A stretch of 64,000 bases of DNA. It comes from an uncultured Mycoplasmatota bacterium (lineage in GTDB: Bacteria; Bacillota_I; Bacilli_A; RF39; UBA660). The notes beneath the pieces were generated by a model that did not search any database, had not been told where the DNA came from, and worked only from the letters and a program-made list of their open reading frames with translations. Shown piece by piece: positions 1 through 64,000 of the stretch (positions are counted from its first letter, which is position 1; each line of letters opens with the position of its first letter). The translations under genes were made by a program, and so were the position numbers. The stretch lies in contig UREA01000005.1 in the NCBI GenBank assembly GCA_900546715.1, positions 5,032 through 69,031 of the forward strand, given 5' to 3'.

Positions 1-25
1 CTTAGGAATTTTTGTTTCACTTATA

Positions 26-445
26 ATGATTTTTACAGGATGTGCAAATTATTTTAATTATACTTATCCAGATATAGAAGATATGAGTACAGCGATATTA
101 GGATTTGTATTTATGTTATCTTCTATTTGTACGTTATATCTCACACAAGGATTCGGACAATTAATTATCAATTCCGAAAAAATTGCATCTTTTATTTCAA
201 AAGAAGATCAAGAAAATTTGCTCAATAAAACTGTTGAATCAAATGTATCAAAACAAAAAATTGTTCCTGAGCCTGTTCTACAACAAAAGAAAGAATATCA
301 AGCACCTAAAAATGAATTTTCATATTCTCAAACTAAAAATGTAAAAAATGACAATAATAGTAATAAAGGAAAAATAATAATATCAATTATATTTGGGATT
401 ATTATTGGAATAGTATTGACATTTGTCTGGGCGCTTAATTATTAA
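26..445 (+). CDS. hypothetical protein with C-terminal transmembrane helix
   Basis: ORF track. Hydrophobic C-terminus IIISIIFGIIIGIVLTFVWAL. No family recognised. Lies at the window edge, so the true start may be upstream. Confidence 0.3.
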   Translation: MIFTGCANYFNYTYPDIEDMSTAILGFVFMLSSICTLYLTQGFGQLIINSEKIASFISKEDQENLLNKTVESNVSKQKIVPEPVLQQKKEYQAPKNEFSYSQTKNVKNDNNSNKGKIIISIIFGIIIGIVLTFVWALNY

Positions 446-536
446 AATAAAAGAAAATCATAAATCAATAAACAATAGAACTGTAATTTTTCAAAAATCA
501 AGCAGGTATGAATAATTGTATGTGACTATTTTCCTG

Positions 537-565
537 TTGACAAAATAGAGGATGGGGTATATAAT
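537..565 (+). promoter_or_regulatory. sigma70-like promoter (TTGACA-17 nt-TATAAT)
   Basis: ttgaca at 537-542 and tataat at 560-565, with exact 17-nt spacing. Confidence 0.6.
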
Positions 566-709
566 AAAAATGAAAGTAGAGACGCTTTCAAGAAAGACTC
601 TGCTTAACAAAATTTGTTTTGTAAATGTTTGCCGCTTACTGATGGTGCGGGGTATAAATTATTCGGTGCGTAAATTTTGTCCCCCACTCATTTCGGGTGG
701 GGGACTTTT
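566..709 (+). ncRNA. leader RNA ending in an intrinsic terminator, upstream of the toxN-like gene; candidate type III antitoxin RNA
   Basis: Promoter at 537-565. Hairpins at gtagag/ctctgc, aacaaaa/ttttgt and ccgc/gcgg. Terminator stem gtcccccac/gtgggggac (679-705) plus a T run. Only loose repeats are visible (ggtgcg x2, gtaaatNtttgNccNc x2). Confidence 0.3.
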
Positions 710-729
710 ACAAAAAGAGGATGTAAAGA

Positions 730-1236
730 ATGAGCGTTAGTGTTGGGAAGTCGTATCATATTAAGGATTCTTTCTTTTCCTTAGTGAATGATAGTAAATT
801 GATGGTCAACAAAGAAGGAAATAATTACAGGCCTCATTTCTTTTTCTTTGAGGACACCAAAACAAAAGGCATTTATTGGGCTGTACCCCAAAGCACGAAA
901 ATTGCAAAATATCAAGCAATTATTCAACAAAAGATTGCAAAATACGACAAATGTAATACCATTGTTATAGGAAATTTCGGTGGACAGGACAACGCTTTTT
1001 TGATTCAAAATATGTTCCCAATAATAGAGAAGTATGTTGACCATGAACATACAATCAACGGTTTGGGTGTAAACATACATAGCACTTTATCAGCGTCTAT
1101 CATTTCCAATGCCAAAGAAGTTCTTTCATTACATGACCGTGGATACAAACTTGTATTTCCTAATATAAACAATATTTATGCTCTGATGAAGAATGAGCTA
1201 TATCCGGACGAAACAAGCGATGCAGCTAAGAACTGA
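730..1236 (+). CDS. ToxN/AbiQ-like endoribonuclease toxin (type III toxin-antitoxin family)
   Basis: 168 aa, a typical ToxN/AbiQ length. The segments RPHFFFFEDTKTKGIYWAVPQSTKIAKY and AFLIQNMFPIIEKYV resemble ToxN segments as I recall them (..FIGIVLEIQGHKYLAPLTSPKKWH.. and ..LINLKFMIPIIEAEV..). The promoter-RNA-terminator-toxin layout is typical of type III TA loci. Confidence 0.5.
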   Translation: MSVSVGKSYHIKDSFFSLVNDSKLMVNKEGNNYRPHFFFFEDTKTKGIYWAVPQSTKIAKYQAIIQQKIAKYDKCNTIVIGNFGGQDNAFLIQNMFPIIEKYVDHEHTINGLGVNIHSTLSASIISNAKEVLSLHDRGYKLVFPNINNIYALMKNELYPDETSDAAKN

Positions 1237-1290
1237 TCGAATATCAGTTCTTTTACTGGGGACCTGGCATTAAACCAGGTCCTCTTTTTC
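1229..1290 (+). terminator. two tandem intrinsic terminator hairpins
   Basis: agaactgat/atcagttct overlaps the stop codon and is followed by tttt. ggggacctgg/ccaggtcctc is followed by ttttt. Confidence 0.6.
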
Positions 1291-1352
1291 TATTTGAACA
1301 CAAAAAAATCTATTTTACGAATTGAAGTTTTTAATTCATAAAGCAAAAAATA

Positions 1353-1381
1353 TTGACAAATTATAAAAAATATAATATAAT
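1353..1381 (+). promoter_or_regulatory. sigma70-like promoter (TTGACA-17 nt-TATAAT)
   Basis: ttgaca at 1353-1358 and tataat at 1376-1381. Confidence 0.6.
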
Positions 1382-1387
1382 ATTAAA

Positions 1388-1607
1388 AACCCAACAGAGA
1401 GTGGCGCTGGATGCTGGATGGCGCTATATAAATTAGAGCTTTATATTCAAGCCTAAGCATGCGAAAACTGCTTGTCGTTACTATTCAATGACGACTGGAA
1501 CGATAACTTCTGCATGAGACGAGTGACGGTTCTGACTCGTCGGTAAAATAAAAACTGACCGAACGAAGTTATCCAACAGGGAGGGAAATTCCTTCCCTGT
1601 TTTTTTC
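1388..1607 (+). ncRNA. orphan structured RNA of about 220 nt, family unknown
   Basis: Flanked by a consensus promoter and a strong terminator (cagggaggg/ccttccctg, 1577-1599, plus T7). No ORF. Internal helices aagca/tgctt, gtcgt/acgac and gacgagt/actcgtc, all enclosed by a long-range 9-bp helix gataacttc/gaagttatc. Visibly GC-richer than its flanks. Confidence 0.45.
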
Positions 1608-1633
1608 TTTTTAGAAAAATACTGCTTTCAATA

Positions 1634-1662
1634 TTGACTTTCTAATAAAAATAAGATATACT
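1634..1662 (+). promoter_or_regulatory. sigma70-like promoter (TTGACT-17 nt-TATACT)
   Basis: ttgact at 1634-1639 and tatact at 1657-1662. Confidence 0.5.
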
Positions 1663-1714
1663 AATTAAAAAATAGCAAACAAAATAAAACGCAATGCAGG
1701 AGGTATATTAAAAA

Positions 1715-2707
1715 ATGATTTATCTTGATAGTGCTGCTACATCTCGTTATTATGTCTCCGTGAAAGATTTTTTCAAAAATCCTCATGCTAATCATGCTTT
1801 AGGAATTAAAGCTCAAAAAGAAATGGACAGATGTAGAGAAATTATTAAAAAATATATTCATGTAAATGAAGGTATTGTAATTTTTGGATATAGCTCAACG
1901 GATTTAGCTAATAGATTGTTTAATCATCCTAAAGTTATTGGAAACGGAGTATTTATTTTTGGTGATGAACATGAATCTTTTTATCAATATGATAATCCAA
2001 TATGTACTTCCTATGTATTTCAAACACAAACATTAGTAAATAATATTACCGGTATCAAAAAACCTTTAGTTCGTAAAATGGAAAATACTTTTGTCATTGC
2101 GGATTATACGGCTGCTATTCATCATATGGTATTACCTGATAATGCAGAAGAATGTTATGATGCAATTATTGCAAGTGGACATAAATTCAATGGACCTCAA
2201 GGAACCGGGTTTATGTGGATTAGTGACCGTTTACAAAAATATTTAGGTGGTAATATTTGTGGTAATAATGAATATGGTTTTGTGCCAGGAACTCCTAATG
2301 TTAATGGGATTTTTGCTATGACAGAAGCATTGACAAAAGATGATTATACTTATATTTACAGCGAAGATTTATTAAAATCATTAAAAACAGTTTTTAATAG
2401 AAAAAATATAGAATATAAAATTATAGGAGAAAATACAAATAAAATTGCTGCTATCAATGCAATTTATCTTCCTGGGATAAACGCAGATGCTTTAACCAAT
2501 TATTTATCTACCAAAGCAATTTATATTAGTCCTGGACATTCTGCTTGTGCTGAAGAATCTGATTATAGAGTATTGAATTTTTATGGCTTAACAGATGAAG
2601 AAGCAGCTTGTACTATTAGAATTTCTTTTGATTCTCAAAATAACTATGGAGAAATTAATGAATTAGCGAAAGAAATTAGTTATTTTACAGATAAATTTGT
2701 AAAATAA
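1715..2707 (+). CDS. class V aminotransferase / cysteine desulfurase (NifS/IscS-like)
   Basis: PLP-lysine motif SGHKFNGPQGTGFMW. Catalytic Cys loop SPGHSACAEES. N-terminal YLDSAAT. RBS aggagg upstream. Confidence 0.7.
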   Translation: MIYLDSAATSRYYVSVKDFFKNPHANHALGIKAQKEMDRCREIIKKYIHVNEGIVIFGYSSTDLANRLFNHPKVIGNGVFIFGDEHESFYQYDNPICTSYVFQTQTLVNNITGIKKPLVRKMENTFVIADYTAAIHHMVLPDNAEECYDAIIASGHKFNGPQGTGFMWISDRLQKYLGGNICGNNEYGFVPGTPNVNGIFAMTEALTKDDYTYIYSEDLLKSLKTVFNRKNIEYKIIGENTNKIAAINAIYLPGINADALTNYLSTKAIYISPGHSACAEESDYRVLNFYGLTDEEAACTIRISFDSQNNYGEINELAKEISYFTDKFVK

Positions 2708-2725
2708 TAATAAGGAGTATTTAAT

Positions 2726-3820
2726 TTGAATGAGCAAATCAATGTTAAAATACTCAAATCTAAACTTACAATAGAAGATCATAAAAAAATATTAAACTAT
2801 CTTAATATACCAGTTTTTAATGAAACAGAAACTACCATCAATTATTGGACTGGTGATAAAAACAAAGATGCTTATAAAGGTAGCCCAGGAAAATTAGTTT
2901 TTTATAAAGACAACAAAATTTATGTGGGGTATACTTCTGGTCGAACTTATGATATTATTTCTCTTTGTCAAGTTCGATTAAATTTATTGAATAAAAAAAG
3001 TAATTTTTTAGATGCTATTAATTTTATTTTAGAATGTACTAATATTCAAAGTAAATCTGTCCAAAGAATTAATAAACCTAATGTTTGTAATTGGCAATCA
3101 AATTTAGAAAAATTTATAAGATTTAAAAATAATGAATCTATTTTTCAAGAATATGATGATTCTATCCTTTTGAATTTTTCTAATTCGTATTATGAAGGAT
3201 GGATAAATGAAGGTATTAGTATTCAATCAATGATAAAATATGAAATACGATATTATGATTATACTAATCAAATTATTATTCCTTGTAGAAATAAAGATGG
3301 AAATTTAATTGGTATAAGATGTCGAAATTTACATCCAGATCGAATAAATTATGCTAAGTATATTCCTTTAATTTTATTCAACAATAAGTGTTATAAATTT
3401 AATACCAACAATGAATTTTATGGCATATATTATAATTGGCCTGCGATAAAAAAAAAGAAAGAAGTAATATTAGTAGAAGGAGAAAAAAGCGTCTTAAAAG
3501 CCGATACTTGGTTTAATACTAATAGTAATGTTTTAGCTTTATATGGATCACAATTAGGATTGCACAGAAGAAACCAACTTGTAAAAATGGGAGTAAATAA
3601 AGTTATTTTAGCCTTAGATAGTGATTTTCATAACATAGGCGATAAAGAATATGAAGCCTTTGAAAAGAAAATTTTTTCATTAGGTAAACTATTTAAGGGT
3701 TATGCCAAAGTTTCTGTTATTTATAATAATATTGGGCTTGAAAACGCTTATAAATGCTCTCCTTTTGACTTTACATTAAATGAATATAAAACGCTTTATG
3801 ACAATCAAGAAGTATTATAA
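2726..3820 (+). CDS. DNA primase, Toprim domain (DnaG-like)
   Basis: TTG start after RBS aaggag. Toprim signature EVILVEGEKSVLKA ... ILALDSDF. No clear N-terminal zinc finger. Confidence 0.65.
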   Translation: MNEQINVKILKSKLTIEDHKKILNYLNIPVFNETETTINYWTGDKNKDAYKGSPGKLVFYKDNKIYVGYTSGRTYDIISLCQVRLNLLNKKSNFLDAINFILECTNIQSKSVQRINKPNVCNWQSNLEKFIRFKNNESIFQEYDDSILLNFSNSYYEGWINEGISIQSMIKYEIRYYDYTNQIIIPCRNKDGNLIGIRCRNLHPDRINYAKYIPLILFNNKCYKFNTNNEFYGIYYNWPAIKKKKEVILVEGEKSVLKADTWFNTNSNVLALYGSQLGLHRRNQLVKMGVNKVILALDSDFHNIGDKEYEAFEKKIFSLGKLFKGYAKVSVIYNNIGLENAYKCSPFDFTLNEYKTLYDNQEVL

Positions 3821-3864
3821 TTAAATAAAAATGGAGTAATACTCCATATATAATAATATAATTT

Positions 3865-4089
3865 ATGAAAGGAATAAGTATTATGAACAAGAAAAATCGT
3901 TTTTATGCGAATCGCATGGCAATCAAGGCTATCAGCGAGAAAGAGGGCGTAGATGTAGACATTGCCTCCCGCATGTATGCACAGCAGCAGGGCTGGACCG
4001 GCTGGGAAAAGGAAATGGACGAGTGGAATGATATTCAGCGTTCCTATATGCTATCTAATACAAAAACATTAGCTGATCTTTTCAAGTAA
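3865..4089 (+). CDS. hypothetical protein (GC-richer island)
   Basis: ORF track. Composition differs from the neighbouring genes. The start could instead be the ATG at 3883. Confidence 0.35.
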   Translation: MKGISIMNKKNRFYANRMAIKAISEKEGVDVDIASRMYAQQQGWTGWEKEMDEWNDIQRSYMLSNTKTLADLFK

Positions 4090-4101
4090 GAAGGGATTTT
4101 T

Positions 4102-4209
4102 ATGAAAGACGAAAATAAATCTTTCCCTGTCATATATTCAGAAGATGATGTTCCAGAAACCATGCTTGAAGAAATAAATAATGGAAAAGGAGAAGATGAA
4201 AATGAGTAA
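4102..4209 (+). CDS. small acidic ORF (35 aa)
   Basis: ATG at 4102 after RBS aagaaggg. Translates to MKDENKSFPVIYSEDDVPETMLEEINNGKGEDENE. Its stop overlaps the amidase start (ATGA-type coupling). Confidence 0.25.
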   Translation: MKDENKSFPVIYSEDDVPETMLEEINNGKGEDENE

Positions 4210-4963
4210 TAGTCCTCTTGTCACTTACACTAAACTTTCTCCTAATCATTCTGGAAAACGCAATCATGCGATTGATACTATTTCAATTCACTGTATGGCA
4301 GGTAATGCCAGTGTAGAAACTTGTGGAGCTTTATTTGCAAATCCATCTCGTAAAGCCAGTAGTAACTACGGCATTGGAAGCGACGGACGGATTGCCTTAT
4401 ATGTAGATGAAGCAAATCGTTCTTGGTGCACTTCCAGCGCCTCTAATGATAATCGCGCTATCACTATTGAGGTGGCCAATAATGGTGGTGCTCCAGATTG
4501 GCCGGTATCAAGTAAAGCCTATGCCGCATTGCTGGACCTATTGACAGATATCTGCCGGAGAAATGGGATCAAGAAACTGCTGTGGAAAGGGGATAAATCC
4601 TTGATCGGCCAGGTGGACAAGCTAAATATGACGGTTCACCGGTGGTTCGCCGCTAAAGCTTGCCCGGGGGATTATCTATACAATCGGCACGGAGAGATTG
4701 CTTCTGAAGTAAATCGGCGACTGGAAGGAGAAGAAGAAATGGATGTTGCAAAATTAATTTCTGAAATGACTAATGAGCAAGCATATCAGCTTATGCAAAA
4801 AGCAGAACTTCATGCTAAAACATTAGCTGAACCTGCTTGGTCTAAAAATGAAGGTCATTGGGCAAAAGCTACAAAAAATGGTATTGTAGATGGCACCAGT
4901 CCAGAACGGCCAATGAAACGAGATGAAGTAATTGCTGTTCTTGGTAGAAAGAATTTAATTTAA
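4202..4963 (+). CDS. N-acetylmuramoyl-L-alanine amidase (Amidase_2/PGRP-like endolysin)
   Basis: TISIHCMAG ... SSNYGIGSDGRIALYVDE ... AITIEVAN ... HRWFAAKACPG are typical Amidase_2 motifs. Of the three in-frame ATGs (4181, 4196, 4202), the one at 4202 has the best RBS spacing (aaggag). Confidence 0.75.
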   Translation: MSNSPLVTYTKLSPNHSGKRNHAIDTISIHCMAGNASVETCGALFANPSRKASSNYGIGSDGRIALYVDEANRSWCTSSASNDNRAITIEVANNGGAPDWPVSSKAYAALLDLLTDICRRNGIKKLLWKGDKSLIGQVDKLNMTVHRWFAAKACPGDYLYNRHGEIASEVNRRLEGEEEMDVAKLISEMTNEQAYQLMQKAELHAKTLAEPAWSKNEGHWAKATKNGIVDGTSPERPMKRDEVIAVLGRKNLI

Positions 4964-4971
4964 TTTTAAAT

Positions 4972-5006
4972 AAAAATAAGAGGGCATATTTACCCTCTTA
5001 TTTTTA
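4972..5006 (+). terminator. intrinsic terminator
   Basis: Stem taagaggg/ccctctta (4977-5000) followed by ttttt. Confidence 0.6.
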
Positions 5007-5029
5007 TTTAAAATTGTATGACTTGCTAA

Positions 5030-5058
5030 TTGAATTTAAAGCAAAAATTTGTTACAAT
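5030..5058 (+). promoter_or_regulatory. sigma70-like promoter with extended -10
   Basis: ttgaat at 5030-5035, then 17 nt, then TGt-tacaat at 5053-5058. Confidence 0.5.
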
Positions 5059-5090
5059 GTAAATAGCAATAAATATAAGGAGAAAGAATT

Positions 5091-5543
5091 GTGAATGAAA
5101 ATACTATATTATCTGAAAAAAAAATAAAAAAATACTTACGATGCGCAAAAAAAGTTTCTTTATTAAGTGACAATAAAAAAACTCGCGTAGGATGTGTAGT
5201 GGTATATAAAAATAAAATTATTAGTGTAGGACATAATTATGAAAATAAAACAAATCCTTTGCAGAAAAAATACAATGAATTAAGAGGATATAATCCTAAT
5301 GATTCTATAAGCAGAAATACTTTACATGCAGAAATTGACGCACTTCTTTCAATAGAACAAAATATAGAAAATTATAATAAAATACATTTATTTATTGTTC
5401 GTAGTAAGCGCGATGAATCAAATGGCATAGCCAGGCCCTGTCCTGCATGTATGGGTTTAATAAAAAAAATGGGAATAAAAAATATATATTATTCTACTGA
5501 AAATGGCCCTGGCAGTTGGTGTTATGAAAAAATAAAAGAATAA
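5091..5543 (+). CDS. dCMP deaminase (zinc-dependent cytidine/deoxycytidylate deaminase fold)
   Basis: GTG start after aaggag. Zinc motifs HAEIDAL and PCPACMGLI. Confidence 0.75.
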   Translation: MNENTILSEKKIKKYLRCAKKVSLLSDNKKTRVGCVVVYKNKIISVGHNYENKTNPLQKKYNELRGYNPNDSISRNTLHAEIDALLSIEQNIENYNKIHLFIVRSKRDESNGIARPCPACMGLIKKMGIKNIYYSTENGPGSWCYEKIKE

Positions 5544-5581
5544 ATTGTTCTTTTATTATAAAAATCTATAAGGAGATTATT

Positions 5582-7231
5582 ATGGAAATACAAACATTAT
5601 TACCAAAAATAACAAACAATTTTTTAGAAGATTATCTTAAATCTTGTGGAGTGGATGATGTAGAAACATATTTAAATGCCGATTTAAATTGTGTAGACAA
5701 TCCATTACAATATATAGATATGAATAAAGCAATAAAAAGATTGCAGAATGCTATTAAAAGAAAAGAAAAAATTGGTATTCTTATTGATTCTGATGCTGAC
5801 GGTATTTTATCATCTGCACTTTTATATTCTTTTTTAAAAGAGTATTTAGATGTAAAAGATATTGTTATTTATAATCATATTGGAAAACAACATGGATTAG
5901 TTCAAAATGAACAAGAGAATATTATTTCACAAATCGTTCAAAGTGATATCAGTCTTTTATTTTGTCCTGATTCTGCATCTAATGACGTTGAACAAGTTAA
6001 TTTACTTAAAGAATATGGTGTTGATGTTATTATATTAGATCACCATGAAATTGAAAAAATAAATTCTAATGCCATAGTAATTAATCATCATAGAAGTAAA
6101 AATTTGAATACTGCTTTGTCTGGATGTGGTGTAACATTTAAATTTGTACAAGCATATTCTCAAAAAATGGACATTGATATTAAAAATCAATATTATGATA
6201 TGGTAGCTATTAGTTTAGTTACTGATATGTGTAATATGACATCTTTGGAAAATCATGCTTTATTTAAATACGGAATTAATAATATAACAAATCCAATGAT
6301 AAAAGCAATGATTGAAGAATATTCTTTTAGAGATATAAGTCCATATAATATAGCTTGGTCTATCTCTCCTAAAATCAACTCTGTATTTAGAGCCGGAACA
6401 TTAGAAGACAAGAATAATTTTTTCTATTGTTTTGTAGAAGAAAGACCAATTTTTCAAGGATTAGATATTTGTGAATTTTGTCACAAAAATCAAAGAAAAA
6501 TTGTGAATACTTTGACAAAAGAATTAAACTCTAATTTAGAAAAATATGATAATGTAATTATTGGTTTTGCTTTTAATGAAGAAACTGTTTATAATGGATT
6601 AATTGCTAATAAAATTGCAGGTACAAATCATAAAACCACTTTAGTTATTAGAGAAATACAAGATAAATATATGGGTTCTTTAAGATCACCAATAGACATT
6701 GCTAATAAAATTAATGATACTGGTTTAGCTTTATGCCAAGGACATTTGCAAGCATGTGGAATTGAATTAGAAAAAAATAAATTGAATGATTTAGTTGAAT
6801 GGTTCAATCATCAAACTTTTTCTATAAAAAAGAATGTGTCTGCTATTATTGAAGCTAAACAAATCACTCAATCTTTATGCCAAATAATAGAGAATAATAA
6901 AGATTTGTGGAATAGTAGCGAAGCAGCTAAAATAACAAAGCCAAAGTTTTATATTACTTTTTCAAATGACAGTTATAATATTTACACCAATAGAACAACA
7001 ACAATTAAATTTAATGTAAATGGCACAAATATTATTAAATTTAGAGCTAAAAAAGAAGATGTAGAACTAATAGAAAAAGAAGATTGTAAAATCGAAGCTA
7101 TTATCACTTTATCTATTAATGAATGGAATGGTAATAAATATCCGCAAGCTATTATTGAAGAATGGGAAATCGTACCCACAACAAAAAATTCAACATTATA
7201 CGATAATAATAATTGGGCGTGTAATTGGTAA
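5582..7231 (+). CDS. RecJ-like DHH-family single-strand DNA exonuclease
   Basis: DHH-family motifs ILIDSDADGILSSA, CPDSASND and ILDHHE. Confidence 0.65.
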   Translation: MEIQTLLPKITNNFLEDYLKSCGVDDVETYLNADLNCVDNPLQYIDMNKAIKRLQNAIKRKEKIGILIDSDADGILSSALLYSFLKEYLDVKDIVIYNHIGKQHGLVQNEQENIISQIVQSDISLLFCPDSASNDVEQVNLLKEYGVDVIILDHHEIEKINSNAIVINHHRSKNLNTALSGCGVTFKFVQAYSQKMDIDIKNQYYDMVAISLVTDMCNMTSLENHALFKYGINNITNPMIKAMIEEYSFRDISPYNIAWSISPKINSVFRAGTLEDKNNFFYCFVEERPIFQGLDICEFCHKNQRKIVNTLTKELNSNLEKYDNVIIGFAFNEETVYNGLIANKIAGTNHKTTLVIREIQDKYMGSLRSPIDIANKINDTGLALCQGHLQACGIELEKNKLNDLVEWFNHQTFSIKKNVSAIIEAKQITQSLCQIIENNKDLWNSSEAAKITKPKFYITFSNDSYNIYTNRTTTIKFNVNGTNIIKFRAKKEDVELIEKEDCKIEAIITLSINEWNGNKYPQAIIEEWEIVPTTKNSTLYDNNNWACNW

Positions 7232-7240
7232 TATATAAAA

Positions 7241-7423
7241 ATGAAATATACCTTATTGATTACAGAAATAAAAAAGAAAGAAAAGATTTTATATTTGAAA
7301 TCTTATGGTTATTATAAAGATTTAGTCTTTGTTGTAGAAAGACAATGGGAGAATGATAAATTAAATGATAAAGAAAGAAGTATAATGGAACATATGGGAG
7401 TTAAAACTTATGAGCTACTTTAG
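7241..7423 (+). CDS. hypothetical small protein
   Basis: ORF track only. Overlaps the dnaE start. Confidence 0.3.
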   Translation: MKYTLLITEIKKKEKILYLKSYGYYKDLVFVVERQWENDKLNDKERSIMEHMGVKTYELL

Positions 7424-8798
7424 TATTCACAATCATTCGGATATTGGCTCTAATGCAGGGCTTGGTTTTCCAGATACAATTTGTCGTGTACCCGATTTAA
7501 TTCAGAGAGCTTATGATTTAGGATTGCCTGGAATAGCTTTAACAGATCATGAATCATTAAGTGGACATATTCAAGCACTTAATTATTATAATTCTATGGG
7601 AAAAGATCGTTCTTTTACATTAGGATTAGGCAATGAAATTTATCTTGTTCCTGAAGAATGGGATGAGATAAATAAAGAACATCATAATACATATCCGTAC
7701 TGTCATTTTATTTTATTAGCTTTAGATAATGATGGACATAAACAACTTCGAGAACTTTCTACAAGAGCTTGGAAAAGAAGTTGGAAACAAAGAAGAATAT
7801 ATCGTTGTCCTACATATTATTCAGATTTAGAAGAAATTATTAAACCCAATCAAGGACATGTTATTGCTTCGACAGCTTGCTTGGGCGGAATAATTAGCAG
7901 ATTATTATTGGACAATAAATGGGAAAAAGCATTTGGAGAAAATGGAGAATTAAACAAATTTATAAATATTTTTGGGAGAGATAATATTTATCTTGAAATT
8001 CAACCTCCTAAAGATGCAAATTGCGATCAAAGTAAAGTCAATAGATTAATGTGGAAAGGTCATGAATTTACAGGAATAAAAATTATTCCGAGTTCCGATT
8101 CACATTATCTTAAAAAAGAAGATGCTTTTATTCATAAAATTTATTTAAATTCTCAAGAAGGAGATAGAGAAGTTGATGAATTTTATGCAACAACTTATCT
8201 TATGTCTCCTGATGATCTTCGAGAACATTTGTGTATAGATTTTACAGATGAACAAATAGAACAAATGTTTGAATGGTCTTTAGAAATTTGTAATAGAATA
8301 AAAGGATATAATTTTAATCATGATCCAATTATTCCTCAAATTCCAAAAGAAAAAATCCCAGATTCATTTACTATTCAGCATTGGTTCAAAGAATATTATA
8401 AAAATTATCCTGATTTTGCTTATTATGCTCTTAATAAAAACAATAACAAATGGGAAGAATATTTTTTTTATCAAGTGGAACAAGGATTAAAATCTAAAAT
8501 AGTAGATAAAGGAAAAGATTTACAATTATATATTGCTCGACTTAATGAAGAATTTGAACAATTTAGATTGATTAGTGAACAACTGAATACTTCTATTCCT
8601 TCTTATTTTTCTTCTATGTCAAAAATTATTGATCTTATATGGGAATCAAATAGTTTGGCTATGCCCGCTCGTGGTAGTAGTGCTGCGTCATTAACTAATT
8701 ATCTTTTAGAAGTTACTCAAATTGACCCTGTTCCATTAGGAAACTACTTTCCTTTCTGGAGGTTTTTAAGTGTCGAACGTGGAACAGAGCTTCCAGAT
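7410..8798 (+). CDS. dnaE: DNA polymerase III alpha (DnaE-type), exon 1: PHP domain and start of palm
   Basis: PHP motif SIHNHSDIGS ... ALTDHESLSG. The exon ends ..RFLSVERGTELPD, in the middle of the palm motif PDxDxDF. The unspliced frame hits a stop immediately after. Confidence 0.85.
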
Positions 8799-9068
8799 TA
8801 ACAACATAGTCTGGCTATATGGTGACATATAGAAAACAAGATGGTGAACCCGTACTTGCGGGGTGTGTCTAAAAAGATGCTAACAGTGAAAATCTTGGCC
8901 TACTGAATCGGGTTATGACAACACTGTGCCAAGGCCAAAAGGCAAGGTGCAACGACTAAGTGGCATTATGGTGAAATTCCTATTGTCCAGCGCCATCCTC
9001 TCTATTCTTATAGAGATGAAGATATAGTCTGATCTCATAGAAAATCATAACTATGAGCTAACACAATG
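8799..9068 (+). mobile_element. group I intron, ORF-less (dnaE intron 1)
   Basis: Follows exon U8798 and ends at G9068. Guide gtctgg (8809-8814) pairs with exon ccagat (8793-8798), with a terminal G.U. P7 strands are caacgacta (8950-8958) and aagatatagtc (9019-9029). Removal gives ..ELPD|IDNDSE.., restoring PDIDxD. Confidence 0.85.
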
Positions 9069-10197
9069 ATTGATAATGATTCAGAAGCCTCTAAAAAGAA
9101 AACAATTATAGCAAAAATTAAAGAATATTTTGGAGAAGATAAAGTATTAAATATTATAACTTTTTCAAAAATTTCTTCTAAAACTGCTATACAAAAAGCC
9201 TGCAAAGGATTAGATATTAATAATGATATCGCAGGTTACTTAAAATCTTTGATTCCCGTAGATCGTGGTAAAGTTGCTAAATTAAAAGATTGTTTATTTG
9301 GTAATAAAGAAAAAGGAATCAAACCAGTATATGAATTAGTCTCTGAGATGAAAAAATATCCTAAGTTGCAAGAAACTTGCTTAGGAATTGAAGGACTTGT
9401 AACTAATAGAGGGATTCATGCTGCGGGTATAATTATATGTAACGAACCTTATACCAATTTTCTATCCGCTATGAGATCACCAGATGGAACTTTAATTACT
9501 GGATATGATTTAATTGATGCAGAACAAGTAGGTTGCGTTAAATTTGATATGCTAACTACTACATGCACTGATAAAATTCATAAAACTTTAGATTATTTGG
9601 TTAAATACAATAAAATAAAACCGGGGAAAAATTTGAAAGAAACTTATTATAATTGGATACATCCTGACGTATTAAATTATGATAATCCTGAAATGTGGAA
9701 AATTATTCCTACAATTTATTCAGTATTTCAATTTGACACTCCTATTTCAGTTAAAGCTCTGGAAGCTACAAAACCTAAATCAGTAATGGATTTATCAGCG
9801 GCCAATAGTTTATTAAGATTACAACCTGAAAATAGTTCTATTACACCTATTGATTCTTATATTAAATATAAAAATAATCATCAAGAATGGATAGAAGATA
9901 CTAAAAATTTTGGATTGAATGATAAAGAGCGTGAAATTCTTTGGAAATATTTAGCTGATGCTTATGGATTGGCAGATAGTCAAGAAAAAATTATGCGTCT
10001 AAGTATGGACTCAGAAGTATCTGGATATAGCTTAAAAGAAGCAAATAAATTAAGAAAATCTATCGCTAAAAAAGATGAAAAACTCCAAGCTGAAGCTAAA
10101 CAACAATTTTTTGAATATGGACGAAAAATTGGAACAAGAGAAGTATTTTTAGATTATATATGGAATGTAGTATTTGCAGCAAGTATGGGATATTCGT
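9069..10197 (+). CDS. dnaE: DNA polymerase III alpha, exon 2
   Basis: Continues IDNDSE... Contains GIHAAGIIIC and VKFDMLTT, typical of DnaE palm/fingers. Ends ..ASMGYS plus one nt (phase 1). Confidence 0.85.
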
Positions 10198-11225
10198 AAA
10201 AGATTGTTTAACCTAAACCTTGTGGCATGGTTATTCAATTAAGCGCCTCATAGTAGTAATATTATGAGTGGAGTTTGTGAACTGTTTGGTCAACAGGTGT
10301 GTGAATTATATTCATGCTAACAGAAAAAGCCTAAACTGAAAACAGCAAGGTGATTCTGTGCTAAGTTATAAGAAGTTTTAATATGCAATTATATAACGGC
10401 GATTGTTTAGAAGTAATGAAATCAATTCCAAATAAATCTATTGATTTAATTCTATGTGATCTACCTTATGGTATAACTAAATGTAAATGGGATACTCCTA
10501 TTGATTTATTTGCTATGTGGAATCAATATAATAGAATAATCAAAGATAATGCCCCAATTCTTTTATTTGCTCAAACTCCTTTTGATAAAGTTCTTGGATC
10601 ATCTAATTTATCTATGCTTAAATATGAATGGATTTGGGAAAAAACACAGGCAACAGGTCATCTTAATGCAAAGAAAATGCCGATGAAAGCACATGAAAAT
10701 ATTCTTGTGTTTTATAAAAAATTGCCAATTTATAATCCACAAAAAACAACCGGCCATAAACCCATTCATTCATATACTAAATATATTAAAACTCAAAATA
10801 ATACAGAACTATATGGATATATGAAACAAGAAATATCAGGCGGAGGAGAAACAGACAGATACCCAAGAAGTATTATCACTTTTGCTTCTGACAAACAAAC
10901 TTGTCATTTACATCCTACTCAAAAACCCGTCACTTTGCTTGAGTATTTTATTAAAACTTATACGAACGAAGAAATGTTAGTCCTTGATAATTGCATGGGT
11001 TCTGGCTCCACAGGCATAGCCTGTATCAACACAAATAGGAATTTTATTGGAATTGAACTTGATAAACAATATTTTGATATCGCTAAAGAAAGATTAACTT
11101 CTTATAAAAAGTGCAACGACTAAGTGAACGGAAATTGACTACCGTTTGAGCGCAAACTACCCTAATCTTATAGATGGGTAAAGATATAGTCTGCTCTACA
11201 TAGAAATATGTAGCTAACATTAAGG
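10198..11225 (+). mobile_element. group I intron carrying a DNA methyltransferase ORF (dnaE intron 2)
   Basis: Shares the atgctaacag block, caacgacta (11114-11122), aagatatagtc (11181-11191) and the ..agctaaca..g 3' end with intron 1. Splicing U10197 to after G11225 gives GYS|FSQLHSYSYSIVALQE, matching the DnaE motif GYGFNKSHaaaYa. No convincing P1 guide was found by eye. Confidence 0.75.
10383..11123 (+). CDS. beta-class N6-adenine/N4-cytosine DNA methyltransferase (intron-encoded)
   Basis: Motif IV DLPY (LILCDLPYG) precedes the AdoMet motif DNCMGSGSTG, which is the beta-class order. HPTQKPVTLLEYFI is also present. The stop codon lies inside the intron P7 5' strand (gcaacgacTAAgtg). Confidence 0.8.
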   Translation: MQLYNGDCLEVMKSIPNKSIDLILCDLPYGITKCKWDTPIDLFAMWNQYNRIIKDNAPILLFAQTPFDKVLGSSNLSMLKYEWIWEKTQATGHLNAKKMPMKAHENILVFYKKLPIYNPQKTTGHKPIHSYTKYIKTQNNTELYGYMKQEISGGGETDRYPRSIITFASDKQTCHLHPTQKPVTLLEYFIKTYTNEEMLVLDNCMGSGSTGIACINTNRNFIGIELDKQYFDIAKERLTSYKKCND

Positions 11226-12640
11226 TCTCTCAACTACATTCATATAGCTATTCTATTGTAGCTCTTCAAGAACTTAATCTAAATTATTTTTATCCTAAGG
11301 TTTATTGGAATTGTGGTTGTCTTTCTGTTGAATCTATGGGACTTAAAGACAATGAAGATGGTACACAAAAAATTGGTAATACTAATTATGCAGAAATTTC
11401 AAAAGCCATATATAAGATGAAACAATCTGGTATAAATGTATTACCTCCTTCTATTAATAATTCTGATATAGATTATGTTCCCTCGGAAGAAAAAGATATA
11501 ATATATTTTGGCCTTATAGGAATTTCTGGAATTAATATCAACATTTGCCAACAAATTATTGAAAATAGACCTTATAATTCATTCAAAAACTTTTATGAAA
11601 AAAATTGTTATGATGGTAGTTTAATTACACATAGCAAATTTATTCAATTAATTAAAGCAGGTTGTTTTGATGAATTTAATTCAGACCGAACAATAATAAT
11701 GAAACAATATGTTATATTATCTACTCCTATTAAAGATACATTAACAATGTCTAATCTTCCAGAAATATTAAGAATTAAATGCAATATACCGAAAAATATT
11801 ATCGAGCCTTATTATTTCAAAAAATATGTAATTAATAAGCAATTTTTATATGGACAGCATCCTAATTTTAAGACAAAGAAATTATATTGGTTAGATAATA
11901 AAGCTCTAAAATACTTTGAAAAACATTGTAAATTAAAGATGAAAGAAAATATAGATTGGTTACAAAAAGATGATTTAACTTTAATAGTTGACAAATCTTT
12001 AGAGAAAGCAATTTCTTCTCAAATACAGTCTTTGAAAGATTATATTTCCAATCCTTCTTTTATACAAGAATATAAAAATAAAACATATATATATTATTAT
12101 TCAAATATGTTAGATAATAAAGACCCTAATCATTGGTCTATTGAATCATGTGGATTTTATTCTAATCAACACGAATTATTAAACATCAATAGACAAAAAT
12201 ATAATATTTCTTTATTTGATGATATTCCTTTGTCTCCCGTATTTTATACCGAAAAATACGGAAAAAAAGAATGGAAGAAATATGAATTATATCAAATTGC
12301 TGGAACAGTTATTGATAAAATTGACAATCATCATTTAGTTACTATTCTTGATATTAATAACAAAGTAATCCAATGCAAGTTTGATAAAAATGATTATGCT
12401 TATTATAAAGCTCAAATTAGTGACACAAATGGTGATAAAGGAAAAAATATAATAGAAATTTCTTGGTTTAGAAGAGGAACAACTTTAATTTTAACTGGAT
12501 ACCGTATAGGATTAAATGATTTTCGCATAAAAACTTACAAAAACTCAATTTATAACAAAAAAGTAAAAAAAATTTGTTCTATCAATGATAAAACCGGAGA
12601 AATTATTACTCAAAGTGATAAACAAATAATTGAAAAATAA
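11226..12640 (+). CDS. dnaE: DNA polymerase III alpha, exon 3: C-terminal part with OB-fold region
   Basis: The frame is open from 11226, upstream of the first ATG at 11336. FSQLHSYSYSIVALQELNLNYFYPKVYW continues the DnaE motif. Confidence 0.8.
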
Positions 12641-12648
12641 AATATTAT

Positions 12649-12689
12649 AAACAGAGAGTTATTATAAATGGCTCTCTGTTTATTTTTTT
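12649..12689 (+). terminator. intrinsic terminator after dnaE
   Basis: Stem aacagagag/ctctctgtt (12650-12680) followed by a T run. Confidence 0.65.
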
Positions 12690-12700
12690 CTAAAAAACTA

Positions 12701-12729
12701 TTGACTTTATACGTCATTTGTCGTATAAT
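12701..12729 (+). promoter_or_regulatory. sigma70-like promoter (TTGACT-17 nt-TATAAT)
   Basis: ttgact at 12701-12706 and tataat at 12724-12729. Confidence 0.55.
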
Positions 12730-12792
12730 AAAATCACAGGCAAGGGGAAGCCGAGTAAAACGAAAGGAAAAGATAACACCACCGGAAAAGGG

Positions 12793-12919
12793 GGTGCGAA
12801 GATTGACCGAAGAGCAAATAAAAGAACTGCTTGAACTTCTTAAAAAGGCTTTGGAGAGTGAATCAGTGGAACGTATCACAATCAGTATAAAGCCAAATAA
12901 AAAGAACAAACAGTTCTAA
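12793..12919 (+). CDS. possible 41-aa peptide, or a non-coding transcript
   Basis: GTG after aaaaggggg. Translates to VRRLTEEQIKELLELLKKALESESVERITISIKPNKKNKQF. GC-richer than the flanks and bounded by a promoter and a terminator. Confidence 0.25.
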
Positions 12920-12928
12920 TAACTATGG

Positions 12929-12957
12929 TAGCGGGTTTCCCCGCCCGCTATCTTTAT
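12929..12957 (+). terminator. intrinsic terminator
   Basis: Stem tagcggg/cccgcta followed by tcttt. Confidence 0.45.
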
Positions 12958-12997
12958 TATAACCGATAAAATACAAAAATGTCAAGGAGATTAATAT

Positions 12998-13264
12998 ATG
13001 GATATTAATGTGAAAATAATATATAAAAATGAAAAATTACGTAATACTCGATTGGCAACTAATATGTCGCAATCACAGCTTGCATCAAAAGCTGAAATTT
13101 CTGTACGTGTTTTACAAGATTATGAAAGAGGGGTGCGAGATATTAATGGGGCAAAACTAATAACACTATTAAAAATTTGTAATGCTCTTAAATGTAATTT
13201 ACAAGATATTCTTACAGACCCAGCCACATTAAATAAATTAAAAGAATATAATAAAAATAATTAA
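12998..13264 (+). CDS. XRE-family helix-turn-helix transcriptional regulator
   Basis: HTH_3-like LRNTRLATNMSQSQLASKAEISVRVLQDYERGVRDINGAKLITLLKICNAL. Confidence 0.75.
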   Translation: MDINVKIIYKNEKLRNTRLATNMSQSQLASKAEISVRVLQDYERGVRDINGAKLITLLKICNALKCNLQDILTDPATLNKLKEYNKNN

Positions 13265-13282
13265 AAGAGTGCAATTTTCCTC

Positions 13283-13311
13283 TTGACAAGATCATAGAAA
13301 ACTTTTATATT
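13283..13311 (+). promoter_or_regulatory. sigma70-like promoter
   Basis: ttgaca at 13283-13288, then 17 nt, then tatatt at 13306-13311. Confidence 0.45.
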
Positions 13312-13339
13312 ATAATCAGAATAAGAAAAGAGGAAAAAT

Positions 13340-15583
13340 ATGCTTAAAGTACATTGTATTCCACAAAAAATTCTGTATGAAAATATAGATAATGATTATA
13401 AAGTATTGTCTTGTAAATATATAGATTCTTCTGAAGAAATGGAATTGTCTGAATATAATAGTTTTACTTTATCTGGAGAAAATCTTGGGTCTTTGATTCT
13501 TAATCAAAAAGCTCATTTAGTAATACAAAAAGTAGAAAATAGTAAATATCCAAATTCTTATTTAATGCTTATGTATGATGGAATTGCTATTACAGACAAT
13601 ATTCATGTTGAATCTAAATATGAATTAGAAATTTTATGCAGATTTATGGAGCCATCACAAGCAAAGAATATTAATAAATCTTATCCTAATTTTATTGAAA
13701 AAATATTAAATAATCAAATTTCTGATATTGATTATAAAAAAATTTACAATGTGGGTGAAAAACGATTAAATTCATATATTGAAAAAATAAAAAAAGATTG
13801 TATTAGTATTATTTTCTTTCCTGTTCTAAATAAATATGGAATTAAAACAAAGCATGATATTAATACAATTATTAAAAAATATGAATCTATTCCAATTTTT
13901 GAAGAAGAATTCAAAAAAAATCCTTATTATATTTATATTGATTTATTAAATTATTCTTTTTCAAAAGCAGATCGTATGATATTAAATCTTATTCCTGCTT
14001 TTAAAGATAGCTTTCATAGATGCGAATATGGAGTATTAGAAATTCTTAGACAAAATGAAGATAATGGAGACACTAAAATTAAAATTCCATTATTACTTTC
14101 TGTTTTAAGAGAGCTTGTTCCTCAATCATATCATTATGCTAAAGAAGTTATTATAAATAATACAAAAATTTATTATAACAAAGAAACTTTATATGTTTCT
14201 AAAATAACGACATGGATGAATGAAATTTATATTGCGGACAATATTGTTAATAGAATAACTGGAACTAATTCTTTCAATAATATTTGTATAGATTGGGATC
14301 AATTCAAAAAAAATAAAAAAGAAGATTTTGAATATACAGAAGAACAGTGCAATTTTTTAAAGCTTATAGCAAGCGGAAATAAAGTGGTTATGTTAAATGG
14401 CCCAGCAGGAACAGGGAAAAGCCAAACAACAAAAGCTATTGTCCGTATGTTAGAATATTATAATTTTTCTTATACTTTATTAGCTCCTACTGGTATCGCT
14501 TCTACACGTCTAAAAGAAGCTACAAGTCGAGAAAGTTCTACAATACACATGTATTTAGCTAAAGAAAAAGAACCAACCAATTATTATATTATAGACGAAT
14601 TTTCAATGGTCGGTGTCAATTTATTGGCTGATCTACTAAGAACTATTCCGTCTGATTCCAATTTAATTTTTATTTGTGATAATGCTCAATTAGCATCTAT
14701 AAGCTGCGGTAATGTTTTACAAGATATGTTAAATGCTAATATTATCCCTAATGTTACATTAACAAAAGTTTTTAGATATGGGATTGGCGGTATCGCCACT
14801 ATATCTACTGACGTTAGACAAGGAAATATTAACCATATTAATGAACAATACAATGACTTTGTATATATTGAAAATCAAAATTATAATGAACAAATTTCCG
14901 CACTAATTGAACAATATGATAGATTAATAGAAAAAGGATATACATATAAAGATATATTAATTTTACTTCCTTTCAATATTGGTCCATTAGGAACTTACAA
15001 AATTAATCAAACAATTCAACAAAAATATAATAATAATATCACTTCTAAATGTTGCCGATCATTGTCTAAAAATGAAGATATATATTTCAAAATTGGAGAC
15101 AAAGTAATTAATACAAAAAATAATTATTTTATCCCATATATCAAATATGATGAAAATGAGATAGAATATTATATTGATAAGCCTTGTATGAATGGAGATA
15201 TTGGATACGTTAGAGAAATAAGATGCGACAATCAAAATCAATACTCATTGGTAATTGAATTTAATAATGGTTTAGCTTTGATAAAAAAAGAAAACTTAAA
15301 TCATATCTTATTAGCTTATGCTATATCTATTCATAAAGTACAAGGCGCTTCTGCTAAAGCTATTATCACCATTATTCAATCTGAGCATAAAAAAATATTA
15401 TCCAGAAATTTATTATATGTGGCTTTATCAAGAGCAAAAGAACAATTAATTTTAATCAGTAATAAAAATATCTTAAATTCTATTTTAGAAATTCAAGAAA
15501 ATTATGAAAGAAATACATGGTTATACGAAATATTAATGTTATTAAAAAAGGAGAAAATTAAAATCATTGAAAGCAATAATTAA
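13340..15583 (+). CDS. RecD/RecD2-like SF1 DNA helicase
   Basis: Walker A LNGPAGTGKS, Walker B IIDEFSMV, and C-terminal motifs SIHKVQGASAKAII and LLYVALSRAKEQLILI. Confidence 0.75.
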   Translation: MLKVHCIPQKILYENIDNDYKVLSCKYIDSSEEMELSEYNSFTLSGENLGSLILNQKAHLVIQKVENSKYPNSYLMLMYDGIAITDNIHVESKYELEILCRFMEPSQAKNINKSYPNFIEKILNNQISDIDYKKIYNVGEKRLNSYIEKIKKDCISIIFFPVLNKYGIKTKHDINTIIKKYESIPIFEEEFKKNPYYIYIDLLNYSFSKADRMILNLIPAFKDSFHRCEYGVLEILRQNEDNGDTKIKIPLLLSVLRELVPQSYHYAKEVIINNTKIYYNKETLYVSKITTWMNEIYIADNIVNRITGTNSFNNICIDWDQFKKNKKEDFEYTEEQCNFLKLIASGNKVVMLNGPAGTGKSQTTKAIVRMLEYYNFSYTLLAPTGIASTRLKEATSRESSTIHMYLAKEKEPTNYYIIDEFSMVGVNLLADLLRTIPSDSNLIFICDNAQLASISCGNVLQDMLNANIIPNVTLTKVFRYGIGGIATISTDVRQGNINHINEQYNDFVYIENQNYNEQISALIEQYDRLIEKGYTYKDILILLPFNIGPLGTYKINQTIQQKYNNNITSKCCRSLSKNEDIYFKIGDKVINTKNNYFIPYIKYDENEIEYYIDKPCMNGDIGYVREIRCDNQNQYSLVIEFNNGLALIKKENLNHILLAYAISIHKVQGASAKAIITIIQSEHKKILSRNLLYVALSRAKEQLILISNKNILNSILEIQENYERNTWLYEILMLLKKEKIKIIESNN

Positions 15584-15803
15584 AGAAACATCAAGTCATT
15601 ATCATGTATTAGATATTGATGTTGATGAATGTTATATAGAAGATATTATAGAACAAGCAAATCTTATTAAAAATCAATATGATTCTGCTTGTGAAACATT
15701 GGATATTGTTCTTAAAAATCATTTTAGCGATATTTATTATACATTAGAGCCTGATTATGCAGGAACAAAATGTGAAGAAATAGCATTGGAGATGACATAT
15801 TAA
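15567..15803 (+). CDS. hypothetical protein
   Basis: ORF track only, with a TTG start. Confidence 0.3.
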   Translation: MKAIIKETSSHYHVLDIDVDECYIEDIIEQANLIKNQYDSACETLDIVLKNHFSDIYYTLEPDYAGTKCEEIALEMTY

Positions 15804-16142
15804 ATGGGAACTAATTTCTTAAACGGATATTTATATACAAATGGAGAAATATATCACATCAATAAAATAAAAAAAGTAACAATGGAAGCAAAAGATTCGG
15901 AAGAACATGAGATAAAAACGGAAAAAATAGAAAAAGAACAGCCTGTTTATAGAATCCGAGTTTTTCTCAATTATGGTGATCTGATTAAAGAAAAATGGCT
16001 TAAAAGCTATATTTTCCGTAAAATGCCATATATTCCAAGTATAGGTCATGAATTAATAGTTGATAACAAATCTTATATTGTTAATAATATCGCACATGAT
16101 TATGATAATCCATATCTATTTGAAGTTGGCGTAGTGGAATGA
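15804..16142 (+). CDS. hypothetical protein
   Basis: ORF track only. Confidence 0.3.
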   Translation: MGTNFLNGYLYTNGEIYHINKIKKVTMEAKDSEEHEIKTEKIEKEQPVYRIRVFLNYGDLIKEKWLKSYIFRKMPYIPSIGHELIVDNKSYIVNNIAHDYDNPYLFEVGVVE

Positions 16143-16570
16143 AAGAAATAAAAATAAAATATCATTATGATAATGTACAAAAAATCTCTAAAATTGAACA
16201 GGGAGATTGGATAGATTTAAGAGCCGCCAAAACTTACAATCTTTATCCTGGAAAATATTATTCAATAGATTTAGGTGTTTCTATGAAATTGCCTAAAGGA
16301 TATGAAGCTCATATTGTTCCACGTTCTTCTTCTTTCCGTAATTGGGGTTTTCTTCAAGTCAATTCAATGGCAATAATTGATGAATCATTTTGTGGACCTA
16401 ATGACATTTGGAGATTGCCTATTTATGCTACAAGAGAAGCAGTCATTAAATGCAATGAAAGAATTTGTCAATTTAGAATATTGCCTAAAATGCCTGATAT
16501 TAAATTAACAGAAATCAAAGAACTATATGATAAAGATCGTGGAGGATTTGGGACAACAAATAAAATATGA
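16139..16570 (+). CDS. dut: dUTP diphosphatase (dUTPase)
   Basis: Motifs IVPRSSSF, AIIDESFCGPND, ICQFRILP and C-terminal DRGGFGTT. Confidence 0.75.
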   Translation: MKEIKIKYHYDNVQKISKIEQGDWIDLRAAKTYNLYPGKYYSIDLGVSMKLPKGYEAHIVPRSSSFRNWGFLQVNSMAIIDESFCGPNDIWRLPIYATREAVIKCNERICQFRILPKMPDIKLTEIKELYDKDRGGFGTTNKI

Positions 16571-16764
16571 TATACCCCACTTTTCATTATAACGAACCTC
16601 AAAACATATTAGCAATAGAACTTATTGACGCAATATCAGGAGAAGAATGCTTCGTTTTTGAGGTTACAGAAATCAATGAAGACCCAGACGCACTTATAGA
16701 ATATATGATATTTTTTTATTATTTATTAGAAGGATTCTTTAATAATAATGGATTTGTCTTTTAA
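16567..16764 (+). CDS. hypothetical protein
   Basis: ORF track only. Confidence 0.3.
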   Translation: MIYPTFHYNEPQNILAIELIDAISGEECFVFEVTEINEDPDALIEYMIFFYYLLEGFFNNNGFVF

Positions 16765-16785
16765 CAAATATAATTATATAAAAAA

Positions 16786-16824
16786 GTAAAAAAAAGACTG
16801 AGAACTTAATCTCAGTCTTTTTTC
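16786..16824. terminator. bidirectional terminator at the convergent junction of the + and - blocks
   Basis: Stem agactgaga/tctcagtct (16795-16818), flanked by an A run and a T run. Confidence 0.65.
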
Positions 16825-17361
16825 TTATTCTTGCGCTAATGTTATTGTGAGTATTTGATCTTCATCTGCCGTTACTTGAACCTCTTGTGCTACATATCCA
16901 GAAGCACTCACATTAACAGTATATTCCCCATCAATTTCATCAAGAGGAAATATATTATTTGCCTCAGCAAAAGGCTCTATTTGTTCTTCTCCTTTAGTAA
17001 CAGTAATTTTACATCCGGGAACAATATCCCCATATACATCTGATACCAACACTTCTAAAAGATATCTCTCTGTAAAATTTAATACGCCTTTTTCATCCAC
17101 AGAGAAATAATGCCCATCACAAAGAATAGAACAATTTGCTTTTATTAAACTACCAAGAGGTATCTCCTCATGTCTGGTAGCCATACTAATTATATATCTA
17201 TCTTCAACTTTGCCTACGCTAAAAATATTAGAATCCCATAATTGCCCACAGCTTGTCACAGGATCATGGACCTCTGATTCAGTAGATAAAGTAATAACTC
17301 CATTTATCTCTTTAAAGACATCTTCATTTAATTTAATTCCACCACATTTAGCAACAAACAT
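16825..17361 (-). CDS. tail-fibre-module protein with a carboxypeptidase-regulatory-like beta-sandwich C-terminus
   Basis: Last gene of the fibre cassette. The C-terminus YGDIVPGCKITVTKGEE...GEYTVNVSASGYVAQEVQV resembles a CarboxypepD_reg-like domain. Confidence 0.3.
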   Translation of the reverse strand: MFVAKCGGIKLNEDVFKEINGVITLSTESEVHDPVTSCGQLWDSNIFSVGKVEDRYIISMATRHEEIPLGSLIKANCSILCDGHYFSVDEKGVLNFTERYLLEVLVSDVYGDIVPGCKITVTKGEEQIEPFAEANNIFPLDEIDGEYTVNVSASGYVAQEVQVTADEDQILTITLAQE

Positions 17362-17376
17362 TTATATCCCTCATTA

Positions 17377-18168
17377 TTAACTGGAGGCAAGAATACCCGC
17401 ATTCCGTAGACTAACTAATAATTCATTGATCGTAGTAACTGCATTATCTGAAGCGTCTGTAACAGCGGCGGCTTGTTTTACAATCCCTGCAACACTGGTA
17501 GTAGCAGCAGTAGGAAATTCATCATTGGTGATAAAATTAGCAATTTCAGCCTTAGTAGCATAAGTAGTATCAGCCGTTGCTTTGTTCATTGCATCATTAG
17601 CTTCAGTAGGAGCACCTAAATTAGTAATTTTATGATTATTTAAATCCACATCGGTCTCTACAGCGATTTCAGTAGTATTACCGCTAATACTACCTACATG
17701 ATTTAAGTTAGCTCCATTTAAATCTATATTCTCAGAAGTTAAAGAAATAGTAGTATCATTAGCTTTAAGTTCAATGCCACCTGATGTAGCTCTTACACTG
17801 GAAGTAACACCATCATTAGTATTAATAATTTCAGCACCCGATGCAGTCACCCCTAAACTACAAGTGTTATTTCCAGAAGTTGAAGTAATTATAATCTCAT
17901 CAGTAGCTTGAATATTAGCATCAGCATTCATAATACCACCGTCAAGAGATAAACATTTACTTATAGCTTCTCTCATGCTTGTATTTGTAGGAATTTTTTC
18001 TTGGTCGACAGAAATAGTATTTCCAGAAATAGTTATACCTTCTCCTGCCGTATATGTCGCACCTTCTCCTGATTCGCCCACGAATTTAATAGAATTTTCC
18101 TCGTAATCAACATTAAATTGATCGCTCTCTAAATAAAAAGAGCCGGAAGGGTCCTTAATTAAACTCAT
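17377..18168 (-). CDS. tail fibre protein
   Basis: Low-complexity T/S/G/N-rich fibre-like sequence. Contains the ..NHKITNLGAPTEANDAMNKATAD.. motif common in phage fibres. Confidence 0.45.
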   Translation of the reverse strand: MSLIKDPSGSFYLESDQFNVDYEENSIKFVGESGEGATYTAGEGITISGNTISVDQEKIPTNTSMREAISKCLSLDGGIMNADANIQATDEIIITSTSGNNTCSLGVTASGAEIINTNDGVTSSVRATSGGIELKANDTTISLTSENIDLNGANLNHVGSISGNTTEIAVETDVDLNNHKITNLGAPTEANDAMNKATADTTYATKAEIANFITNDEFPTAATTSVAGIVKQAAAVTDASDNAVTTINELLVSLRNAGILASS

Positions 18169-18183
18169 TCATATCTCTCCTTC

Positions 18184-19815
18184 TTAATAATATACTATAT
18201 ATTTTATATTTACTGAAGTAGAACCATCAGCAAAATAAAATCTTAATACATTATCTTTTGATTCTATTGCAGTAATTTTATTCCAATCATCCTGATATGT
18301 TATCATATCTGATAAAGTTGACCAATTAGGAAATACTAAAGGATTAATACTACTTGTCATGCCTGATACAGTCTCATCTATATAATATTGATAGCCACTT
18401 GGATTACTTAAGGCCAAAATAGGTATCGCATTGAAACTACTTGTCTTACTTTTTGAATAATTACTACCACCCGAGCCTATCAAATTATCTACATATTGTT
18501 TAGTAGCTGGTTGATTATATTCTTTTGGTTCTTTTAACCCTGTAATTTCCAAGCCATTTGCACTACCATTAATATTATAAGCATTAGTAGCACCGTCAGC
18601 AATAATTAATTGTGACTCGTTTATACCTAATACTACCCCATTAGTTTCTAAACTAATACCTTCATTCTGAACTTGAATACAATAATCACCAGATTGAGAC
18701 TGAATTCTAACACTACCATCTGAGCCAAAAGGCTCAATAGGATCAGAAACCATTATTTTTCCTGTACCTCCGGTAGTTAATACTCTTAATACAGTTTCGT
18801 GACCACCATTTCGAGCTAATAAATCTACTTTAACAAACTTATTGGTTTCAATTTGTGACTGCCCCAAGATTTGTGATAAACCAGATGAATTTTGCGTCCC
18901 TAACGCAAAAGAAGAGTATTTATTAGCATCATTAACAAATCCTAAAACTGCTTGATAAGTCCTGTCACTTGTATTATTATCAGTCATATTTAACATAAAA
19001 GGCGTAGCCATATTTTCATAAGTCCCACCAGCAATAGGTAGCCAAGGAGCGTCAATAGCTTTTACTTCCCCAGGAATAGTCCCTTCTTTTACAATTACCT
19101 GCCCGTCCGTTCCCTCAATTTCTTTTTGAAAAGAAATTAATACAGTTTCTAAATAACTGGCTAATGGAATATATTTATCATTTTGTTTAGTAAAAACGTT
19201 TTTATCCGAAGTAAAATCCCATTCACCCCATGTAATAGTATCTTGCCCATAACCTGATCTATAAAATTTATAAATTGGATTCTGTCCTAAATCAGCACTT
19301 AATAAATTTTGATACTCTTGTATATATAAATAAAAAGAACTGCCCTCTAAAAGAGTTTTATAATAATAAACATTTAATTTAAATAAATAATTTTTAGAAC
19401 TTGAATCATCCCCCGAAATCATCGAAGGAACATTTTGAATTGGAGTATTATACCCGATATCTGGAAAATAAGCCCCTACATAAGTACCTGGCGTTATAAC
19501 ATTATTTAGATCAGTTATGCTTAACTCTTTGAAAGACTTCATCTGACTAAAATCATTTTGAGGCATTCTGCTCAAATAATCAGACAAACTTAATGAAGTT
19601 CCTTCGCTATTTTCGGCAGATATATTTTTTACAGAAGTGGCCCAAGATAATTCACTATATTTTTTTACTCCATCCCCAACTTTAAATCCAATAGTTCCAT
19701 CTTCTTTGGAAACAATGATTAACTCTCCATTTAATAATACAGGATTATTAGTAGTCCAATTTTGTTCTGTATCATATTTATTTTGAATTCTACTATCTAA
19801 TTTTTTAGTAGCCAT
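18184..19815 (-). CDS. tail fibre / receptor-binding protein paralog 1
   Basis: N-terminus MATKKLDSRIQNKYDTEQNWTTNNPVLLNGELIIV..FKVGDGVKKYSELSW, the conserved fibre N-domain shared with 19874-21127 and 22499-23563. Confidence 0.55.
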   Translation of the reverse strand: MATKKLDSRIQNKYDTEQNWTTNNPVLLNGELIIVSKEDGTIGFKVGDGVKKYSELSWATSVKNISAENSEGTSLSLSDYLSRMPQNDFSQMKSFKELSITDLNNVITPGTYVGAYFPDIGYNTPIQNVPSMISGDDSSSKNYLFKLNVYYYKTLLEGSSFYLYIQEYQNLLSADLGQNPIYKFYRSGYGQDTITWGEWDFTSDKNVFTKQNDKYIPLASYLETVLISFQKEIEGTDGQVIVKEGTIPGEVKAIDAPWLPIAGGTYENMATPFMLNMTDNNTSDRTYQAVLGFVNDANKYSSFALGTQNSSGLSQILGQSQIETNKFVKVDLLARNGGHETVLRVLTTGGTGKIMVSDPIEPFGSDGSVRIQSQSGDYCIQVQNEGISLETNGVVLGINESQLIIADGATNAYNINGSANGLEITGLKEPKEYNQPATKQYVDNLIGSGGSNYSKSKTSSFNAIPILALSNPSGYQYYIDETVSGMTSSINPLVFPNWSTLSDMITYQDDWNKITAIESKDNVLRFYFADGSTSVNIKYIVYY

Positions 19816-19832
19816 AAAATCTCCTTTTATTA

Positions 19833-19863
19833 AATAGAGAGAAGGAAAAACCTTCTCTCTATT
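19833..19863 (-). terminator. hairpin between fibre genes (possible attenuator or terminator)
   Basis: 13-bp stem aatagagagaagg/ccttctctctatt. Confidence 0.4.
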
Positions 19864-19873
19864 TAATTCAATA

Positions 19874-21127
19874 TCAGATTACATCAGAAGAAGTCCCACA
19901 ATTAATAATTAAATAGTCTCCCTCTATTTGAGTAGCATCATTAATATTACCAGTCTTACCAATCTGACTCACAGCAGAAGCATCTATCTTTGCGGACAGA
20001 GCAGTTTCAAGACCAGAAATTTTAGATTGGCTTAAAGTAGGAATTGCCGCCTCAGTAATAGCAGCACGAGTTACACTAATAATACCATCAGTCTGAGAAA
20101 CAACGGTTACAAATTGATTAGCAACAGCACTATCAGCCTTATCAAGACTACCAATCTTGGTAGTAATTTGCTGATCGGTTTCAGTCTTAGTGTAATAATT
20201 AGTTAAATCGACTGCGCCACTTAAAGCATCAAGATAGTATGTATCATCCTCTACAATTACTGCTACGTTAGTGCCAGCAGGGAAATGTTCTCCTACTTCA
20301 GCAGTTACGAAACGAGCATCTGCCTCAAAAGCATCATTTACATTATAAACATTACCTAATTCGGTTTTAGAAAGAGTTTTAGGTAAATTTGCAAAATTAA
20401 CACTACCAACAGGTTTGTAAACAGAACCTATTTTTGCTGCGATTTGATTATCAGTATAAGTATTGGATTCCTGTACTGCCCCTTTGATCGTAGTAGAAGT
20501 TGCGCTACCAGTACCAATCAAATCAGTCTTAGCTTCACCAACAATAGTATCTGCATGATCTTCTGCCGCTGATTGAGCAGCAGCAGCAGCACCGGCAGTA
20601 TCAAAAGCAGAAGATTCCTGATAAGCAGCAGATTTTAGACCTGCAACAGCTACATCAGTTCCATTAAATTTAACAGTGCCGTTGACAGTACCGGTAGTTA
20701 AAGTATATACAATAGAGATGGGGTCTCCGACATCAGACCAAGACCCATTTAAAGGTTTGGACTGTAATTTAAAAGTAGTATTATTAACTTTTACCAACTG
20801 ATACTGAGTATCTGTATCCTCTACTTTCCCAGAAATATAAGCATCTAATCCTTCAATTTCAGACGCTTGATAAGTAGGTTTAGTAGGTGCTAATGCCCAA
20901 GAATATACATCAGCAGATTTAGCGCTTATCCAAGGCAGTTCACTAAACTTCTTCGTTCCGTCGCCTATCTTCATTAGCACAGCAGGCTCTTGCCGAACTA
21001 CATCAGTAGAGGCAGGAACATCTACAATAGCAATTTCACCCTTTAATAATACAGGGTCATTGCTGGTCCAATTTGCATAAGTATCAATTTTATTTACTAA
21101 TCTTGCTTTAAATTCTTTAGTAGCCAT
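19874..21127 (-). CDS. tail fibre / receptor-binding protein paralog 2
   Basis: N-terminus MATKEFKARLVNKIDTYANWTSNDPVLLKGEIAIV..MKIGDGTKKFSELPW. The central region is shared with 21155-22480 (FANLP.., PAGTNV.V, VDLTxYxTKTE). Confidence 0.55.
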   Translation of the reverse strand: MATKEFKARLVNKIDTYANWTSNDPVLLKGEIAIVDVPASTDVVRQEPAVLMKIGDGTKKFSELPWISAKSADVYSWALAPTKPTYQASEIEGLDAYISGKVEDTDTQYQLVKVNNTTFKLQSKPLNGSWSDVGDPISIVYTLTTGTVNGTVKFNGTDVAVAGLKSAAYQESSAFDTAGAAAAAQSAAEDHADTIVGEAKTDLIGTGSATSTTIKGAVQESNTYTDNQIAAKIGSVYKPVGSVNFANLPKTLSKTELGNVYNVNDAFEADARFVTAEVGEHFPAGTNVAVIVEDDTYYLDALSGAVDLTNYYTKTETDQQITTKIGSLDKADSAVANQFVTVVSQTDGIISVTRAAITEAAIPTLSQSKISGLETALSAKIDASAVSQIGKTGNINDATQIEGDYLIINCGTSSDVI

Positions 21128-21154
21128 AATTTATGCCCCCCCCAAGTTTTGAAT

Positions 21155-22480
21155 TTAATTACTATTTCCACCATTTAGAATTAGTTCGTCTCCTTCGGTT
21201 TGAACTAATTGGTTTACATTCAATTTATTTATAACCATAGTGCCATCATCATTTACAACAACACCATTTTCAGCGTCAGTGCCTTTAACAATACCTAATA
21301 CCGTAAAAGAAGCAACAGGAATATCTACCGCTTTCTCAGAAATAGGAAGTGCCTGCCCATTTAACTTGACAGATTCAAGCACATTAGTTTGAGCTTCGGC
21401 CTGAATACCATCTAATTTAGTTTTTAATTCATTAGTAAAATCGTTTGTAGACAGCCCTTTGCCCTCTACTTTATCAACTTTACTATCTAAAGCAGTAGTT
21501 AAGTCAGTTACTTTATCTTGAGAAACAGAAGTTAAATTTAATTGTCCTTTTTCACTTAAAGTAAACTCATTAGAAACAGACTTAATATCAGCAAGACCAT
21601 TTAATTTAGTAATTAAAGTATCTTGAATTAAGCTATATCCAGTTTTCTTATCTACTTTGTTTTCTGCTTCAGCCTTAGTTAAATAAGTCGTAGAGGCTTC
21701 TGTTTTAGTTAAATAATCAGTTAAATCAACAGCAGTAGATAAAATTTCATATTTATAAGTATCAGGATTAGAACCTGTTTTAACTACTACAACATTAGTA
21801 CCTGCCGGATATTCCTGCCCAGGAGTAACGAATTTATCATCAGTAGTAAATCCATCATTGACAATAATTACATCGCCTAAATTATCTGCACCAGGAGTCG
21901 GAAGATTAGCAAAGTCACTGGAGCCAGTAGGAGTATATACACCAGAAATAGCTGCATCAATTTTGGCATCAGTCTCAGTCTTAGTATATACATCATTAGT
22001 ATCAGCTTTATTTGCTAATTCAGTGTTAATCCCATCGACAGCAGTTTGTAATTGCCCAACTTCTGTTTGTAAATCCTCAACAGCAGAATTATCAGGAGTG
22101 AACCACTCTAATTCTCCATTCTCTCCAACTCTAACTTGTTGATTAGTTAAAGCAGAAGAAAATCCTTTTAATGCTAATATCCCGGCAGAAGAAGTAATAG
22201 ATTTACCATCCACCTCAACATCAGCGGCCGCACCAGAACCAACAGGTTTTAATGTTTTATCAGGTTGAATAATATATAATGTGGCTTCATTATCTTCTAC
22301 TACAATGATATTTTGTCCAAAATAATATTGTGTAGCAGAACTACCAGCTTGCTCTGCGCTTTCAGCGGCAGTCATAGCAGCCTCTAAACTCTCAAAATAA
22401 CTATTTGCATCTAAAGGTAATGCTGAAGTCATTGCAAAAGGAATACTAAAATTTAATTTAGGTAATCTTTCAACAGCCAT
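21155..22480 (-). CDS. tail fibre protein (coiled/segmented shaft)
   Basis: Repeated TKTE/TKAE segments. Shares blocks with 19874-21127. Confidence 0.5.
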   Translation of the reverse strand: MAVERLPKLNFSIPFAMTSALPLDANSYFESLEAAMTAAESAEQAGSSATQYYFGQNIIVVEDNEATLYIIQPDKTLKPVGSGAAADVEVDGKSITSSAGILALKGFSSALTNQQVRVGENGELEWFTPDNSAVEDLQTEVGQLQTAVDGINTELANKADTNDVYTKTETDAKIDAAISGVYTPTGSSDFANLPTPGADNLGDVIIVNDGFTTDDKFVTPGQEYPAGTNVVVVKTGSNPDTYKYEILSTAVDLTDYLTKTEASTTYLTKAEAENKVDKKTGYSLIQDTLITKLNGLADIKSVSNEFTLSEKGQLNLTSVSQDKVTDLTTALDSKVDKVEGKGLSTNDFTNELKTKLDGIQAEAQTNVLESVKLNGQALPISEKAVDIPVASFTVLGIVKGTDAENGVVVNDDGTMVINKLNVNQLVQTEGDELILNGGNSN

Positions 22481-22498
22481 TTTTACACTCCCTTTCTA

Positions 22499-23563
22499 TT
22501 AAATAGTTACCTTATAGGTATTTTGAGTATCATTAGGATTAGCATAATCTAAATAATACACTTTATAATCAATACCATTATAATCATTAGCGCCAGTTAC
22601 AGATACAGTTTGTTTAGTAAAAGAAGATTTGATTTCTGCATTTAGTCCATTAACATCCTGTACGCTACTAACATCTGCTAAAGTTGCTGGATAAGCAAAA
22701 ATAACTCTCTTGGCACCGACAGGAATGGAAATATTCCATACAGCACCAGTAGTAACCGCCTTATTACTCTTACCAGATAAAGCACGAATATTAGTAGAAT
22801 CTAACTCAGTTATAGAATCTTGAGTTCCATAAAATCCATTTCTGTACCCAGTAATTTTTAATGTAGAGCTTGCTTTAGTGCCAGCTTGTATTTTTCCTTC
22901 CTCATACTCTTGTCCTAATGCAGTTAAAGGAATAGCACCTTCAGTATAAGTTACTTCACCTTGGAACGAATAATTAATATTATCAATTACTTCTACTTCT
23001 TTCAGGCTTCCAGTTTGCCCTTTTACTGTCTCTTCCCCCGCTTTAACAGTATAATCAGTTGCAGTTACACCAGTATCAGGTCCAAACTCATATTTGCCAG
23101 GATTAAAAGTTAAAGAATATGCAGGTGTAACCTTATTACCAACCTCATAAGCGCCAGCTTGCGTAGAAGAAATAGACACAGAAGGTTGTGTAATAGTAGG
23201 ATTTACATCTTCAGCATAAGCGTCTAATAATACTTCTAATAAAGTTTTTCCATTAGCAGGCACAGTTACTTTGCCATTTACAGGTTCATATTTGCCAAAA
23301 GGCTCAGTAAAAACTAAATCCTGAGAAAAATCTACTTGACTGGCATCCACTGGTAATTCTATTGAACCACCACCAGCGCCTCCAACATAAGGTAATTGCC
23401 CCCATGTACTGGTTCCATCACCAATCTTAAATTTACCTTTGTTTTCTCCATCATTAGTAACACAGGCTTCGCCAACTAAAGGAACAAAACTATCAGCTAC
23501 TGTCAACCAATTAGCTTCAGTATCATTTTTTAGTTGAATTCTGGTTATTAATTCACTTTTCAT
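22499..23563 (-). CDS. tail fibre / receptor-binding protein paralog 3
   Basis: Preferred start is the ATG at 23563, after RBS aaggag. N-terminus MKSELITRIQLKNDTEANW...FKIGDGTSTWGQLPY. Confidence 0.5.
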   Translation of the reverse strand: MKSELITRIQLKNDTEANWLTVADSFVPLVGEACVTNDGENKGKFKIGDGTSTWGQLPYVGGAGGGSIELPVDASQVDFSQDLVFTEPFGKYEPVNGKVTVPANGKTLLEVLLDAYAEDVNPTITQPSVSISSTQAGAYEVGNKVTPAYSLTFNPGKYEFGPDTGVTATDYTVKAGEETVKGQTGSLKEVEVIDNINYSFQGEVTYTEGAIPLTALGQEYEEGKIQAGTKASSTLKITGYRNGFYGTQDSITELDSTNIRALSGKSNKAVTTGAVWNISIPVGAKRVIFAYPATLADVSSVQDVNGLNAEIKSSFTKQTVSVTGANDYNGIDYKVYYLDYANPNDTQNTYKVTI

Positions 23564-23567
23564 ATAT

Positions 23568-24083
23568 TCACTCCTTTTGTGCAGGCTCAAAGGCGTTACC
23601 GCCATCTATACCTATCGGATATTTTACAGGAGAAAAAGCGTCTCCTCCATTAATACCCGTAATATCTAAAAACTCTCCAGTTTTCAATTCTTCATATAAC
23701 TCTCTTATTTCCGCCTCTATTTGATAAAACTCTGTTGGAACAGGATCATAAGCACAATAAGGGTCAATAGACTCAGTTACCCAGACCTCAAAAGTTTCTG
23801 TTTGATAAGTTTGAGCATCATTATATCCTACAAATTGCATGATATATCTTCCACCAAAAGGCAACATGTGTCTTGTTAAATCAACAGACAAAACATTGCC
23901 ATTGCGGTCCAAATTAATAATATTATATTTATCAACTTTAGTCATATAAATTTTTAATTGATAAAACCAATCGGCAGAAGTATCAACAGTTACTTCAAAA
24001 TGATCTACTAAATTATTCAAAGCAAATCCTATAACTTTATTCCCTGTGATATTTACTGTTGTTCCTATTATTTCTATTGTCAC
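23568..24083 (-). CDS. hypothetical structural protein
   Basis: ORF track and position in the fibre cassette. Confidence 0.3.
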   Translation of the reverse strand: MTIEIIGTTVNITGNKVIGFALNNLVDHFEVTVDTSADWFYQLKIYMTKVDKYNIINLDRNGNVLSVDLTRHMLPFGGRYIMQFVGYNDAQTYQTETFEVWVTESIDPYCAYDPVPTEFYQIEAEIRELYEELKTGEFLDITGINGGDAFSPVKYPIGIDGGNAFEPAQKE

Positions 24084-24115
24084 TTATTACCCCCCTTTTG
24101 TTTATTTAATTGTAT

Positions 24116-24487
24116 TTATACTTTAAAAATATCTTTAATTTTATTTATAGCATCAGTTAAATAATGGATAGTAGCAGTTAGAAAAGCACCAACTATTACT
24201 AAGCTATCAAAAGCAGTTAAAGCCTCTTCACCTATATCAATACCAATACAAGTTGCAAAAGAAGGAACAATAGTTATTACAATAGTTAATAGTCCTATAC
24301 ATATTCCTAAAACTAAGAATTTCACACAACTATTCCCTATTTTTTTCCAATCAAAAGTTCCTTTATCAATTTTAATACTTTTCCAAGCACCAAGGCCCAT
24401 ATTAGCTAAATAAGCGCCTATAAACATTAATAACCCAATACCTACTTTTTCTAAATTACCCAATATTATAAAAAGTAATTCATTCAT
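24116..24487 (-). CDS. holin-like membrane protein
   Basis: 123 aa with 3-4 predicted TM helices (GIGLLMFIGAYLANMGLGAW, FLVLGICIGLLTIVITIV, LVIVGAFLTATIHYL) and a charged C-terminus. Confidence 0.45.
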   Translation of the reverse strand: MNELLFIILGNLEKVGIGLLMFIGAYLANMGLGAWKSIKIDKGTFDWKKIGNSCVKFLVLGICIGLLTIVITIVPSFATCIGIDIGEEALTAFDSLVIVGAFLTATIHYLTDAINKIKDIFKV

Positions 24488-24517
24488 TTTTCATCTTCCT
24501 TATTATTAAAGTTTTCT

Positions 24518-24873
24518 TTATCCCAAAACAACGCCTTGTACATAGATATTAGAATAATCTGTATATTGATCTATAACAAGAGCTTTTATTTTAAATACAT
24601 CGTCCTCTTGAAAACTAATATCATTAAACTGCACAGCTGTATTATTTGTAGAAAACATTATCGAGGTTTTACCCAACCAATTAATTTTTTCGCTTACCGT
24701 ACAAGACCCTAAATACTTCCACACGTTATCATAAATCTGTATATAAAAATTTAATATTGCATATTTTGGCTCGAATCCCAGAATAAAAGATTTTTTTTGA
24801 CTGTTTATTGTATCATTAATATAAACAATATCCCCCCCCCAGCAAAGGGGGCATTATTCACAAAATTTATCAT
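24518..24873 (-). CDS. hypothetical protein whose frame is broken at a G9 tract (needs a -1 shift or a G10 allele)
   Basis: ATG at 24873 with RBS agaggt reads MINFVNNAPFAGGG, then stops at 24805 in frame. The frame opening at 24853 continues DIVYINDT... to 24518. The track ORF 24518-24724 starts at a GTG with no RBS. Confidence 0.4.
24832..24840 (-). repeat. homopolymeric G9 tract (coding strand) at the frame junction
   Basis: Nine consecutive C on the + strand, within otherwise AT-rich sequence. Confidence 0.9.
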
Positions 24874-24885
24874 ATCTACCTCTTA

Positions 24886-25458
24886 TTACAATATATCCAT
24901 ATCATAATCAACATTGTCTATATCTTCTTTGGTATTTAATGTATCTATATAAGCACAAAGTTTTTTATAACGTAAAAGAATATTATTCTTATTTTCATTC
25001 AACTTTGTAAAAATAGTTTCTATATCTTCTTTACTATATAGTTCATAATCTTCTCCATCAGCATGATATAAATAATTATCATTGTTTTTATCATAATTAA
25101 CATTATAATAAGCTGATAAAATATTTAACTGGTCAGTTTCCATAAAAGAAAAATGCTTTTTTATCTGGTCAGATAAAACAATATCAATTCCATTTTTTAT
25201 TTCTTTAGAGCATCTTTTAGAAAATATAGATTTCTTTTTATTTTTATATTCTTTTATAATATCATCTGGCAAAGGAATTTCTGATAATGATATTATCTCA
25301 TTATTTTCATTAAATTCAATTTTTACAAAAGGAAAAGAGTCAGGAATAGAAATATTGTCTGGAATAGCTACCCATCCATCAGGGACCGGACAATCTTGTT
25401 CCCAAATGGAGTTTTCATACGATCCATTTTCATTTGGTATTAAATTAATTATTTTCAT
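24886..25458 (-). CDS. hypothetical protein
   Basis: ORF track only. Confidence 0.3.
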   Translation of the reverse strand: MKIINLIPNENGSYENSIWEQDCPVPDGWVAIPDNISIPDSFPFVKIEFNENNEIISLSEIPLPDDIIKEYKNKKKSIFSKRCSKEIKNGIDIVLSDQIKKHFSFMETDQLNILSAYYNVNYDKNNDNYLYHADGEDYELYSKEDIETIFTKLNENKNNILLRYKKLCAYIDTLNTKEDIDNVDYDMDIL

Positions 25459-25459
25459 T

Positions 25460-26125
25460 TTATGATACCCCTACAATATATACACAATATTCAGTTAATC
25501 CTGAATTAAATCTATTAGCAGAAAATTCGCCCACAGAATTGAAAGTGATCTTTATTTGAGAAGAAGTGGCACTAATATTTAAGTTTGAGCCATTAATTTG
25601 TTCATTACCTAATGTTATACTATAAATCCCTTTTGATATACTATACATAAACACACCTTCTGCCAAACCACCAGAATCTGCATAATATATTAAAAAATCT
25701 GCTTTGAAAGAAGTAGGGATAGTTATACTATTACTGCCATTTCCTGATCTTTTACTAATTGCAACTAATGGATAATTTACATAATCAGATTGAAGAACAA
25801 ATTCAGTCCCACTATTAGTAACATTAATATGAGCGCCATTTAATTCTAATTTAATTTTTGGTTCAGTTGCTTCTGCTTTTAAAAAGCCTAAACTACCATC
25901 AATATTAATATTACCTTTAACATTACCACCATTTAATGGGAGATAATCCCCCCCCCCAGATTCACCTATTTTACTATTTAATTCCATCAATACTTGAGAT
26001 ACATTAGTACCAGTAAAACCAGTAGTATCTTTACTTAATTTGATTTGAGTATCTAATGATTCTGGATATAATTCATCATAATCAGAATCATTCTTTTGTT
26101 TCATAGTAATATTATATTTAGACAT
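25460..26125 (-). CDS. hypothetical fibre-module protein containing an in-frame G10 tract
   Basis: ORF track. The G10 tract (C10 on + at 25948-25957) encodes GGG within ..IGESGGGDYLPLNGG.. Confidence 0.35.
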   Translation of the reverse strand: MSKYNITMKQKNDSDYDELYPESLDTQIKLSKDTTGFTGTNVSQVLMELNSKIGESGGGDYLPLNGGNVKGNINIDGSLGFLKAEATEPKIKLELNGAHINVTNSGTEFVLQSDYVNYPLVAISKRSGNGSNSITIPTSFKADFLIYYADSGGLAEGVFMYSISKGIYSITLGNEQINGSNLNISATSSQIKITFNSVGEFSANRFNSGLTEYCVYIVGVS

Positions 26126-27583
26126 TTATTTCCATTCTCCATTTGATCCTATTTTTACGATACATTGTTTCCAAGCACCATTAACGCCATAATAAACAGT
26201 ACCTTTAACCCATTTATTATTAACTCCTACATATACATTGTTATCATCTGATGAAGTATCTTGCCAAATAGCATATACAGTTCTTACATTATTATTCCAT
26301 TGTTCCACCCATGTTTTATAAGAACCAGAAGAAGTAGTAGACCATCCTAACAATATATGATCTGCATAAGACAATGAAGGTTCAGTAGGAATATTATTAG
26401 TTTTAGTTCCGGTGCCATAATAATAATTTGTACTACTACTACTACTAACAGTAGTTCCACCATTTTGAGGATAATAAACCATTTGCTCTTGTTTTTTATA
26501 AACCCCATAAAGAGTGGTGTAGCCAGCGCCGTAGGCTTGTTTATAATCTGAATAACTTACAGAACTACTTGACGATGATATACTCCATCCCTGAAAAGAA
26601 TAGGAAGAATCAGATAAACATGAAGTATTAACAGTTCCATAATCAGTAGACATTACATGCCCACCATCATGATCTCCTCTTCCATAATAATACGCATCAG
26701 TCGTCTTTGTAGAAACAGAAACAGATTGTCTTGAACTACTTCCTCTATAATAATATTTTGTGTCGGTAGTAGTCCCCCCACCTTTAAAATAAACCCCATA
26801 AAGAGTGGTGTAGCCAGCATTATAAGCCTGTTCATAGTCTGTATAATAAAAATCGGTGGTTCCGTCCTCCGTTGCCCACCCCTGAAATTCATAAGTGCTA
26901 TCTGCCGCACAAGAAGTAGTCACTGATCCATAAGTGGTCGAAACATCTCCTTCTTCATATACACCTTTACCATAAATATAAGAAGTTTCTTTTTTTTCGT
27001 ATGCTGTCACAGATCGTCGAGTACTATTGCCTCTATAATAATATCTTGTACTTGTAGAAGTTTCACCTTCTTGACTATATATGCAATATAAGGTCTGTCT
27101 ATTAGCTGTAGCCCAACTATTCAAAAATTCCATGTGAGCATCATAAATACCATTCCTGCTGGAATCAATCGAGGCGCCAATTAAATTCCATCCTACTAAT
27201 GTGCATTCACTACGCAAGTTTGGATTGTCAAGACTGTTAAGTAACTCAGAACTACTAAATCCTTTATAATATACTGTTGCAGCATATTTAGGTAAATCTA
27301 AATAATATACATAACTGATGCTACCAACAGTAATAGCTGTATCATAATATGTATCACATAATACAATTTGCAATTCTAAGGAGCTTTCTTCTGGATAGGC
27401 ATTTAAAGTAACATATCCAGAACTTCCAGACAATCTTCCTTTATACCAATAACGATAATTAGTAAAAGAACCACCTATATAAATATAATAATTACTTGTT
27501 CCTCTAACTTGTATTCTCGCCCCATCATTAAACCCATTAGGCCCAACCCATGATGCAGAAGTAGGTTTTGCAAAATTAGCCAT
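26126..27583 (-). CDS. repeat-containing adhesin-like protein (Listeria-Bacteroides-type repeats)
   Basis: Two repeats of about 95 aa: YYYRG.S.R.SV...YG.G....TSC..DS.Y.FQGW...Y..AY.AGYTTLYGVY. A third, degenerate copy ends ..LLGWSTTSSGS...VYAIW. Confidence 0.45.
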   Translation of the reverse strand: MANFAKPTSASWVGPNGFNDGARIQVRGTSNYYIYIGGSFTNYRYWYKGRLSGSSGYVTLNAYPEESSLELQIVLCDTYYDTAITVGSISYVYYLDLPKYAATVYYKGFSSSELLNSLDNPNLRSECTLVGWNLIGASIDSSRNGIYDAHMEFLNSWATANRQTLYCIYSQEGETSTSTRYYYRGNSTRRSVTAYEKKETSYIYGKGVYEEGDVSTTYGSVTTSCAADSTYEFQGWATEDGTTDFYYTDYEQAYNAGYTTLYGVYFKGGGTTTDTKYYYRGSSSRQSVSVSTKTTDAYYYGRGDHDGGHVMSTDYGTVNTSCLSDSSYSFQGWSISSSSSSVSYSDYKQAYGAGYTTLYGVYKKQEQMVYYPQNGGTTVSSSSSTNYYYGTGTKTNNIPTEPSLSYADHILLGWSTTSSGSYKTWVEQWNNNVRTVYAIWQDTSSDDNNVYVGVNNKWVKGTVYYGVNGAWKQCIVKIGSNGEWK

Positions 27584-27595
27584 TATATCTCTCCT

Positions 27596-27862
27596 TTAAG
27601 CATCATAAGCAATCAAAATAGCGCCATTAGTAACCCCTGGTAAACTGGAAGTGCTACCATGCAAAATGATCTTATAAGGTAAATAAGATTCAGGTATCTT
27701 TCCACCAGACAACTCTACTCTCTGACCTAAAGCAGTATTCATTTCACTTATAGTTTTATTGAAAGTAGCCATAGTAAATTGATCTGTGCCTACATAAGCA
27801 GTTATGTCATTACCACTTGTTGACGCTTCTGATGCTCTAACTACATCACTCATAATTACCAA
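27596..27862 (-). CDS. hypothetical protein
   Basis: ORF track only. Confidence 0.3.
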   Translation of the reverse strand: MVIMSDVVRASEASTSGNDITAYVGTDQFTMATFNKTISEMNTALGQRVELSGGKIPESYLPYKIILHGSTSSLPGVTNGAILIAYDA

Positions 27863-28305
27863 CCTCCTTCATCAGCTTGTGCCCAAGTCAATCCTAATTT
27901 ATCAATATCAGCAAATATTTTGCTTAATGCCGTTACTTCATCGAAAGTATATGCCTGAGCAATTTCCCCGCCAGTTACTTGAAACCAAACATCTCCTGTT
28001 TTTATGTCTGCAGGAGGCTCAGTGCTTACCTTTATAATATCAGGCTTATCTTGAGGTTTAACAGTTTCTTCTACTGCAACTATTTTAGTAGTAATACTGT
28101 TTATTGTTTCCGCAACCATTTTCTTTGTATCAAATTGTGCATTTTGTAATTGATTCAAAGCATTTGAATACTGAAAACGGTCCCAACTATTCTTAAATTT
28201 TTGCCATATTTCTCTATCATTCTTATGAATATCTTGGCTTCTTTCTGAATATTTCATATACAAATTATCCCTTTTTACGTAACTTCTCCAGTTATTTGAA
28301 ACCAA
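27856..28305 (-). CDS. hypothetical baseplate/fibre-associated protein (paralog of 28275-28595)
   Basis: Carries the motif GDVWFQVTGGE; the neighbouring gene has GDFWFQITGE. Confidence 0.3.
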   Translation of the reverse strand: MVSNNWRSYVKRDNLYMKYSERSQDIHKNDREIWQKFKNSWDRFQYSNALNQLQNAQFDTKKMVAETINSITTKIVAVEETVKPQDKPDIIKVSTEPPADIKTGDVWFQVTGGEIAQAYTFDEVTALSKIFADIDKLGLTWAQADEGGW

Positions 28306-28595
28306 AAATCACCAGGTTGTAATCCCTCCGGCTCTTCTTGAGATACTACATATCCAATCGTATACCAATTCAAAGTATATTCTTGAATAGCATTTAAAGT
28401 ATCATTCATTGTATTAAAATAATCAGCAGTAATTATTTTTTTCTGATGATCGGGAATTTGCTCCAAAAACTCATTTGCCGCTGCTATATCTCCACGACTC
28501 ATGGCAGATTGATATTGTTGAATCATCTCTCCATCTTCGGCCGTTATATTTTGTAATGTTTCAAAAGTTTGTATTTCATCAGGAAAGACAGTCAT
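28275..28595 (-). CDS. hypothetical baseplate/fibre-associated protein
   Basis: ORF track. C-terminal motif PGDFWFQITGEV. Confidence 0.3.
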   Translation of the reverse strand: MTVFPDEIQTFETLQNITAEDGEMIQQYQSAMSRGDIAAANEFLEQIPDHQKKIITADYFNTMNDTLNAIQEYTLNWYTIGYVVSQEEPEGLQPGDFWFQITGEVT

Positions 28596-28610
28596 ATTTT
28601 CACTTCCTTT

Positions 28611-30308
28611 TTAAGATAAATCGAGAGTATATGTGCCTGGTTTATCAACAATAATTTGACGATAAGCCCACAATCCGCTTTGATTTAAATAACGAACATA
28701 ATAATTTCCCGCACTTGGTAATTGTAAATTCAATTTATAATTTATAGTAGTACCGGAAGCAATCAACGCCTCTCCTGAATCTAAAACTTGTATAGGTGTT
28801 TTTTCATATATTGTCGTTATATCTAAATAAATATACTGATTACTATTAGAAGTTGTATAATATGGATAAAATGTAATAGCATTAATATTCATGGATACAG
28901 AATCAGAATAAGTAACAGAAAAAGATTTTATTATATATTTTTTTAATTCTTGCCCTCTCGCTGAATGGGTAAATAAAATATTAACATCTAACCAAGGAAT
29001 AGGCAAAGTAGATAAAGTAATACTATCATTTAGTCTTGTTGCCCAATAAAGCTCTATATTTGCTCTTTGCAAAGCTAAATCATCATTTATGATATTATCA
29101 TATTCTCCACCATAACACACTTTGCGAATTTCACCAATAGACCCATACACATAAAAAGGACTATTCACATTCAAATCTTTAGCAATAGCATATACTTGGT
29201 CATGTCCCAACAAAATATACGGAGGCTCTTCATACCTAAATTGAATTACATAATACTCTCCTTCAGAAAGCGACCTAATAATAGTACCGTTAGGATCAGC
29301 TAAAGATTTAGGCTGTGATCCATCTGCATTCATAGATACAAATTCAAAATTTCCAGAACCAGAAGGAGCGATAAATCCCAATGTCTCATTATAATCATAA
29401 GCCTCTGGTCCAGCAGAGTTGGGCAATGTTAAAACATTAACATTAGCACCTTCATATCTAATACTCTTTATCTCAGGAGTTTCACAATAATAATCTACTT
29501 CGTTAGTTCTTCCATAAACTTCTATAACATTTTTCACTGATTCAAAATCTGTATTTACATCTTCACCAATCAATACATCTTGCAAAATTGAATCAGTCAT
29601 TGTTATCGGTTCATCTTCATCAGCGGGAATAGGTTCATAATGAAATATACCATCTATATCAAAATAAACTTGATAATTAGGAAGAATATCTCTAAGTTCT
29701 TCCAATAAATTATACAAAGTCCCGCCCCTATCTATTTGTATATCATAAGGAACTTCTTGAATTACACCATCAACATTCTTACACTCTTCTACAACATATT
29801 GCTCAAATCCTGCTAATTTAATAGTTGCAATAATAGCATCTCTTACGTTGCTACCTTCTGGAATAAGAGTAGGAACACCAGGTAAATATCCATTCCTTAA
29901 TCCAGTCATTTTTGCCATTAAATCTAATCCCTGCAATGACAAAGAATTGGTAGTAGCATCATAAGTCCATGAAGGAGCATTAACCATAAATATACCTTGA
30001 TTATACCATTGTATCTCTCCAGTGAGTATATTATTATATCCAACTAATATCTTTATATATTTATCTAACCAAACATTGCTTCCTGGTTCTGCATTGAATT
30101 TATCATCTACTGCAATTAATGTTAAATTACAACTTCTTCTTAAATCACTATCTGCATCAACATCTATTGATAAATCCATTAAACTTCCACTTATCTCATC
30201 GTCCACTTTATATTGTCCAGATTCAAGAGATAAAATTTGAATTTTAAGATATAATGCAGTATTTTTCTGTTTTAATATTTGTAAATCTGCTTGACTAAGA
30301 CTTATCAT
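28611..30308 (-). CDS. tail/baseplate structural protein (Tal-like by position)
   Basis: 565 aa, fourth gene downstream of the tape measure. No catalytic motif recognised. Confidence 0.35.
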   Translation of the reverse strand: MISLSQADLQILKQKNTALYLKIQILSLESGQYKVDDEISGSLMDLSIDVDADSDLRRSCNLTLIAVDDKFNAEPGSNVWLDKYIKILVGYNNILTGEIQWYNQGIFMVNAPSWTYDATTNSLSLQGLDLMAKMTGLRNGYLPGVPTLIPEGSNVRDAIIATIKLAGFEQYVVEECKNVDGVIQEVPYDIQIDRGGTLYNLLEELRDILPNYQVYFDIDGIFHYEPIPADEDEPITMTDSILQDVLIGEDVNTDFESVKNVIEVYGRTNEVDYYCETPEIKSIRYEGANVNVLTLPNSAGPEAYDYNETLGFIAPSGSGNFEFVSMNADGSQPKSLADPNGTIIRSLSEGEYYVIQFRYEEPPYILLGHDQVYAIAKDLNVNSPFYVYGSIGEIRKVCYGGEYDNIINDDLALQRANIELYWATRLNDSITLSTLPIPWLDVNILFTHSARGQELKKYIIKSFSVTYSDSVSMNINAITFYPYYTTSNSNQYIYLDITTIYEKTPIQVLDSGEALIASGTTINYKLNLQLPSAGNYYVRYLNQSGLWAYRQIIVDKPGTYTLDLS

Positions 30309-30309
30309 A

Positions 30310-31227
30310 TTAATACTCCAAAGGAATCATTCCATTATTATATAAATCATCTCTATTGTTTGGCGCTCCTATTTCCGTCCAAGATGAAGTCACAGTAGTT
30401 ATTCCCATGCCATAACTTGCATTATAATCAACAGAAGGAGAATCAACAATAATAGTAAGCCAAGAATTTCCATTCCAATCTTTAATAACTTTTGGTTTTT
30501 TATTAGTCAAAAATTGTAATATCCTGTTAGTTTTAGTAACAATTTCTCGACGATTTATTATGCCATTCTTTTCAAAACCATCAGGAAATATATTTCCTGT
30601 AATACCACCTGTTTGATAATTAGGAGTCCCATTATAAATAATCGTTGGATATTTTTTCCCAAAGACTTGATAAACTCCTACTTGTTGATTTTGCATTGTA
30701 GTAGAATAACTGACACCATTATAAAATTTAATAATACTATCTACATCACAAACAAAAACTCCTCTAAAATTAACAAGAATTTCATTTGTAATATATTCCA
30801 TTTCATGTCCAAAAGTATCAACAGGAACAAGAGCATATTCATAAATAGTATTATTTTCTGAAACTAAATTATCATAAAAATGAAAATTATATTCTCCTCT
30901 GCGGTTTAACTGAAAATCTTGAATAGTAATCCAATCAAAATCGCCCTTAACTCTTCTCTTAAACCGAACTCCATCAGCAAATGAAATCTGACCTAACGAA
31001 CTTCCTGCATCTAAAGTCCCATCAAAATGAGCATCCATAATAGTATCTATTCCCCATCCATCAGGAGGGACATTAGTGTAATTAATATTTGTATTTTTAG
31101 AAACTATTAAACGATCATATATACCGCCTTTTATTTTTACAGTAGTAAATACATCGCCTTGACTAAAAGGAAGAGGATCAACCGAATTTCCATCTGAATA
31201 AAAATTATATCCTAAAAGTCCTATCAT
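30310..31227 (-). CDS. tail/baseplate structural protein
   Basis: Position downstream of the tape measure. Confidence 0.3.
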   Translation of the reverse strand: MIGLLGYNFYSDGNSVDPLPFSQGDVFTTVKIKGGIYDRLIVSKNTNINYTNVPPDGWGIDTIMDAHFDGTLDAGSSLGQISFADGVRFKRRVKGDFDWITIQDFQLNRRGEYNFHFYDNLVSENNTIYEYALVPVDTFGHEMEYITNEILVNFRGVFVCDVDSIIKFYNGVSYSTTMQNQQVGVYQVFGKKYPTIIYNGTPNYQTGGITGNIFPDGFEKNGIINRREIVTKTNRILQFLTNKKPKVIKDWNGNSWLTIIVDSPSVDYNASYGMGITTVTSSWTEIGAPNNRDDLYNNGMIPLEY

Positions 31228-32414
31228 GTCTGTTCCCCTAAATTCTCTATAATTAATTCAAATAAATTATCTACGTATTTGACCCATAAAAATAACTGAT
31301 CTTTATCTTTAGGAATAGGTATTGCGTCACTAAAAACAACATGCACATCTTTAATTGATGTTAAATCAGGATGATTGTCGGCATGTAATTCAAACCAGGC
31401 TAAATTTTCTTCCTTGTCCTCATTATAAAAAATACCAACTTGTTTTATTTCATTTTCCAACATTATATTATAAACATTAGGTATACCCCCACCAATAGTT
31501 TCATAAGTATCAAAATCTCTTCCCCATACTCTTAAAACATATCCATCAGGAATAACAATATTTTTATCCCAAGTTACAGAAGGGGTCTTTTTATTCTTTG
31601 TTCTTAGATCAGCTTCCTTATTATCAATATACTCAATGTCTCCCTCACCTGTACCAGGTAAAGAACTTAAATTTACAGTTATTTCCACTCTTCCTTCATC
31701 ACATAAATTATTTAGTTGAAGAGCATCGCTTCCTACTCCAGATTCTATATAATAAACACTAAAATCAAAAACATTCGGATAGGTGTCTATAAAATCATGT
31801 TCCGTTACTATATCTACGTCAATATGATATCTACTGCCATTTTGAAAACCAGTAAAAACATGACTAAAAGTATATTTTCCGCTATTTTCTTCATAAGAAT
31901 ATGACACCGTTTTAACGCCAGTTGAAGACACCATTACATCATTTTCATCATACATTTTTATATTATATGATTTTAGTAACTCCTTGCTTCCAACGCCGGG
32001 GCTATAATTAAATATAAAATTATAACTTGCCCAACTAAGGCTTGCAATATAATTAGCACCTAAAACCGTAGGAGTGGATATTGCCCAAAATACTATAGTA
32101 TTAGAAACTGATGATGTACCATCATCATTATATGTCGTTAAAAAAGCCCGATATTGTTTTTCATTGGAAATAGAATTAATAGGCATACTATGTTCATATA
32201 TCCCGTCACCTTTATACCAAGGATATAATTTTGAAGTTCCCTGATAGACATAATTATCGCCAGAACTGGATATATCTTGCACATACAATTTACTTCCTTC
32301 CGGCTCATCTCCCCCAGCTATTGAAAAGCGGAAGGGTATTGAATTGCCAAAAGGAGTACCAGTCAAAGCGTTAAAAGTAGGTTGAGACAATAAATTAGGC
32401 GTTGCTAAAGACAT
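31224..32414 (-). CDS. tail/baseplate structural protein (distal-tail-like by position)
   Basis: Position downstream of the tape measure. Confidence 0.3.
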   Translation of the reverse strand: MSLATPNLLSQPTFNALTGTPFGNSIPFRFSIAGGDEPEGSKLYVQDISSSGDNYVYQGTSKLYPWYKGDGIYEHSMPINSISNEKQYRAFLTTYNDDGTSSVSNTIVFWAISTPTVLGANYIASLSWASYNFIFNYSPGVGSKELLKSYNIKMYDENDVMVSSTGVKTVSYSYEENSGKYTFSHVFTGFQNGSRYHIDVDIVTEHDFIDTYPNVFDFSVYYIESGVGSDALQLNNLCDEGRVEITVNLSSLPGTGEGDIEYIDNKEADLRTKNKKTPSVTWDKNIVIPDGYVLRVWGRDFDTYETIGGGIPNVYNIMLENEIKQVGIFYNEDKEENLAWFELHADNHPDLTSIKDVHVVFSDAIPIPKDKDQLFLWVKYVDNLFELIIENLGEQT

Positions 32415-32429
32415 GAAACCACCTCCTTA

Positions 32430-32684
32430 TCATTTAGGTGCTAAAATAAAACCCTGACTCATTTGCCCTTGAGGTATAAATACTTTGACAGTTTGATTTA
32501 CAACTAAATCTCCTATGTTTCCTCCATACACGGGCAATTTATAAGTTTTATCTTTTACTTTTACTTTCTTTTCTCCATCTTCTAATACTACTAATCCAGT
32601 ATATATTTGAGTTGTATTTTTTCTTACTTTAGCATCAATTAATACTTCAATAGCATCTATAAAAATTTTATTGAGATTAACCAT
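32430..32684 (-). CDS. hypothetical small tail protein
   Basis: ORF track with RBS aggagg. Confidence 0.3.
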   Translation of the reverse strand: MVNLNKIFIDAIEVLIDAKVRKNTTQIYTGLVVLEDGEKKVKVKDKTYKLPVYGGNIGDLVVNQTVKVFIPQGQMSQGFILAPK

Positions 32685-32693
32685 ATACTCCCC

Positions 32694-32730
32694 TTAAAAA
32701 TATAAGAGGGGAAGTTATCCCCTCTTATAT
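32694..32730 (-). terminator. hairpin overlapping the tape measure stop codon
   Basis: Stem ataagagggg/cccctcttat, followed on the - strand by atattttt. Confidence 0.45.
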
Positions 32731-35700
32731 GCTGTCTGATAAGCAAAATTAACTAAAGATTGAACAAATTCTTGAACGTCATTTTTATTCTTAATACTTG
32801 GGAAAGATAAATCTACATTACTCATATTAAGCTGGAATCCTTTGTCTTCTGTCGGTAAATTGCTTAAAAGATCAATAGGATTCATTTTGCCCCAATCCCA
32901 TAAATTCTTTGTGACATCAGAAGGGAGAATACTATCCCCAGTATTTAATAACCTAAGTTCAGGCCCTTCTTCTCCCACAAGAGACATACCGCCTTTAGAA
33001 GACAAAGTGCCCTTAGCATTCTTTTCAACTAATTTGCTCCAAAGACCATTAATTGGATTATATTTAGCACCAGGAGTATATGGATGTACAATCTCATAAT
33101 CTCCTCCGGCTGTATGAATAATATCACCAATAGTAGCACCTTCTGGAGCATTACCGCCTGGAGCTACATCTAAATGTTTCCCGCCACCAACATATTCACT
33201 TTGATAGCTACCATCTTCATTAACTCCTGTAATTCTATAATTACCACCAGCAGTTGAAACTATTGTGCCAACAGGTAATCCCTTAGTTTGTGTTTTACCA
33301 TCCTTAATATCAACATCTATAACACCGACACCAGGAACCCAAGCAGTACCCGGAGTCCCTCTTCCACCTTCGGCATTTGGACCAGATACTACTGTATTTT
33401 TATCTTGCCCTGTTTGCCAATTTTCGTTTTCGAGTTGTTGCATGAGTTGAATATATCGGTCAACATAATCCTGTAAATTACCAAGACGTTTTTCCCAATT
33501 ATCTCCCTCAAGTTTAATACCTAATATTTGTTCGGCTAATAAACGATCTTGAAGATCATTGACTTCGTCAATAGCACTACCATATTCATCAACATAATCC
33601 TGCCAATATTTAATTTTTTCTTCAAGAATTTTTAACTCTTCGTCTCTATTTTTCTCTAACTGCTCTATTTGCTCTTCGAGAGCCTTTTCAGCCTTATATC
33701 TATCCAGCTCTTTTTGCGCTTCAGAAATAGCGTCTGTATCTTGTATATATTGAAACCGTCCATCTTTATATACATACAATTTTTGAGTACGAGCTTTTGC
33801 TAAGGCATCCAACTTTTCTTGAAGCTCTATCTGCTCATTAGTTTCTTCATTTTGCTTCTCTAATTTTTCTATCTCAGCATCATATTTATCATTAATAGCA
33901 TCTTTTTGCTCTTCGAGTTTGTCTATTTCTCTTTGAGCTAATTCAGCTACATAATTTAAGGCTTTTTCAATATTATCAGCTTCAGTTTCCCACGCATCAC
34001 GTTCAGCCTCTATATAATTATCGAGCGCATCTTCTCGTTGTTCAAGATAATACTCATAATCAATTAAGCCTTGTTCATACCAATCGTCCATCCATTCCAT
34101 GACGCGACGCCAAGCATCAATTTCATTATCAGCGCCCCAATCATTGAAATAATTACGATCTTCTATATAATCTTCTGAGCGTTTTAATCGTTTATCAAAG
34201 GCATCCTGTTGGAGTTTAAGAATATCTTCTTCATACCCCCACCACTCTTTCTGAAGTTCCATTATATACTCAGACTCATCGTCAAGTCCTTGTTTTCTAT
34301 AACTTTCAGCTTCATCATGAGCTTTCTTTTGCATTTGACGTAAATGAGCTATCTGTTCTTGTTCAGTAGCACCATTCTTTTCCATTAAATACAATTTATG
34401 ATCTAATATATCCATCTGTTCTTTATACAGATCATTTTGTTCTTTAATGGCATCATTTTCATCCTTTATTGCTTTGGTAGAAGATTTAGCAGTAGATGTC
34501 TTTTTCTTGGAAGCAGAAGATGAAGAGGAAGAAGAAGGTTTTTTAGAAGATGGCGGTTTCGAGGTAGAAGGTTTTGACCCAGAAGGTTTTTTATCTCCCC
34601 ATAAATTTCCAACAGTGTCTGAAACATCTATTATAGATTGTCTTCCTGTACCTTGAGCATATCCACCTTTTACATCTTCTTTTTCTACTTTATGCCCAAC
34701 ATTCCTACTAATGTCTTTATTAGAAGTAACAACCGCTCCTTTGGGTAAAGTAACTATTTCAGGACCTTGTTCTCCTACCCAATATTGCCCGGCTCTATTT
34801 ACTTTACCTCCCTGAGCTTTGCCGCCGCCAAGATCAGGAATAATATAACCTAAAACTTTCTGAGCACCGGAACCAATTTGTGAAATAATTCCCTTCAAAC
34901 TATTCCAAATTGAACTGACTCTATTATAACAATTTTGAGCAGCAGAAATTAAACCGCTGAATGCGCCCTGAGATGCACTTGTATCTACTGGATTATTTGT
35001 AACCTCTTGTTGAGCATCTTTTACTCCTTCAACAGGTCCAGCAGCATCTTCAGCCGCAGACTTTTCTTCATTTAATTCGGTCTGACTTGCATCTGTATTA
35101 GCCGGATTTTCAGTCACTCTCTTTTGAGCAGTGGCAACTAATTCTAATGCTCTTGCATCGGCATCTGCTACTCCCTTACTCTCTAAGAAAGAAGCAATCA
35201 TGTCAACATTCGCATTAGCCAGTCCTTCAACGCCTAATTGAGCCTCTAACATCGTATAAGCTAAATTAGTGACTTGTTCTTGAAATTCCTCAAAAGTGGT
35301 AGAACCAGATACAAGCCCCTCAAGAATTTCATCCCAACCTTCCAATCCACTAAATGCTTCATTTAACTGCATAATAGACTCAAAACTTAACTGTCCATTT
35401 TCAGCAAATTCAGCTACAGATTGAGAAAGTATGTCAAAATATCCGCCTACATCTCCTAAACCACTTAATTGCCCTGATAAAGAATTTATGCTTTCTGCCG
35501 CCGCCTCAATAGTTGTTCCAAAATGATCCTGAAAGAAATCAAGAACACTAATGGTTTCTCCATTTAGTACCATTACAGCATTCTTTAATCGTTTTGGAAG
35601 CTCTCCTGTCTTTGCATATAACTGAGTCATTGTATCCCAATATTCAGTTAATACGCCCTCTTGCTCTAAAAGGTCATCATTAGCTTCAGCTATTTGCTTA

Positions 35701-36884
35701 AAATCGCCAGTACTTAAAGCCTCATCGACTGCTTTTTGATAATTATTCCACTGAGTAATTGCTTTTTCGATATATAGCTCAGTGTCCATCATTTCTCCAG
35801 TAATAGTAGCACGAGTTTTTTGTCCTGATGCTATTCTATCACCGATCGGAGAAGCAGTTAAAATAGCTTCTAATTTTTCAGTCTCAAGAGACGCTATATT
35901 GTTCTTCATCTGTTTTAATTGCTCATTATAAGCTGCTAAAACAGATGCACTTGCACCGCTACCCTCTAATTCTGCTATTTTCTGTTCAAGTTCGGAAACA
36001 GCTTCTGTTGTTTCATCAATCTCATCTTGAATAACATGCTCGGCAGTAGCTTCTTCCATAGATTTCTTTGCAGCAAATCCAATGGAAATAAGCGCACTAA
36101 CTAACATCGCAATAGGTCCAGCAAAAGTCCCTATTTTGCTTAATGCCCCAGATAGTTTACCAACAGAACCAGACGCTTTACCAGCGGCAGAAGCAATACC
36201 ACTTATAGCATCACCAGTAGCAGAAGCAGCGGAAGCAGCTTTGCCCACATCCCCCATAGTGGAAAACAATTTACCCATATTAACAAATTTAGCTCCCACT
36301 TTCCCGGCAATAGCTAAGAAACCTGTGAGAACTCCGCTTAATAAAGTAAATTGTGTTACTGCTACGCCAACATCTGTTGATAATAACTCTAACCCAGTGT
36401 TAGCTAAATCTAATATTCCTTTAACCAAATCACTATCTATAACAGAAGTAGATAGTTCTTGGAAAGTATTTTTAAGGTTGCCAACTTTTGCCTCTAAGCT
36501 ATCCATATAAGCGGCATTTTCTCTTGTGGCAGAACCTGCAGAATCCATTGCAGTTGCCGTTGCACTTATAGCAGATTCAAAGTTGGTCATAACAGAAGTT
36601 AATACGTTAAATTGGTTTTTACCAGCAAGAGCCTCACCAATAGCAGCTTGTTCTACACTGGCTAATTCATCCCAAGCAACCGATTGACCTTCTACACCTT
36701 CATAAAGTTCTTTTAAAACTTCATATGTTGATTTCATTTCTCCCTGAGAATCTCTCAGAGAAATATTAACTTTGCCATTAGCAGCTACATATTTATCTGT
36801 TTCAGCCGCTAATGCTGCTATGTTCAACCCTATTGTTCGTAGACCATTGCCCACCTTACTTGGCTGGCCTACAAGGATTTCAGT
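32715..36884 (-). CDS. tail tape measure protein, exon 5
   Basis: The frame is open upstream of the track start back to 36884. It begins TEILVGQPSKVGNGLRTIGLNI, the conserved TMP core motif. Long coiled coils, hydrophobic segments and two VGE.GPE motifs follow. Confidence 0.85.
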   Translation of the reverse strand, partial: TEILVGQPSKVGNGLRTIGLNIAALAAETDKYVAANGKVNISLRDSQGEMKSTYEVLKELYEGVEGQSVAWDELASVEQAAIGEALAGKNQFNVLTSVMTNFESAISATATAMDSAGSATRENAAYMDSLEAKVGNLKNTFQELSTSVIDSDLVKGILDLANTGLELLSTDVGVAVTQFTLLSGVLTGFLAIAGKVGAKFVNMGKLFSTMGDVGKAASAASATGDAISGIASAAGKASGSVGKLSGALSKIGTFAGPIAMLVSALISIGFAAKKSMEEATAEHVIQDEIDETTEAVSELEQKIAELEGSGASASVLAAYNEQLKQMKNNIASLETEKLEAILTASPIGDRIASGQKTRATITGEMMDTELYIEKAITQWNNYQKAVDEALSTGDFKQIAEANDDLLEQEGVLTEYWDTMTQLYAKTGELPKRLKNAVMVLNGETISVLDFFQDHFGTTIEAAAESINSLSGQLSGLGDVGGYFDILSQSVAEFAENGQLSFESIMQLNEAFSGLEGWDEILEGLVSGSTTFEEFQEQVTNLAYTMLEAQLGVEGLANANVDMIASFLESKGVADADARALELVATAQKRVTENPANTDASQTELNEEKSAAEDAAGPVEGVKDAQQEVTNNPVDTSASQGAFSGLISAAQNCYNRVSSIWNSLKGIISQIGSGAQKVLGYIIPDLGGGKAQGGKVNRAGQYWVGEQGPEIVTLPKGAVVTSNKDISRNVGHKVEKEDVKGGYAQGTGRQSIIDVSDTVGNLWGDKKPSGSKPSTSKPPSSKKPSSSSSSSASKKKTSTAKSSTKAIKDENDAIKEQNDLYKEQMDILDHKLYLMEKNGATEQEQIAHLRQMQKKAHDEAESYRKQGLDDESEYIMELQKEWWGYEEDILKLQQDAFDKRLKRSEDYIEDRNYFNDWGADNEIDAWRRVMEWMDDWYEQGLIDYEYYLEQREDALDNYIEAERDAWETEADNIEKALNYVAELAQREIDKLEEQKDAINDKYDAEIEKLEKQNEETNEQIELQEKLDALAKARTQKLYVYKDGRFQYIQDTDAISEAQKELDRYKAEKALEEQIEQLEKNRDEELKILEEKIKYWQDYVDEYGSAIDEVNDLQDRLLAEQILGIKLEGDNWEKRLGNLQDYVDRYIQLMQQLENENWQTGQDKNTVVSGPNAEGGRGTPGTAWVPGVGVIDVDIKDGKTQTKGLPVGTIVSTAGGNYRITGVNEDGSYQSEYVGGGKHLDVAPGGNAPEGATIGDIIHTAGGDYEIVHPYTPGAKYNPINGLWSKLVEKNAKGTLSSKGGMSLVGEEGPELRLLNTGDSILPSDVTKNLWDWGKMNPIDLLSNLPTEDKGFQLNMSNVDLSFPSIKNKNDVQEFVQSLVNFAYQTAYKRG

Positions 36885-37253
36885 CTTTTATGTTTAGAAT
36901 TTTTTGTTTAAATGAATTGTTCTAATTCCTTTTATATTTCTATAAAAAATAGACCATATCTTAATATATAATATTTTATATATTTAGGGCGCTTAGGCTT
37001 TCGCCTACACTACTCACTTCGTTTGTTAATACAACTTATTCTCTATTAAGAGTTACATTTATTATTTGCTTTCGTTGGCCGTTGAAGGTTATACTATATT
37101 TCAATAGTATCTTCCCTGCGGATTGTCTACATATTTTTATTCTTATTACTATACCTTTGGCATTACCCTAAGCCCTTATAATATCACTATTATAAGTTAG
37201 TAAATAAAACTTTAAGATATCCCCGCAATTCACCCTATACTGGCAAGAAATCC
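36885..37253 (-). mobile_element. group I intron, ORF-less (TMP intron 4)
   Basis: Follows exon U37254 and ends at G36885. Guide gccagt (37244-37239) pairs with exon gctggt, with G.U pairs. P7 3' strand is aagatatggtc (+ strand gaccatatctt, 36952-36962). Paralog of TMP intron 3. Confidence 0.8.
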
Positions 37254-37389
37254 ACCAGCCGTAACCAAACCTATCGTCTCTTCAAATGTATTCCCTGTTG
37301 TTCCTAATGCTGTACCAGCTTTTATAAGAGCAGTAGATAAATCATTAGTACCAACAGCAAAATTATTGGCTGTCTCATTGCTATATTAA
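37254..37389 (-). CDS. tail tape measure protein, exon 4
   Basis: Encodes (V)NETANNFAVGTNDLSTALIKAGTALGTTGNTFEETIGLVTAG, a canonical TP901-type TMP core. It has no start codon of its own. Confidence 0.8.
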
Positions 37390-37724
37390 AATAAATTTTT
37401 ATTATTTGTTTAATATTCGACTATATCTTTATATTTAACTAAATATATCAGGGCGCTTGGGCTTTCGCCTACTCTACTCACTTCGTCTATTAAAATAGCT
37501 TATTCTCTATTAAGAGTTACATTTATCATTTGCTTTCGATAGTCTGTGAAGATTCATCTTTGTTTCAAAAGATGCTTTCCTGCGGATTGTTTATTATTAT
37601 ATCCTTTTTCCTTATTACTATTCCTTTGACATTACTCTCAGCCCTTATAATATCACTATTATAAGTTAGTAGAAAAAGACATTAAAATATTCCCGCAATT
37701 CACCCTAAAACGGCCTTTATTAAA
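37390..37724 (-). mobile_element. group I intron, ORF-less (TMP intron 3)
   Basis: Follows exon U37725 and ends at G37390. Guide gccgt (37714-37710) pairs with exon gcggt. P7 3' strand is aagatatagtc (+ strand gactatatctt, 37428-37438). Confidence 0.8.
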
Positions 37725-37924
37725 ACCGCATCAATAATATGCTCGGAATTTTCAGCCTCTATATTAAAGGCTTTCATTTGAGAGATCAAAAATCGTGCTG
37801 CGTCAGCACTTGATACTTGAGTATCAGCTATATTTGTATATTTAACCGCTATTTCTGCTAATAAAGCAGAATCACTATCATCAAAAGAGTTTTTTCTGAA
37901 TTCAGTGGCAGCTTGTAACATTTC
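37725..37924 (-). CDS. tail tape measure protein, exon 3
   Basis: Encodes EMLQAATEFRKNSFDDSDSALLAEIAVKYTNIADTQVSSADAARFLISQMKAFNIEAENSEHIIDA(V). The exon may begin 3 nt earlier, at 37927. Confidence 0.75.
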
Positions 37925-37930
37925 CGACAG

Positions 37931-38188
37931 TTAATCATCTATTGGACCATATTCTTCCATTTGTTCATTTTGCTCTCGATTATCTTCTTCAATCATTGAT
38001 TCAATAACTCCTTCATCTGTTTTCTCCTTTGAAAAAATAGCACAAAAAATCCCTGTTATTCCTACCATAATAAATGGTAAACAAACTACAATTTTTGGCA
38101 ATTCAGAAGGTCCAGCATAAAGAATAGCTAAAAGAATAAACCAAGCAATTATTAAAACAAAAACAAACAAACACACCATGACTCCCAT
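37931..38188 (-). CDS. intron-encoded small membrane protein (two TM helices plus an acidic tail)
   Basis: RBS aaggaga and ATG at 38188. Sequence VCLFVFVLIIAWFILLAILYA and IVVCLPFIMVGITGIFCAIF, then EEDNREQNEQMEEYGPIDD. The stop lies 3-6 nt before the 3' splice site. Confidence 0.5.
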   Translation of the reverse strand: MGVMVCLFVFVLIIAWFILLAILYAGPSELPKIVVCLPFIMVGITGIFCAIFSKEKTDEGVIESMIEEDNREQNEQMEEYGPIDD

Positions 38189-38209
38189 CTCCTTTTTAAT
38201 TCTATTATA

Positions 38210-38239
38210 ATTTTATCACTCATAAAATTAAAAAGTCAA
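38210..38239 (-). promoter_or_regulatory. sigma70-like promoter inside TMP intron 2
   Basis: On the - strand: ttgact (38239-38234), 18 nt, then extended -10 TGaTAAAAT (38218-38210). Confidence 0.45.
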
Positions 38240-38559
38240 TAGACAATTTTAACAAAAATACTTTCATATTTTCCTGGACTATTTCTTCACCCTATAATAT
38301 TTGGAGGGGTCGAACTTTTAAAGTCTCTTGACACATCCCTCATCAGGACTTCGCAACCAATCAACCATTCAATGATTATATAATCATTCCAGACTTAGGT
38401 ATTTCTACCATATCTTATTCTATTTATTGTTAATAGTTTCCCGCATTCATATTATCATATCTCATATAATATTGTAGCTAAATAGACTTTAGGTGTTATT
38501 GGATTTTGAACGATTCTCAGTGCTAATTTACCATCTTAACACTCCGGCCAGAAATATTA

Positions 38560-38648
38560 ACCGGTACGCCCAAACTGTTTACCAGCTTGAGATAATTGTG
38601 AAGTATAACTCTGCAGTCCTTCTTCACTCAGGTCAGAAACTTTCTTGA
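38560..38648 (-). CDS. tail tape measure protein, exon 2 (89 nt micro-exon)
   Basis: Encodes (F)KKVSDLSEEGLQSYTSQLSQAGKQFGRTG, which matches the TMP consensus ..ALTEFRKVSDLSgE.. when joined to exon 1. It falls below the ORF-track length threshold. Confidence 0.75.
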
Positions 38649-39046
38649 CATTTATATTAGGAAGTAATTGATAAAATATCAATTATATGGACGCTACTCC
38701 ATTCCCCTGTTTATATAACAGCTTTAATTTTCATTAAAGATTAGACTATATCTTCTTCTATAAATAATAGAAGTGTGCCATTTCAAAATACCAAACACTT
38801 GTATTTTTACTCCTTTTCAGGATAGTCGTTGAACGTTCCTTTATTCAAGGCTTCGCTGCTGATTATCTATTAATATTTACTTAGGATTTAACCATATAAA
38901 CATATTTTGCTTTTTTTCTACTTTCGTAACATTCACACTTAGGCATGTTTCATCCTTATGTTGTAGTAGCAAAATCTTTAAGACGTCCCAGCAATTAGAC
39001 ACATATTTTTACACTCATCTCACAATAAGCGAGAGCAAAAAAGTTC
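38649..39046 (-). mobile_element. group I intron, ORF-less (TMP intron 1)
   Basis: Follows exon U39047 and ends at G38649. Guide gctct (39036-39032) pairs with exon agagt. P7 strands are caacgacta (+ strand tagtcgttg, 38823-38831) and aagatatagtc (+ strand 38744-38754). The 5' half is near-identical to the tail-tube intron. Confidence 0.85.
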
Positions 39047-39320
39047 ACTCTGTCAATGCGCTATCTAATTCAAAGACTTGATCCACCATAGACCTAATAG
39101 CACTTGCCGAAGCATCCATAATCATATTTGCTTCTTGGAAAGTTAAGCCTATGTCCTTAGCAATGTCATTCAAATTTTTAGCACTATTTGTCGCCTTATC
39201 TAATCCCGAAGAATCAGCACTTATTTTTATTTTAGAATCTATTCCTTTTAACTGACTCTTTATACTTGATAAATCAAGTTCTACATCAGTTATAATAGAA
39301 TAATTAGAGCCTCCTGCCAT
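39047..39320 (-). CDS. tail tape measure protein, exon 1
   Basis: ATG at 39320 with RBS aaggatggg. Ends ..MVDQVFELDSALTE plus one nt. Confidence 0.8.
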
Positions 39321-39337
39321 AACTCACCCATCCTTCA

Positions 39338-39841
39338 TTATTTATTATTAATTTTGCTCCATGCAATAAGTATGGCTTCAGCCTGATCATCTTGAGTTTT
39401 CTTGCTTTTAGGCCCATGCCATTCTAATTTTAAATTAAATAATTTATTTGCCATAAGAATAGCTTTTTCCTTTAGCACTTCTCTTTTACGACCATCTTTT
39501 GTTCCATCGAACATATTCAACCTACTTCTCCAAACAGTAGGAGAAATATATTCAATTTCTATATCAAAATTAACACAAATATCAAAAATAAAACCATGAA
39601 CAGCCCCCAATAATAAAAGATTTTTACTACTTCTGCTTTCTAAAGGGACATCTTCCATATAAGCCATTATAGGTTCATATTTTTTAATTATTTCTTCTAT
39701 TTGATCTTTTTGTTCTTTCAATCTTTGATGCCATTCATCACTCTTAGCTCTGATTTCTGTACTGTAAACTAAATTTTTATTATTAAAAATAGAAATACCA
39801 GTACAAGTAGTGGACGCATCAATCCCCATAACTACACTCAT
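39338..39841 (-). CDS. RuvC-like Holliday junction resolvase
   Basis: Catalytic acidic residues in MGIDASTT, AYMEDVP and DDQAEAILIAW. 167 aa. Confidence 0.7.
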   Translation of the reverse strand: MSVVMGIDASTTCTGISIFNNKNLVYSTEIRAKSDEWHQRLKEQKDQIEEIIKKYEPIMAYMEDVPLESRSSKNLLLLGAVHGFIFDICVNFDIEIEYISPTVWRSRLNMFDGTKDGRKREVLKEKAILMANKLFNLKLEWHGPKSKKTQDDQAEAILIAWSKINNK

Positions 39842-40323
39842 TAACTTTTATCCAATCCAATACCAGAAGTATGGCGTTTCCATCTTAATCCAGCAGCAGT
39901 CATTCCAGCTTCAAAATATTGTCTTAATTTATTTTTTCCTAAAACTTTCTGAAGTTGTTTAAAAGCATTTCTTTTGGTAGTCCAAAATCCTGTTCCAAAT
40001 ACATGCCCCGCCATACCTTCGTAAATAATATCAACTAATCCTTGCCTAACATCTTCTCCTGTAAATACAGAAGGGTGGTATCCTAATTTTTCAGGAGCCC
40101 ATTTAAACTCTGATGAAATTCCTCCACCACCCCCTGATGTTGCTTCCCAGGCTTCTCCAAAAGTATAAGTTCTTCCATACACGTTGGGAGACCCTGCATT
40201 ATATACTACTTCTTGAATAATATCATAATTTTCTTCTAAAATTTTGTCAGCAGTATAATCAACGGCTTTTTGCAAGGCAGGTTCTAACAATGCTCTTAAT
40301 TCCGCATCATTTCGAGCGCCCAT
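39841..40323 (-). CDS. hypothetical tail-module protein
   Basis: ORF track. GC-richer than its neighbours. Overlaps the upstream gene by 17 nt. Confidence 0.3.
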   Translation of the reverse strand: MGARNDAELRALLEPALQKAVDYTADKILEENYDIIQEVVYNAGSPNVYGRTYTFGEAWEATSGGGGGISSEFKWAPEKLGYHPSVFTGEDVRQGLVDIIYEGMAGHVFGTGFWTTKRNAFKQLQKVLGKNKLRQYFEAGMTAAGLRWKRHTSGIGLDKS

Positions 40324-40681
40324 TTTTCACCTTCAAAGAATTATCTATATAATTTACAATTTGAGTCAAACTTCTTTCAATAGAAGTATAATATTTAATA
40401 CATTTATCAATGTCATCTAAATTTAAAATTTGACTTTTCACAGTATCAATTAAACCAGAAGAATGTAATAATTCATGCCCATTCTTACTAATTTCTTCAT
40501 CTTTTATATCTGTACAAAAATGAAGAACTAAAACATCATAATTTATTTGTTTTTTATCCCAATCGTCAAATTTCATTACACCACGAGCAATGGCATATAC
40601 TTCAGAATAATCTAAATATCTTTTTACATGAACATCATATTCTTCAAGATAGATGGCATCTTTTTCCTTTATTTGTTTCAT
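40307..40681 (-). CDS. possible tail assembly chaperone (by position and acidic composition)
   Basis: 124 aa, located between the tube and tape measure genes. Confidence 0.3.
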   Translation of the reverse strand: MKQIKEKDAIYLEEYDVHVKRYLDYSEVYAIARGVMKFDDWDKKQINYDVLVLHFCTDIKDEEISKNGHELLHSSGLIDTVKSQILNLDDIDKCIKYYTSIERSLTQIVNYIDNSLKVKNGRSK

Positions 40682-40693
40682 ACAAAACTCCCT

Positions 40694-41098
40694 TTATAAT
40701 TTAATAAATTTTGCAATATAAGCTCCTCCTAAGCCTATTAAAACTAAAATTAAAGGCCAATTATTTTTTATATATTGCAAAATATCAAATTTTCCTTTAT
40801 CTTCCACTAATTGAATTTTGTTACTAACTTCATCTATTTTATCATTAGTTCTGTCTGATAAAATATTGAACTCTTCGCGAATTTCCTTAATAGATGTAGA
40901 TTGAAGCTCCATTTTTTCATTTAATGCCCGCATAGAATATTGCACCTCTTGCATAGTTTCACCCAACAATTCACAAATTGATACATTTCTATCCACCATC
41001 TCTTTTAAAAATGGGCGCGTACTTTCAATCTCGACCAACCTTTTATCTATATTATTTAATCTTTTATAGATTGCATCAATATCTTTCTCTACATCCAT
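40694..41098 (-). CDS. coiled-coil protein with a C-terminal TM anchor
   Basis: C-terminus NWPLILVLIGLGGAYIAKFI. Confidence 0.3.
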   Translation of the reverse strand: MDVEKDIDAIYKRLNNIDKRLVEIESTRPFLKEMVDRNVSICELLGETMQEVQYSMRALNEKMELQSTSIKEIREEFNILSDRTNDKIDEVSNKIQLVEDKGKFDILQYIKNNWPLILVLIGLGGAYIAKFIKL

Positions 41099-41404
41099 TT
41101 ACAGCGCCCCTTTAATAGACCACTTCCCATTTCTATCCTTAGATAGTTTTACATAAACTGGAACATAATCAAACGGATTTTTTAAGATAATAATATTATT
41201 TTTAACTTCTATATATAAAGAATTTTTCTTTTCAAATTGTACTTTATAATAATTCTTAGGTATCACTTCTGGTTTTTTTTTACAAGTATTGTTCATTCTT
41301 GGATTAACCCTATATTCATTATTTTTATTGCAATAAAATAAAAAAGGACAAAATCCATTATCTACATTGCATTTTCCAGCTTTAATATTAACATATTCAC
41401 ACAT
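41099..41404 (-). CDS. hypothetical Cys-rich small protein
   Basis: ORF track only. Confidence 0.3.
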   Translation of the reverse strand: MCEYVNIKAGKCNVDNGFCPFLFYCNKNNEYRVNPRMNNTCKKKPEVIPKNYYKVQFEKKNSLYIEVKNNIIILKNPFDYVPVYVKLSKDRNGKWSIKGAL

Positions 41405-41414
41405 TTTTCTAATA

Positions 41415-41446
41415 TAAATATAGGAGGGTTTTCCCTCCTATATTTA
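41415..41446 (-). terminator. hairpin after the tube/Ig-like genes
   Basis: Stem ataggaggg/ccctcctat. Confidence 0.45.
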
Positions 41447-41457
41447 TCAACTATAAA

Positions 41458-41790
41458 TTATTCTACAGTCACCTTAACAAATGCAGGTTCTACTTTGCCC
41501 GTATAATCAGTTAAATTAACAGAAACAATAGCTGTACCAGCAATAGAACCAGCAGTTATTTTACCATCATGTGCCCCAACAGCAGTACCGGTAGCAGTAG
41601 AAGCAGGATCACTTTCTATTGCAAAAGTAAAGTTAGAATTATCTTTCCGCTGTGCAGGAAGAGTACCTTTATAAATTACTCTAACAGATAAGGTTTCAGT
41701 CCCATTTTGAGAAAGTTCAACATCACCGTTTTCTACAGCAATACCAATAACATCATCCTGCCATTTAGCATTATAAATTTCCTCGGTCAT
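41458..41790 (-). CDS. Ig-like (Big_2-type) domain protein, in frame with the tube gene behind a single TAA
   Basis: Typical Big_2 pattern ..VELSQNGTETLSVRVIYKG...GKITAGSIAGTAIVSVNL.. . Own ATG with a weak RBS (aagg). Confidence 0.55.
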   Translation of the reverse strand: MTEEIYNAKWQDDVIGIAVENGDVELSQNGTETLSVRVIYKGTLPAQRKDNSNFTFAIESDPASTATGTAVGAHDGKITAGSIAGTAIVSVNLTDYTGKVEPAFVKVTVE

Positions 41791-41796
41791 AGTACC

Positions 41797-41888
41797 TTAA
41801 TAGGGGTCCTCTTCACAACTGGTCTCATCATTAATAGCTAAAGCAGAACCAGTTAAAGAAACGGTAGCAGCACCAGTAGAAGTTAGTG
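41797..41888 (-). CDS. major tail (tube) protein, exon 2
   Basis: Encodes (S)LTSTGAATVSLTGSALAINDETSCEEDPY*. An alternative 3' splice site after G41903 would add NQNLA. Confidence 0.6.
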
Positions 41889-43145
41889 CAAGATTTTGAT
41901 TACTTTATGTTCACATAAGTTCGTTAATCTTATGCCGTTTTTAACAGCTTACACTTTCGTGCAAGAACAGACTATATGTTCAACTTAATTGTTCGTTATT
42001 CGTCATGTCAATATACCCAATAGAATGACCGGCCAACAAATAATCAATTTCTTGTTGTAATCTTTCTATTGTAGGTATACTATCTTTTTTATCACCTAAA
42101 ATACGCAAAACTTTATACCCTTGATTAATCAACCAATGATTTCTACGTCTATCATAATCTTTCATATCTTTATGCCAAAATACCCCGTCATACTCGACAT
42201 CAATCTTAACATTATTAAGAATTAATAGACAATCTAAATTTATTTTATCAACAGGATAACCAGGTTTGCAATTTTCTTTACCATATAATTGAATTAACAT
42301 ATTGATAATTTTTTGTTCTGGCTTAGATGTTGGCACTGTTCCATTTTTATACATAGATTTTTTGGCCTTAGCTTGCAATATATCACTTTTAACAGGATTA
42401 TCAACACCATAATTTTTAATCATACTATTTTTAAATTTTTCTTGTCCTATTTTTGTTTGCATAGCATAAGGTTTGCCGTATTTAGAAATCATTGACTCTT
42501 TAGCTTTAGCCCGTAATTTTTTATTTCCCCATAAAGAAGTTGAATTATATTTTCTTAATAAAGTATCTCGTATTTTTAGTTGTTTACATTGTTTACATGC
42601 CTGTTTACCGCGATCTTTTCCAATATTATAATTTGCATATCTTGTTTGATATTGTCTTCCGCAATAATCACATATACAAATCACATTCATTCGACTTCTT
42701 AAAGGCATATCTTTTGCAGGAACAAAAAACTCATCACCAATATATGTATAATGATATCCTTTGCTAATATAATGTTTTTTATTATTTGAAGACCATTTTA
42801 CTGATATTATTTGATTATCATTAAACATTTCATTCCTCCTTTCTATAAAAATATAACGAACAATCAAGTGCCGGATTTTTCAACTCACTTGAGTTTACTT
42901 CCCCACAAGGGAATAGTCGTTGAACCTTTCTCTATTCGAGAAGTGGCTGCTAAATACCCATTGCATAAACACTTAGGATTTAACCTTATGTCATTCTTTG
43001 CTTTTTTTCTACTTTCGTAACATTCACACTTAGGCATATTTCATCCTTATGTTGTAGTAGCAAAGACTTTAGGGATTCAAAGCAATTAACCCGGAGCATA
43101 TACTAATCACTTAATATATGTGGCATTATTTTTAAGCAATCTTGG
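41889..43145 (-). mobile_element. group I intron with a homing-endonuclease-like ORF (tail tube intron)
   Basis: Follows exon U43146. An 8-bp P1 forms between guide gcttaaaa (43137-43130) and exon ttttaagt. P7 strands are caacgacta (+ strand 42914-42922) and acatatagtc (+ strand 41970-41980). A 40-nt block (42998-43037) is identical to TMP intron 1 (38907-38946). Confidence 0.8.
41980..42828 (-). CDS. intron-encoded putative homing endonuclease (zinc ribbon, K..k.SM..kYG repeats, C-terminal Vsr/DUF559-like PD-(D/E)XK domain)
   Basis: ATG at 42828 after RBS aaggagg. CICDYCG...CKQCK zinc ribbon. Three repeats: KAKESMISKYGKP, KFKNSMIKNYGVDNP and KAKKSMYKNG. The C-terminus IDVEYDGVFWH...GYKVLRI resembles a DUF559/Vsr-type nuclease. 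The stop abuts the P7 3' strand. Confidence 0.55.
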   Translation of the reverse strand: MFNDNQIISVKWSSNNKKHYISKGYHYTYIGDEFFVPAKDMPLRSRMNVICICDYCGRQYQTRYANYNIGKDRGKQACKQCKQLKIRDTLLRKYNSTSLWGNKKLRAKAKESMISKYGKPYAMQTKIGQEKFKNSMIKNYGVDNPVKSDILQAKAKKSMYKNGTVPTSKPEQKIINMLIQLYGKENCKPGYPVDKINLDCLLILNNVKIDVEYDGVFWHKDMKDYDRRRNHWLINQGYKVLRILGDKKDSIPTIERLQQEIDYLLAGHSIGYIDMTNNEQLS

Positions 43146-43797
43146 ACTTAAAAATTTCACCATCCATTTGTAATCTTGGTACATCAGTAATTAACCGACC
43201 ACAACGGGTCTGATCAGTTTGTACATTAATATCACCAGAATATAAATCATTTAAAATAACCACATGAAGTTCAGAAGGAACATATTGAGTTTTAATTCTA
43301 ATAGATTTAGCGTTCTCATTCTGATAAAAATACTTGACACAATAATGATCGTTGCTCTGAGAACTAGGAATCGTCATAGTATTGCCACTAATAGCACCGA
43401 TCGTCCAATTAGAATCAGCAGGTTTCTTATACCAACCAATTAAAGTACCATCGAACATCACAGGAGTCTCAGTGAGTTCAACATTGCCTCCACCACCACT
43501 GACTGTCACTTCTTCTTCTATAACAGATAAGCCTCCAGATTCAATATTAACGCCAAGAGAAGCCGCAATATACTCGAAGTTGAACATTGTGTCGGTCAAA
43601 GTGATAGCTAAGTTACTGTCATGGAAGAATTTACCCCACAAAGCATTACCTTGACCGCCACGAACTTCTTCGGCGGTAATAGTGAAATCGAAGGTAGTAT
43701 CAGTTAAAGTTTTAGCTACGCCAATTAACTCATTATTCTTAAAAATTAATGCACGACCTACGCCAGCAGCATAATGATTTTGAGCCATTAATTTCAC
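43146..43797 (-). CDS. major tail (tube) protein, exon 1
   Basis: Position and size fit a tube protein, and the exon ends in ..LITDVPRLQMDGEIFK. The stop codon of the unspliced frame lies inside the intron guide sequence. Confidence 0.65.
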
Positions 43798-44618
43798 TCC
43801 TTATAAAAATTATTAAAAGCAACATCCATATTATCTCCATAAGAAGTATTAGATGTCTGCTTAATAGTTGAATTGTTACCCATAGACTTTTTATATTCAT
43901 CTACATTAACAACATAATCATCAAATTTACCTTTTTTCTTTTTAAATATCCAATTATCAAATTTATCAGCCTGTCCACTATAAATAGCTATAGGCATAAT
44001 AACATTATATTTAATCTCTTCATACACTTCCGCAAATAAAATCGAATGACTACGATAAGTCATATCTAATTGTTCTTTTTTAGAAAGACCTGTATGAGAA
44101 GTAATAATAGCTATTTTTCTTTCTAAATTAGGAGAAATTAATCCTTTATTTCTTAATTGATCTTTTTCATCCATATTTTTCTTGAAATTGGGATCAATAT
44201 ATTCATCATCATATCCCGGAAAATTTTGATACAAAATAATTCGTTTTATATCATCAAATTCTTTTTGATTAATTTTAATTCCTAATTCTTTGTCTATTAT
44301 ATAAAATTTTTCGTCCTCTGTAATAATTTGAGGTTTTTTAAGTTTTAAACACAAAATTAAAATATTCAATAATTTTTGTATATTAACTTCATCTTGAAAT
44401 AAAATAACTACTATAAATTTTAAATAAGACATTTGAATTATTTCAATAGAAGAATTAGAATTTTTATCTACAGTTAAAATACCAATACTGCTAAGAAAAA
44501 ATTCACTATCTTTTAATTGTATTGGATATATATTAATCTCATTATCTTTTAATTTATATTTAACAGGTTCATCTAAATAAAAATACCTGGTTTTTAAATA
44601 TTCTATATCTACCATCAA
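43794..44618 (-). CDS. hypothetical head-tail joining/neck protein
   Basis: Position between the capsid and tube genes. Confidence 0.3.
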   Translation of the reverse strand: MMVDIEYLKTRYFYLDEPVKYKLKDNEINIYPIQLKDSEFFLSSIGILTVDKNSNSSIEIIQMSYLKFIVVILFQDEVNIQKLLNILILCLKLKKPQIITEDEKFYIIDKELGIKINQKEFDDIKRIILYQNFPGYDDEYIDPNFKKNMDEKDQLRNKGLISPNLERKIAIITSHTGLSKKEQLDMTYRSHSILFAEVYEEIKYNVIMPIAIYSGQADKFDNWIFKKKKGKFDDYVVNVDEYKKSMGNNSTIKQTSNTSYGDNMDVAFNNFYKE

Positions 44619-45181
44619 GAATCACATTCAGTTTCTATACCTGTATCGCCAACCAATACACTAATAAATAATTGTTTTCCTGTATATGTTTTTGAATTTC
44701 CAATTACACTCCTTGATAAATCATATCTCGACATATCTTGATGAAAAGTCATTTTCCCTACGCCATCAACTTCTGTACCATTCAAAACAGATAACAACCG
44801 ATTTACAATTAAATCTCCTCTTGACACAGGAATGCCATTATATCCCACCAAGGACATTTTACCACCATATAAAATATCAAAAGCATAAGTAACATTACCA
44901 ACATATAATGATTCAGGCTCAATATAATAATTATATATTTTTATCAAACATTTAGATTCTGCAATAGCATCCTCAATTAGATTAGTAAAAAATATACCAT
45001 ATTGTTCTTGAGGCCCACTCTTCCATACCAATTCCATTTTTTCAGAAAAAGTCAGATTGGGTTTATCTAAAGCATCATAATCATTATATTTCAACAATTT
45101 CCAAATAATCTCATCTGATAAAGCTAAATGTTTTAGAATATTATAAGGAATAGTTGGTAAAGCATAATAACTATTATACAT
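44615..45181 (-). CDS. hypothetical tail completion/neck protein
   Basis: Position only. Confidence 0.3.
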   Translation of the reverse strand: MYNSYYALPTIPYNILKHLALSDEIIWKLLKYNDYDALDKPNLTFSEKMELVWKSGPQEQYGIFFTNLIEDAIAESKCLIKIYNYYIEPESLYVGNVTYAFDILYGGKMSLVGYNGIPVSRGDLIVNRLLSVLNGTEVDGVGKMTFHQDMSRYDLSRSVIGNSKTYTGKQLFISVLVGDTGIETECDS

Positions 45182-45190
45182 AATAACCTC

Positions 45191-46489
45191 CTATCCCATC
45201 ATACTAATCACATCTAATGATAATACTTCATCAAAAGTAAAATTAGGATTATCATTTTGAATTTTAATATATATAAATTGCGGATTATTACTAATTTTTT
45301 TGCCAGTTATAGTAAACATATAATTGTCATTTTGTTCTATATCTATATAGTCATTAAACAAAACAATTTCATTTTCTGTCAAACTTAAAGACAACATAGA
45401 TAAATTATTAATTATTTCTGAACCATAATTAACTTCTATTTTAAATTGAATAGATTCAAATTGACGAATCTGACTGAATGCAGGTTGAATAATAAGTTTA
45501 GGCGTAACATTTTCTTTGTCTACAACTTTAATATTTATACTATCATAGACTTTTTTATTACCTTTTAAATATCCAATTATTTGACATTCTCCAGAAGAAC
45601 CTAAAACTGTATATTCGCCCTTTTTATTTATATTTACTATTCGCCAATTAGTTGAATACCAAATTATATCTCTCTCAACTTCTTCTCCATTTAACAAAAT
45701 CTGAGCTTCTAATACTCCTTTATCATTCTTAACCAATTCCATATTATTAGAATTAATTTTCAAAGTATAATTAAAAGTTCCATTATAAGCTAATTGATTC
45801 TCTATATCATCTTTCGCTTGAAGTTCATCAAGATATAAATCAAGATATAATAAAGTAGGTTCATTAGAAATAGATTTATCTATTATTGTATTTTGATATG
45901 CTAATAATTTAAACGGACGACCACCAAGAATATATCTGGTATTTATTTTGAAAAGTCTTAATGTATCTTTATTGCCTTGAACTATTACAGTAGCATGATT
46001 ATTAGGAGTAATAACATAACTACTAACTTGAACATTTGGAGAAGTCATATCATAATCAACTACACAAGGCACAACAAAAATTTTGCCATTTTCAGGATCA
46101 ACAATTTTTAAAACATTATTACAACGACGGACACCTATATCTTCATTAACAGCAGCATAACTATCTGTAAAATAACAAATCCAATAATTGTCATCAAATT
46201 TATAATATAAACCTCTTTTTACTTGATGATTTATATTTCTAAAAAGCAGACGTTTAAAATCCTGCCCATTTGTAAAACCTCTGTTACTTAATCCAACTAC
46301 ATTATCAACCCAAACTTCAATTTTCCTAAAGTCATAAGACCCAAAATCCACTTGTTCTTCTATGGTATATCTTGCAGAGGTATATTCCCATTGTTGATCT
46401 ATTGCCGCTTGTTGTTGATCTCTAAAATAATCATTAGGAGTTTGAATAATCCCATTATTTATCGCATTCTCAAAAAAACTATAATTCAT
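45191..46489 (-). CDS. structural protein with a C-terminal Ig-like domain
   Basis: Big_2-like segment ..GVLEAQILLNGEEV..IIWYSTNWRIVNINKKGEYTVLGSSGECQIIGYL.. Confidence 0.35.
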   Translation of the reverse strand: MNYSFFENAINNGIIQTPNDYFRDQQQAAIDQQWEYTSARYTIEEQVDFGSYDFRKIEVWVDNVVGLSNRGFTNGQDFKRLLFRNINHQVKRGLYYKFDDNYWICYFTDSYAAVNEDIGVRRCNNVLKIVDPENGKIFVVPCVVDYDMTSPNVQVSSYVITPNNHATVIVQGNKDTLRLFKINTRYILGGRPFKLLAYQNTIIDKSISNEPTLLYLDLYLDELQAKDDIENQLAYNGTFNYTLKINSNNMELVKNDKGVLEAQILLNGEEVERDIIWYSTNWRIVNINKKGEYTVLGSSGECQIIGYLKGNKKVYDSINIKVVDKENVTPKLIIQPAFSQIRQFESIQFKIEVNYGSEIINNLSMLSLSLTENEIVLFNDYIDIEQNDNYMFTITGKKISNNPQFIYIKIQNDNPNFTFDEVLSLDVISMMG

Positions 46490-46742
46490 ACTCTTTCTCC
46501 TTAGAAAGAATATTAATAATATGAAAAACTGTTCGTTTTACCTGACTATGCTCTGCTTTGTCTCCTAAAATATAAAGACCTTTAATAGCCGTTGCAATAT
46601 CATTATTATATCCTAAATACCAAACATATAATCTATCTAAATATTTAATATAAGTATCTTTATTAACATTTGAATCAGGAGAGTCAATTTTTTCAAATTG
46701 AAAAAGAATGTTATAAATTTCATTTATTCTTTGCTGTAACAA
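46479..46742 (-). CDS. hypothetical connector protein
   Basis: Position only. Confidence 0.3.
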   Translation of the reverse strand: MLQQRINEIYNILFQFEKIDSPDSNVNKDTYIKYLDRLYVWYLGYNNDIATAIKGLYILGDKAEHSQVKRTVFHIINILSKEKEYEL

Positions 46743-46746
46743 ATCA

Positions 46747-47187
46747 TCACTCCTTTTTCAAATAATTTATATTAATATCTTGTAATAAATAATCAGTAAT
46801 TTTTTGATAAACTTTTTCTCTTAATGTATCTATATATGCACCTTTTTCTTTCAAATTTTGAGAAGCCGCATGTGTTTTAAAACTCCCCGAAGTCTGAAGA
46901 AGAGCATTAATCTTTGTAGAATTCTGTATTTCTCTATTAAACCATTCTATTACCCAAAAATCAGCTAAAATACTAATTTCAACATTGGTTAAATCAGAAA
47001 TGAACTTTCTTTTATCTACATTATAATCAAGAGACTGTTTGCATTGAAAGAAATTAGGTATTGCATTTATTAAAAATCCATCACAATATTGTTTAAAAAC
47101 ATCCTGACTTTGATTATAAACCTTCATTATCTTATAATCATCAACTTTAACTAAAGCAATATCTATTATTTCATCAAAAGAAGTCAT
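46747..47187 (-). CDS. hypothetical head-tail connector protein
   Basis: Position only. Confidence 0.3.
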   Translation of the reverse strand: MTSFDEIIDIALVKVDDYKIMKVYNQSQDVFKQYCDGFLINAIPNFFQCKQSLDYNVDKRKFISDLTNVEISILADFWVIEWFNREIQNSTKINALLQTSGSFKTHAASQNLKEKGAYIDTLREKVYQKITDYLLQDININYLKKE

Positions 47188-47188
47188 A

Positions 47189-47833
47189 TTATCCCTCCTT
47201 TAAAAGAGGTTCAATATTTATATAATCAATATTTGTCTTATTTTGAAGATACATTAAAATATTAGCATCAACATTCTCTCCATTCAATCTCTTATCAAAA
47301 ACCATAGAATTAATAATAGTTTTTTGACCTAATGGAGCAGATTCATATATAGCAATAAATTCCTCATGATTCTTATCAAGAATATTCTTCATAACAGTAG
47401 GATCAAGAATATTTTTGTATAATCTGGTCAAACGGTTCTTTTGCACAAACTCTTTGTCGTTAATATAATAAGAGCCTCCTTGAGTAATACGAGGCATAGA
47501 ATTTATAATTAATTTTAAATCTGATTCAGGAATATATTTTATAGTATATTGTTTCTCAAATTCATATTTTTTTCCATCTGCTTTTCCAGTAGTACTTAAA
47601 ATCATTTGAGCATTCGTTAAACTAATAACTTCAATATCTCTATCTTCATTACTTGATTCTATATTACTCTGATTATTCAATGCAGATAAAAGTTGATTCA
47701 TCTGTTTTTCAATTTCTAACATCTTTTCTTTTAACTGCATATTTTCTTTTTCTAAATTAGTTATATCTATACTATCAACGACATTTTTCTCATTTTCTTT
47801 AATATTAGTATCGACTTTTTTTGTATATGCCAT
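47189..47833 (-). CDS. hypothetical protein downstream of the capsid gene
   Basis: ORF track. N-terminal coiled coil. Confidence 0.3.
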   Translation of the reverse strand: MAYTKKVDTNIKENEKNVVDSIDITNLEKENMQLKEKMLEIEKQMNQLLSALNNQSNIESSNEDRDIEVISLTNAQMILSTTGKADGKKYEFEKQYTIKYIPESDLKLIINSMPRITQGGSYYINDKEFVQKNRLTRLYKNILDPTVMKNILDKNHEEFIAIYESAPLGQKTIINSMVFDKRLNGENVDANILMYLQNKTNIDYINIEPLLKEG

Positions 47834-47855
47834 TTATTGTTTTCCTTTCTTTCCT

Positions 47856-47892
47856 TTTAAAAAAGAGGAAGGAAAACCTCCCTCTTTTCCCT
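47856..47892 (-). terminator. intrinsic terminator after the major capsid gene
   Basis: On the - strand: aagagggagg tttt ccttcctctt, followed by tttt. Confidence 0.6.
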
Positions 47893-47912
47893 ATTATCCA
47901 ACAAAATAAATA

Positions 47913-49034
47913 TTAAGCATTCATATTATAAACGCCACTGACTGCACCAGATAAGAACTCAAAACCAAATCTCTTATTAATAGTAAAGTTGCTGGTTAAA
48001 TCAGCATTATCATAATAATCATTAGAATTTGTTAGAGTGCTCCCCTCAATAACACCTTTGACAATCTTATCAGTAGCAGGGCTAATAACAAATAATAGAT
48101 CATCATTTAAAGCAAGACCATAATTGGTGAAATCACCAGTAGCCACTTGAGGTAACTCCATGAAATCATACCCATAAATATTACGAATTAGCTGAATATT
48201 CATATTAGCAGAATCTGCATTAATTCTATAACCATTGGCAGAATCAGGTAATACCTTGGAAAGAGCTAAAGTAGTGCCAGCAATAACAGGTTTCATATTG
48301 AAATTATATGCCTGAACAGTCTGAGCTAACTTAATTAACTTCTGAATGTCAAATGCACCCTCAATCTTTAGAGCAGCAGGACGATTAACACCAATTAGAC
48401 CAGCAGTTACAGCACCGTATGCTTCCTTAGTCATTTCAGTCTCAATAGAAAGAACTGCAATGCGAGCAAATTCAGCCAAAGACTGACGACCAGATAAAAC
48501 AGCATACATATCAACAGAAGTAGTAATCACATGATTAAATACAGGAATAGTAGCATCAGACTTGTATTGTTTCTGAATTAGAGTCTGACGCTGTGCATTC
48601 CCGCCTCTGGACACAGTCATTAAAGAGCGAGGAGGAACCTTAAATAAAGGAACATCACCAAAACCAATCTGACGAATTTCGGTATAAAGACCAATCTCAT
48701 TAATAATAGTAGCAGGTAAAATGGTCTCAATCATCATCGTGACTACCGCAAAAGTAGACCACTTAAAATTAGGATTAGAAGCCCAAATTTCAGCAGGAAC
48801 ATTTTCAGGACGCTTTACACCCGCAAAGCGTTCAATCTCACAAAGCATAGCTTCATGAACTCTCTTTTCCTTTTCAGCAAAAGAAATGGGCTTGCCCTCT
48901 TTAGTCATGGTTTCATAAGAGCCAATATTCTTTTTTAAAAACTCATCAGAATAATGACGATAATAATCGGCAAACTGCTCATAAACAGTAGTATTGCCAT
49001 TAGAAAATTTTACAATATCATTAGATAATTTCAT
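47913..49034 (-). CDS. major capsid protein
   Basis: 373 aa. Strong RBS aaaggagg and a terminator directly after. Sits in the order portal, scaffold, capsid. Confidence 0.6.
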   Translation of the reverse strand: MKLSNDIVKFSNGNTTVYEQFADYYRHYSDEFLKKNIGSYETMTKEGKPISFAEKEKRVHEAMLCEIERFAGVKRPENVPAEIWASNPNFKWSTFAVVTMMIETILPATIINEIGLYTEIRQIGFGDVPLFKVPPRSLMTVSRGGNAQRQTLIQKQYKSDATIPVFNHVITTSVDMYAVLSGRQSLAEFARIAVLSIETEMTKEAYGAVTAGLIGVNRPAALKIEGAFDIQKLIKLAQTVQAYNFNMKPVIAGTTLALSKVLPDSANGYRINADSANMNIQLIRNIYGYDFMELPQVATGDFTNYGLALNDDLLFVISPATDKIVKGVIEGSTLTNSNDYYDNADLTSNFTINKRFGFEFLSGAVSGVYNMNA

Positions 49035-49054
49035 ATTATTAAAAACCTCCTTTA

Positions 49055-49612
49055 TTAAGAAATAGTAGCTTCAGGATTCTTTACTACTTCTAATATATGA
49101 GCAGGTAAATAATCTTGCCCAATCACAATAGCCTCAGTGCCTTGATACTGAGCGACAAAACCAGTTACAGCAGTAGCAGTAGAGGCAGCCTGCCATTCAC
49201 CATTAGCATCTGCATAACCATACTTATTAGTAGAAGAAGGTTTGGTGTTATCACCAAAAGTAGTCTCAGAAACATGAATGATATCACCAGGCATTAAACG
49301 AATGATGTCAAAAGGAGTGCCAGCAGGAATAGAGAACTCACGAGGATCATCGTATAGATTGCCACAAACTTCCTTAGACACTTCAGGACCACGGACCATC
49401 CACACATCATTCACATTACCATCAATAACAGAAGTTAAAGTTGCAGGAAAAACATACCCCATACCTTGAGCAGCACCTGTACCCATTGTATCTAACGTAA
49501 CTAAAGAACCATTATATACAGTGGTCTTAGAAACTGCCACTCTGTTTAAGGAATCAACATTCTGAGACATTGCAGTTTTATAATAAACTACAGGAAAATT
49601 ATTCTTTGCCAT
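49055..49612 (-). CDS. capsid-associated protein (decoration-like by position)
   Basis: 185 aa, between the scaffold-like and capsid genes. Confidence 0.3.
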   Translation of the reverse strand: MAKNNFPVVYYKTAMSQNVDSLNRVAVSKTTVYNGSLVTLDTMGTGAAQGMGYVFPATLTSVIDGNVNDVWMVRGPEVSKEVCGNLYDDPREFSIPAGTPFDIIRLMPGDIIHVSETTFGDNTKPSSTNKYGYADANGEWQAASTATAVTGFVAQYQGTEAIVIGQDYLPAHILEVVKNPEATIS

Positions 49613-49632
49613 AATTACCTATTCTCCTTTTA

Positions 49633-51270
49633 TTACCAAATAGAATTTATTTTACTTTCAACTTGCACAGGATTAGCAAAACTCCACATAGTACCTTTTT
49701 GAGCTTTTTTCTTAACTCCCGTTTCAAAACAAAATGCTTTGACCTTATTAGCCCAAGCATCTACACCGTCAACAGAGCATTGTAATCCTTCATCACGAAA
49801 CTCTTTGTATTTATCATCAGATAAACAATCTTTTACTTCACTCATAACAGATTCAACAGATGCTGCAAGAGTTTGTTTATCAGCAGCTTCTTTAAATGCA
49901 CGAAGCTCAGATAGCTCTTTCTCCATATCTTTCATCTGCTTATCTTTGTCCATAATAATATTCTTATTATCTTCAACATCTTTAGATAAACGATCTATTT
50001 CAGCCATCGCTTCATCAATAGACATTTCTTTTTTCTCAGACATTTTCTGATCCTTGTCTTTCTTCACAGTATCCCAATGAATATCTGCATCAACAGTTTT
50101 ATCGTCTTTATCAACTTTTATATCGGCTTCTACACGATAACGAACATCATCCTTAGTATAAATAATATGATCTTTTTCAATACTATCTACATAAGCATCT
50201 CTACCTTCATGCTCTTGAACTTCTTCGATAACATCGGCCCAAGCCTTACGACCTTCAATTTCATCAAAATATTTGGTGCTCATTTCAGTGTCAGCCTCCT
50301 TTCCTTCTTTAAATAATCCTAATTTACGCTGAATCTTTTCTACCTTAGAAACAACAGAAGAAACATTTTCTTTTTTTGCATATCCTAAAGCAGAAGATAA
50401 ACCATCTCTATTATAAACAAAAGTATCGCCTTTTAATTCCATAACAGGATATTTCAAATGCTCAGAAGGAGCGTCTTCCCACCCATCTTCTACAAGCATA
50501 TAAACATCTTTAACAAGTGTATTTTTATTAGATGCTCCCATTATGTCATTTCGTAGTTTTGTTTTATCTACTTCGCCCCAAGGCTTATCAGACAACGCCT
50601 CTTTTGATTTATCAATTTTATATTTCTTTTCTTCAGACATTCTATTTTTCCTTTGATCCATAAAATTTTCAAGATTTGAACATTTTTTCTTGCAATCTTC
50701 AAAAAAAGCATTTGCCTCTGTTTCAGAAAATCGAGTGAATACAATATCAGAACCTGGGCAACTTGGATTAATATGCTTCCCTAATGTAGTTACTCCTACA
50801 ATATTAAAATCTAATACTTCATGTTCATCTTCTTCTGAAGTATGAACATTCATTTCTACACTCACATTTCTTAAATTATCAGATTCAAACATAGCACAAT
50901 AATTTTTAGCATATACTTTACTAATAATTACATCAACATAAGATTTTAAATATCCATCTTCATCATAAACAAAATCTACTTCTTGATCTCTTGGAACCAT
51001 ACCAACTATATATTCTTGTTCTGTATGAGTGCCGGCATCTACAACTCCTGTCATATCTGCTACAATCCATTTACCAAGAACACTTGGTGCTGATTCCTTT
51101 AATACTGTCTCACTAATATTTAATTGGTGAGAATTAGGACGTGTTGAAAGAAAACCCATTTTCCCTATGGCAAATTCACTGTTTTCATATTCACTCGAAT
51201 TTATTCTTTTTACTTCGTTAATAGAAAAACGAGCCATTTTCCCCAATTCTTTCTCACTCCCTTCTATCAT
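49633..51270 (-). CDS. scaffolding / prohead-maturation protein
   Basis: The C-terminal half is a highly charged coiled coil (KDKDQKMSEKKEMSIDEAMAEIDRLSKDVEDNKN..). Located between the portal and capsid genes. Confidence 0.4.
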   Translation of the reverse strand: MIEGSEKELGKMARFSINEVKRINSSEYENSEFAIGKMGFLSTRPNSHQLNISETVLKESAPSVLGKWIVADMTGVVDAGTHTEQEYIVGMVPRDQEVDFVYDEDGYLKSYVDVIISKVYAKNYCAMFESDNLRNVSVEMNVHTSEEDEHEVLDFNIVGVTTLGKHINPSCPGSDIVFTRFSETEANAFFEDCKKKCSNLENFMDQRKNRMSEEKKYKIDKSKEALSDKPWGEVDKTKLRNDIMGASNKNTLVKDVYMLVEDGWEDAPSEHLKYPVMELKGDTFVYNRDGLSSALGYAKKENVSSVVSKVEKIQRKLGLFKEGKEADTEMSTKYFDEIEGRKAWADVIEEVQEHEGRDAYVDSIEKDHIIYTKDDVRYRVEADIKVDKDDKTVDADIHWDTVKKDKDQKMSEKKEMSIDEAMAEIDRLSKDVEDNKNIIMDKDKQMKDMEKELSELRAFKEAADKQTLAASVESVMSEVKDCLSDDKYKEFRDEGLQCSVDGVDAWANKVKAFCFETGVKKKAQKGTMWSFANPVQVESKINSIW

Positions 51271-51294
51271 TTAATTATATATAAAATCGTTAAA

Positions 51295-51474
51295 TTAATA
51301 ACGATTTTTTATTTTATTCAGAATTTTTTCTAACTTTTTTCCCTTTTTAAAGTACAAATTACCTTCATAATCTTTCCACTCAGGCGGTAATCCTGCTTGA
51401 TGAATTTTAATAGCTTCTTCCCCATCTGCTACATAATATAATTCATAATTAGAAGGTTCCCCAATACGTATCAT
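51295..51474 (-). CDS. small hypothetical ORF (59 aa)
   Basis: ATG at 51474 with RBS gaggat. Translates to MIRIGEPSNYELYYVADGEEAIKIHQAGLPPEWKDYEG.. . Falls below the track threshold. Confidence 0.25.
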   Translation of the reverse strand: MIRIGEPSNYELYYVADGEEAIKIHQAGLPPEWKDYEGNLYFKKGKKLEKILNKIKNRY

Positions 51475-51502
51475 TTTATATCCTCTTCAAAAATAATTGA
51501 TT

Positions 51503-52015
51503 TTAATTATCTTTACCTAAAATCCAAAATCCATCAATATGTCTGTCAAAACTGGGATTAGTTCCATAAATAGATATTTTATCACTTAATAAAATAGCTT
51601 GTTCAACTATTTCATTAAAATCTTCTAACATATCAAGCATATCTACATAAACATGTAAATCATCATTATGTTGTGCTATTTTACAAACACCCATCATAGC
51701 AATTTGAAAATCTAACATTCTTTCTTCCATATCTTTAATAATTTCTTCCACCGAAGAATAATCTTGTCCAGCCGATGGAGTGGCAGGATAATAAACTGGA
51801 ATATTATATCTTTCTAAGGTCTTTTCTCCAATTTCATCTGCCAATAATGGAAAATAATGCGCTATACCTTTATGAATTAAATTGGATGTATTATTATATG
51901 CAAATTTTGTTCCCAAAATAGACACTAAACGATCTAAATATCTATTTTCAACAAAACATTTGCCAATTAATTCAATTAAAGAGTTTTGAGTCTCTTGAGT
52001 TACAATCATTTTCAT
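51503..52015 (-). CDS. hypothetical helical protein (possibly ferritin/Dps-like four-helix bundle)
   Basis: Only a weak resemblance to Dps helices (..HKGIAHYFPLLADEIGEKTLERYNIP..). Confidence 0.25.
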   Translation of the reverse strand: MKMIVTQETQNSLIELIGKCFVENRYLDRLVSILGTKFAYNNTSNLIHKGIAHYFPLLADEIGEKTLERYNIPVYYPATPSAGQDYSSVEEIIKDMEERMLDFQIAMMGVCKIAQHNDDLHVYVDMLDMLEDFNEIVEQAILLSDKISIYGTNPSFDRHIDGFWILGKDN

Positions 52016-52025
52016 CTCTACCTTA

Positions 52026-53594
52026 TCAAATATTACTTTCTACATCTCTATTCATTTGACCAGATTCAGATAAATCTATGTCATCTTTTTTAGGACGCCC
52101 TGGACTATTCTGCCCCGTAGTATTAGAATTCAACATTAATGTACTAAATTTATTTATCCAATCGCTATATTTAGACTCTTCTAAACTTCTCTCAAAAATT
52201 TGAGGTTCTATTCCCATTGCAGAAGCCCACATACTTTGATTCAGAACTAATCCTTTATCAGCCAATTTACAAATTCTGTCAAACCGTTTTTCTCTATCAA
52301 AAGAATAAGTACATCCAGAAAAATGAAATTTAAATTTATATTTTTTAGTTAATTGATTAACATAATAATCTAAAAAGTTCTCAAACTGATAATACATAGA
52401 ACTCATAGTATTATATTGATCTGTGATTCCAGCTTCAATTTCCGCATTACTCATTCTATCAGATGAATAAATAATTCTACTAACACCAGAACCAACACCA
52501 GCAGAAGTTGATAATTGATCTTGATACATAGAACTATTATTATCATTAAATTGATAATATTTGGTATTTTCAGTAGGAAGGGCACCTAATTTAATTTGCC
52601 GACCTAATCCTTCTTTAGCTTTCCCCATAAAACTGCCTAATGTAACAGGATCAATAGCAAACTGATTAGCTTTTGTTCCTGATTTAGCGTTATCAAATAA
52701 TCTTATTTCGCCAGCTAAAATGGCAGAAGCAGCAATTATATCTTTATCATATTGTAATTTTTCTATTTCATCATTTCTAATAGCATTCTTTAGAAAAGGT
52801 GCCAAAAACGGAACTTGAGCAAAATTATTAGGATTCCATTTAAAAGCCCATGCCCCGTTTTCAGGAGAAGTCTGTGCCCAATATGCAAATTGTCCAGTTC
52901 TATTATTTAAAGGATTTGTCGGCCTATAATTAATAGGATTTTTTACATCTTCAAATACTCTTTTATAAGTTTTAGCTAAAGAAGGATCATATCCATCAAG
53001 ATCAGTTCCCGGTTGTAAAAAGTAATTAAAATCAAAATCCCAAAGCAATCCTTTTTCCCATTTTCCAGTTAATAAACAGTAATCTTGAGGCATGGTTTGT
53101 AAAGCAAATTTCATGCCTTTATTGCCCCATTTGGTTTTTCTATACCATACAAAATCTGTCTCGTGGGCAAGAACCTCAACTAATACTTCTTTAAATTCTT
53201 TTTTATATTTAAAATTATCAAGGAAATTATATACTCTTTTTTTATCTTCTTTATATAAATCCGATTGATAATCTTCTTCTGTAAAAGCATTGACACAAGT
53301 TAAATCTAAATCAAAAGCCAAAACATTTGCATAGCTATACAAAGTTCTTTTAAATATCATATCAAATTGAGTCATAAACTCTGTATATCCTTGCAAATTT
53401 TTCTCGTTCTGTTTATATTCAGACAATGCTTCACAAATTTTATTAAATGTAGGGATTCGTGGATTATTATTCAAATTTTGTAATAATTGATTACTTAACC
53501 AAGGAGTAAACAGTCCATAATTCTCAGAATAATATAGACCCTGAGCAAAATCAATTACATCTTTTACTCTTTCTTTACTAATATAATCAGACAT
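52026..53594 (-). CDS. portal protein
   Basis: 522 aa, immediately downstream of the large terminase. Confidence 0.6.
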   Translation of the reverse strand: MSDYISKERVKDVIDFAQGLYYSENYGLFTPWLSNQLLQNLNNNPRIPTFNKICEALSEYKQNEKNLQGYTEFMTQFDMIFKRTLYSYANVLAFDLDLTCVNAFTEEDYQSDLYKEDKKRVYNFLDNFKYKKEFKEVLVEVLAHETDFVWYRKTKWGNKGMKFALQTMPQDYCLLTGKWEKGLLWDFDFNYFLQPGTDLDGYDPSLAKTYKRVFEDVKNPINYRPTNPLNNRTGQFAYWAQTSPENGAWAFKWNPNNFAQVPFLAPFLKNAIRNDEIEKLQYDKDIIAASAILAGEIRLFDNAKSGTKANQFAIDPVTLGSFMGKAKEGLGRQIKLGALPTENTKYYQFNDNNSSMYQDQLSTSAGVGSGVSRIIYSSDRMSNAEIEAGITDQYNTMSSMYYQFENFLDYYVNQLTKKYKFKFHFSGCTYSFDREKRFDRICKLADKGLVLNQSMWASAMGIEPQIFERSLEESKYSDWINKFSTLMLNSNTTGQNSPGRPKKDDIDLSESGQMNRDVESNI

Positions 53595-53607
53595 TTTTCC
53601 TCCTTTC

Positions 53608-55464
53608 TCACCAAATTAATTGAATTGAATTTAAATCTATTTCTTCTTGTTGTTGATTTTTTGCATATCTATTGTCAAACCGTTCAGCAATATAATTGGC
53701 ATAAGCAAGCACGATTGCCCTATCCTTAAATCCTGAACGAGGTTCTTTTAATCTTACTAAACCATTTCTATATTCAGCAGATAAATTTACACATTCATGT
53801 ATTAATTCATCTGTTTGTCCATAAGGAGCTATTGAATAAGCATATTGATCTGGAGTTAATTTATAAAATTCTCCATTATCCTCTAAATTGTTTTGAGCTT
53901 CCTCAGCATTAATTAAAAATTTAATATTATTAATTTCAAGCTGCTTTTTTAAACTTTGCCAAACCAAACTATTTAATTCCAAAGTACCAATAAAAGGAAT
54001 TAAACAAGGAATCGCATTTTTATCAACTGTTCTATTAGATAACTCTTCCATTTTCCCAGAAGTTATTATTTGAACATCTTTGTCTAAACATAAAGTAAAA
54101 CCACTATTATTCCAATAAAAACCTCTTTCAGGATGTTCTGTTTTATTAGAGAGAAAATCATATATTGTTTCACCACCAGACCTGTTATCATATATTAAAT
54201 AATCAGCCTGATAATCATAATATAATTCTTTCATTCTTAAAACAATTTGATCGGCTCGGCCCCCTGGACGTGTCTCTATATAGTCTATATGTCTTTCAAA
54301 AGAAAACTTTTTCCAATGTAAAGACATGCACATAAAAACTGTATGGTCATTATTTTGTCTTGAACTATTTCCACTAAAAGCCAGGTCTGCTATAACAAAT
54401 CTAATTTCATTCAATTTTTTATCTTGCATAGACAAAGGCGCTTCATCAATAATATCTTTGATTTTAGGAGGATAAAAACATTGACTTAATACTTGATTAT
54501 TTCTAAATGATTCAATATTAAAATAACCATTTTCATTTATACGGAACATTTCATTTAAAATTTCCATACGAAAATCTGTTGTTGTCATAGATTTTTTATT
54601 TTTCCTATAATCTGCCCAAGTTCTTGACCCATCTTCAATAGCTGTGAAAATATCCTGCGCAAAAGGAATAAATCTTTCATGTTTAGAAGTATAATAATGC
54701 TTTGTAGTATCTATAAATTTTTTAAAAAACCACTCATAACTATATCTGGCAGAAGTTATATACATTGACTTAGCTTCTTCTTGCCATCTTTTTGTATTGT
54801 ATTTTGGATTCGACAAATATTTAGCTTGACGAACATGCCCCATAGGTTCAAATACAGAAGAAATAATACTTGGTTTTAATAATCTCGTCTCTTCATATAT
54901 ATTATAGGTTGAACGCGATCCTCTACTTGATTCGAGGCAAGGTAAAACCGTTATAGTTGAACCATTTAGTTTATTTTCTACTGTATAAGCGCCCTCAGCA
55001 GTATTTGATTTAGTAATTACTATATACTCATTTTCATACATATATAATAAATAAGGAGATAATTTTTTTATAATTTCATCTCTTATTTTCTTTTCAACTA
55101 ATTTTGCTGCTTGAGGTATAGTAGAAGAAGTTATAACAATTTCTGAATAAGGATATAAAGAAAAAGCACATATTGCAGCAATACCAGCACGAAAAGATTT
55201 TGCAGCACCTCTTGTTGCTATTTCAAAATATTCATTAGCAACTCCAGCCATATGTAAAGAAAATTTTTGTAATGGATATAATTTAATTTGCAAAACTTGT
55301 TCACAAAACAAATCCCAATTTCTTCTATAATATGATATCCACTTTTTTACATTAGCTCTTTGTTTTTCTGAAAGCCAAGAATCATAATTTATATTAGTAG
55401 TAGATAATTGTTTATTTAGAAATTGACGACGTAAATTTTTCCCATGATTAATAGGTAAACTCAT
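53608..55464 (-). CDS. terL: terminase large subunit
   Basis: Walker A-like ATRGAAKSF. 618 aa. Position upstream of the portal gene. Confidence 0.7.
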   Translation of the reverse strand: MSLPINHGKNLRRQFLNKQLSTTNINYDSWLSEKQRANVKKWISYYRRNWDLFCEQVLQIKLYPLQKFSLHMAGVANEYFEIATRGAAKSFRAGIAAICAFSLYPYSEIVITSSTIPQAAKLVEKKIRDEIIKKLSPYLLYMYENEYIVITKSNTAEGAYTVENKLNGSTITVLPCLESSRGSRSTYNIYEETRLLKPSIISSVFEPMGHVRQAKYLSNPKYNTKRWQEEAKSMYITSARYSYEWFFKKFIDTTKHYYTSKHERFIPFAQDIFTAIEDGSRTWADYRKNKKSMTTTDFRMEILNEMFRINENGYFNIESFRNNQVLSQCFYPPKIKDIIDEAPLSMQDKKLNEIRFVIADLAFSGNSSRQNNDHTVFMCMSLHWKKFSFERHIDYIETRPGGRADQIVLRMKELYYDYQADYLIYDNRSGGETIYDFLSNKTEHPERGFYWNNSGFTLCLDKDVQIITSGKMEELSNRTVDKNAIPCLIPFIGTLELNSLVWQSLKKQLEINNIKFLINAEEAQNNLEDNGEFYKLTPDQYAYSIAPYGQTDELIHECVNLSAEYRNGLVRLKEPRSGFKDRAIVLAYANYIAERFDNRYAKNQQQEEIDLNSIQLIW

Positions 55465-55470
55465 ACTTTA

Positions 55471-56337
55471 TCATTCCTCTTCAATAGGAATATCTGGATA
55501 TATAGTATCACCTGTCAAAATATTTTTCATAGACCTCATCCAACTATTATAAATCTTTTCATAACCTGCAATATCACTATATTTTGCTCGATCTTCTTCT
55601 TCCGCTGGTTCAGTTTCTTCTATCATCCAAGCAATTCTATCAATAAATTTTTGGCGTTCATCTTTTTGATTTATAGAAAAGTCATTCATTTTTAACAAAT
55701 TAAGTTGCTTATTCAAACTTTCTTGAGCACGACTAATCTCTGTACCATCATTAATCTCATTGGCTTTTCGCAATCTTAATTCACATTTCGCCAAATCTCT
55801 AAATCTTTTTTCTAAATTAACATCTATATCTAATAATTCAGAAGTATATTCTTCATACGTTTTATTTAAAAACTCATAAGATTCTCGGTCAAGTTGTTTA
55901 GTATTTATATCAACATAAAAATTACCCCAAATTTTTCTTTCTTCTTCTAAATTCAATTCTTGCTTTGGGACAATTTCATCTTTTTTTATTTGAATTAGAT
56001 CATCTAACATGACATCACTTTCCCAAAATCCGTTCACAAGACGACCATCTTCTATCAAAGTTTTTAAATACAATAATAAATAATCTTTTCCTCTACGTCC
56101 AGCAGAAGGATAAGTTTCTACAATTTTCCATATTTCAGAAATAAAAGGAATGCCAATTTCAGATAACACCAGCCAAAAAGCAGCAGATTTTTTATCTAAT
56201 ATATTTTCATACTCTTTTAATTTTTGTCCACAGCAATTTTTGCATAAAAATATATATTCTTCTTTAATTTTAGGAGATTTATAAAATTCTTTAGAATCTT
56301 TTATTTCTCCACAACACCCACATAATTTTCTTCCCAT
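55471..56337 (-). CDS. possible terminase small subunit (N-terminal zinc ribbon)
   Basis: CGCCGE...CKNCC. Position upstream of terL. Confidence 0.35.
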   Translation of the reverse strand: MGRKLCGCCGEIKDSKEFYKSPKIKEEYIFLCKNCCGQKLKEYENILDKKSAAFWLVLSEIGIPFISEIWKIVETYPSAGRRGKDYLLLYLKTLIEDGRLVNGFWESDVMLDDLIQIKKDEIVPKQELNLEEERKIWGNFYVDINTKQLDRESYEFLNKTYEEYTSELLDIDVNLEKRFRDLAKCELRLRKANEINDGTEISRAQESLNKQLNLLKMNDFSINQKDERQKFIDRIAWMIEETEPAEEEDRAKYSDIAGYEKIYNSWMRSMKNILTGDTIYPDIPIEEE

Positions 56338-56356
56338 TTTTCCTTTATTCTAATAT

Positions 56357-57583
56357 TTAGTTTAAATATATAACCTTTTCCCAAGTTTTATTATTGTCTT
56401 CAAATAATATAAATTTAGCTCCAGCTCTTGCTAATTTACGATTCTTCCGACTAAATTCATCTATTCCAATTAAACTTGGAACTATTATTATTTCTTTGTC
56501 GCCAGTAGGACTATATCCAAGACTTATTTGTTCTTGATGATGAAAATGCCCCATTAATAAAATATCAATAGTAATATTATGATATTGTTCCCAATAAGAT
56601 ATTTCATTAATATTTTTTTTGCTATCATCTCCATGAATAGCTAAAATATTAATACCTTCAATTTGTTTAAAACTAAAATCACTATAAGGATCAACTTTAA
56701 TATTCTGATTATCTTTTAATCTTAAAGCTATAAACTCTCTGATTACTTTACCTAAATTTTCAGATTCCCAATTCCTCCCTGTTGAAATCAATCTTAATTC
56801 AGAATGATTTCCTCCTAAACATGAAAATTCAATTTGAATATTTAATTCATTTTGTATTTTATTTAAAAATTGAGATATCATTTCAGCATATTGTAAAACA
56901 CTATCAATAACACCTGTTTTTAATTTAGCTATATCTGATAATCTTAATATATTTTGTATACCATCACCAAGATCAAAAACAATTAATTTTTTATTATTAA
57001 AATTATTTTTATAATCTTTAATAACTGTATCAGCTAATTTATTTAATCTTTTTTTTAATATATCTGGAGAATAAATATTTATAGGTTCATTAAACACTGT
57101 TTGCATATTAATCTCAACACCATTGTGAGCGTCAGATATACAAAGTACAGCAGTTTGTTTACTATTAAATTTGTCTTGTATAGTATTAGAAAAAATTAAA
57201 GCAGGCATATTATCAATAGCTTCTTTAATTTTTTCATTAAATAATTCAAAACGTGAAATATCTCTAACGTATTGATTATATTCTAAATTAATTGTTTGTA
57301 TTTTTTTGCGTTCTTTTTCCAATTCTTTTTTAGCAATTAAAATTTCTTGTAATTTATTTTCATCTTGAATATTGTTAATTTCATCGTTTTCAAGAATTGA
57401 TAAAAATTTTTCAAAAAATACAAAACAACGTCGAGTATTTTCTTCTCCATATATATTTTCATTTAACAAAGATTTAGCCCATTCTTTATAACTAATAGTT
57501 TTATTAGATAATGCCCGAGTTACTCTTTTAGAAAAAGATAAATAAGATTCATTTTTTTTTCTATCCATTTTTTTTATCATCAA
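56357..57583 (-). CDS. calcineurin-like metallophosphoesterase
   Basis: Motifs ISDAHNG, DLGDGIQN, GGNHSE, IHGDD and GHFHH. Confidence 0.65.
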   Translation of the reverse strand: MMIKKMDRKKNESYLSFSKRVTRALSNKTISYKEWAKSLLNENIYGEENTRRCFVFFEKFLSILENDEINNIQDENKLQEILIAKKELEKERKKIQTINLEYNQYVRDISRFELFNEKIKEAIDNMPALIFSNTIQDKFNSKQTAVLCISDAHNGVEINMQTVFNEPINIYSPDILKKRLNKLADTVIKDYKNNFNNKKLIVFDLGDGIQNILRLSDIAKLKTGVIDSVLQYAEMISQFLNKIQNELNIQIEFSCLGGNHSELRLISTGRNWESENLGKVIREFIALRLKDNQNIKVDPYSDFSFKQIEGINILAIHGDDSKKNINEISYWEQYHNITIDILLMGHFHHQEQISLGYSPTGDKEIIIVPSLIGIDEFSRKNRKLARAGAKFILFEDNNKTWEKVIYLN

Positions 57584-58061
57584 TCATTTTCTTAAAATCT
57601 TTTTTAGAATTTTCAATTCTAACGCTACTAATACTACCATAGCTTTCTAATTTTTGAGCTCTAACTTCTCTTAAATAATCTCTTTTACTCAATTTTTGAT
57701 TTTTCAATCTTTTTCTAAATTGCTTAGTTACTCCTTGCATATTTATATCATTAATAAAATGATCGCTTGCCGTAAAGAAAGGAACATCACGTTCTGGAAC
57801 TCTATAAGTAACTAAATTACCTTTAGGATCATGTTGCACAGACATTTGTTCTTTCATTCTTTTAGTATAGAAATTTCCAATAAATGGTACTCTACATTTT
57901 CCTTTATAATATACTTCATGTATTATAAACTCTAAAAAACCTTGTTCCCAATATTCTTTTACTTTTTCTGGAGAAATATTCAATTTTTTACTTACTCCAA
58001 TATAAAATTCCTTGTCAGTCAAATATGTTATTTTTGAAGCCATATTATTCCTCTTTGTCAA
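57561..58061 (-). CDS. HU/IHF-like DNA-binding protein (extended)
   Basis: ..KCRVPFIGNFYTKRMKEQ....DPKGNLVTYRVPERDVPFFTAS.. resembles the HU arm region. Confidence 0.4.
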   Translation of the reverse strand: MTKRNNMASKITYLTDKEFYIGVSKKLNISPEKVKEYWEQGFLEFIIHEVYYKGKCRVPFIGNFYTKRMKEQMSVQHDPKGNLVTYRVPERDVPFFTASDHFINDINMQGVTKQFRKRLKNQKLSKRDYLREVRAQKLESYGSISSVRIENSKKDFKKMIDDKKNG

Positions 58062-58389
58062 AAAATTCGGTTTTCCTTTTTAATCTTTTTCTGAAAGCTG
58101 AACTAAATTTAATACGCGGGTCTAAATATCCTGGATAATCTTTAGGAGGTAAAAATTCTCCTTTAGCCGGATTAAAATATACTTTATTTAATCTTGGAGG
58201 TTTTACTTTAAAACTAATTTTACCAATATTCAATACTTGAATGTCAATATAATTAGCTAAACATTCTTCTACAATGTCCTCATAAACTTTAAATACTTCT
58301 TTAATTGCTGAATAAGGAACACCAGTTCTATTCATAATTTCCGTATATGCTTCTTGATTTGTAATATAAGGATATTGTTTCTTTCCCAT
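58045..58389 (-). CDS. HU/IHF-like DNA-binding protein
   Basis: ..IQVLNIGKISFKVKPPRLNKVYFNPAKGEFLPPKDYPGYLDPRIKFSSAFRKRL fits the HU-fold pattern. Confidence 0.5.
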   Translation of the reverse strand: MGKKQYPYITNQEAYTEIMNRTGVPYSAIKEVFKVYEDIVEECLANYIDIQVLNIGKISFKVKPPRLNKVYFNPAKGEFLPPKDYPGYLDPRIKFSSAFRKRLKRKTEFFDKEE

Positions 58390-58464
58390 TTTTATTCTCC
58401 CTATTTGTTTCTATTTTATTTATTAAATATAATAATATTTTATATATTTCAATAGATTGTCGGC

Positions 58465-59107
58465 TTATTCTGAGTTCCGTTTTTCTTTTTTCCTTTGATT
58501 TTTCAGTTGTAATGAGCATTTTTCACTACAGGTTAGAGTATGTAATGCCATGTTTTTAGGAATAAATCTTCTTCCACAAACAATGCAGATTCTACTTTTA
58601 GGGTCTAAATTATTTTGTATATTGTCTATCATCACATCACCAAAACAATCCCATAGTCCTTTTTTAGCAGAAGTTTTTCTAACTGTATATAAATAAGCAA
58701 CTAAAGTATTCACAATATATTTAATATCTTCTCCGCTTTCCTCAATAATTTTCTCTCTCATATTTTTGTATTTATACATATCTTGATTTTTTATCCCTTT
58801 GTTCTTTTCTTTGAAGGTATGTAATCGTTTATTATAATAATCATAAAGCTGTATTATTGAATTATTATCAGAGATATTAAAACCAAAATTTAAGTCCATT
58901 AACATACGATAATCAAATTTATTAATAGATTCAGAAAAAATTATCTTAGAATCCGGTATTTTTTCGGCTATACGATTCATGGCAGATTTATTTTTCAAAT
59001 TTACCTGTTCCTTTTTTTTATCTTTAGCATAAATAAAAAAGTAGGGCAATTTCATATTGGTGTTTCTTTTTATAATTTCCTTCACATCTTTAGGCGGCTC
59101 TGGCAAC
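58465..59107 (-). CDS. YonO-like two-barrel RNA polymerase, exon 3
   Basis: The frame is open upstream of the track start. Joins as ..NNAV(M)LPEPPKDVK.. . C-terminal zinc ribbon CIVCG...CSEKC. Confidence 0.6.
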
Positions 59108-59417
59108 CACAGTGTTTTAGCAGAATCTCTTTTCTACCCTCGGTTTCCCGATATTTATTAGGGGAATAGACTATATCTTCATCTCTATAAGAATAGAGAG
59201 ACCGGCACTTCGGAATAAGGAGTTTCACCTTAAACCTACTCCCTTATGGGATAGTCGTTGCACCTTCCTTTTTATCAAAGGCTTGGCACAGAGTTGCCAT
59301 AATTCAATTTAATAAATTAAGGTTTTCTCTGTTAGCATGAATAAAATCCACACACCCTGTATTTACAGGTTCACCGGTTTTTACTTATACATCGCTGTAT
59401 AAGGTGACTATTATTTA
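59108..59417 (-). mobile_element. group I intron, ORF-less (RNAP intron 2)
   Basis: Follows exon U59418 and ends at G59108. Guide gtcac (59408-59404) pairs with exon gtgat. P7 strands lie on the + strand at 59252-59260 and 59169-59179. A 33-nt block at 59168-59200 is identical to dnaE intron 1 (8998-9030) on the opposite strand. Confidence 0.85.
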
Positions 59418-59695
59418 ATCACTGCATTATTATAAAAAGTTAACCAACGAATTACATTTAATTGTTCTTCTTCTATTTTTTTATTATTCCATATTTTAGT
59501 TATTTTATTAGATATAGGACCAATATTACCTTGAGTATAATTAAAAATCATACCTTCGTATATAGAATCAGAATCTAAATGCTTTTCTTTTGCTTTTTTT
59601 AACTCATAGTCTAAAGGAACTATATTTTTCATATTTCTTTCTGCAATAGAGCATATCAATTTACTTTGAATTACAAGCAATTTATCACCGTCGCA
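59418..59695 (-). CDS. YonO-like two-barrel RNA polymerase, exon 2
   Basis: Begins CDGDKLLVIQ.., which completes the metal-binding motif. Confidence 0.65.
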
Positions 59696-60595
59696 CGTAA
59701 AAGCTACTGACTATATCATAACCATGCGGTTTCCCGTTTAGGTCCAGTGCGCTTGGAAGCAGGGAGTTTCACCCTGCTTCTACTCTACTCAGTTATTACC
59801 TTGTAGCGGGTTCTGGCTTAATATCGAATTTATATATCATGGAAGGAACTTCATTTTTATATTTAGAAATTATTGAAAGAAATTTTCTCGCTTCTTTTGT
59901 ACCACACAATAAGCGATAATATTTATGATCTTTATTTTGATAAAATTTAATATGAAATTTTTCAAAAAACCAGTCAATAATTATTTGATTTTGATTTTGT
60001 TCTGCTTGAGTATTCAAATATAAAATGTTAGCAACCACTTGATTATTTTCTTTCTTTTTTGTCAAACTTCCATCATCTAAATACCAAATATAAAGTCCTA
60101 AAGATTCAATAGAATTTAATATAGATTTTTGATAGATTTTTTTAGAAGGTTTATATAATCTTCTTCTCCAAACCCTGATAAAATCATAAGATTTTGTTCT
60201 AAATTCATATCCACCATATTCATTATTATTAACATAATAAATTTCACTAACGGCTATTCCATTTTCTTTCAATATTTTTCTTTTCCATTCTAAATATTCT
60301 TTTTGTTTAATTGAATGACGAATACTTAAATAACCATTAGCATTAAATGTTCCATCTCCTAATGCCATCCATAATACTAAATTCCTTCCTAATTTTGTTG
60401 TTTTCATATTAAGTCTCCATACATATAAATGATGTTTTTTCCACCCTTAGTCGATAGAGGTTCCAGAATTTTTCTGGCTTCCTACGGAGTTGTGCTTACG
60501 TTCTCCGTTGCACTATTTTTAGTACATGGCATATTTATGCCTTCACACTGTTTTATATCCCATAGTTTCCTGATGGGTTCGACCGCGACGAACTA
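59696..60595 (-). mobile_element. group I intron with a LAGLIDADG ORF (RNAP intron 1)
   Basis: Follows exon U60596. A 6-bp P1 forms between guide gtcgaa (60583-60578) and exon ttcgat. P7 strands are atcgactaa (+ strand 60447-60455) and atgatatagtc (+ strand 59709-59719). Ends at G59696. Confidence 0.85.
59796..60407 (-). CDS. LAGLIDADG homing endonuclease (double-motif)
   Basis: Motifs LVLWMALGDGT and LYIWYLDDGS. 203 aa. Located between the two P7 strands. Confidence 0.8.
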   Translation of the reverse strand: MKTTKLGRNLVLWMALGDGTFNANGYLSIRHSIKQKEYLEWKRKILKENGIAVSEIYYVNNNEYGGYEFRTKSYDFIRVWRRRLYKPSKKIYQKSILNSIESLGLYIWYLDDGSLTKKKENNQVVANILYLNTQAEQNQNQIIIDWFFEKFHIKFYQNKDHKYYRLLCGTKEARKFLSIISKYKNEVPSMIYKFDIKPEPATR

Positions 60596-62188
60596 ATCGA
60601 ATTGTAATATTTTTGAAATTAAATCATGACAACTTGTATAAATGCACTTAGTGTTTCCGAACCAATATTCTATTTCAGTATTTTTATTATTGATTCTTAT
60701 AGGCCATTCTCTATATAAATGCGGACTTCTTAAACAAGCCAATTTCTTATTATCTTTGAAATCTTTACAATAAACTTCTCCTTTTTGTAATATTCCTTTC
60801 GGATTCTTAATTCCTAAAAATAACCATTCACAAAAAGCATAGAGATCAGGAGATACAAAATAATAACCTCCATTAACTCGTAATCGTCCAGCCTTTGCTT
60901 GTTTTACTAAACTAATTTTTGTTTGTTTCAATATATCTCGACAATAAGGATCACGTATTAATTCAGGATATAATATCAATGCTTGCTGAAACCAACTTGG
61001 ATTAATATTATTTTTTGTAGCTCCTAATAGACGCATACTTGTTTGAAAATCATTTCCTATGGAATTTATTTCTTTTATAGTATTTTTTATTAAATAATTA
61101 ATTTCATTAGAGGTAATATCTGTCAAAGTCTGCAGCATTTGATAATTTATACGGCTTTTAGGTATATAATTTTCTTCTATATTACAATAACATACTTCAC
61201 AATTATATTTTTTAAAATTATCTTTATATTCTTGCCAGGAAGAATAATATTTATACAATTTAAATTGAGATTTTGTGAATATATATTCAATTCCATCAGC
61301 TAAAATATCATATTCTTTACCATAAATATCTTTGATAATACATGTTCCATTTTTACATTTTTCTTTAATAAATTTGTCAAAAGGAAAAGTTATAAGCAAA
61401 CCTTTTATAAATGGTGCTCTAATCATTCTTGTAGGACCATTAAGCATAATACCACATCCATCAGTATGAGATATTTTAACTTCTTTTTCTTGTCGTGTTA
61501 TTTTATATGTTTTAGAATCAATATAATCTACTTCCTCTTGAACATTTGTTTCAAAATCTTCTACAACTATACTTTTATCAATGTCAAAATCGTTCCAAGG
61601 ATCGGTTGCTGAATTACTCAAAGCAAGATAACTTAAAAATTTATTTGGGTTTATACCGCCTTTTTCATTAATTTTTTCTATTGTTAATCCACACATTAAA
61701 GTCAAAGAAATTTTATTATATATTTTTTCTTTTATAAAAACACTTTTTTTTGTTCTTATTTGTCCAGCAGAAGCAGTTAAAAAAATATATTTTTCATTAT
61801 TGTATAAAAATCCATTTTTAACTAAATTTTTGAATACTTGAAAAAAATATACATCAACTATGAATAAGTCTTTAGTCAAAGAATTTGTTGTAATATTCAT
61901 AGTTCTTGTTAAACTGCTTTCAAATAAACTAATAATATTTTTTTCTTTAAGAGATTTTATATTCAATTCTCTAACAATATCACTATTTTTTTTAGCATCT
62001 AATAGACAAGTTAATTTTCTTTTTTCTTGTTTTATTAATTTATTGATCCATTTTTTACGCCATTCGGATTTATTTTTGTTTTTAGCTATATAAAGTCTTA
62101 ATAATCTTTTGTGAAAAAATTGTTCTTCTGAATTGTAAAAATCATCAGTAGAAATAGAATATAAAAAAATTTGTTTATTCAAACTCAT
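60596..62188 (-). CDS. YonO-like two-barrel (RdRP-like) single-subunit RNA polymerase, exon 1
   Basis: ..ACLRSPHLYREWPIRI...ILQFD|CDGDKLLVI aligns with the beta-prime pattern NRAPTLHR...NADFDGDQMAVH. The exon ends inside the DxDGD motif. Confidence 0.6.
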
Positions 62189-62862
62189 TTTTCATTCTCA
62201 CAGTCTTATTTAAGTATTTATTTTTTATTTTAATTATAATAATTTTTTAGTCTATTTTTATTTTTATTATACCACTCCTTCTCTTTATATAGGATTTGCT
62301 TTTAGAATCAAAAATAAAAAGATTTTTTATTGTAATTATAATAAAATAAAATTTTATGTTTTTGCAAGTAATTCTCTTCGCCCCGCAGGGAGTATAAATG
62401 CGGAGCAATTTGCATAATAACAAAGAACAAAAAGTTTTTGCATTTTTCAAAAAGAAAGTACCAAAGAAATTTTATTTTTAAAAAATAAAAATTTTATTTC
62501 ACTTCATTTCATTACGTTCAATAAAAATTTTATTTTTTAAAAATATATTATATTATTATTTGATATTTATTTATAAAATATATAATAATATAATATATTT
62601 TTTCTTTTTCTTTATATATTTCTTTTTCTTTTAATAAGTATATTTAATATATATATTAAATATATAAATATATTATATATAATAGTTTTTATAATGTCAA
62701 GTATAAAAATAGACAAATTTATTATATAATATATTATATATTTTATTCAAAATAACACTTGACAATTACAAGATGAATAGATAATATAAAGAAAAACAAA
62801 ACAGATAAAACGAGTGTGATCGGGGTGCGGAGCCCGCATGGACATAAAGGAGGAAAACAATC
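62189..62862. promoter_or_regulatory. extremely AT-rich divergent control region (candidate promoter hub or origin)
   Basis: No credible ORF. Palindromes: tatatttaatatatatattaaatata near 62640-62665, and aaattttatttttaaaaaataaaaatttt near 62470-62500. Iterated ataatatat motifs. Sits between divergently transcribed blocks. Confidence 0.5.
62759..62787 (+). promoter_or_regulatory. sigma70-like promoter (TTGACA-17 nt-TAATAT)
   Basis: ttgaca at 62759-62764 and taatat at 62782-62787. Confidence 0.5.
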
Positions 62863-63231
62863 TTGGCTCAGTTTTATAAAATGACGCTATATGTATGCGA
62901 TTTGGAAGAAAACCTTTCCTTTGATGAAATCAAAAGACTTATTAAATGTGATGCTCTTGATGGCATTTCTATCAGCTGTGTCACCCACTTTGCAAATGAA
63001 AAAGTCGGTGCTCATGTAGACTGGGATGACGATATCGACATCAACTATACAAACTCCACAACAGAGCAGTGGGAAAAGTATTTTTACGACAGCAAGTATC
63101 GTATTTTGTGTGACAAGGGAAAGGGCGTATGTCCAAATTGTCATCGGATTGATAGCATAGACCAGCTTGCACGATACTGTAGATATTGTGGTGCAAAACT
63201 GGCTCAGGAGGACAAACATGAGGCTGATTGA
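62863..63231 (+). CDS. hypothetical protein with a C-terminal zinc ribbon
   Basis: TTG start after aaggagg. CPNCH...CRYCG. GC-richer island. Confidence 0.4.
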   Translation: MAQFYKMTLYVCDLEENLSFDEIKRLIKCDALDGISISCVTHFANEKVGAHVDWDDDIDINYTNSTTEQWEKYFYDSKYRILCDKGKGVCPNCHRIDSIDQLARYCRYCGAKLAQEDKHEAD

Positions 63232-63421
63232 TGCTGCTATGGCCCCGATCTATCTGAATGAAAGTGCCTGCGATCAAATTAAGATGATGCCCACCATCGA
63301 CGCCGTGTCTGTAGTCAGGTGCCGGGAATGCAAGTATGGCAAAGAGAGTAAAATTTCCTTTGATTGTGATGGGAAAACTTCTCTTTGTGAATGTCCGCAC
63401 ATGATGTTGATACACCAGTGA
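63218..63421 (+). CDS. hypothetical Cys-rich small protein
   Basis: ATG at 63218 after aggagg. Translates to MRLIDAAMAPIY...VVRCRECKYG... Confidence 0.4.
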   Translation: MRLIDAAMAPIYLNESACDQIKMMPTIDAVSVVRCRECKYGKESKISFDCDGKTSLCECPHMMLIHQ

Positions 63422-63546
63422 GATGAGTATTGCAGTTTTGGTGAACGAAAAAGAATCAGCTACGAAGAATAATTAGAGCGATTATATTCTTCTAATTTGC
63501 TATTGCATGGATTAATAAAAAAAATAATGTAAAAAAAGGAGAAAAT

Positions 63547-63879
63547 ATGAAAAAATATGTAAAAGAAAATATATTTGATTCACGTGAAGCAATTCTTGAA
63601 GAAGCAGAAAGAATTGTTTCGCAAGATCGTAACAAAGAATATGGTGGACCTGAAAATTCTTTTTCTTTAATTGCTAAACTTTGGGAGCCTGTAATTAGTT
63701 CAAGATGTGTAGCTGAAGGGACAGAAGTAAAAGTAGACGAAGTAACAGTAGCTTTACTTATGGCTTTATTAAAAATTGCTCGTGCGTCTTCTAATCAAAA
63801 TCATATAGACAGTTGGATAGATTGTTGTGGATATATGGCTTGTGGTGGAGAATTGGCAATGTTGGAGGTAGAAAGTTGA
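63547..63879 (+). CDS. conserved phage protein of unknown function
   Basis: The pattern ..SQDRNKEYGGPENSFSLIAKLW....VALLMALLKIARA....HIDSWIDCCGYMACGGE recurs in many phage genomes, as I recall it. Confidence 0.4.
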   Translation: MKKYVKENIFDSREAILEEAERIVSQDRNKEYGGPENSFSLIAKLWEPVISSRCVAEGTEVKVDEVTVALLMALLKIARASSNQNHIDSWIDCCGYMACGGELAMLEVES

Positions 63880-64000
63880 ATAAAACAACATGTAAAGTAT
63901 GCGGGTATGTATTTGAATTAACTAAGAAGCGACATTATATTGCCCGTGAAAAAACAGAACTATTTCTTTTACCTTCTAATAAAATGGAGCCTACCCTATA
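63876..64000 (+). CDS. hypothetical protein, truncated by the window end
   Basis: TTG start after ggagg. Translates to MNKTTCKVCGYVFELTKKRHYIAREK... Confidence 0.3.
   Translation, partial: MNKTTCKVCGYVFELTKKRHYIAREKTELFLLPSNKMEPTL

Follow-up and report, generated by a model that had tools for sequence, protein, structure and literature searches.

A YonO-type phage RNA polymerase gene that is probably split by two related group I introns

INTRODUCTION

YonO of phage SPbeta is an experimentally proven late-gene RNA polymerase that transcribes the late operon, and a 3D>3N mutant is dead, so the Asp triad of its DxDGD motif is essential (PMC5467207). The SPbeta gene is uninterrupted. In phi3T (KY030782, phi3T_60 and phi3T_59), Goe11 (MT601272, yonO_1 and yonO_2) and other SPbeta-like phages yonO is split, and none of these genes has an intron in DxDGD. 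Our literature searches (YonO or phi3T combined with introns) found no description of yonO introns of the phi3T and Goe11 type. According to the account of PMC11620839 given in PMC11878797, the RNA polymerase gene of phage PhiPA3 holds a group I intron whose HNH endonuclease can attack the corresponding allele, free of the intron, in a related phage.

Here, we describe a locus at positions 58465-62188 of the window, the whole 64,000-nt stretch of DNA that was analysed. We conclude, with a probability of roughly 0.85, that it is a phage gene encoding a single-chain RNA polymerase of the YonO type, and that two mobile group I introns, both from the same IA-like family, interrupt it. It shares with PhiPA3 a group I intron plus homing endonuclease inside the phage's own two-barrel-type RNA polymerase gene. 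As far as the cited account goes, the PhiPA3 polymerase is a multisubunit, jumbo-phage enzyme, whereas the one described here is of the single-chain YonO type; the endonuclease is HNH in PhiPA3 and LAGLIDADG here (HNH in sister contigs). With the classical IA-type introns of phages (Twort orf142, T4 td and nrdB, SPO1 DNA polymerase, SPbeta bnrdE/F), the two introns share a U.G pair at the 5' splice site, a terminal G, a P3/P7 pseudoknot, the P7.1/P7.2 insertion, R and S elements, and highly conserved codons as insertion sites; intron 1 also shares with them the placing of an endonuclease ORF in a peripheral loop.

RESULTS

The locus comprises the following features, in order of transcription:

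60596..62188, minus strand: yonO exon 1, codons 1-531 (ORF 62188..60593, 531 aa, ...ILQFD and then TAG)
59696..60595, minus strand: intron 1, 900 nt, predicted group I (IA-like); 5' splice site after U60596, last base G59696
59796..60407, minus strand: LAGLIDADG homing endonuclease gene, 203 aa (Pfam LAGLIDADG_2, 81 bits, 1.1e-22)
59418..59695, minus strand: yonO exon 2, 278 nt (ORF 59680..59411, 89 aa; phrog_8308 positions 557-643)
59129..59417, minus strand: intron 2, 289 nt, without an ORF, predicted group I (IA-like, with P7.1 and P7.2); last base G59129
58465..59128, minus strand: yonO exon 3, A + GAT TCT GCT ... to the stop codon TAA (ORF 59106..58465, 213 aa)

An earlier note had joined the 531-, 89- and 213-aa ORFs into one YonO-type polymerase of about 837 aa, interrupted by a LAGLIDADG intron between the first and second Asp of DxDGD and by a second, ORF-less intron 278 nt downstream. 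This architecture is borne out in every respect but the length, and the fragments, far from being unrelated proteins in intron-less relatives, align in order with intact homologues. The three fragments fall in order on phrog_8308 (positions 2-550, 557-643 and 651-829 of 847), which the polymerase matches at 4.5e-192. Joining the exons at junctions of the canonical group I kind, with U preceding the 5' splice site and G closing the intron, gives a protein of 844 aa that is colinear with intact metagenomic homologues of 840-848 aa at 60-67% identity. It aligns over its full length, again colinearly, with 10 intact homologues and with YonO; identity to SPbeta YonO is 46-48% over the full length, with 46% for the spliced protein in this alignment and 47.7% across all 531 aa of exon 1 (tblastn, E 1e-147). 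The N terminus, MSLNKQI, agrees with that of the homologues. An intein is ruled out by stop codons and frame changes between the fragments.

By sequence homology, the encoded protein is an orthologue of SPbeta YonO, a DNA-dependent RNA polymerase with a predicted single-chain two-barrel fold. Pfam RdRP (PF05183) matches exon 1 alone with 43 bits and the joined exons with 59.8 bits (cut-off, 23.8), covering residues 113-675 of the spliced product and profile positions 52-576 of 582. The Asp triad (D531, D533 and D535) and G534 are invariant in 20 homologues, and the triad is complete only with intron 1 removed. Like SPbeta YonO, the protein has an RSPHL motif and a C-terminal zinc ribbon; the latter is of the Cys4 type, is encoded by exon 3, and has C805, C808, C824 and C828 invariant in the homologue alignment. 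An AlphaFold2 model built from the 20-sequence alignment had a mean pLDDT of 54.5, with residues 332-606, the catalytic region included, below 50, and its Foldseek search against the PDB gave no match at E <= 0.001. Sequence searches of the PDB, by phmmer with the protein and by hmmsearch with the 20-sequence profile, also gave no match.

In the invariant DxDGD motif (here D-C-D-G-D), intron 1 separates the codon of the first Asp from the next one: exon 1 ends with GAT and exon 2 begins TGC GAC GGT GAT (C-D-G-D), so that the gene reads GAT^...^TGC GAC GGT GAT, carets marking splice junctions here and below. The exon 2 frame is open from 59710 and translates as SVAFTCDGDKLLVI.... The P1 guide GUCGAA (60583..60578) pairs with UUCGAU of the 5' exon, placing U.G at the splice site, and the P10 guide GUCGCG (60589..60584) pairs with UGCGAC of the 3' exon. 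Removal of the intron restores QFD^CDGDK with zero indels relative to homologues. The predicted ligated junction of exons 1 and 2 is CAATTCGAT^TGCGACGG (also given as CAATTCGAT^TGCGACGGTGAT), and the intron-less sequence across this site reads ...ATATTACAATTCGATTGCGACGGTGATAAATTG.... An alternative junction, CAA T^CT TTT ACG TGC, was ruled out; it loses the first Asp. The LAGLIDADG ORF is situated in the P7.1 loop, between P7 and P7.2, with a GGAG ribosome-binding site 8 nt 5' of it; its product carries two motifs, LGDGTF and LDDGSL, and matches phrog_11023 (2e-21). The ORF-less core of the intron folds with an MFE z of -5.8 and contains the S element GAUAUAGUC.

Intron 2 follows exon 2 within codon Ile624, of which the exon end ...GCA GTG AT supplies bases 1 and 2. 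Its P1 pairs UGAU^UA with UAGUCA, and the MFE fold has z = -3.8. The predicted ligated junction of exons 2 and 3 is GCAGTGAT^AGATTCTGC (also given as GCAGTGAT^AGATTCTGCT); the join, AVIDSAKTLWLP against FTIDFAKTLFMP in SPbeta, has zero indels. We chose this junction because it is homologous to the phi3T boundaries, is indel-free and keeps the invariant Ile-Asp, and ruled out GTG ATT^AAA AGA GAT (+2 residues) and ...AAA T^AT TCT (+1 residue). A 48-aa ORF at 59228..59082 overlaps the conserved ribozyme core and was judged spurious.

The 3' half of intron 2 is about 80% identical to the yonO intron of phi3T, Goe11 and other SPbeta-like phages, which belongs to the same RNA family and interrupts the same conserved I-D-x-A-K-T-L region. 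There the splice site follows the Asp625 codon (ATC GAT^), whereas in the window it lies 4 nt upstream, inside Ile624. Guide and exon change in concert, with UGAU and GUCA in the window against CGAU and GUCG in phi3T. The Goe11 intron also carries an endonuclease ORF, which intron 2 lacks. The 3' core of intron 2 matches phage Twort with 93.8% identity across 48 nt and other phages with 94-96% identity across about 50 nt.

Together, sequence and strong covariation place both introns in one IA-like group I family, with self-splicing predicted. Across 7 sequences, 97.8% of cells were paired and 29 of 52 pairs were compensatory, against 31-44% in slid controls; with intron 1 added (10 sequences), 94.7% were paired and 15 of 21 pairs were compensatory. 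Helices P3, P6a, P7, P7.1, P7.2 and P9 are backed by compensatory changes, the P3/P7 topology is that of a pseudoknot, and MFE folds yield the same helices. In intron 1, helices P3, H1 and P7.2 covary with the intron 2 family. Family members carry an R element, GUGCAACGACUAU, and an S element, GAAGAUAUAGUC, and 8 of the 10 have U.G at the 5' splice site. The MAFFT alignment put the R element and P6a in the wrong place for intron 1 and for relative L097, which encodes an HNH protein, and did the same with P8 in several sequences; these helices do not enter the formal pair counts and were instead inspected visually and in MFE folds.

For this family we were unable to draw a canonical P4-P5 with J4/5. 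After J3/4, its place is taken by a short covarying hairpin of 5 bp, capped by an AAA(U/A) loop, and by a second, variable hairpin; in this respect, and in going unmatched by RF00028, the introns differ from the classical IA-type phage introns. The Rfam model found neither yonO intron at its gathering threshold, at E <= 10 on the region or at E <= 1 on the whole window, nor any group I match at the phi3T and Goe11 yonO loci, and it does match other introns within the window. A 2025 survey reports that the Rfam group I model misses many phage introns (PMC11878797). We treat the silence of Rfam as a problem of sensitivity and not as counter-evidence.

Two other accounts of the inserts have to be set against this assignment. 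Were the locus a decayed, fragmented pseudogene whose inserts stay in the RNA, standard gene calling would look as it does, with three separate ORFs, and Rfam would recognise neither insert as an intron. Yet all exon frames are intact, every family-invariant residue is kept across the joins, the inserts show covarying ribozyme helices with canonical boundaries, and several independent contigs share the architecture; decay is thus extremely improbable. More credible, though still unlikely, is that the inserts are genuine introns whose splicing depends on a protein (a cofactor, a host factor or the LAGLIDADG protein as maturase) and which are not truly self-splicing. Some LAGLIDADG proteins have maturase activity, and the P4-P5 region is non-canonical; on the other side, an ORF is missing from intron 2 and from many relatives, one version of intron 1 (in relative L004) is without the LAGLIDADG gene, and the related Twort introns have been described as self-splicing in vitro. 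Self-splicing group I introns remain our preferred reading.

The window is 25-38% G+C and belongs to a metagenomic lineage known from wastewater and IMG/VR contigs. The same split gene recurs in independent metagenome contigs at 98.4-99.5% identity, so the arrangement did not arise by chance, and the exon 1 fragment is the representative of a cluster of 584 member sequences. Most homologous loci (about 135 of 145) showed no split: 74 of 80 in IMG/VR and 61 of 65 in GTDB. Intron content also varies among close relatives. In L004 and L006, whose flanks are 99.5% identical, the LAGLIDADG gene is absent and an HNH-type ORF occupies another loop of intron 1; a further relative (L087) has a third intron. 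Insertion sites are displaced by 4-5 nt between lineages.

As in SPbeta, yonO heads the late, structural cluster beside an HU-like gene; in the window it opens a minus-strand block that continues with homologues of HU-like protein, YonJ, YonG and YonD. The 16.5-kb plus block contains 4 near-consensus sigma70-type sites on the sense strand, whereas the 45.7-kb minus block has none except a perfect one upstream of yonO, which is the only sense-strand match of at least 11 of 12 between 16.5 and 62.8 kb:

62672..62700, minus strand: candidate host-type yonO promoter, TTGACA-17-TATAAT (12 of 12 consensus positions), about 485 nt 5' of the ATG

DISCUSSION

The anatomy of the locus suggests how it may be expressed. 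Host RNA polymerase would transcribe yonO, probably from the consensus promoter at 62700. The introns would then fold, their guides pairing with the upstream exon end (with the U.G wobble) and, in the case of intron 1, through P10 with the first bases of the downstream exon as well, and guanosine-initiated self-splicing would yield ...CAA TTC GAT^TGC GAC GGT GAT... and ...GCA GTG AT^A GAT TCT GCT.... The ligated mRNA would encode the 844-aa protein with its DxDGD triad intact; in the unspliced message, TAG directly after the first Asp leaves a 531-aa product without two of the three catalytic Asp residues. By analogy with SPbeta, the polymerase would go on to transcribe the minus-strand late block. 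The LAGLIDADG enzyme, for its part, may cut the DxDGD-coding sequence of intron-less yonO alleles in co-infecting relatives, whereupon repair of the cut allele would copy intron 1 in (homing).

The earlier note had found a late programme dependent on a phage RNA polymerase plausible, and had proposed that it is gated by splicing. A YonO-driven late programme is a reasonable expectation given SPbeta YonO function, gene order and the sigma70-type site counts, and late transcription probably depends on yonO splicing. The proposal holds as a dependency, with no sign of a regulatory role for splicing: the gene can do without the introns, and their presence differs even among near-identical genomes. 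The stronger version is that the introns have been co-opted and that the timing or efficiency of splicing sets the early-to-late switch. In its favour, late transcription probably requires YonO (PMC5467207), YonO needs two splicing events, with one stop codon at the very start of intron 1 and another after two codons of intron 2, and the late block is without strong sense-strand sigma70-type sites. Such a gate is nevertheless very unlikely: intron content differs among genomes 98.4-99.5% identical, most homologous loci, SPbeta included, do without introns, insertion sites move between lineages, and no conserved regulatory feature was found. The yonO introns sit in the most conserved codons as selfish passengers whose presence is optional, and they are not a conserved regulatory device.

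The two-intron yonO is thus a clear further instance of an already known type of selfish element, with no new mechanism, and it leaves knowledge of how YonO or group I introns work unchanged. Its value lies partly in annotation. Standard gene calling breaks YonO-type genes into "hypothetical protein" pieces, as in phi3T, Goe11 and the 584 database entries for exon 1, and recognising the introns puts a key late-transcription enzyme back into annotations. With this locus, phage group I introns also gain a well-supported family that goes undetected by the standard Rfam model. In addition, the near-identical genomes offer natural variants (LAGLIDADG or HNH, two or three introns) for the study of homing and phage-phage competition where the target is a polymerase active site.

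A bolder and rather doubtful reading is that intron and endonuclease warfare targeting polymerase active sites is under way in this phage lineage, with LAGLIDADG and HNH cargo being exchanged between genomes with 99.5% identical flanks. If so, the endonucleases would be weapons against co-infecting relatives, as in PhiPA3, and the 4-5 nt shifts of insertion site would be traces of escape and re-invasion, or of reverse splicing. Related IA-like introns lie directly after the first catalytic Asp (GAU) codon both in the lineage's RNA polymerase (FD^CDGD) and in its Pol III alpha-like DNA polymerase (PD^IDND), and the conserved P1 core, GAU with GUC, may predispose the family to landing after Asp codons.

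A split yonO gene in the window

The earlier note proposed that region 58465-62188 holds three ORF fragments of one gene for a YonO-like RNA polymerase, together with a LAGLIDADG ORF. Our analysis recovered these four ORFs, and two introns could be placed between the exons:

62188..60593, minus strand: yonO exon-1 ORF, 531 aa
60595..59696, minus strand: intron 1, 900 nt, ending in G
60407..59796, minus strand: LAGLIDADG ORF, 203 aa (LAGLIDADG_2, 81 bits; phrog_11023 match)
59680..59411, minus strand: yonO exon-2 ORF, 89 aa
59417..59129, minus strand: intron 2, 289 nt
59106..58465, minus strand: yonO exon-3 ORF, 213 aa

The 531-, 89- and 213-aa ORFs match phrog_8308 at positions 2-550, 557-643 and 651-829 of 847, in that order, which bears out the description in the earlier note. 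Exon 1 alone matches Pfam RdRP (PF05183) with 43 bits (cut-off, 23.8), and the joined exons match it with 59.8 bits over profile positions 52-576 of 582; since the match rises and lengthens upon joining, it provides independent support for the splice model.

The polymerase identity was likewise upheld. In tblastn comparisons, all 531 residues of exon 1 align with SPbeta yonO at 47.7% identity (E 1e-147); identity is 52% to a protein of Clostridium phage D-1873 and 49% to a Psychrobacillus phage protein whose annotation is RNA-dependent RNA polymerase. Searched against a database, the spliced product returned >4,400 relatives, the best of which are intact (840-848 aa, 60-67% identity), many on contigs of ~100 kb. 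Over its full length, the 844-aa product aligns with YonO and ten of these intact relatives; D531, D533, G534, D535, RSPHL(487-491), and four C-terminal Cys residues are invariant across the aligned homologues. For YonO, DNA-dependent RNA polymerase activity has been proven by experiment, and its Asp triad is essential (PMC5467207).

SPbeta yonO is a single unbroken 839-codon gene, whereas the window gene is split; the gene order 3' of yonO is the same in both (in the window, two HU-like genes [Pfam Bac_DNA_binding] and then YonJ, YonG, and YonD homologues). SPbeta YonO has no Pfam match at E ≤ 0.01, while the spliced window protein matches RdRP at 2.7e-16; the window lineage is thus nearer to this profile than the reference YonO. 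With 20 sequences as input, AlphaFold2 gave a poor model (pLDDT 54.5; <50 in the catalytic region). Neither a Foldseek search of the PDB with this model nor PDB sequence searches gave a match, an outcome that is uninformative and not evidence against a polymerase fold.

Intron 1 interrupts the DxDGD motif

Exon 1 ends in CAA TTC GAT, directly followed by TAG, and the downstream frame reads TGC GAC GGT GAT AAA. The join gives QFD|CDGDK without an indel (QFDNDGDK, ADVDGDK, and similar in homologues). In the pairings read from the sequence, the exon end UUCGAU would form P1 with intron GUCGAA, placing a U.G pair at the splice site, and the adjoining GUCGCG would form P10 with the six bases that open exon 2 (UGCGAC). 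The restored motif, P1, P10, and terminal G argue for an intron inside the DxDGD codons, as had been claimed.

The sequences flanking the intron-1 ORF region are 99.5% identical between the window and a wastewater contig (L004); for two IMG/VR contigs, the values are 99.6% and 98.9% (L006) and 96.6% (L005). L004 and L006 lack the LAGLIDADG gene and carry a short hairpin in its place; an HNH-type (HNH_3) ORF occupies another intron-1 loop in L004 (region 2270-3029) and in L006/L090, in place of the window hairpin GCCAGAAAAAUUCUGG. L090 likewise has no LAGLIDADG gene. One intron therefore exists as two alleles with different endonuclease cargo, so the ORFs are loop insertions, and comparing the alleles allowed us to reconstruct an ORF-less core (fold z = -5.8; P2, P3, P6a, P7.1, and P7.2 recovered). 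The HNH ORF of L004/L006/L090 contains a TGA in frame, at a position that encodes Trp in the intact homologue of locus L097; a nonsense mutation is the probable origin. The yonO region of L006 (IMGVR_UViG_3300045988_168969) is present as two inverted copies, probably a palindromic assembly artefact. In protein alignment A1, the intact homologue P0011 differs locally from its close relatives exactly where intron 1 inserts, reading ITRYVMADVDGDKLLVI instead of ISRILQFDNDGDKALVV; co-conversion may have left this patch as a scar, or it may be a target that resists the endonuclease.

Intron 2 has relatives in SPbeta-like phages

A second intron 3' of the first had also been predicted, and homology agrees with it. 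Its 3' half is ~80% identical to sequence splitting yonO in phi3T, SPR, BUCT083, and other SPbeta-like phages. Comparison of phi3T and Goe11 with SPbeta sets their boundaries at ATCGAT|UAAAU...CAAAG|TTCGCA; by homology, those in the window are GUGAU|UAAAUAAUAGUCA... and ...GGGUAGAAAAG|AGAUUC, with a join, AVIDSAKTLWLP, that shows no indel against SPbeta FTIDFAKTLFMP. Guide and exon change together (UGAU/GUCA in the window, CGAU/GUCG in phi3T). The intron of phi3T measures 399 nt and has no ORF; the 1289-nt intron of Goe11 contains an ORF of 300 aa.

In phi3T the intron follows codon Asp625 (ATC GAT|), whereas the window site (59417/59418) lies 4 nt upstream, inside codon Ile624 (GTG AT|A GAT); GAU bases precede both sites. 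Two further loci (L028 and L057) share the window register and four (L027, L030, L031, and L137) that of phi3T. This pattern points to a site that may have shifted, through reverse splicing or imprecise homing, for instance.

Group I features of the yonO introns

Rfam RF00028 (group I) did not match the yonO introns of the window, phi3T, or Goe11; a 2025 survey noted that many phage introns escape this model and that the IA introns of phages form a heterogeneous set (PMC11878797). Both classical sequence elements, R (GUGCAACGACUAU) and S (GAAGAUAUAGUC), are present in the family, and its P7'-P9 segment is 93.8% identical to phage Twort over 48 nt and 94-96% identical to K-like, P100-like, and SPO1-like phages over ~50 nt. 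We aligned seven site-2 introns with ORFs removed (A2) under a model of P1, P2, P3, a P4-like hairpin, P6a, P7, P7.1, P7.2, P9, and P9a. In this alignment 97.8% of cells are paired (slid controls, 31-44%) and 29 of 52 pairs show compensatory change, values reached by no shuffle. A ten-sequence alignment including intron 1 (A4; P1, P3, hairpin, and P7.2) has 94.7% paired cells and compensatory change in 15 of 21 pairs. The interleaving of P3 and P7 is that of group I introns, and the predicted P7.1 and P7.2 point to subgroup IA; no canonical P4-P5 with J4/5 could be drawn for this family.

Introns are scattered among yonO homologues

We mapped the spliced protein on 80 IMG/VR and 65 GTDB loci, and about 135 of these 145 showed no split. 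Intron positions (5' exon end) were as follows:

After codon 182 (AAU|): two homologues, L095 and L098
After codon 312 (CAU|): L087, 98.4% identical to the window
Inside codon 530 (CAGU|UU): L097, a 68% identical homologue
After codon 531 (GAU|): window lineage only
Codons 624/625 (AU|A or GAU|): about ten loci and SPbeta-like phages

The third yonO intron of L087 (397-1786; 1390 nt) lies in the invariant FTKSQFKLYKYY motif, with P1 GCAU/GUGC and a Cys-rich 387-aa ORF weakly matching DUF2726. That of L097 (2571-3589) lies within the Phe530 codon, 5 nt upstream of the window DxDGD site, and encodes an intact 224-aa HNH protein homologous to the L004 ORF. From this distribution, the introns of yonO are optional elements that recur and move, and they rarely occupy the DxDGD site.

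YonO, LAGLIDADG endonucleases, and group I introns in phage polymerase genes (e.g., PhiPA3) are already known, and GenBank already holds split yonO genes (phi3T_60/59; Goe11 yonO_1/yonO_2), although our literature search found no paper describing these two. The DxDGD-site yonO intron with its LAGLIDADG gene is a new example of a known intron class.

Late transcription

The SPbeta late operon is transcribed by YonO (PMC5467207), and the earlier note envisaged a phage-polymerase late programme gated by splicing. Scoring sense-strand sigma70 consensus at ≥11/12, we found four matches in the plus block (537, 1353, 12701, and 13283) and none on the minus strand from 16.5 to 62.2 kb. A perfect TTGACA-17-TATAAT match upstream of yonO (62700..62672) is a candidate promoter. 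At a lax threshold, counts nowhere exceeded shuffled controls, and the numbers are small. By analogy with SPbeta, the pattern fits transcription of early genes and yonO by the host polymerase and then of the rest by YonO, in which case late genes could be expressed only after splicing. Given how much the introns vary, splicing is unlikely to have a regulatory role.

Other introns and RNAs

Goe11 has a sub-threshold match to the Rfam "skipping-rope" RNA just 3' of yonN (7327-7436 of locus L003; 31.3 bits, cut-off 36.7), and the window has no match to this family. Forrest et al. mentioned a non-coding RNA that lacks an annotation and lies upstream of yonK, at the start of YonO transcription (PMC5467207).

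Four Rfam group I matches lie at 36930-39036, all among fragments whose ORF sequences resemble a tape-measure gene, which may contain several introns:

38722-39036, minus strand: 65 bits, above cut-off
36930-37336, minus strand: 40.6 bits
38255-38384, minus strand: 27.9 bits
37407-37748, minus strand: 22 bits

On the plus strand, a gene for a Pol III alpha-like DNA polymerase is interrupted at PD|IDND by a 270-nt intron from the RNA family of the yonO introns (8799-9068; P1 CCAGAU/GUCUGG; terminal G), presumably directly after a catalytic Asp codon, judging by the catalytic Asp positions of E. coli DnaE. The two ORFs (7410..8801 and 9066..10199) match contiguous parts of Pfam DNA_pol3_alpha (4-103 and 104-259).
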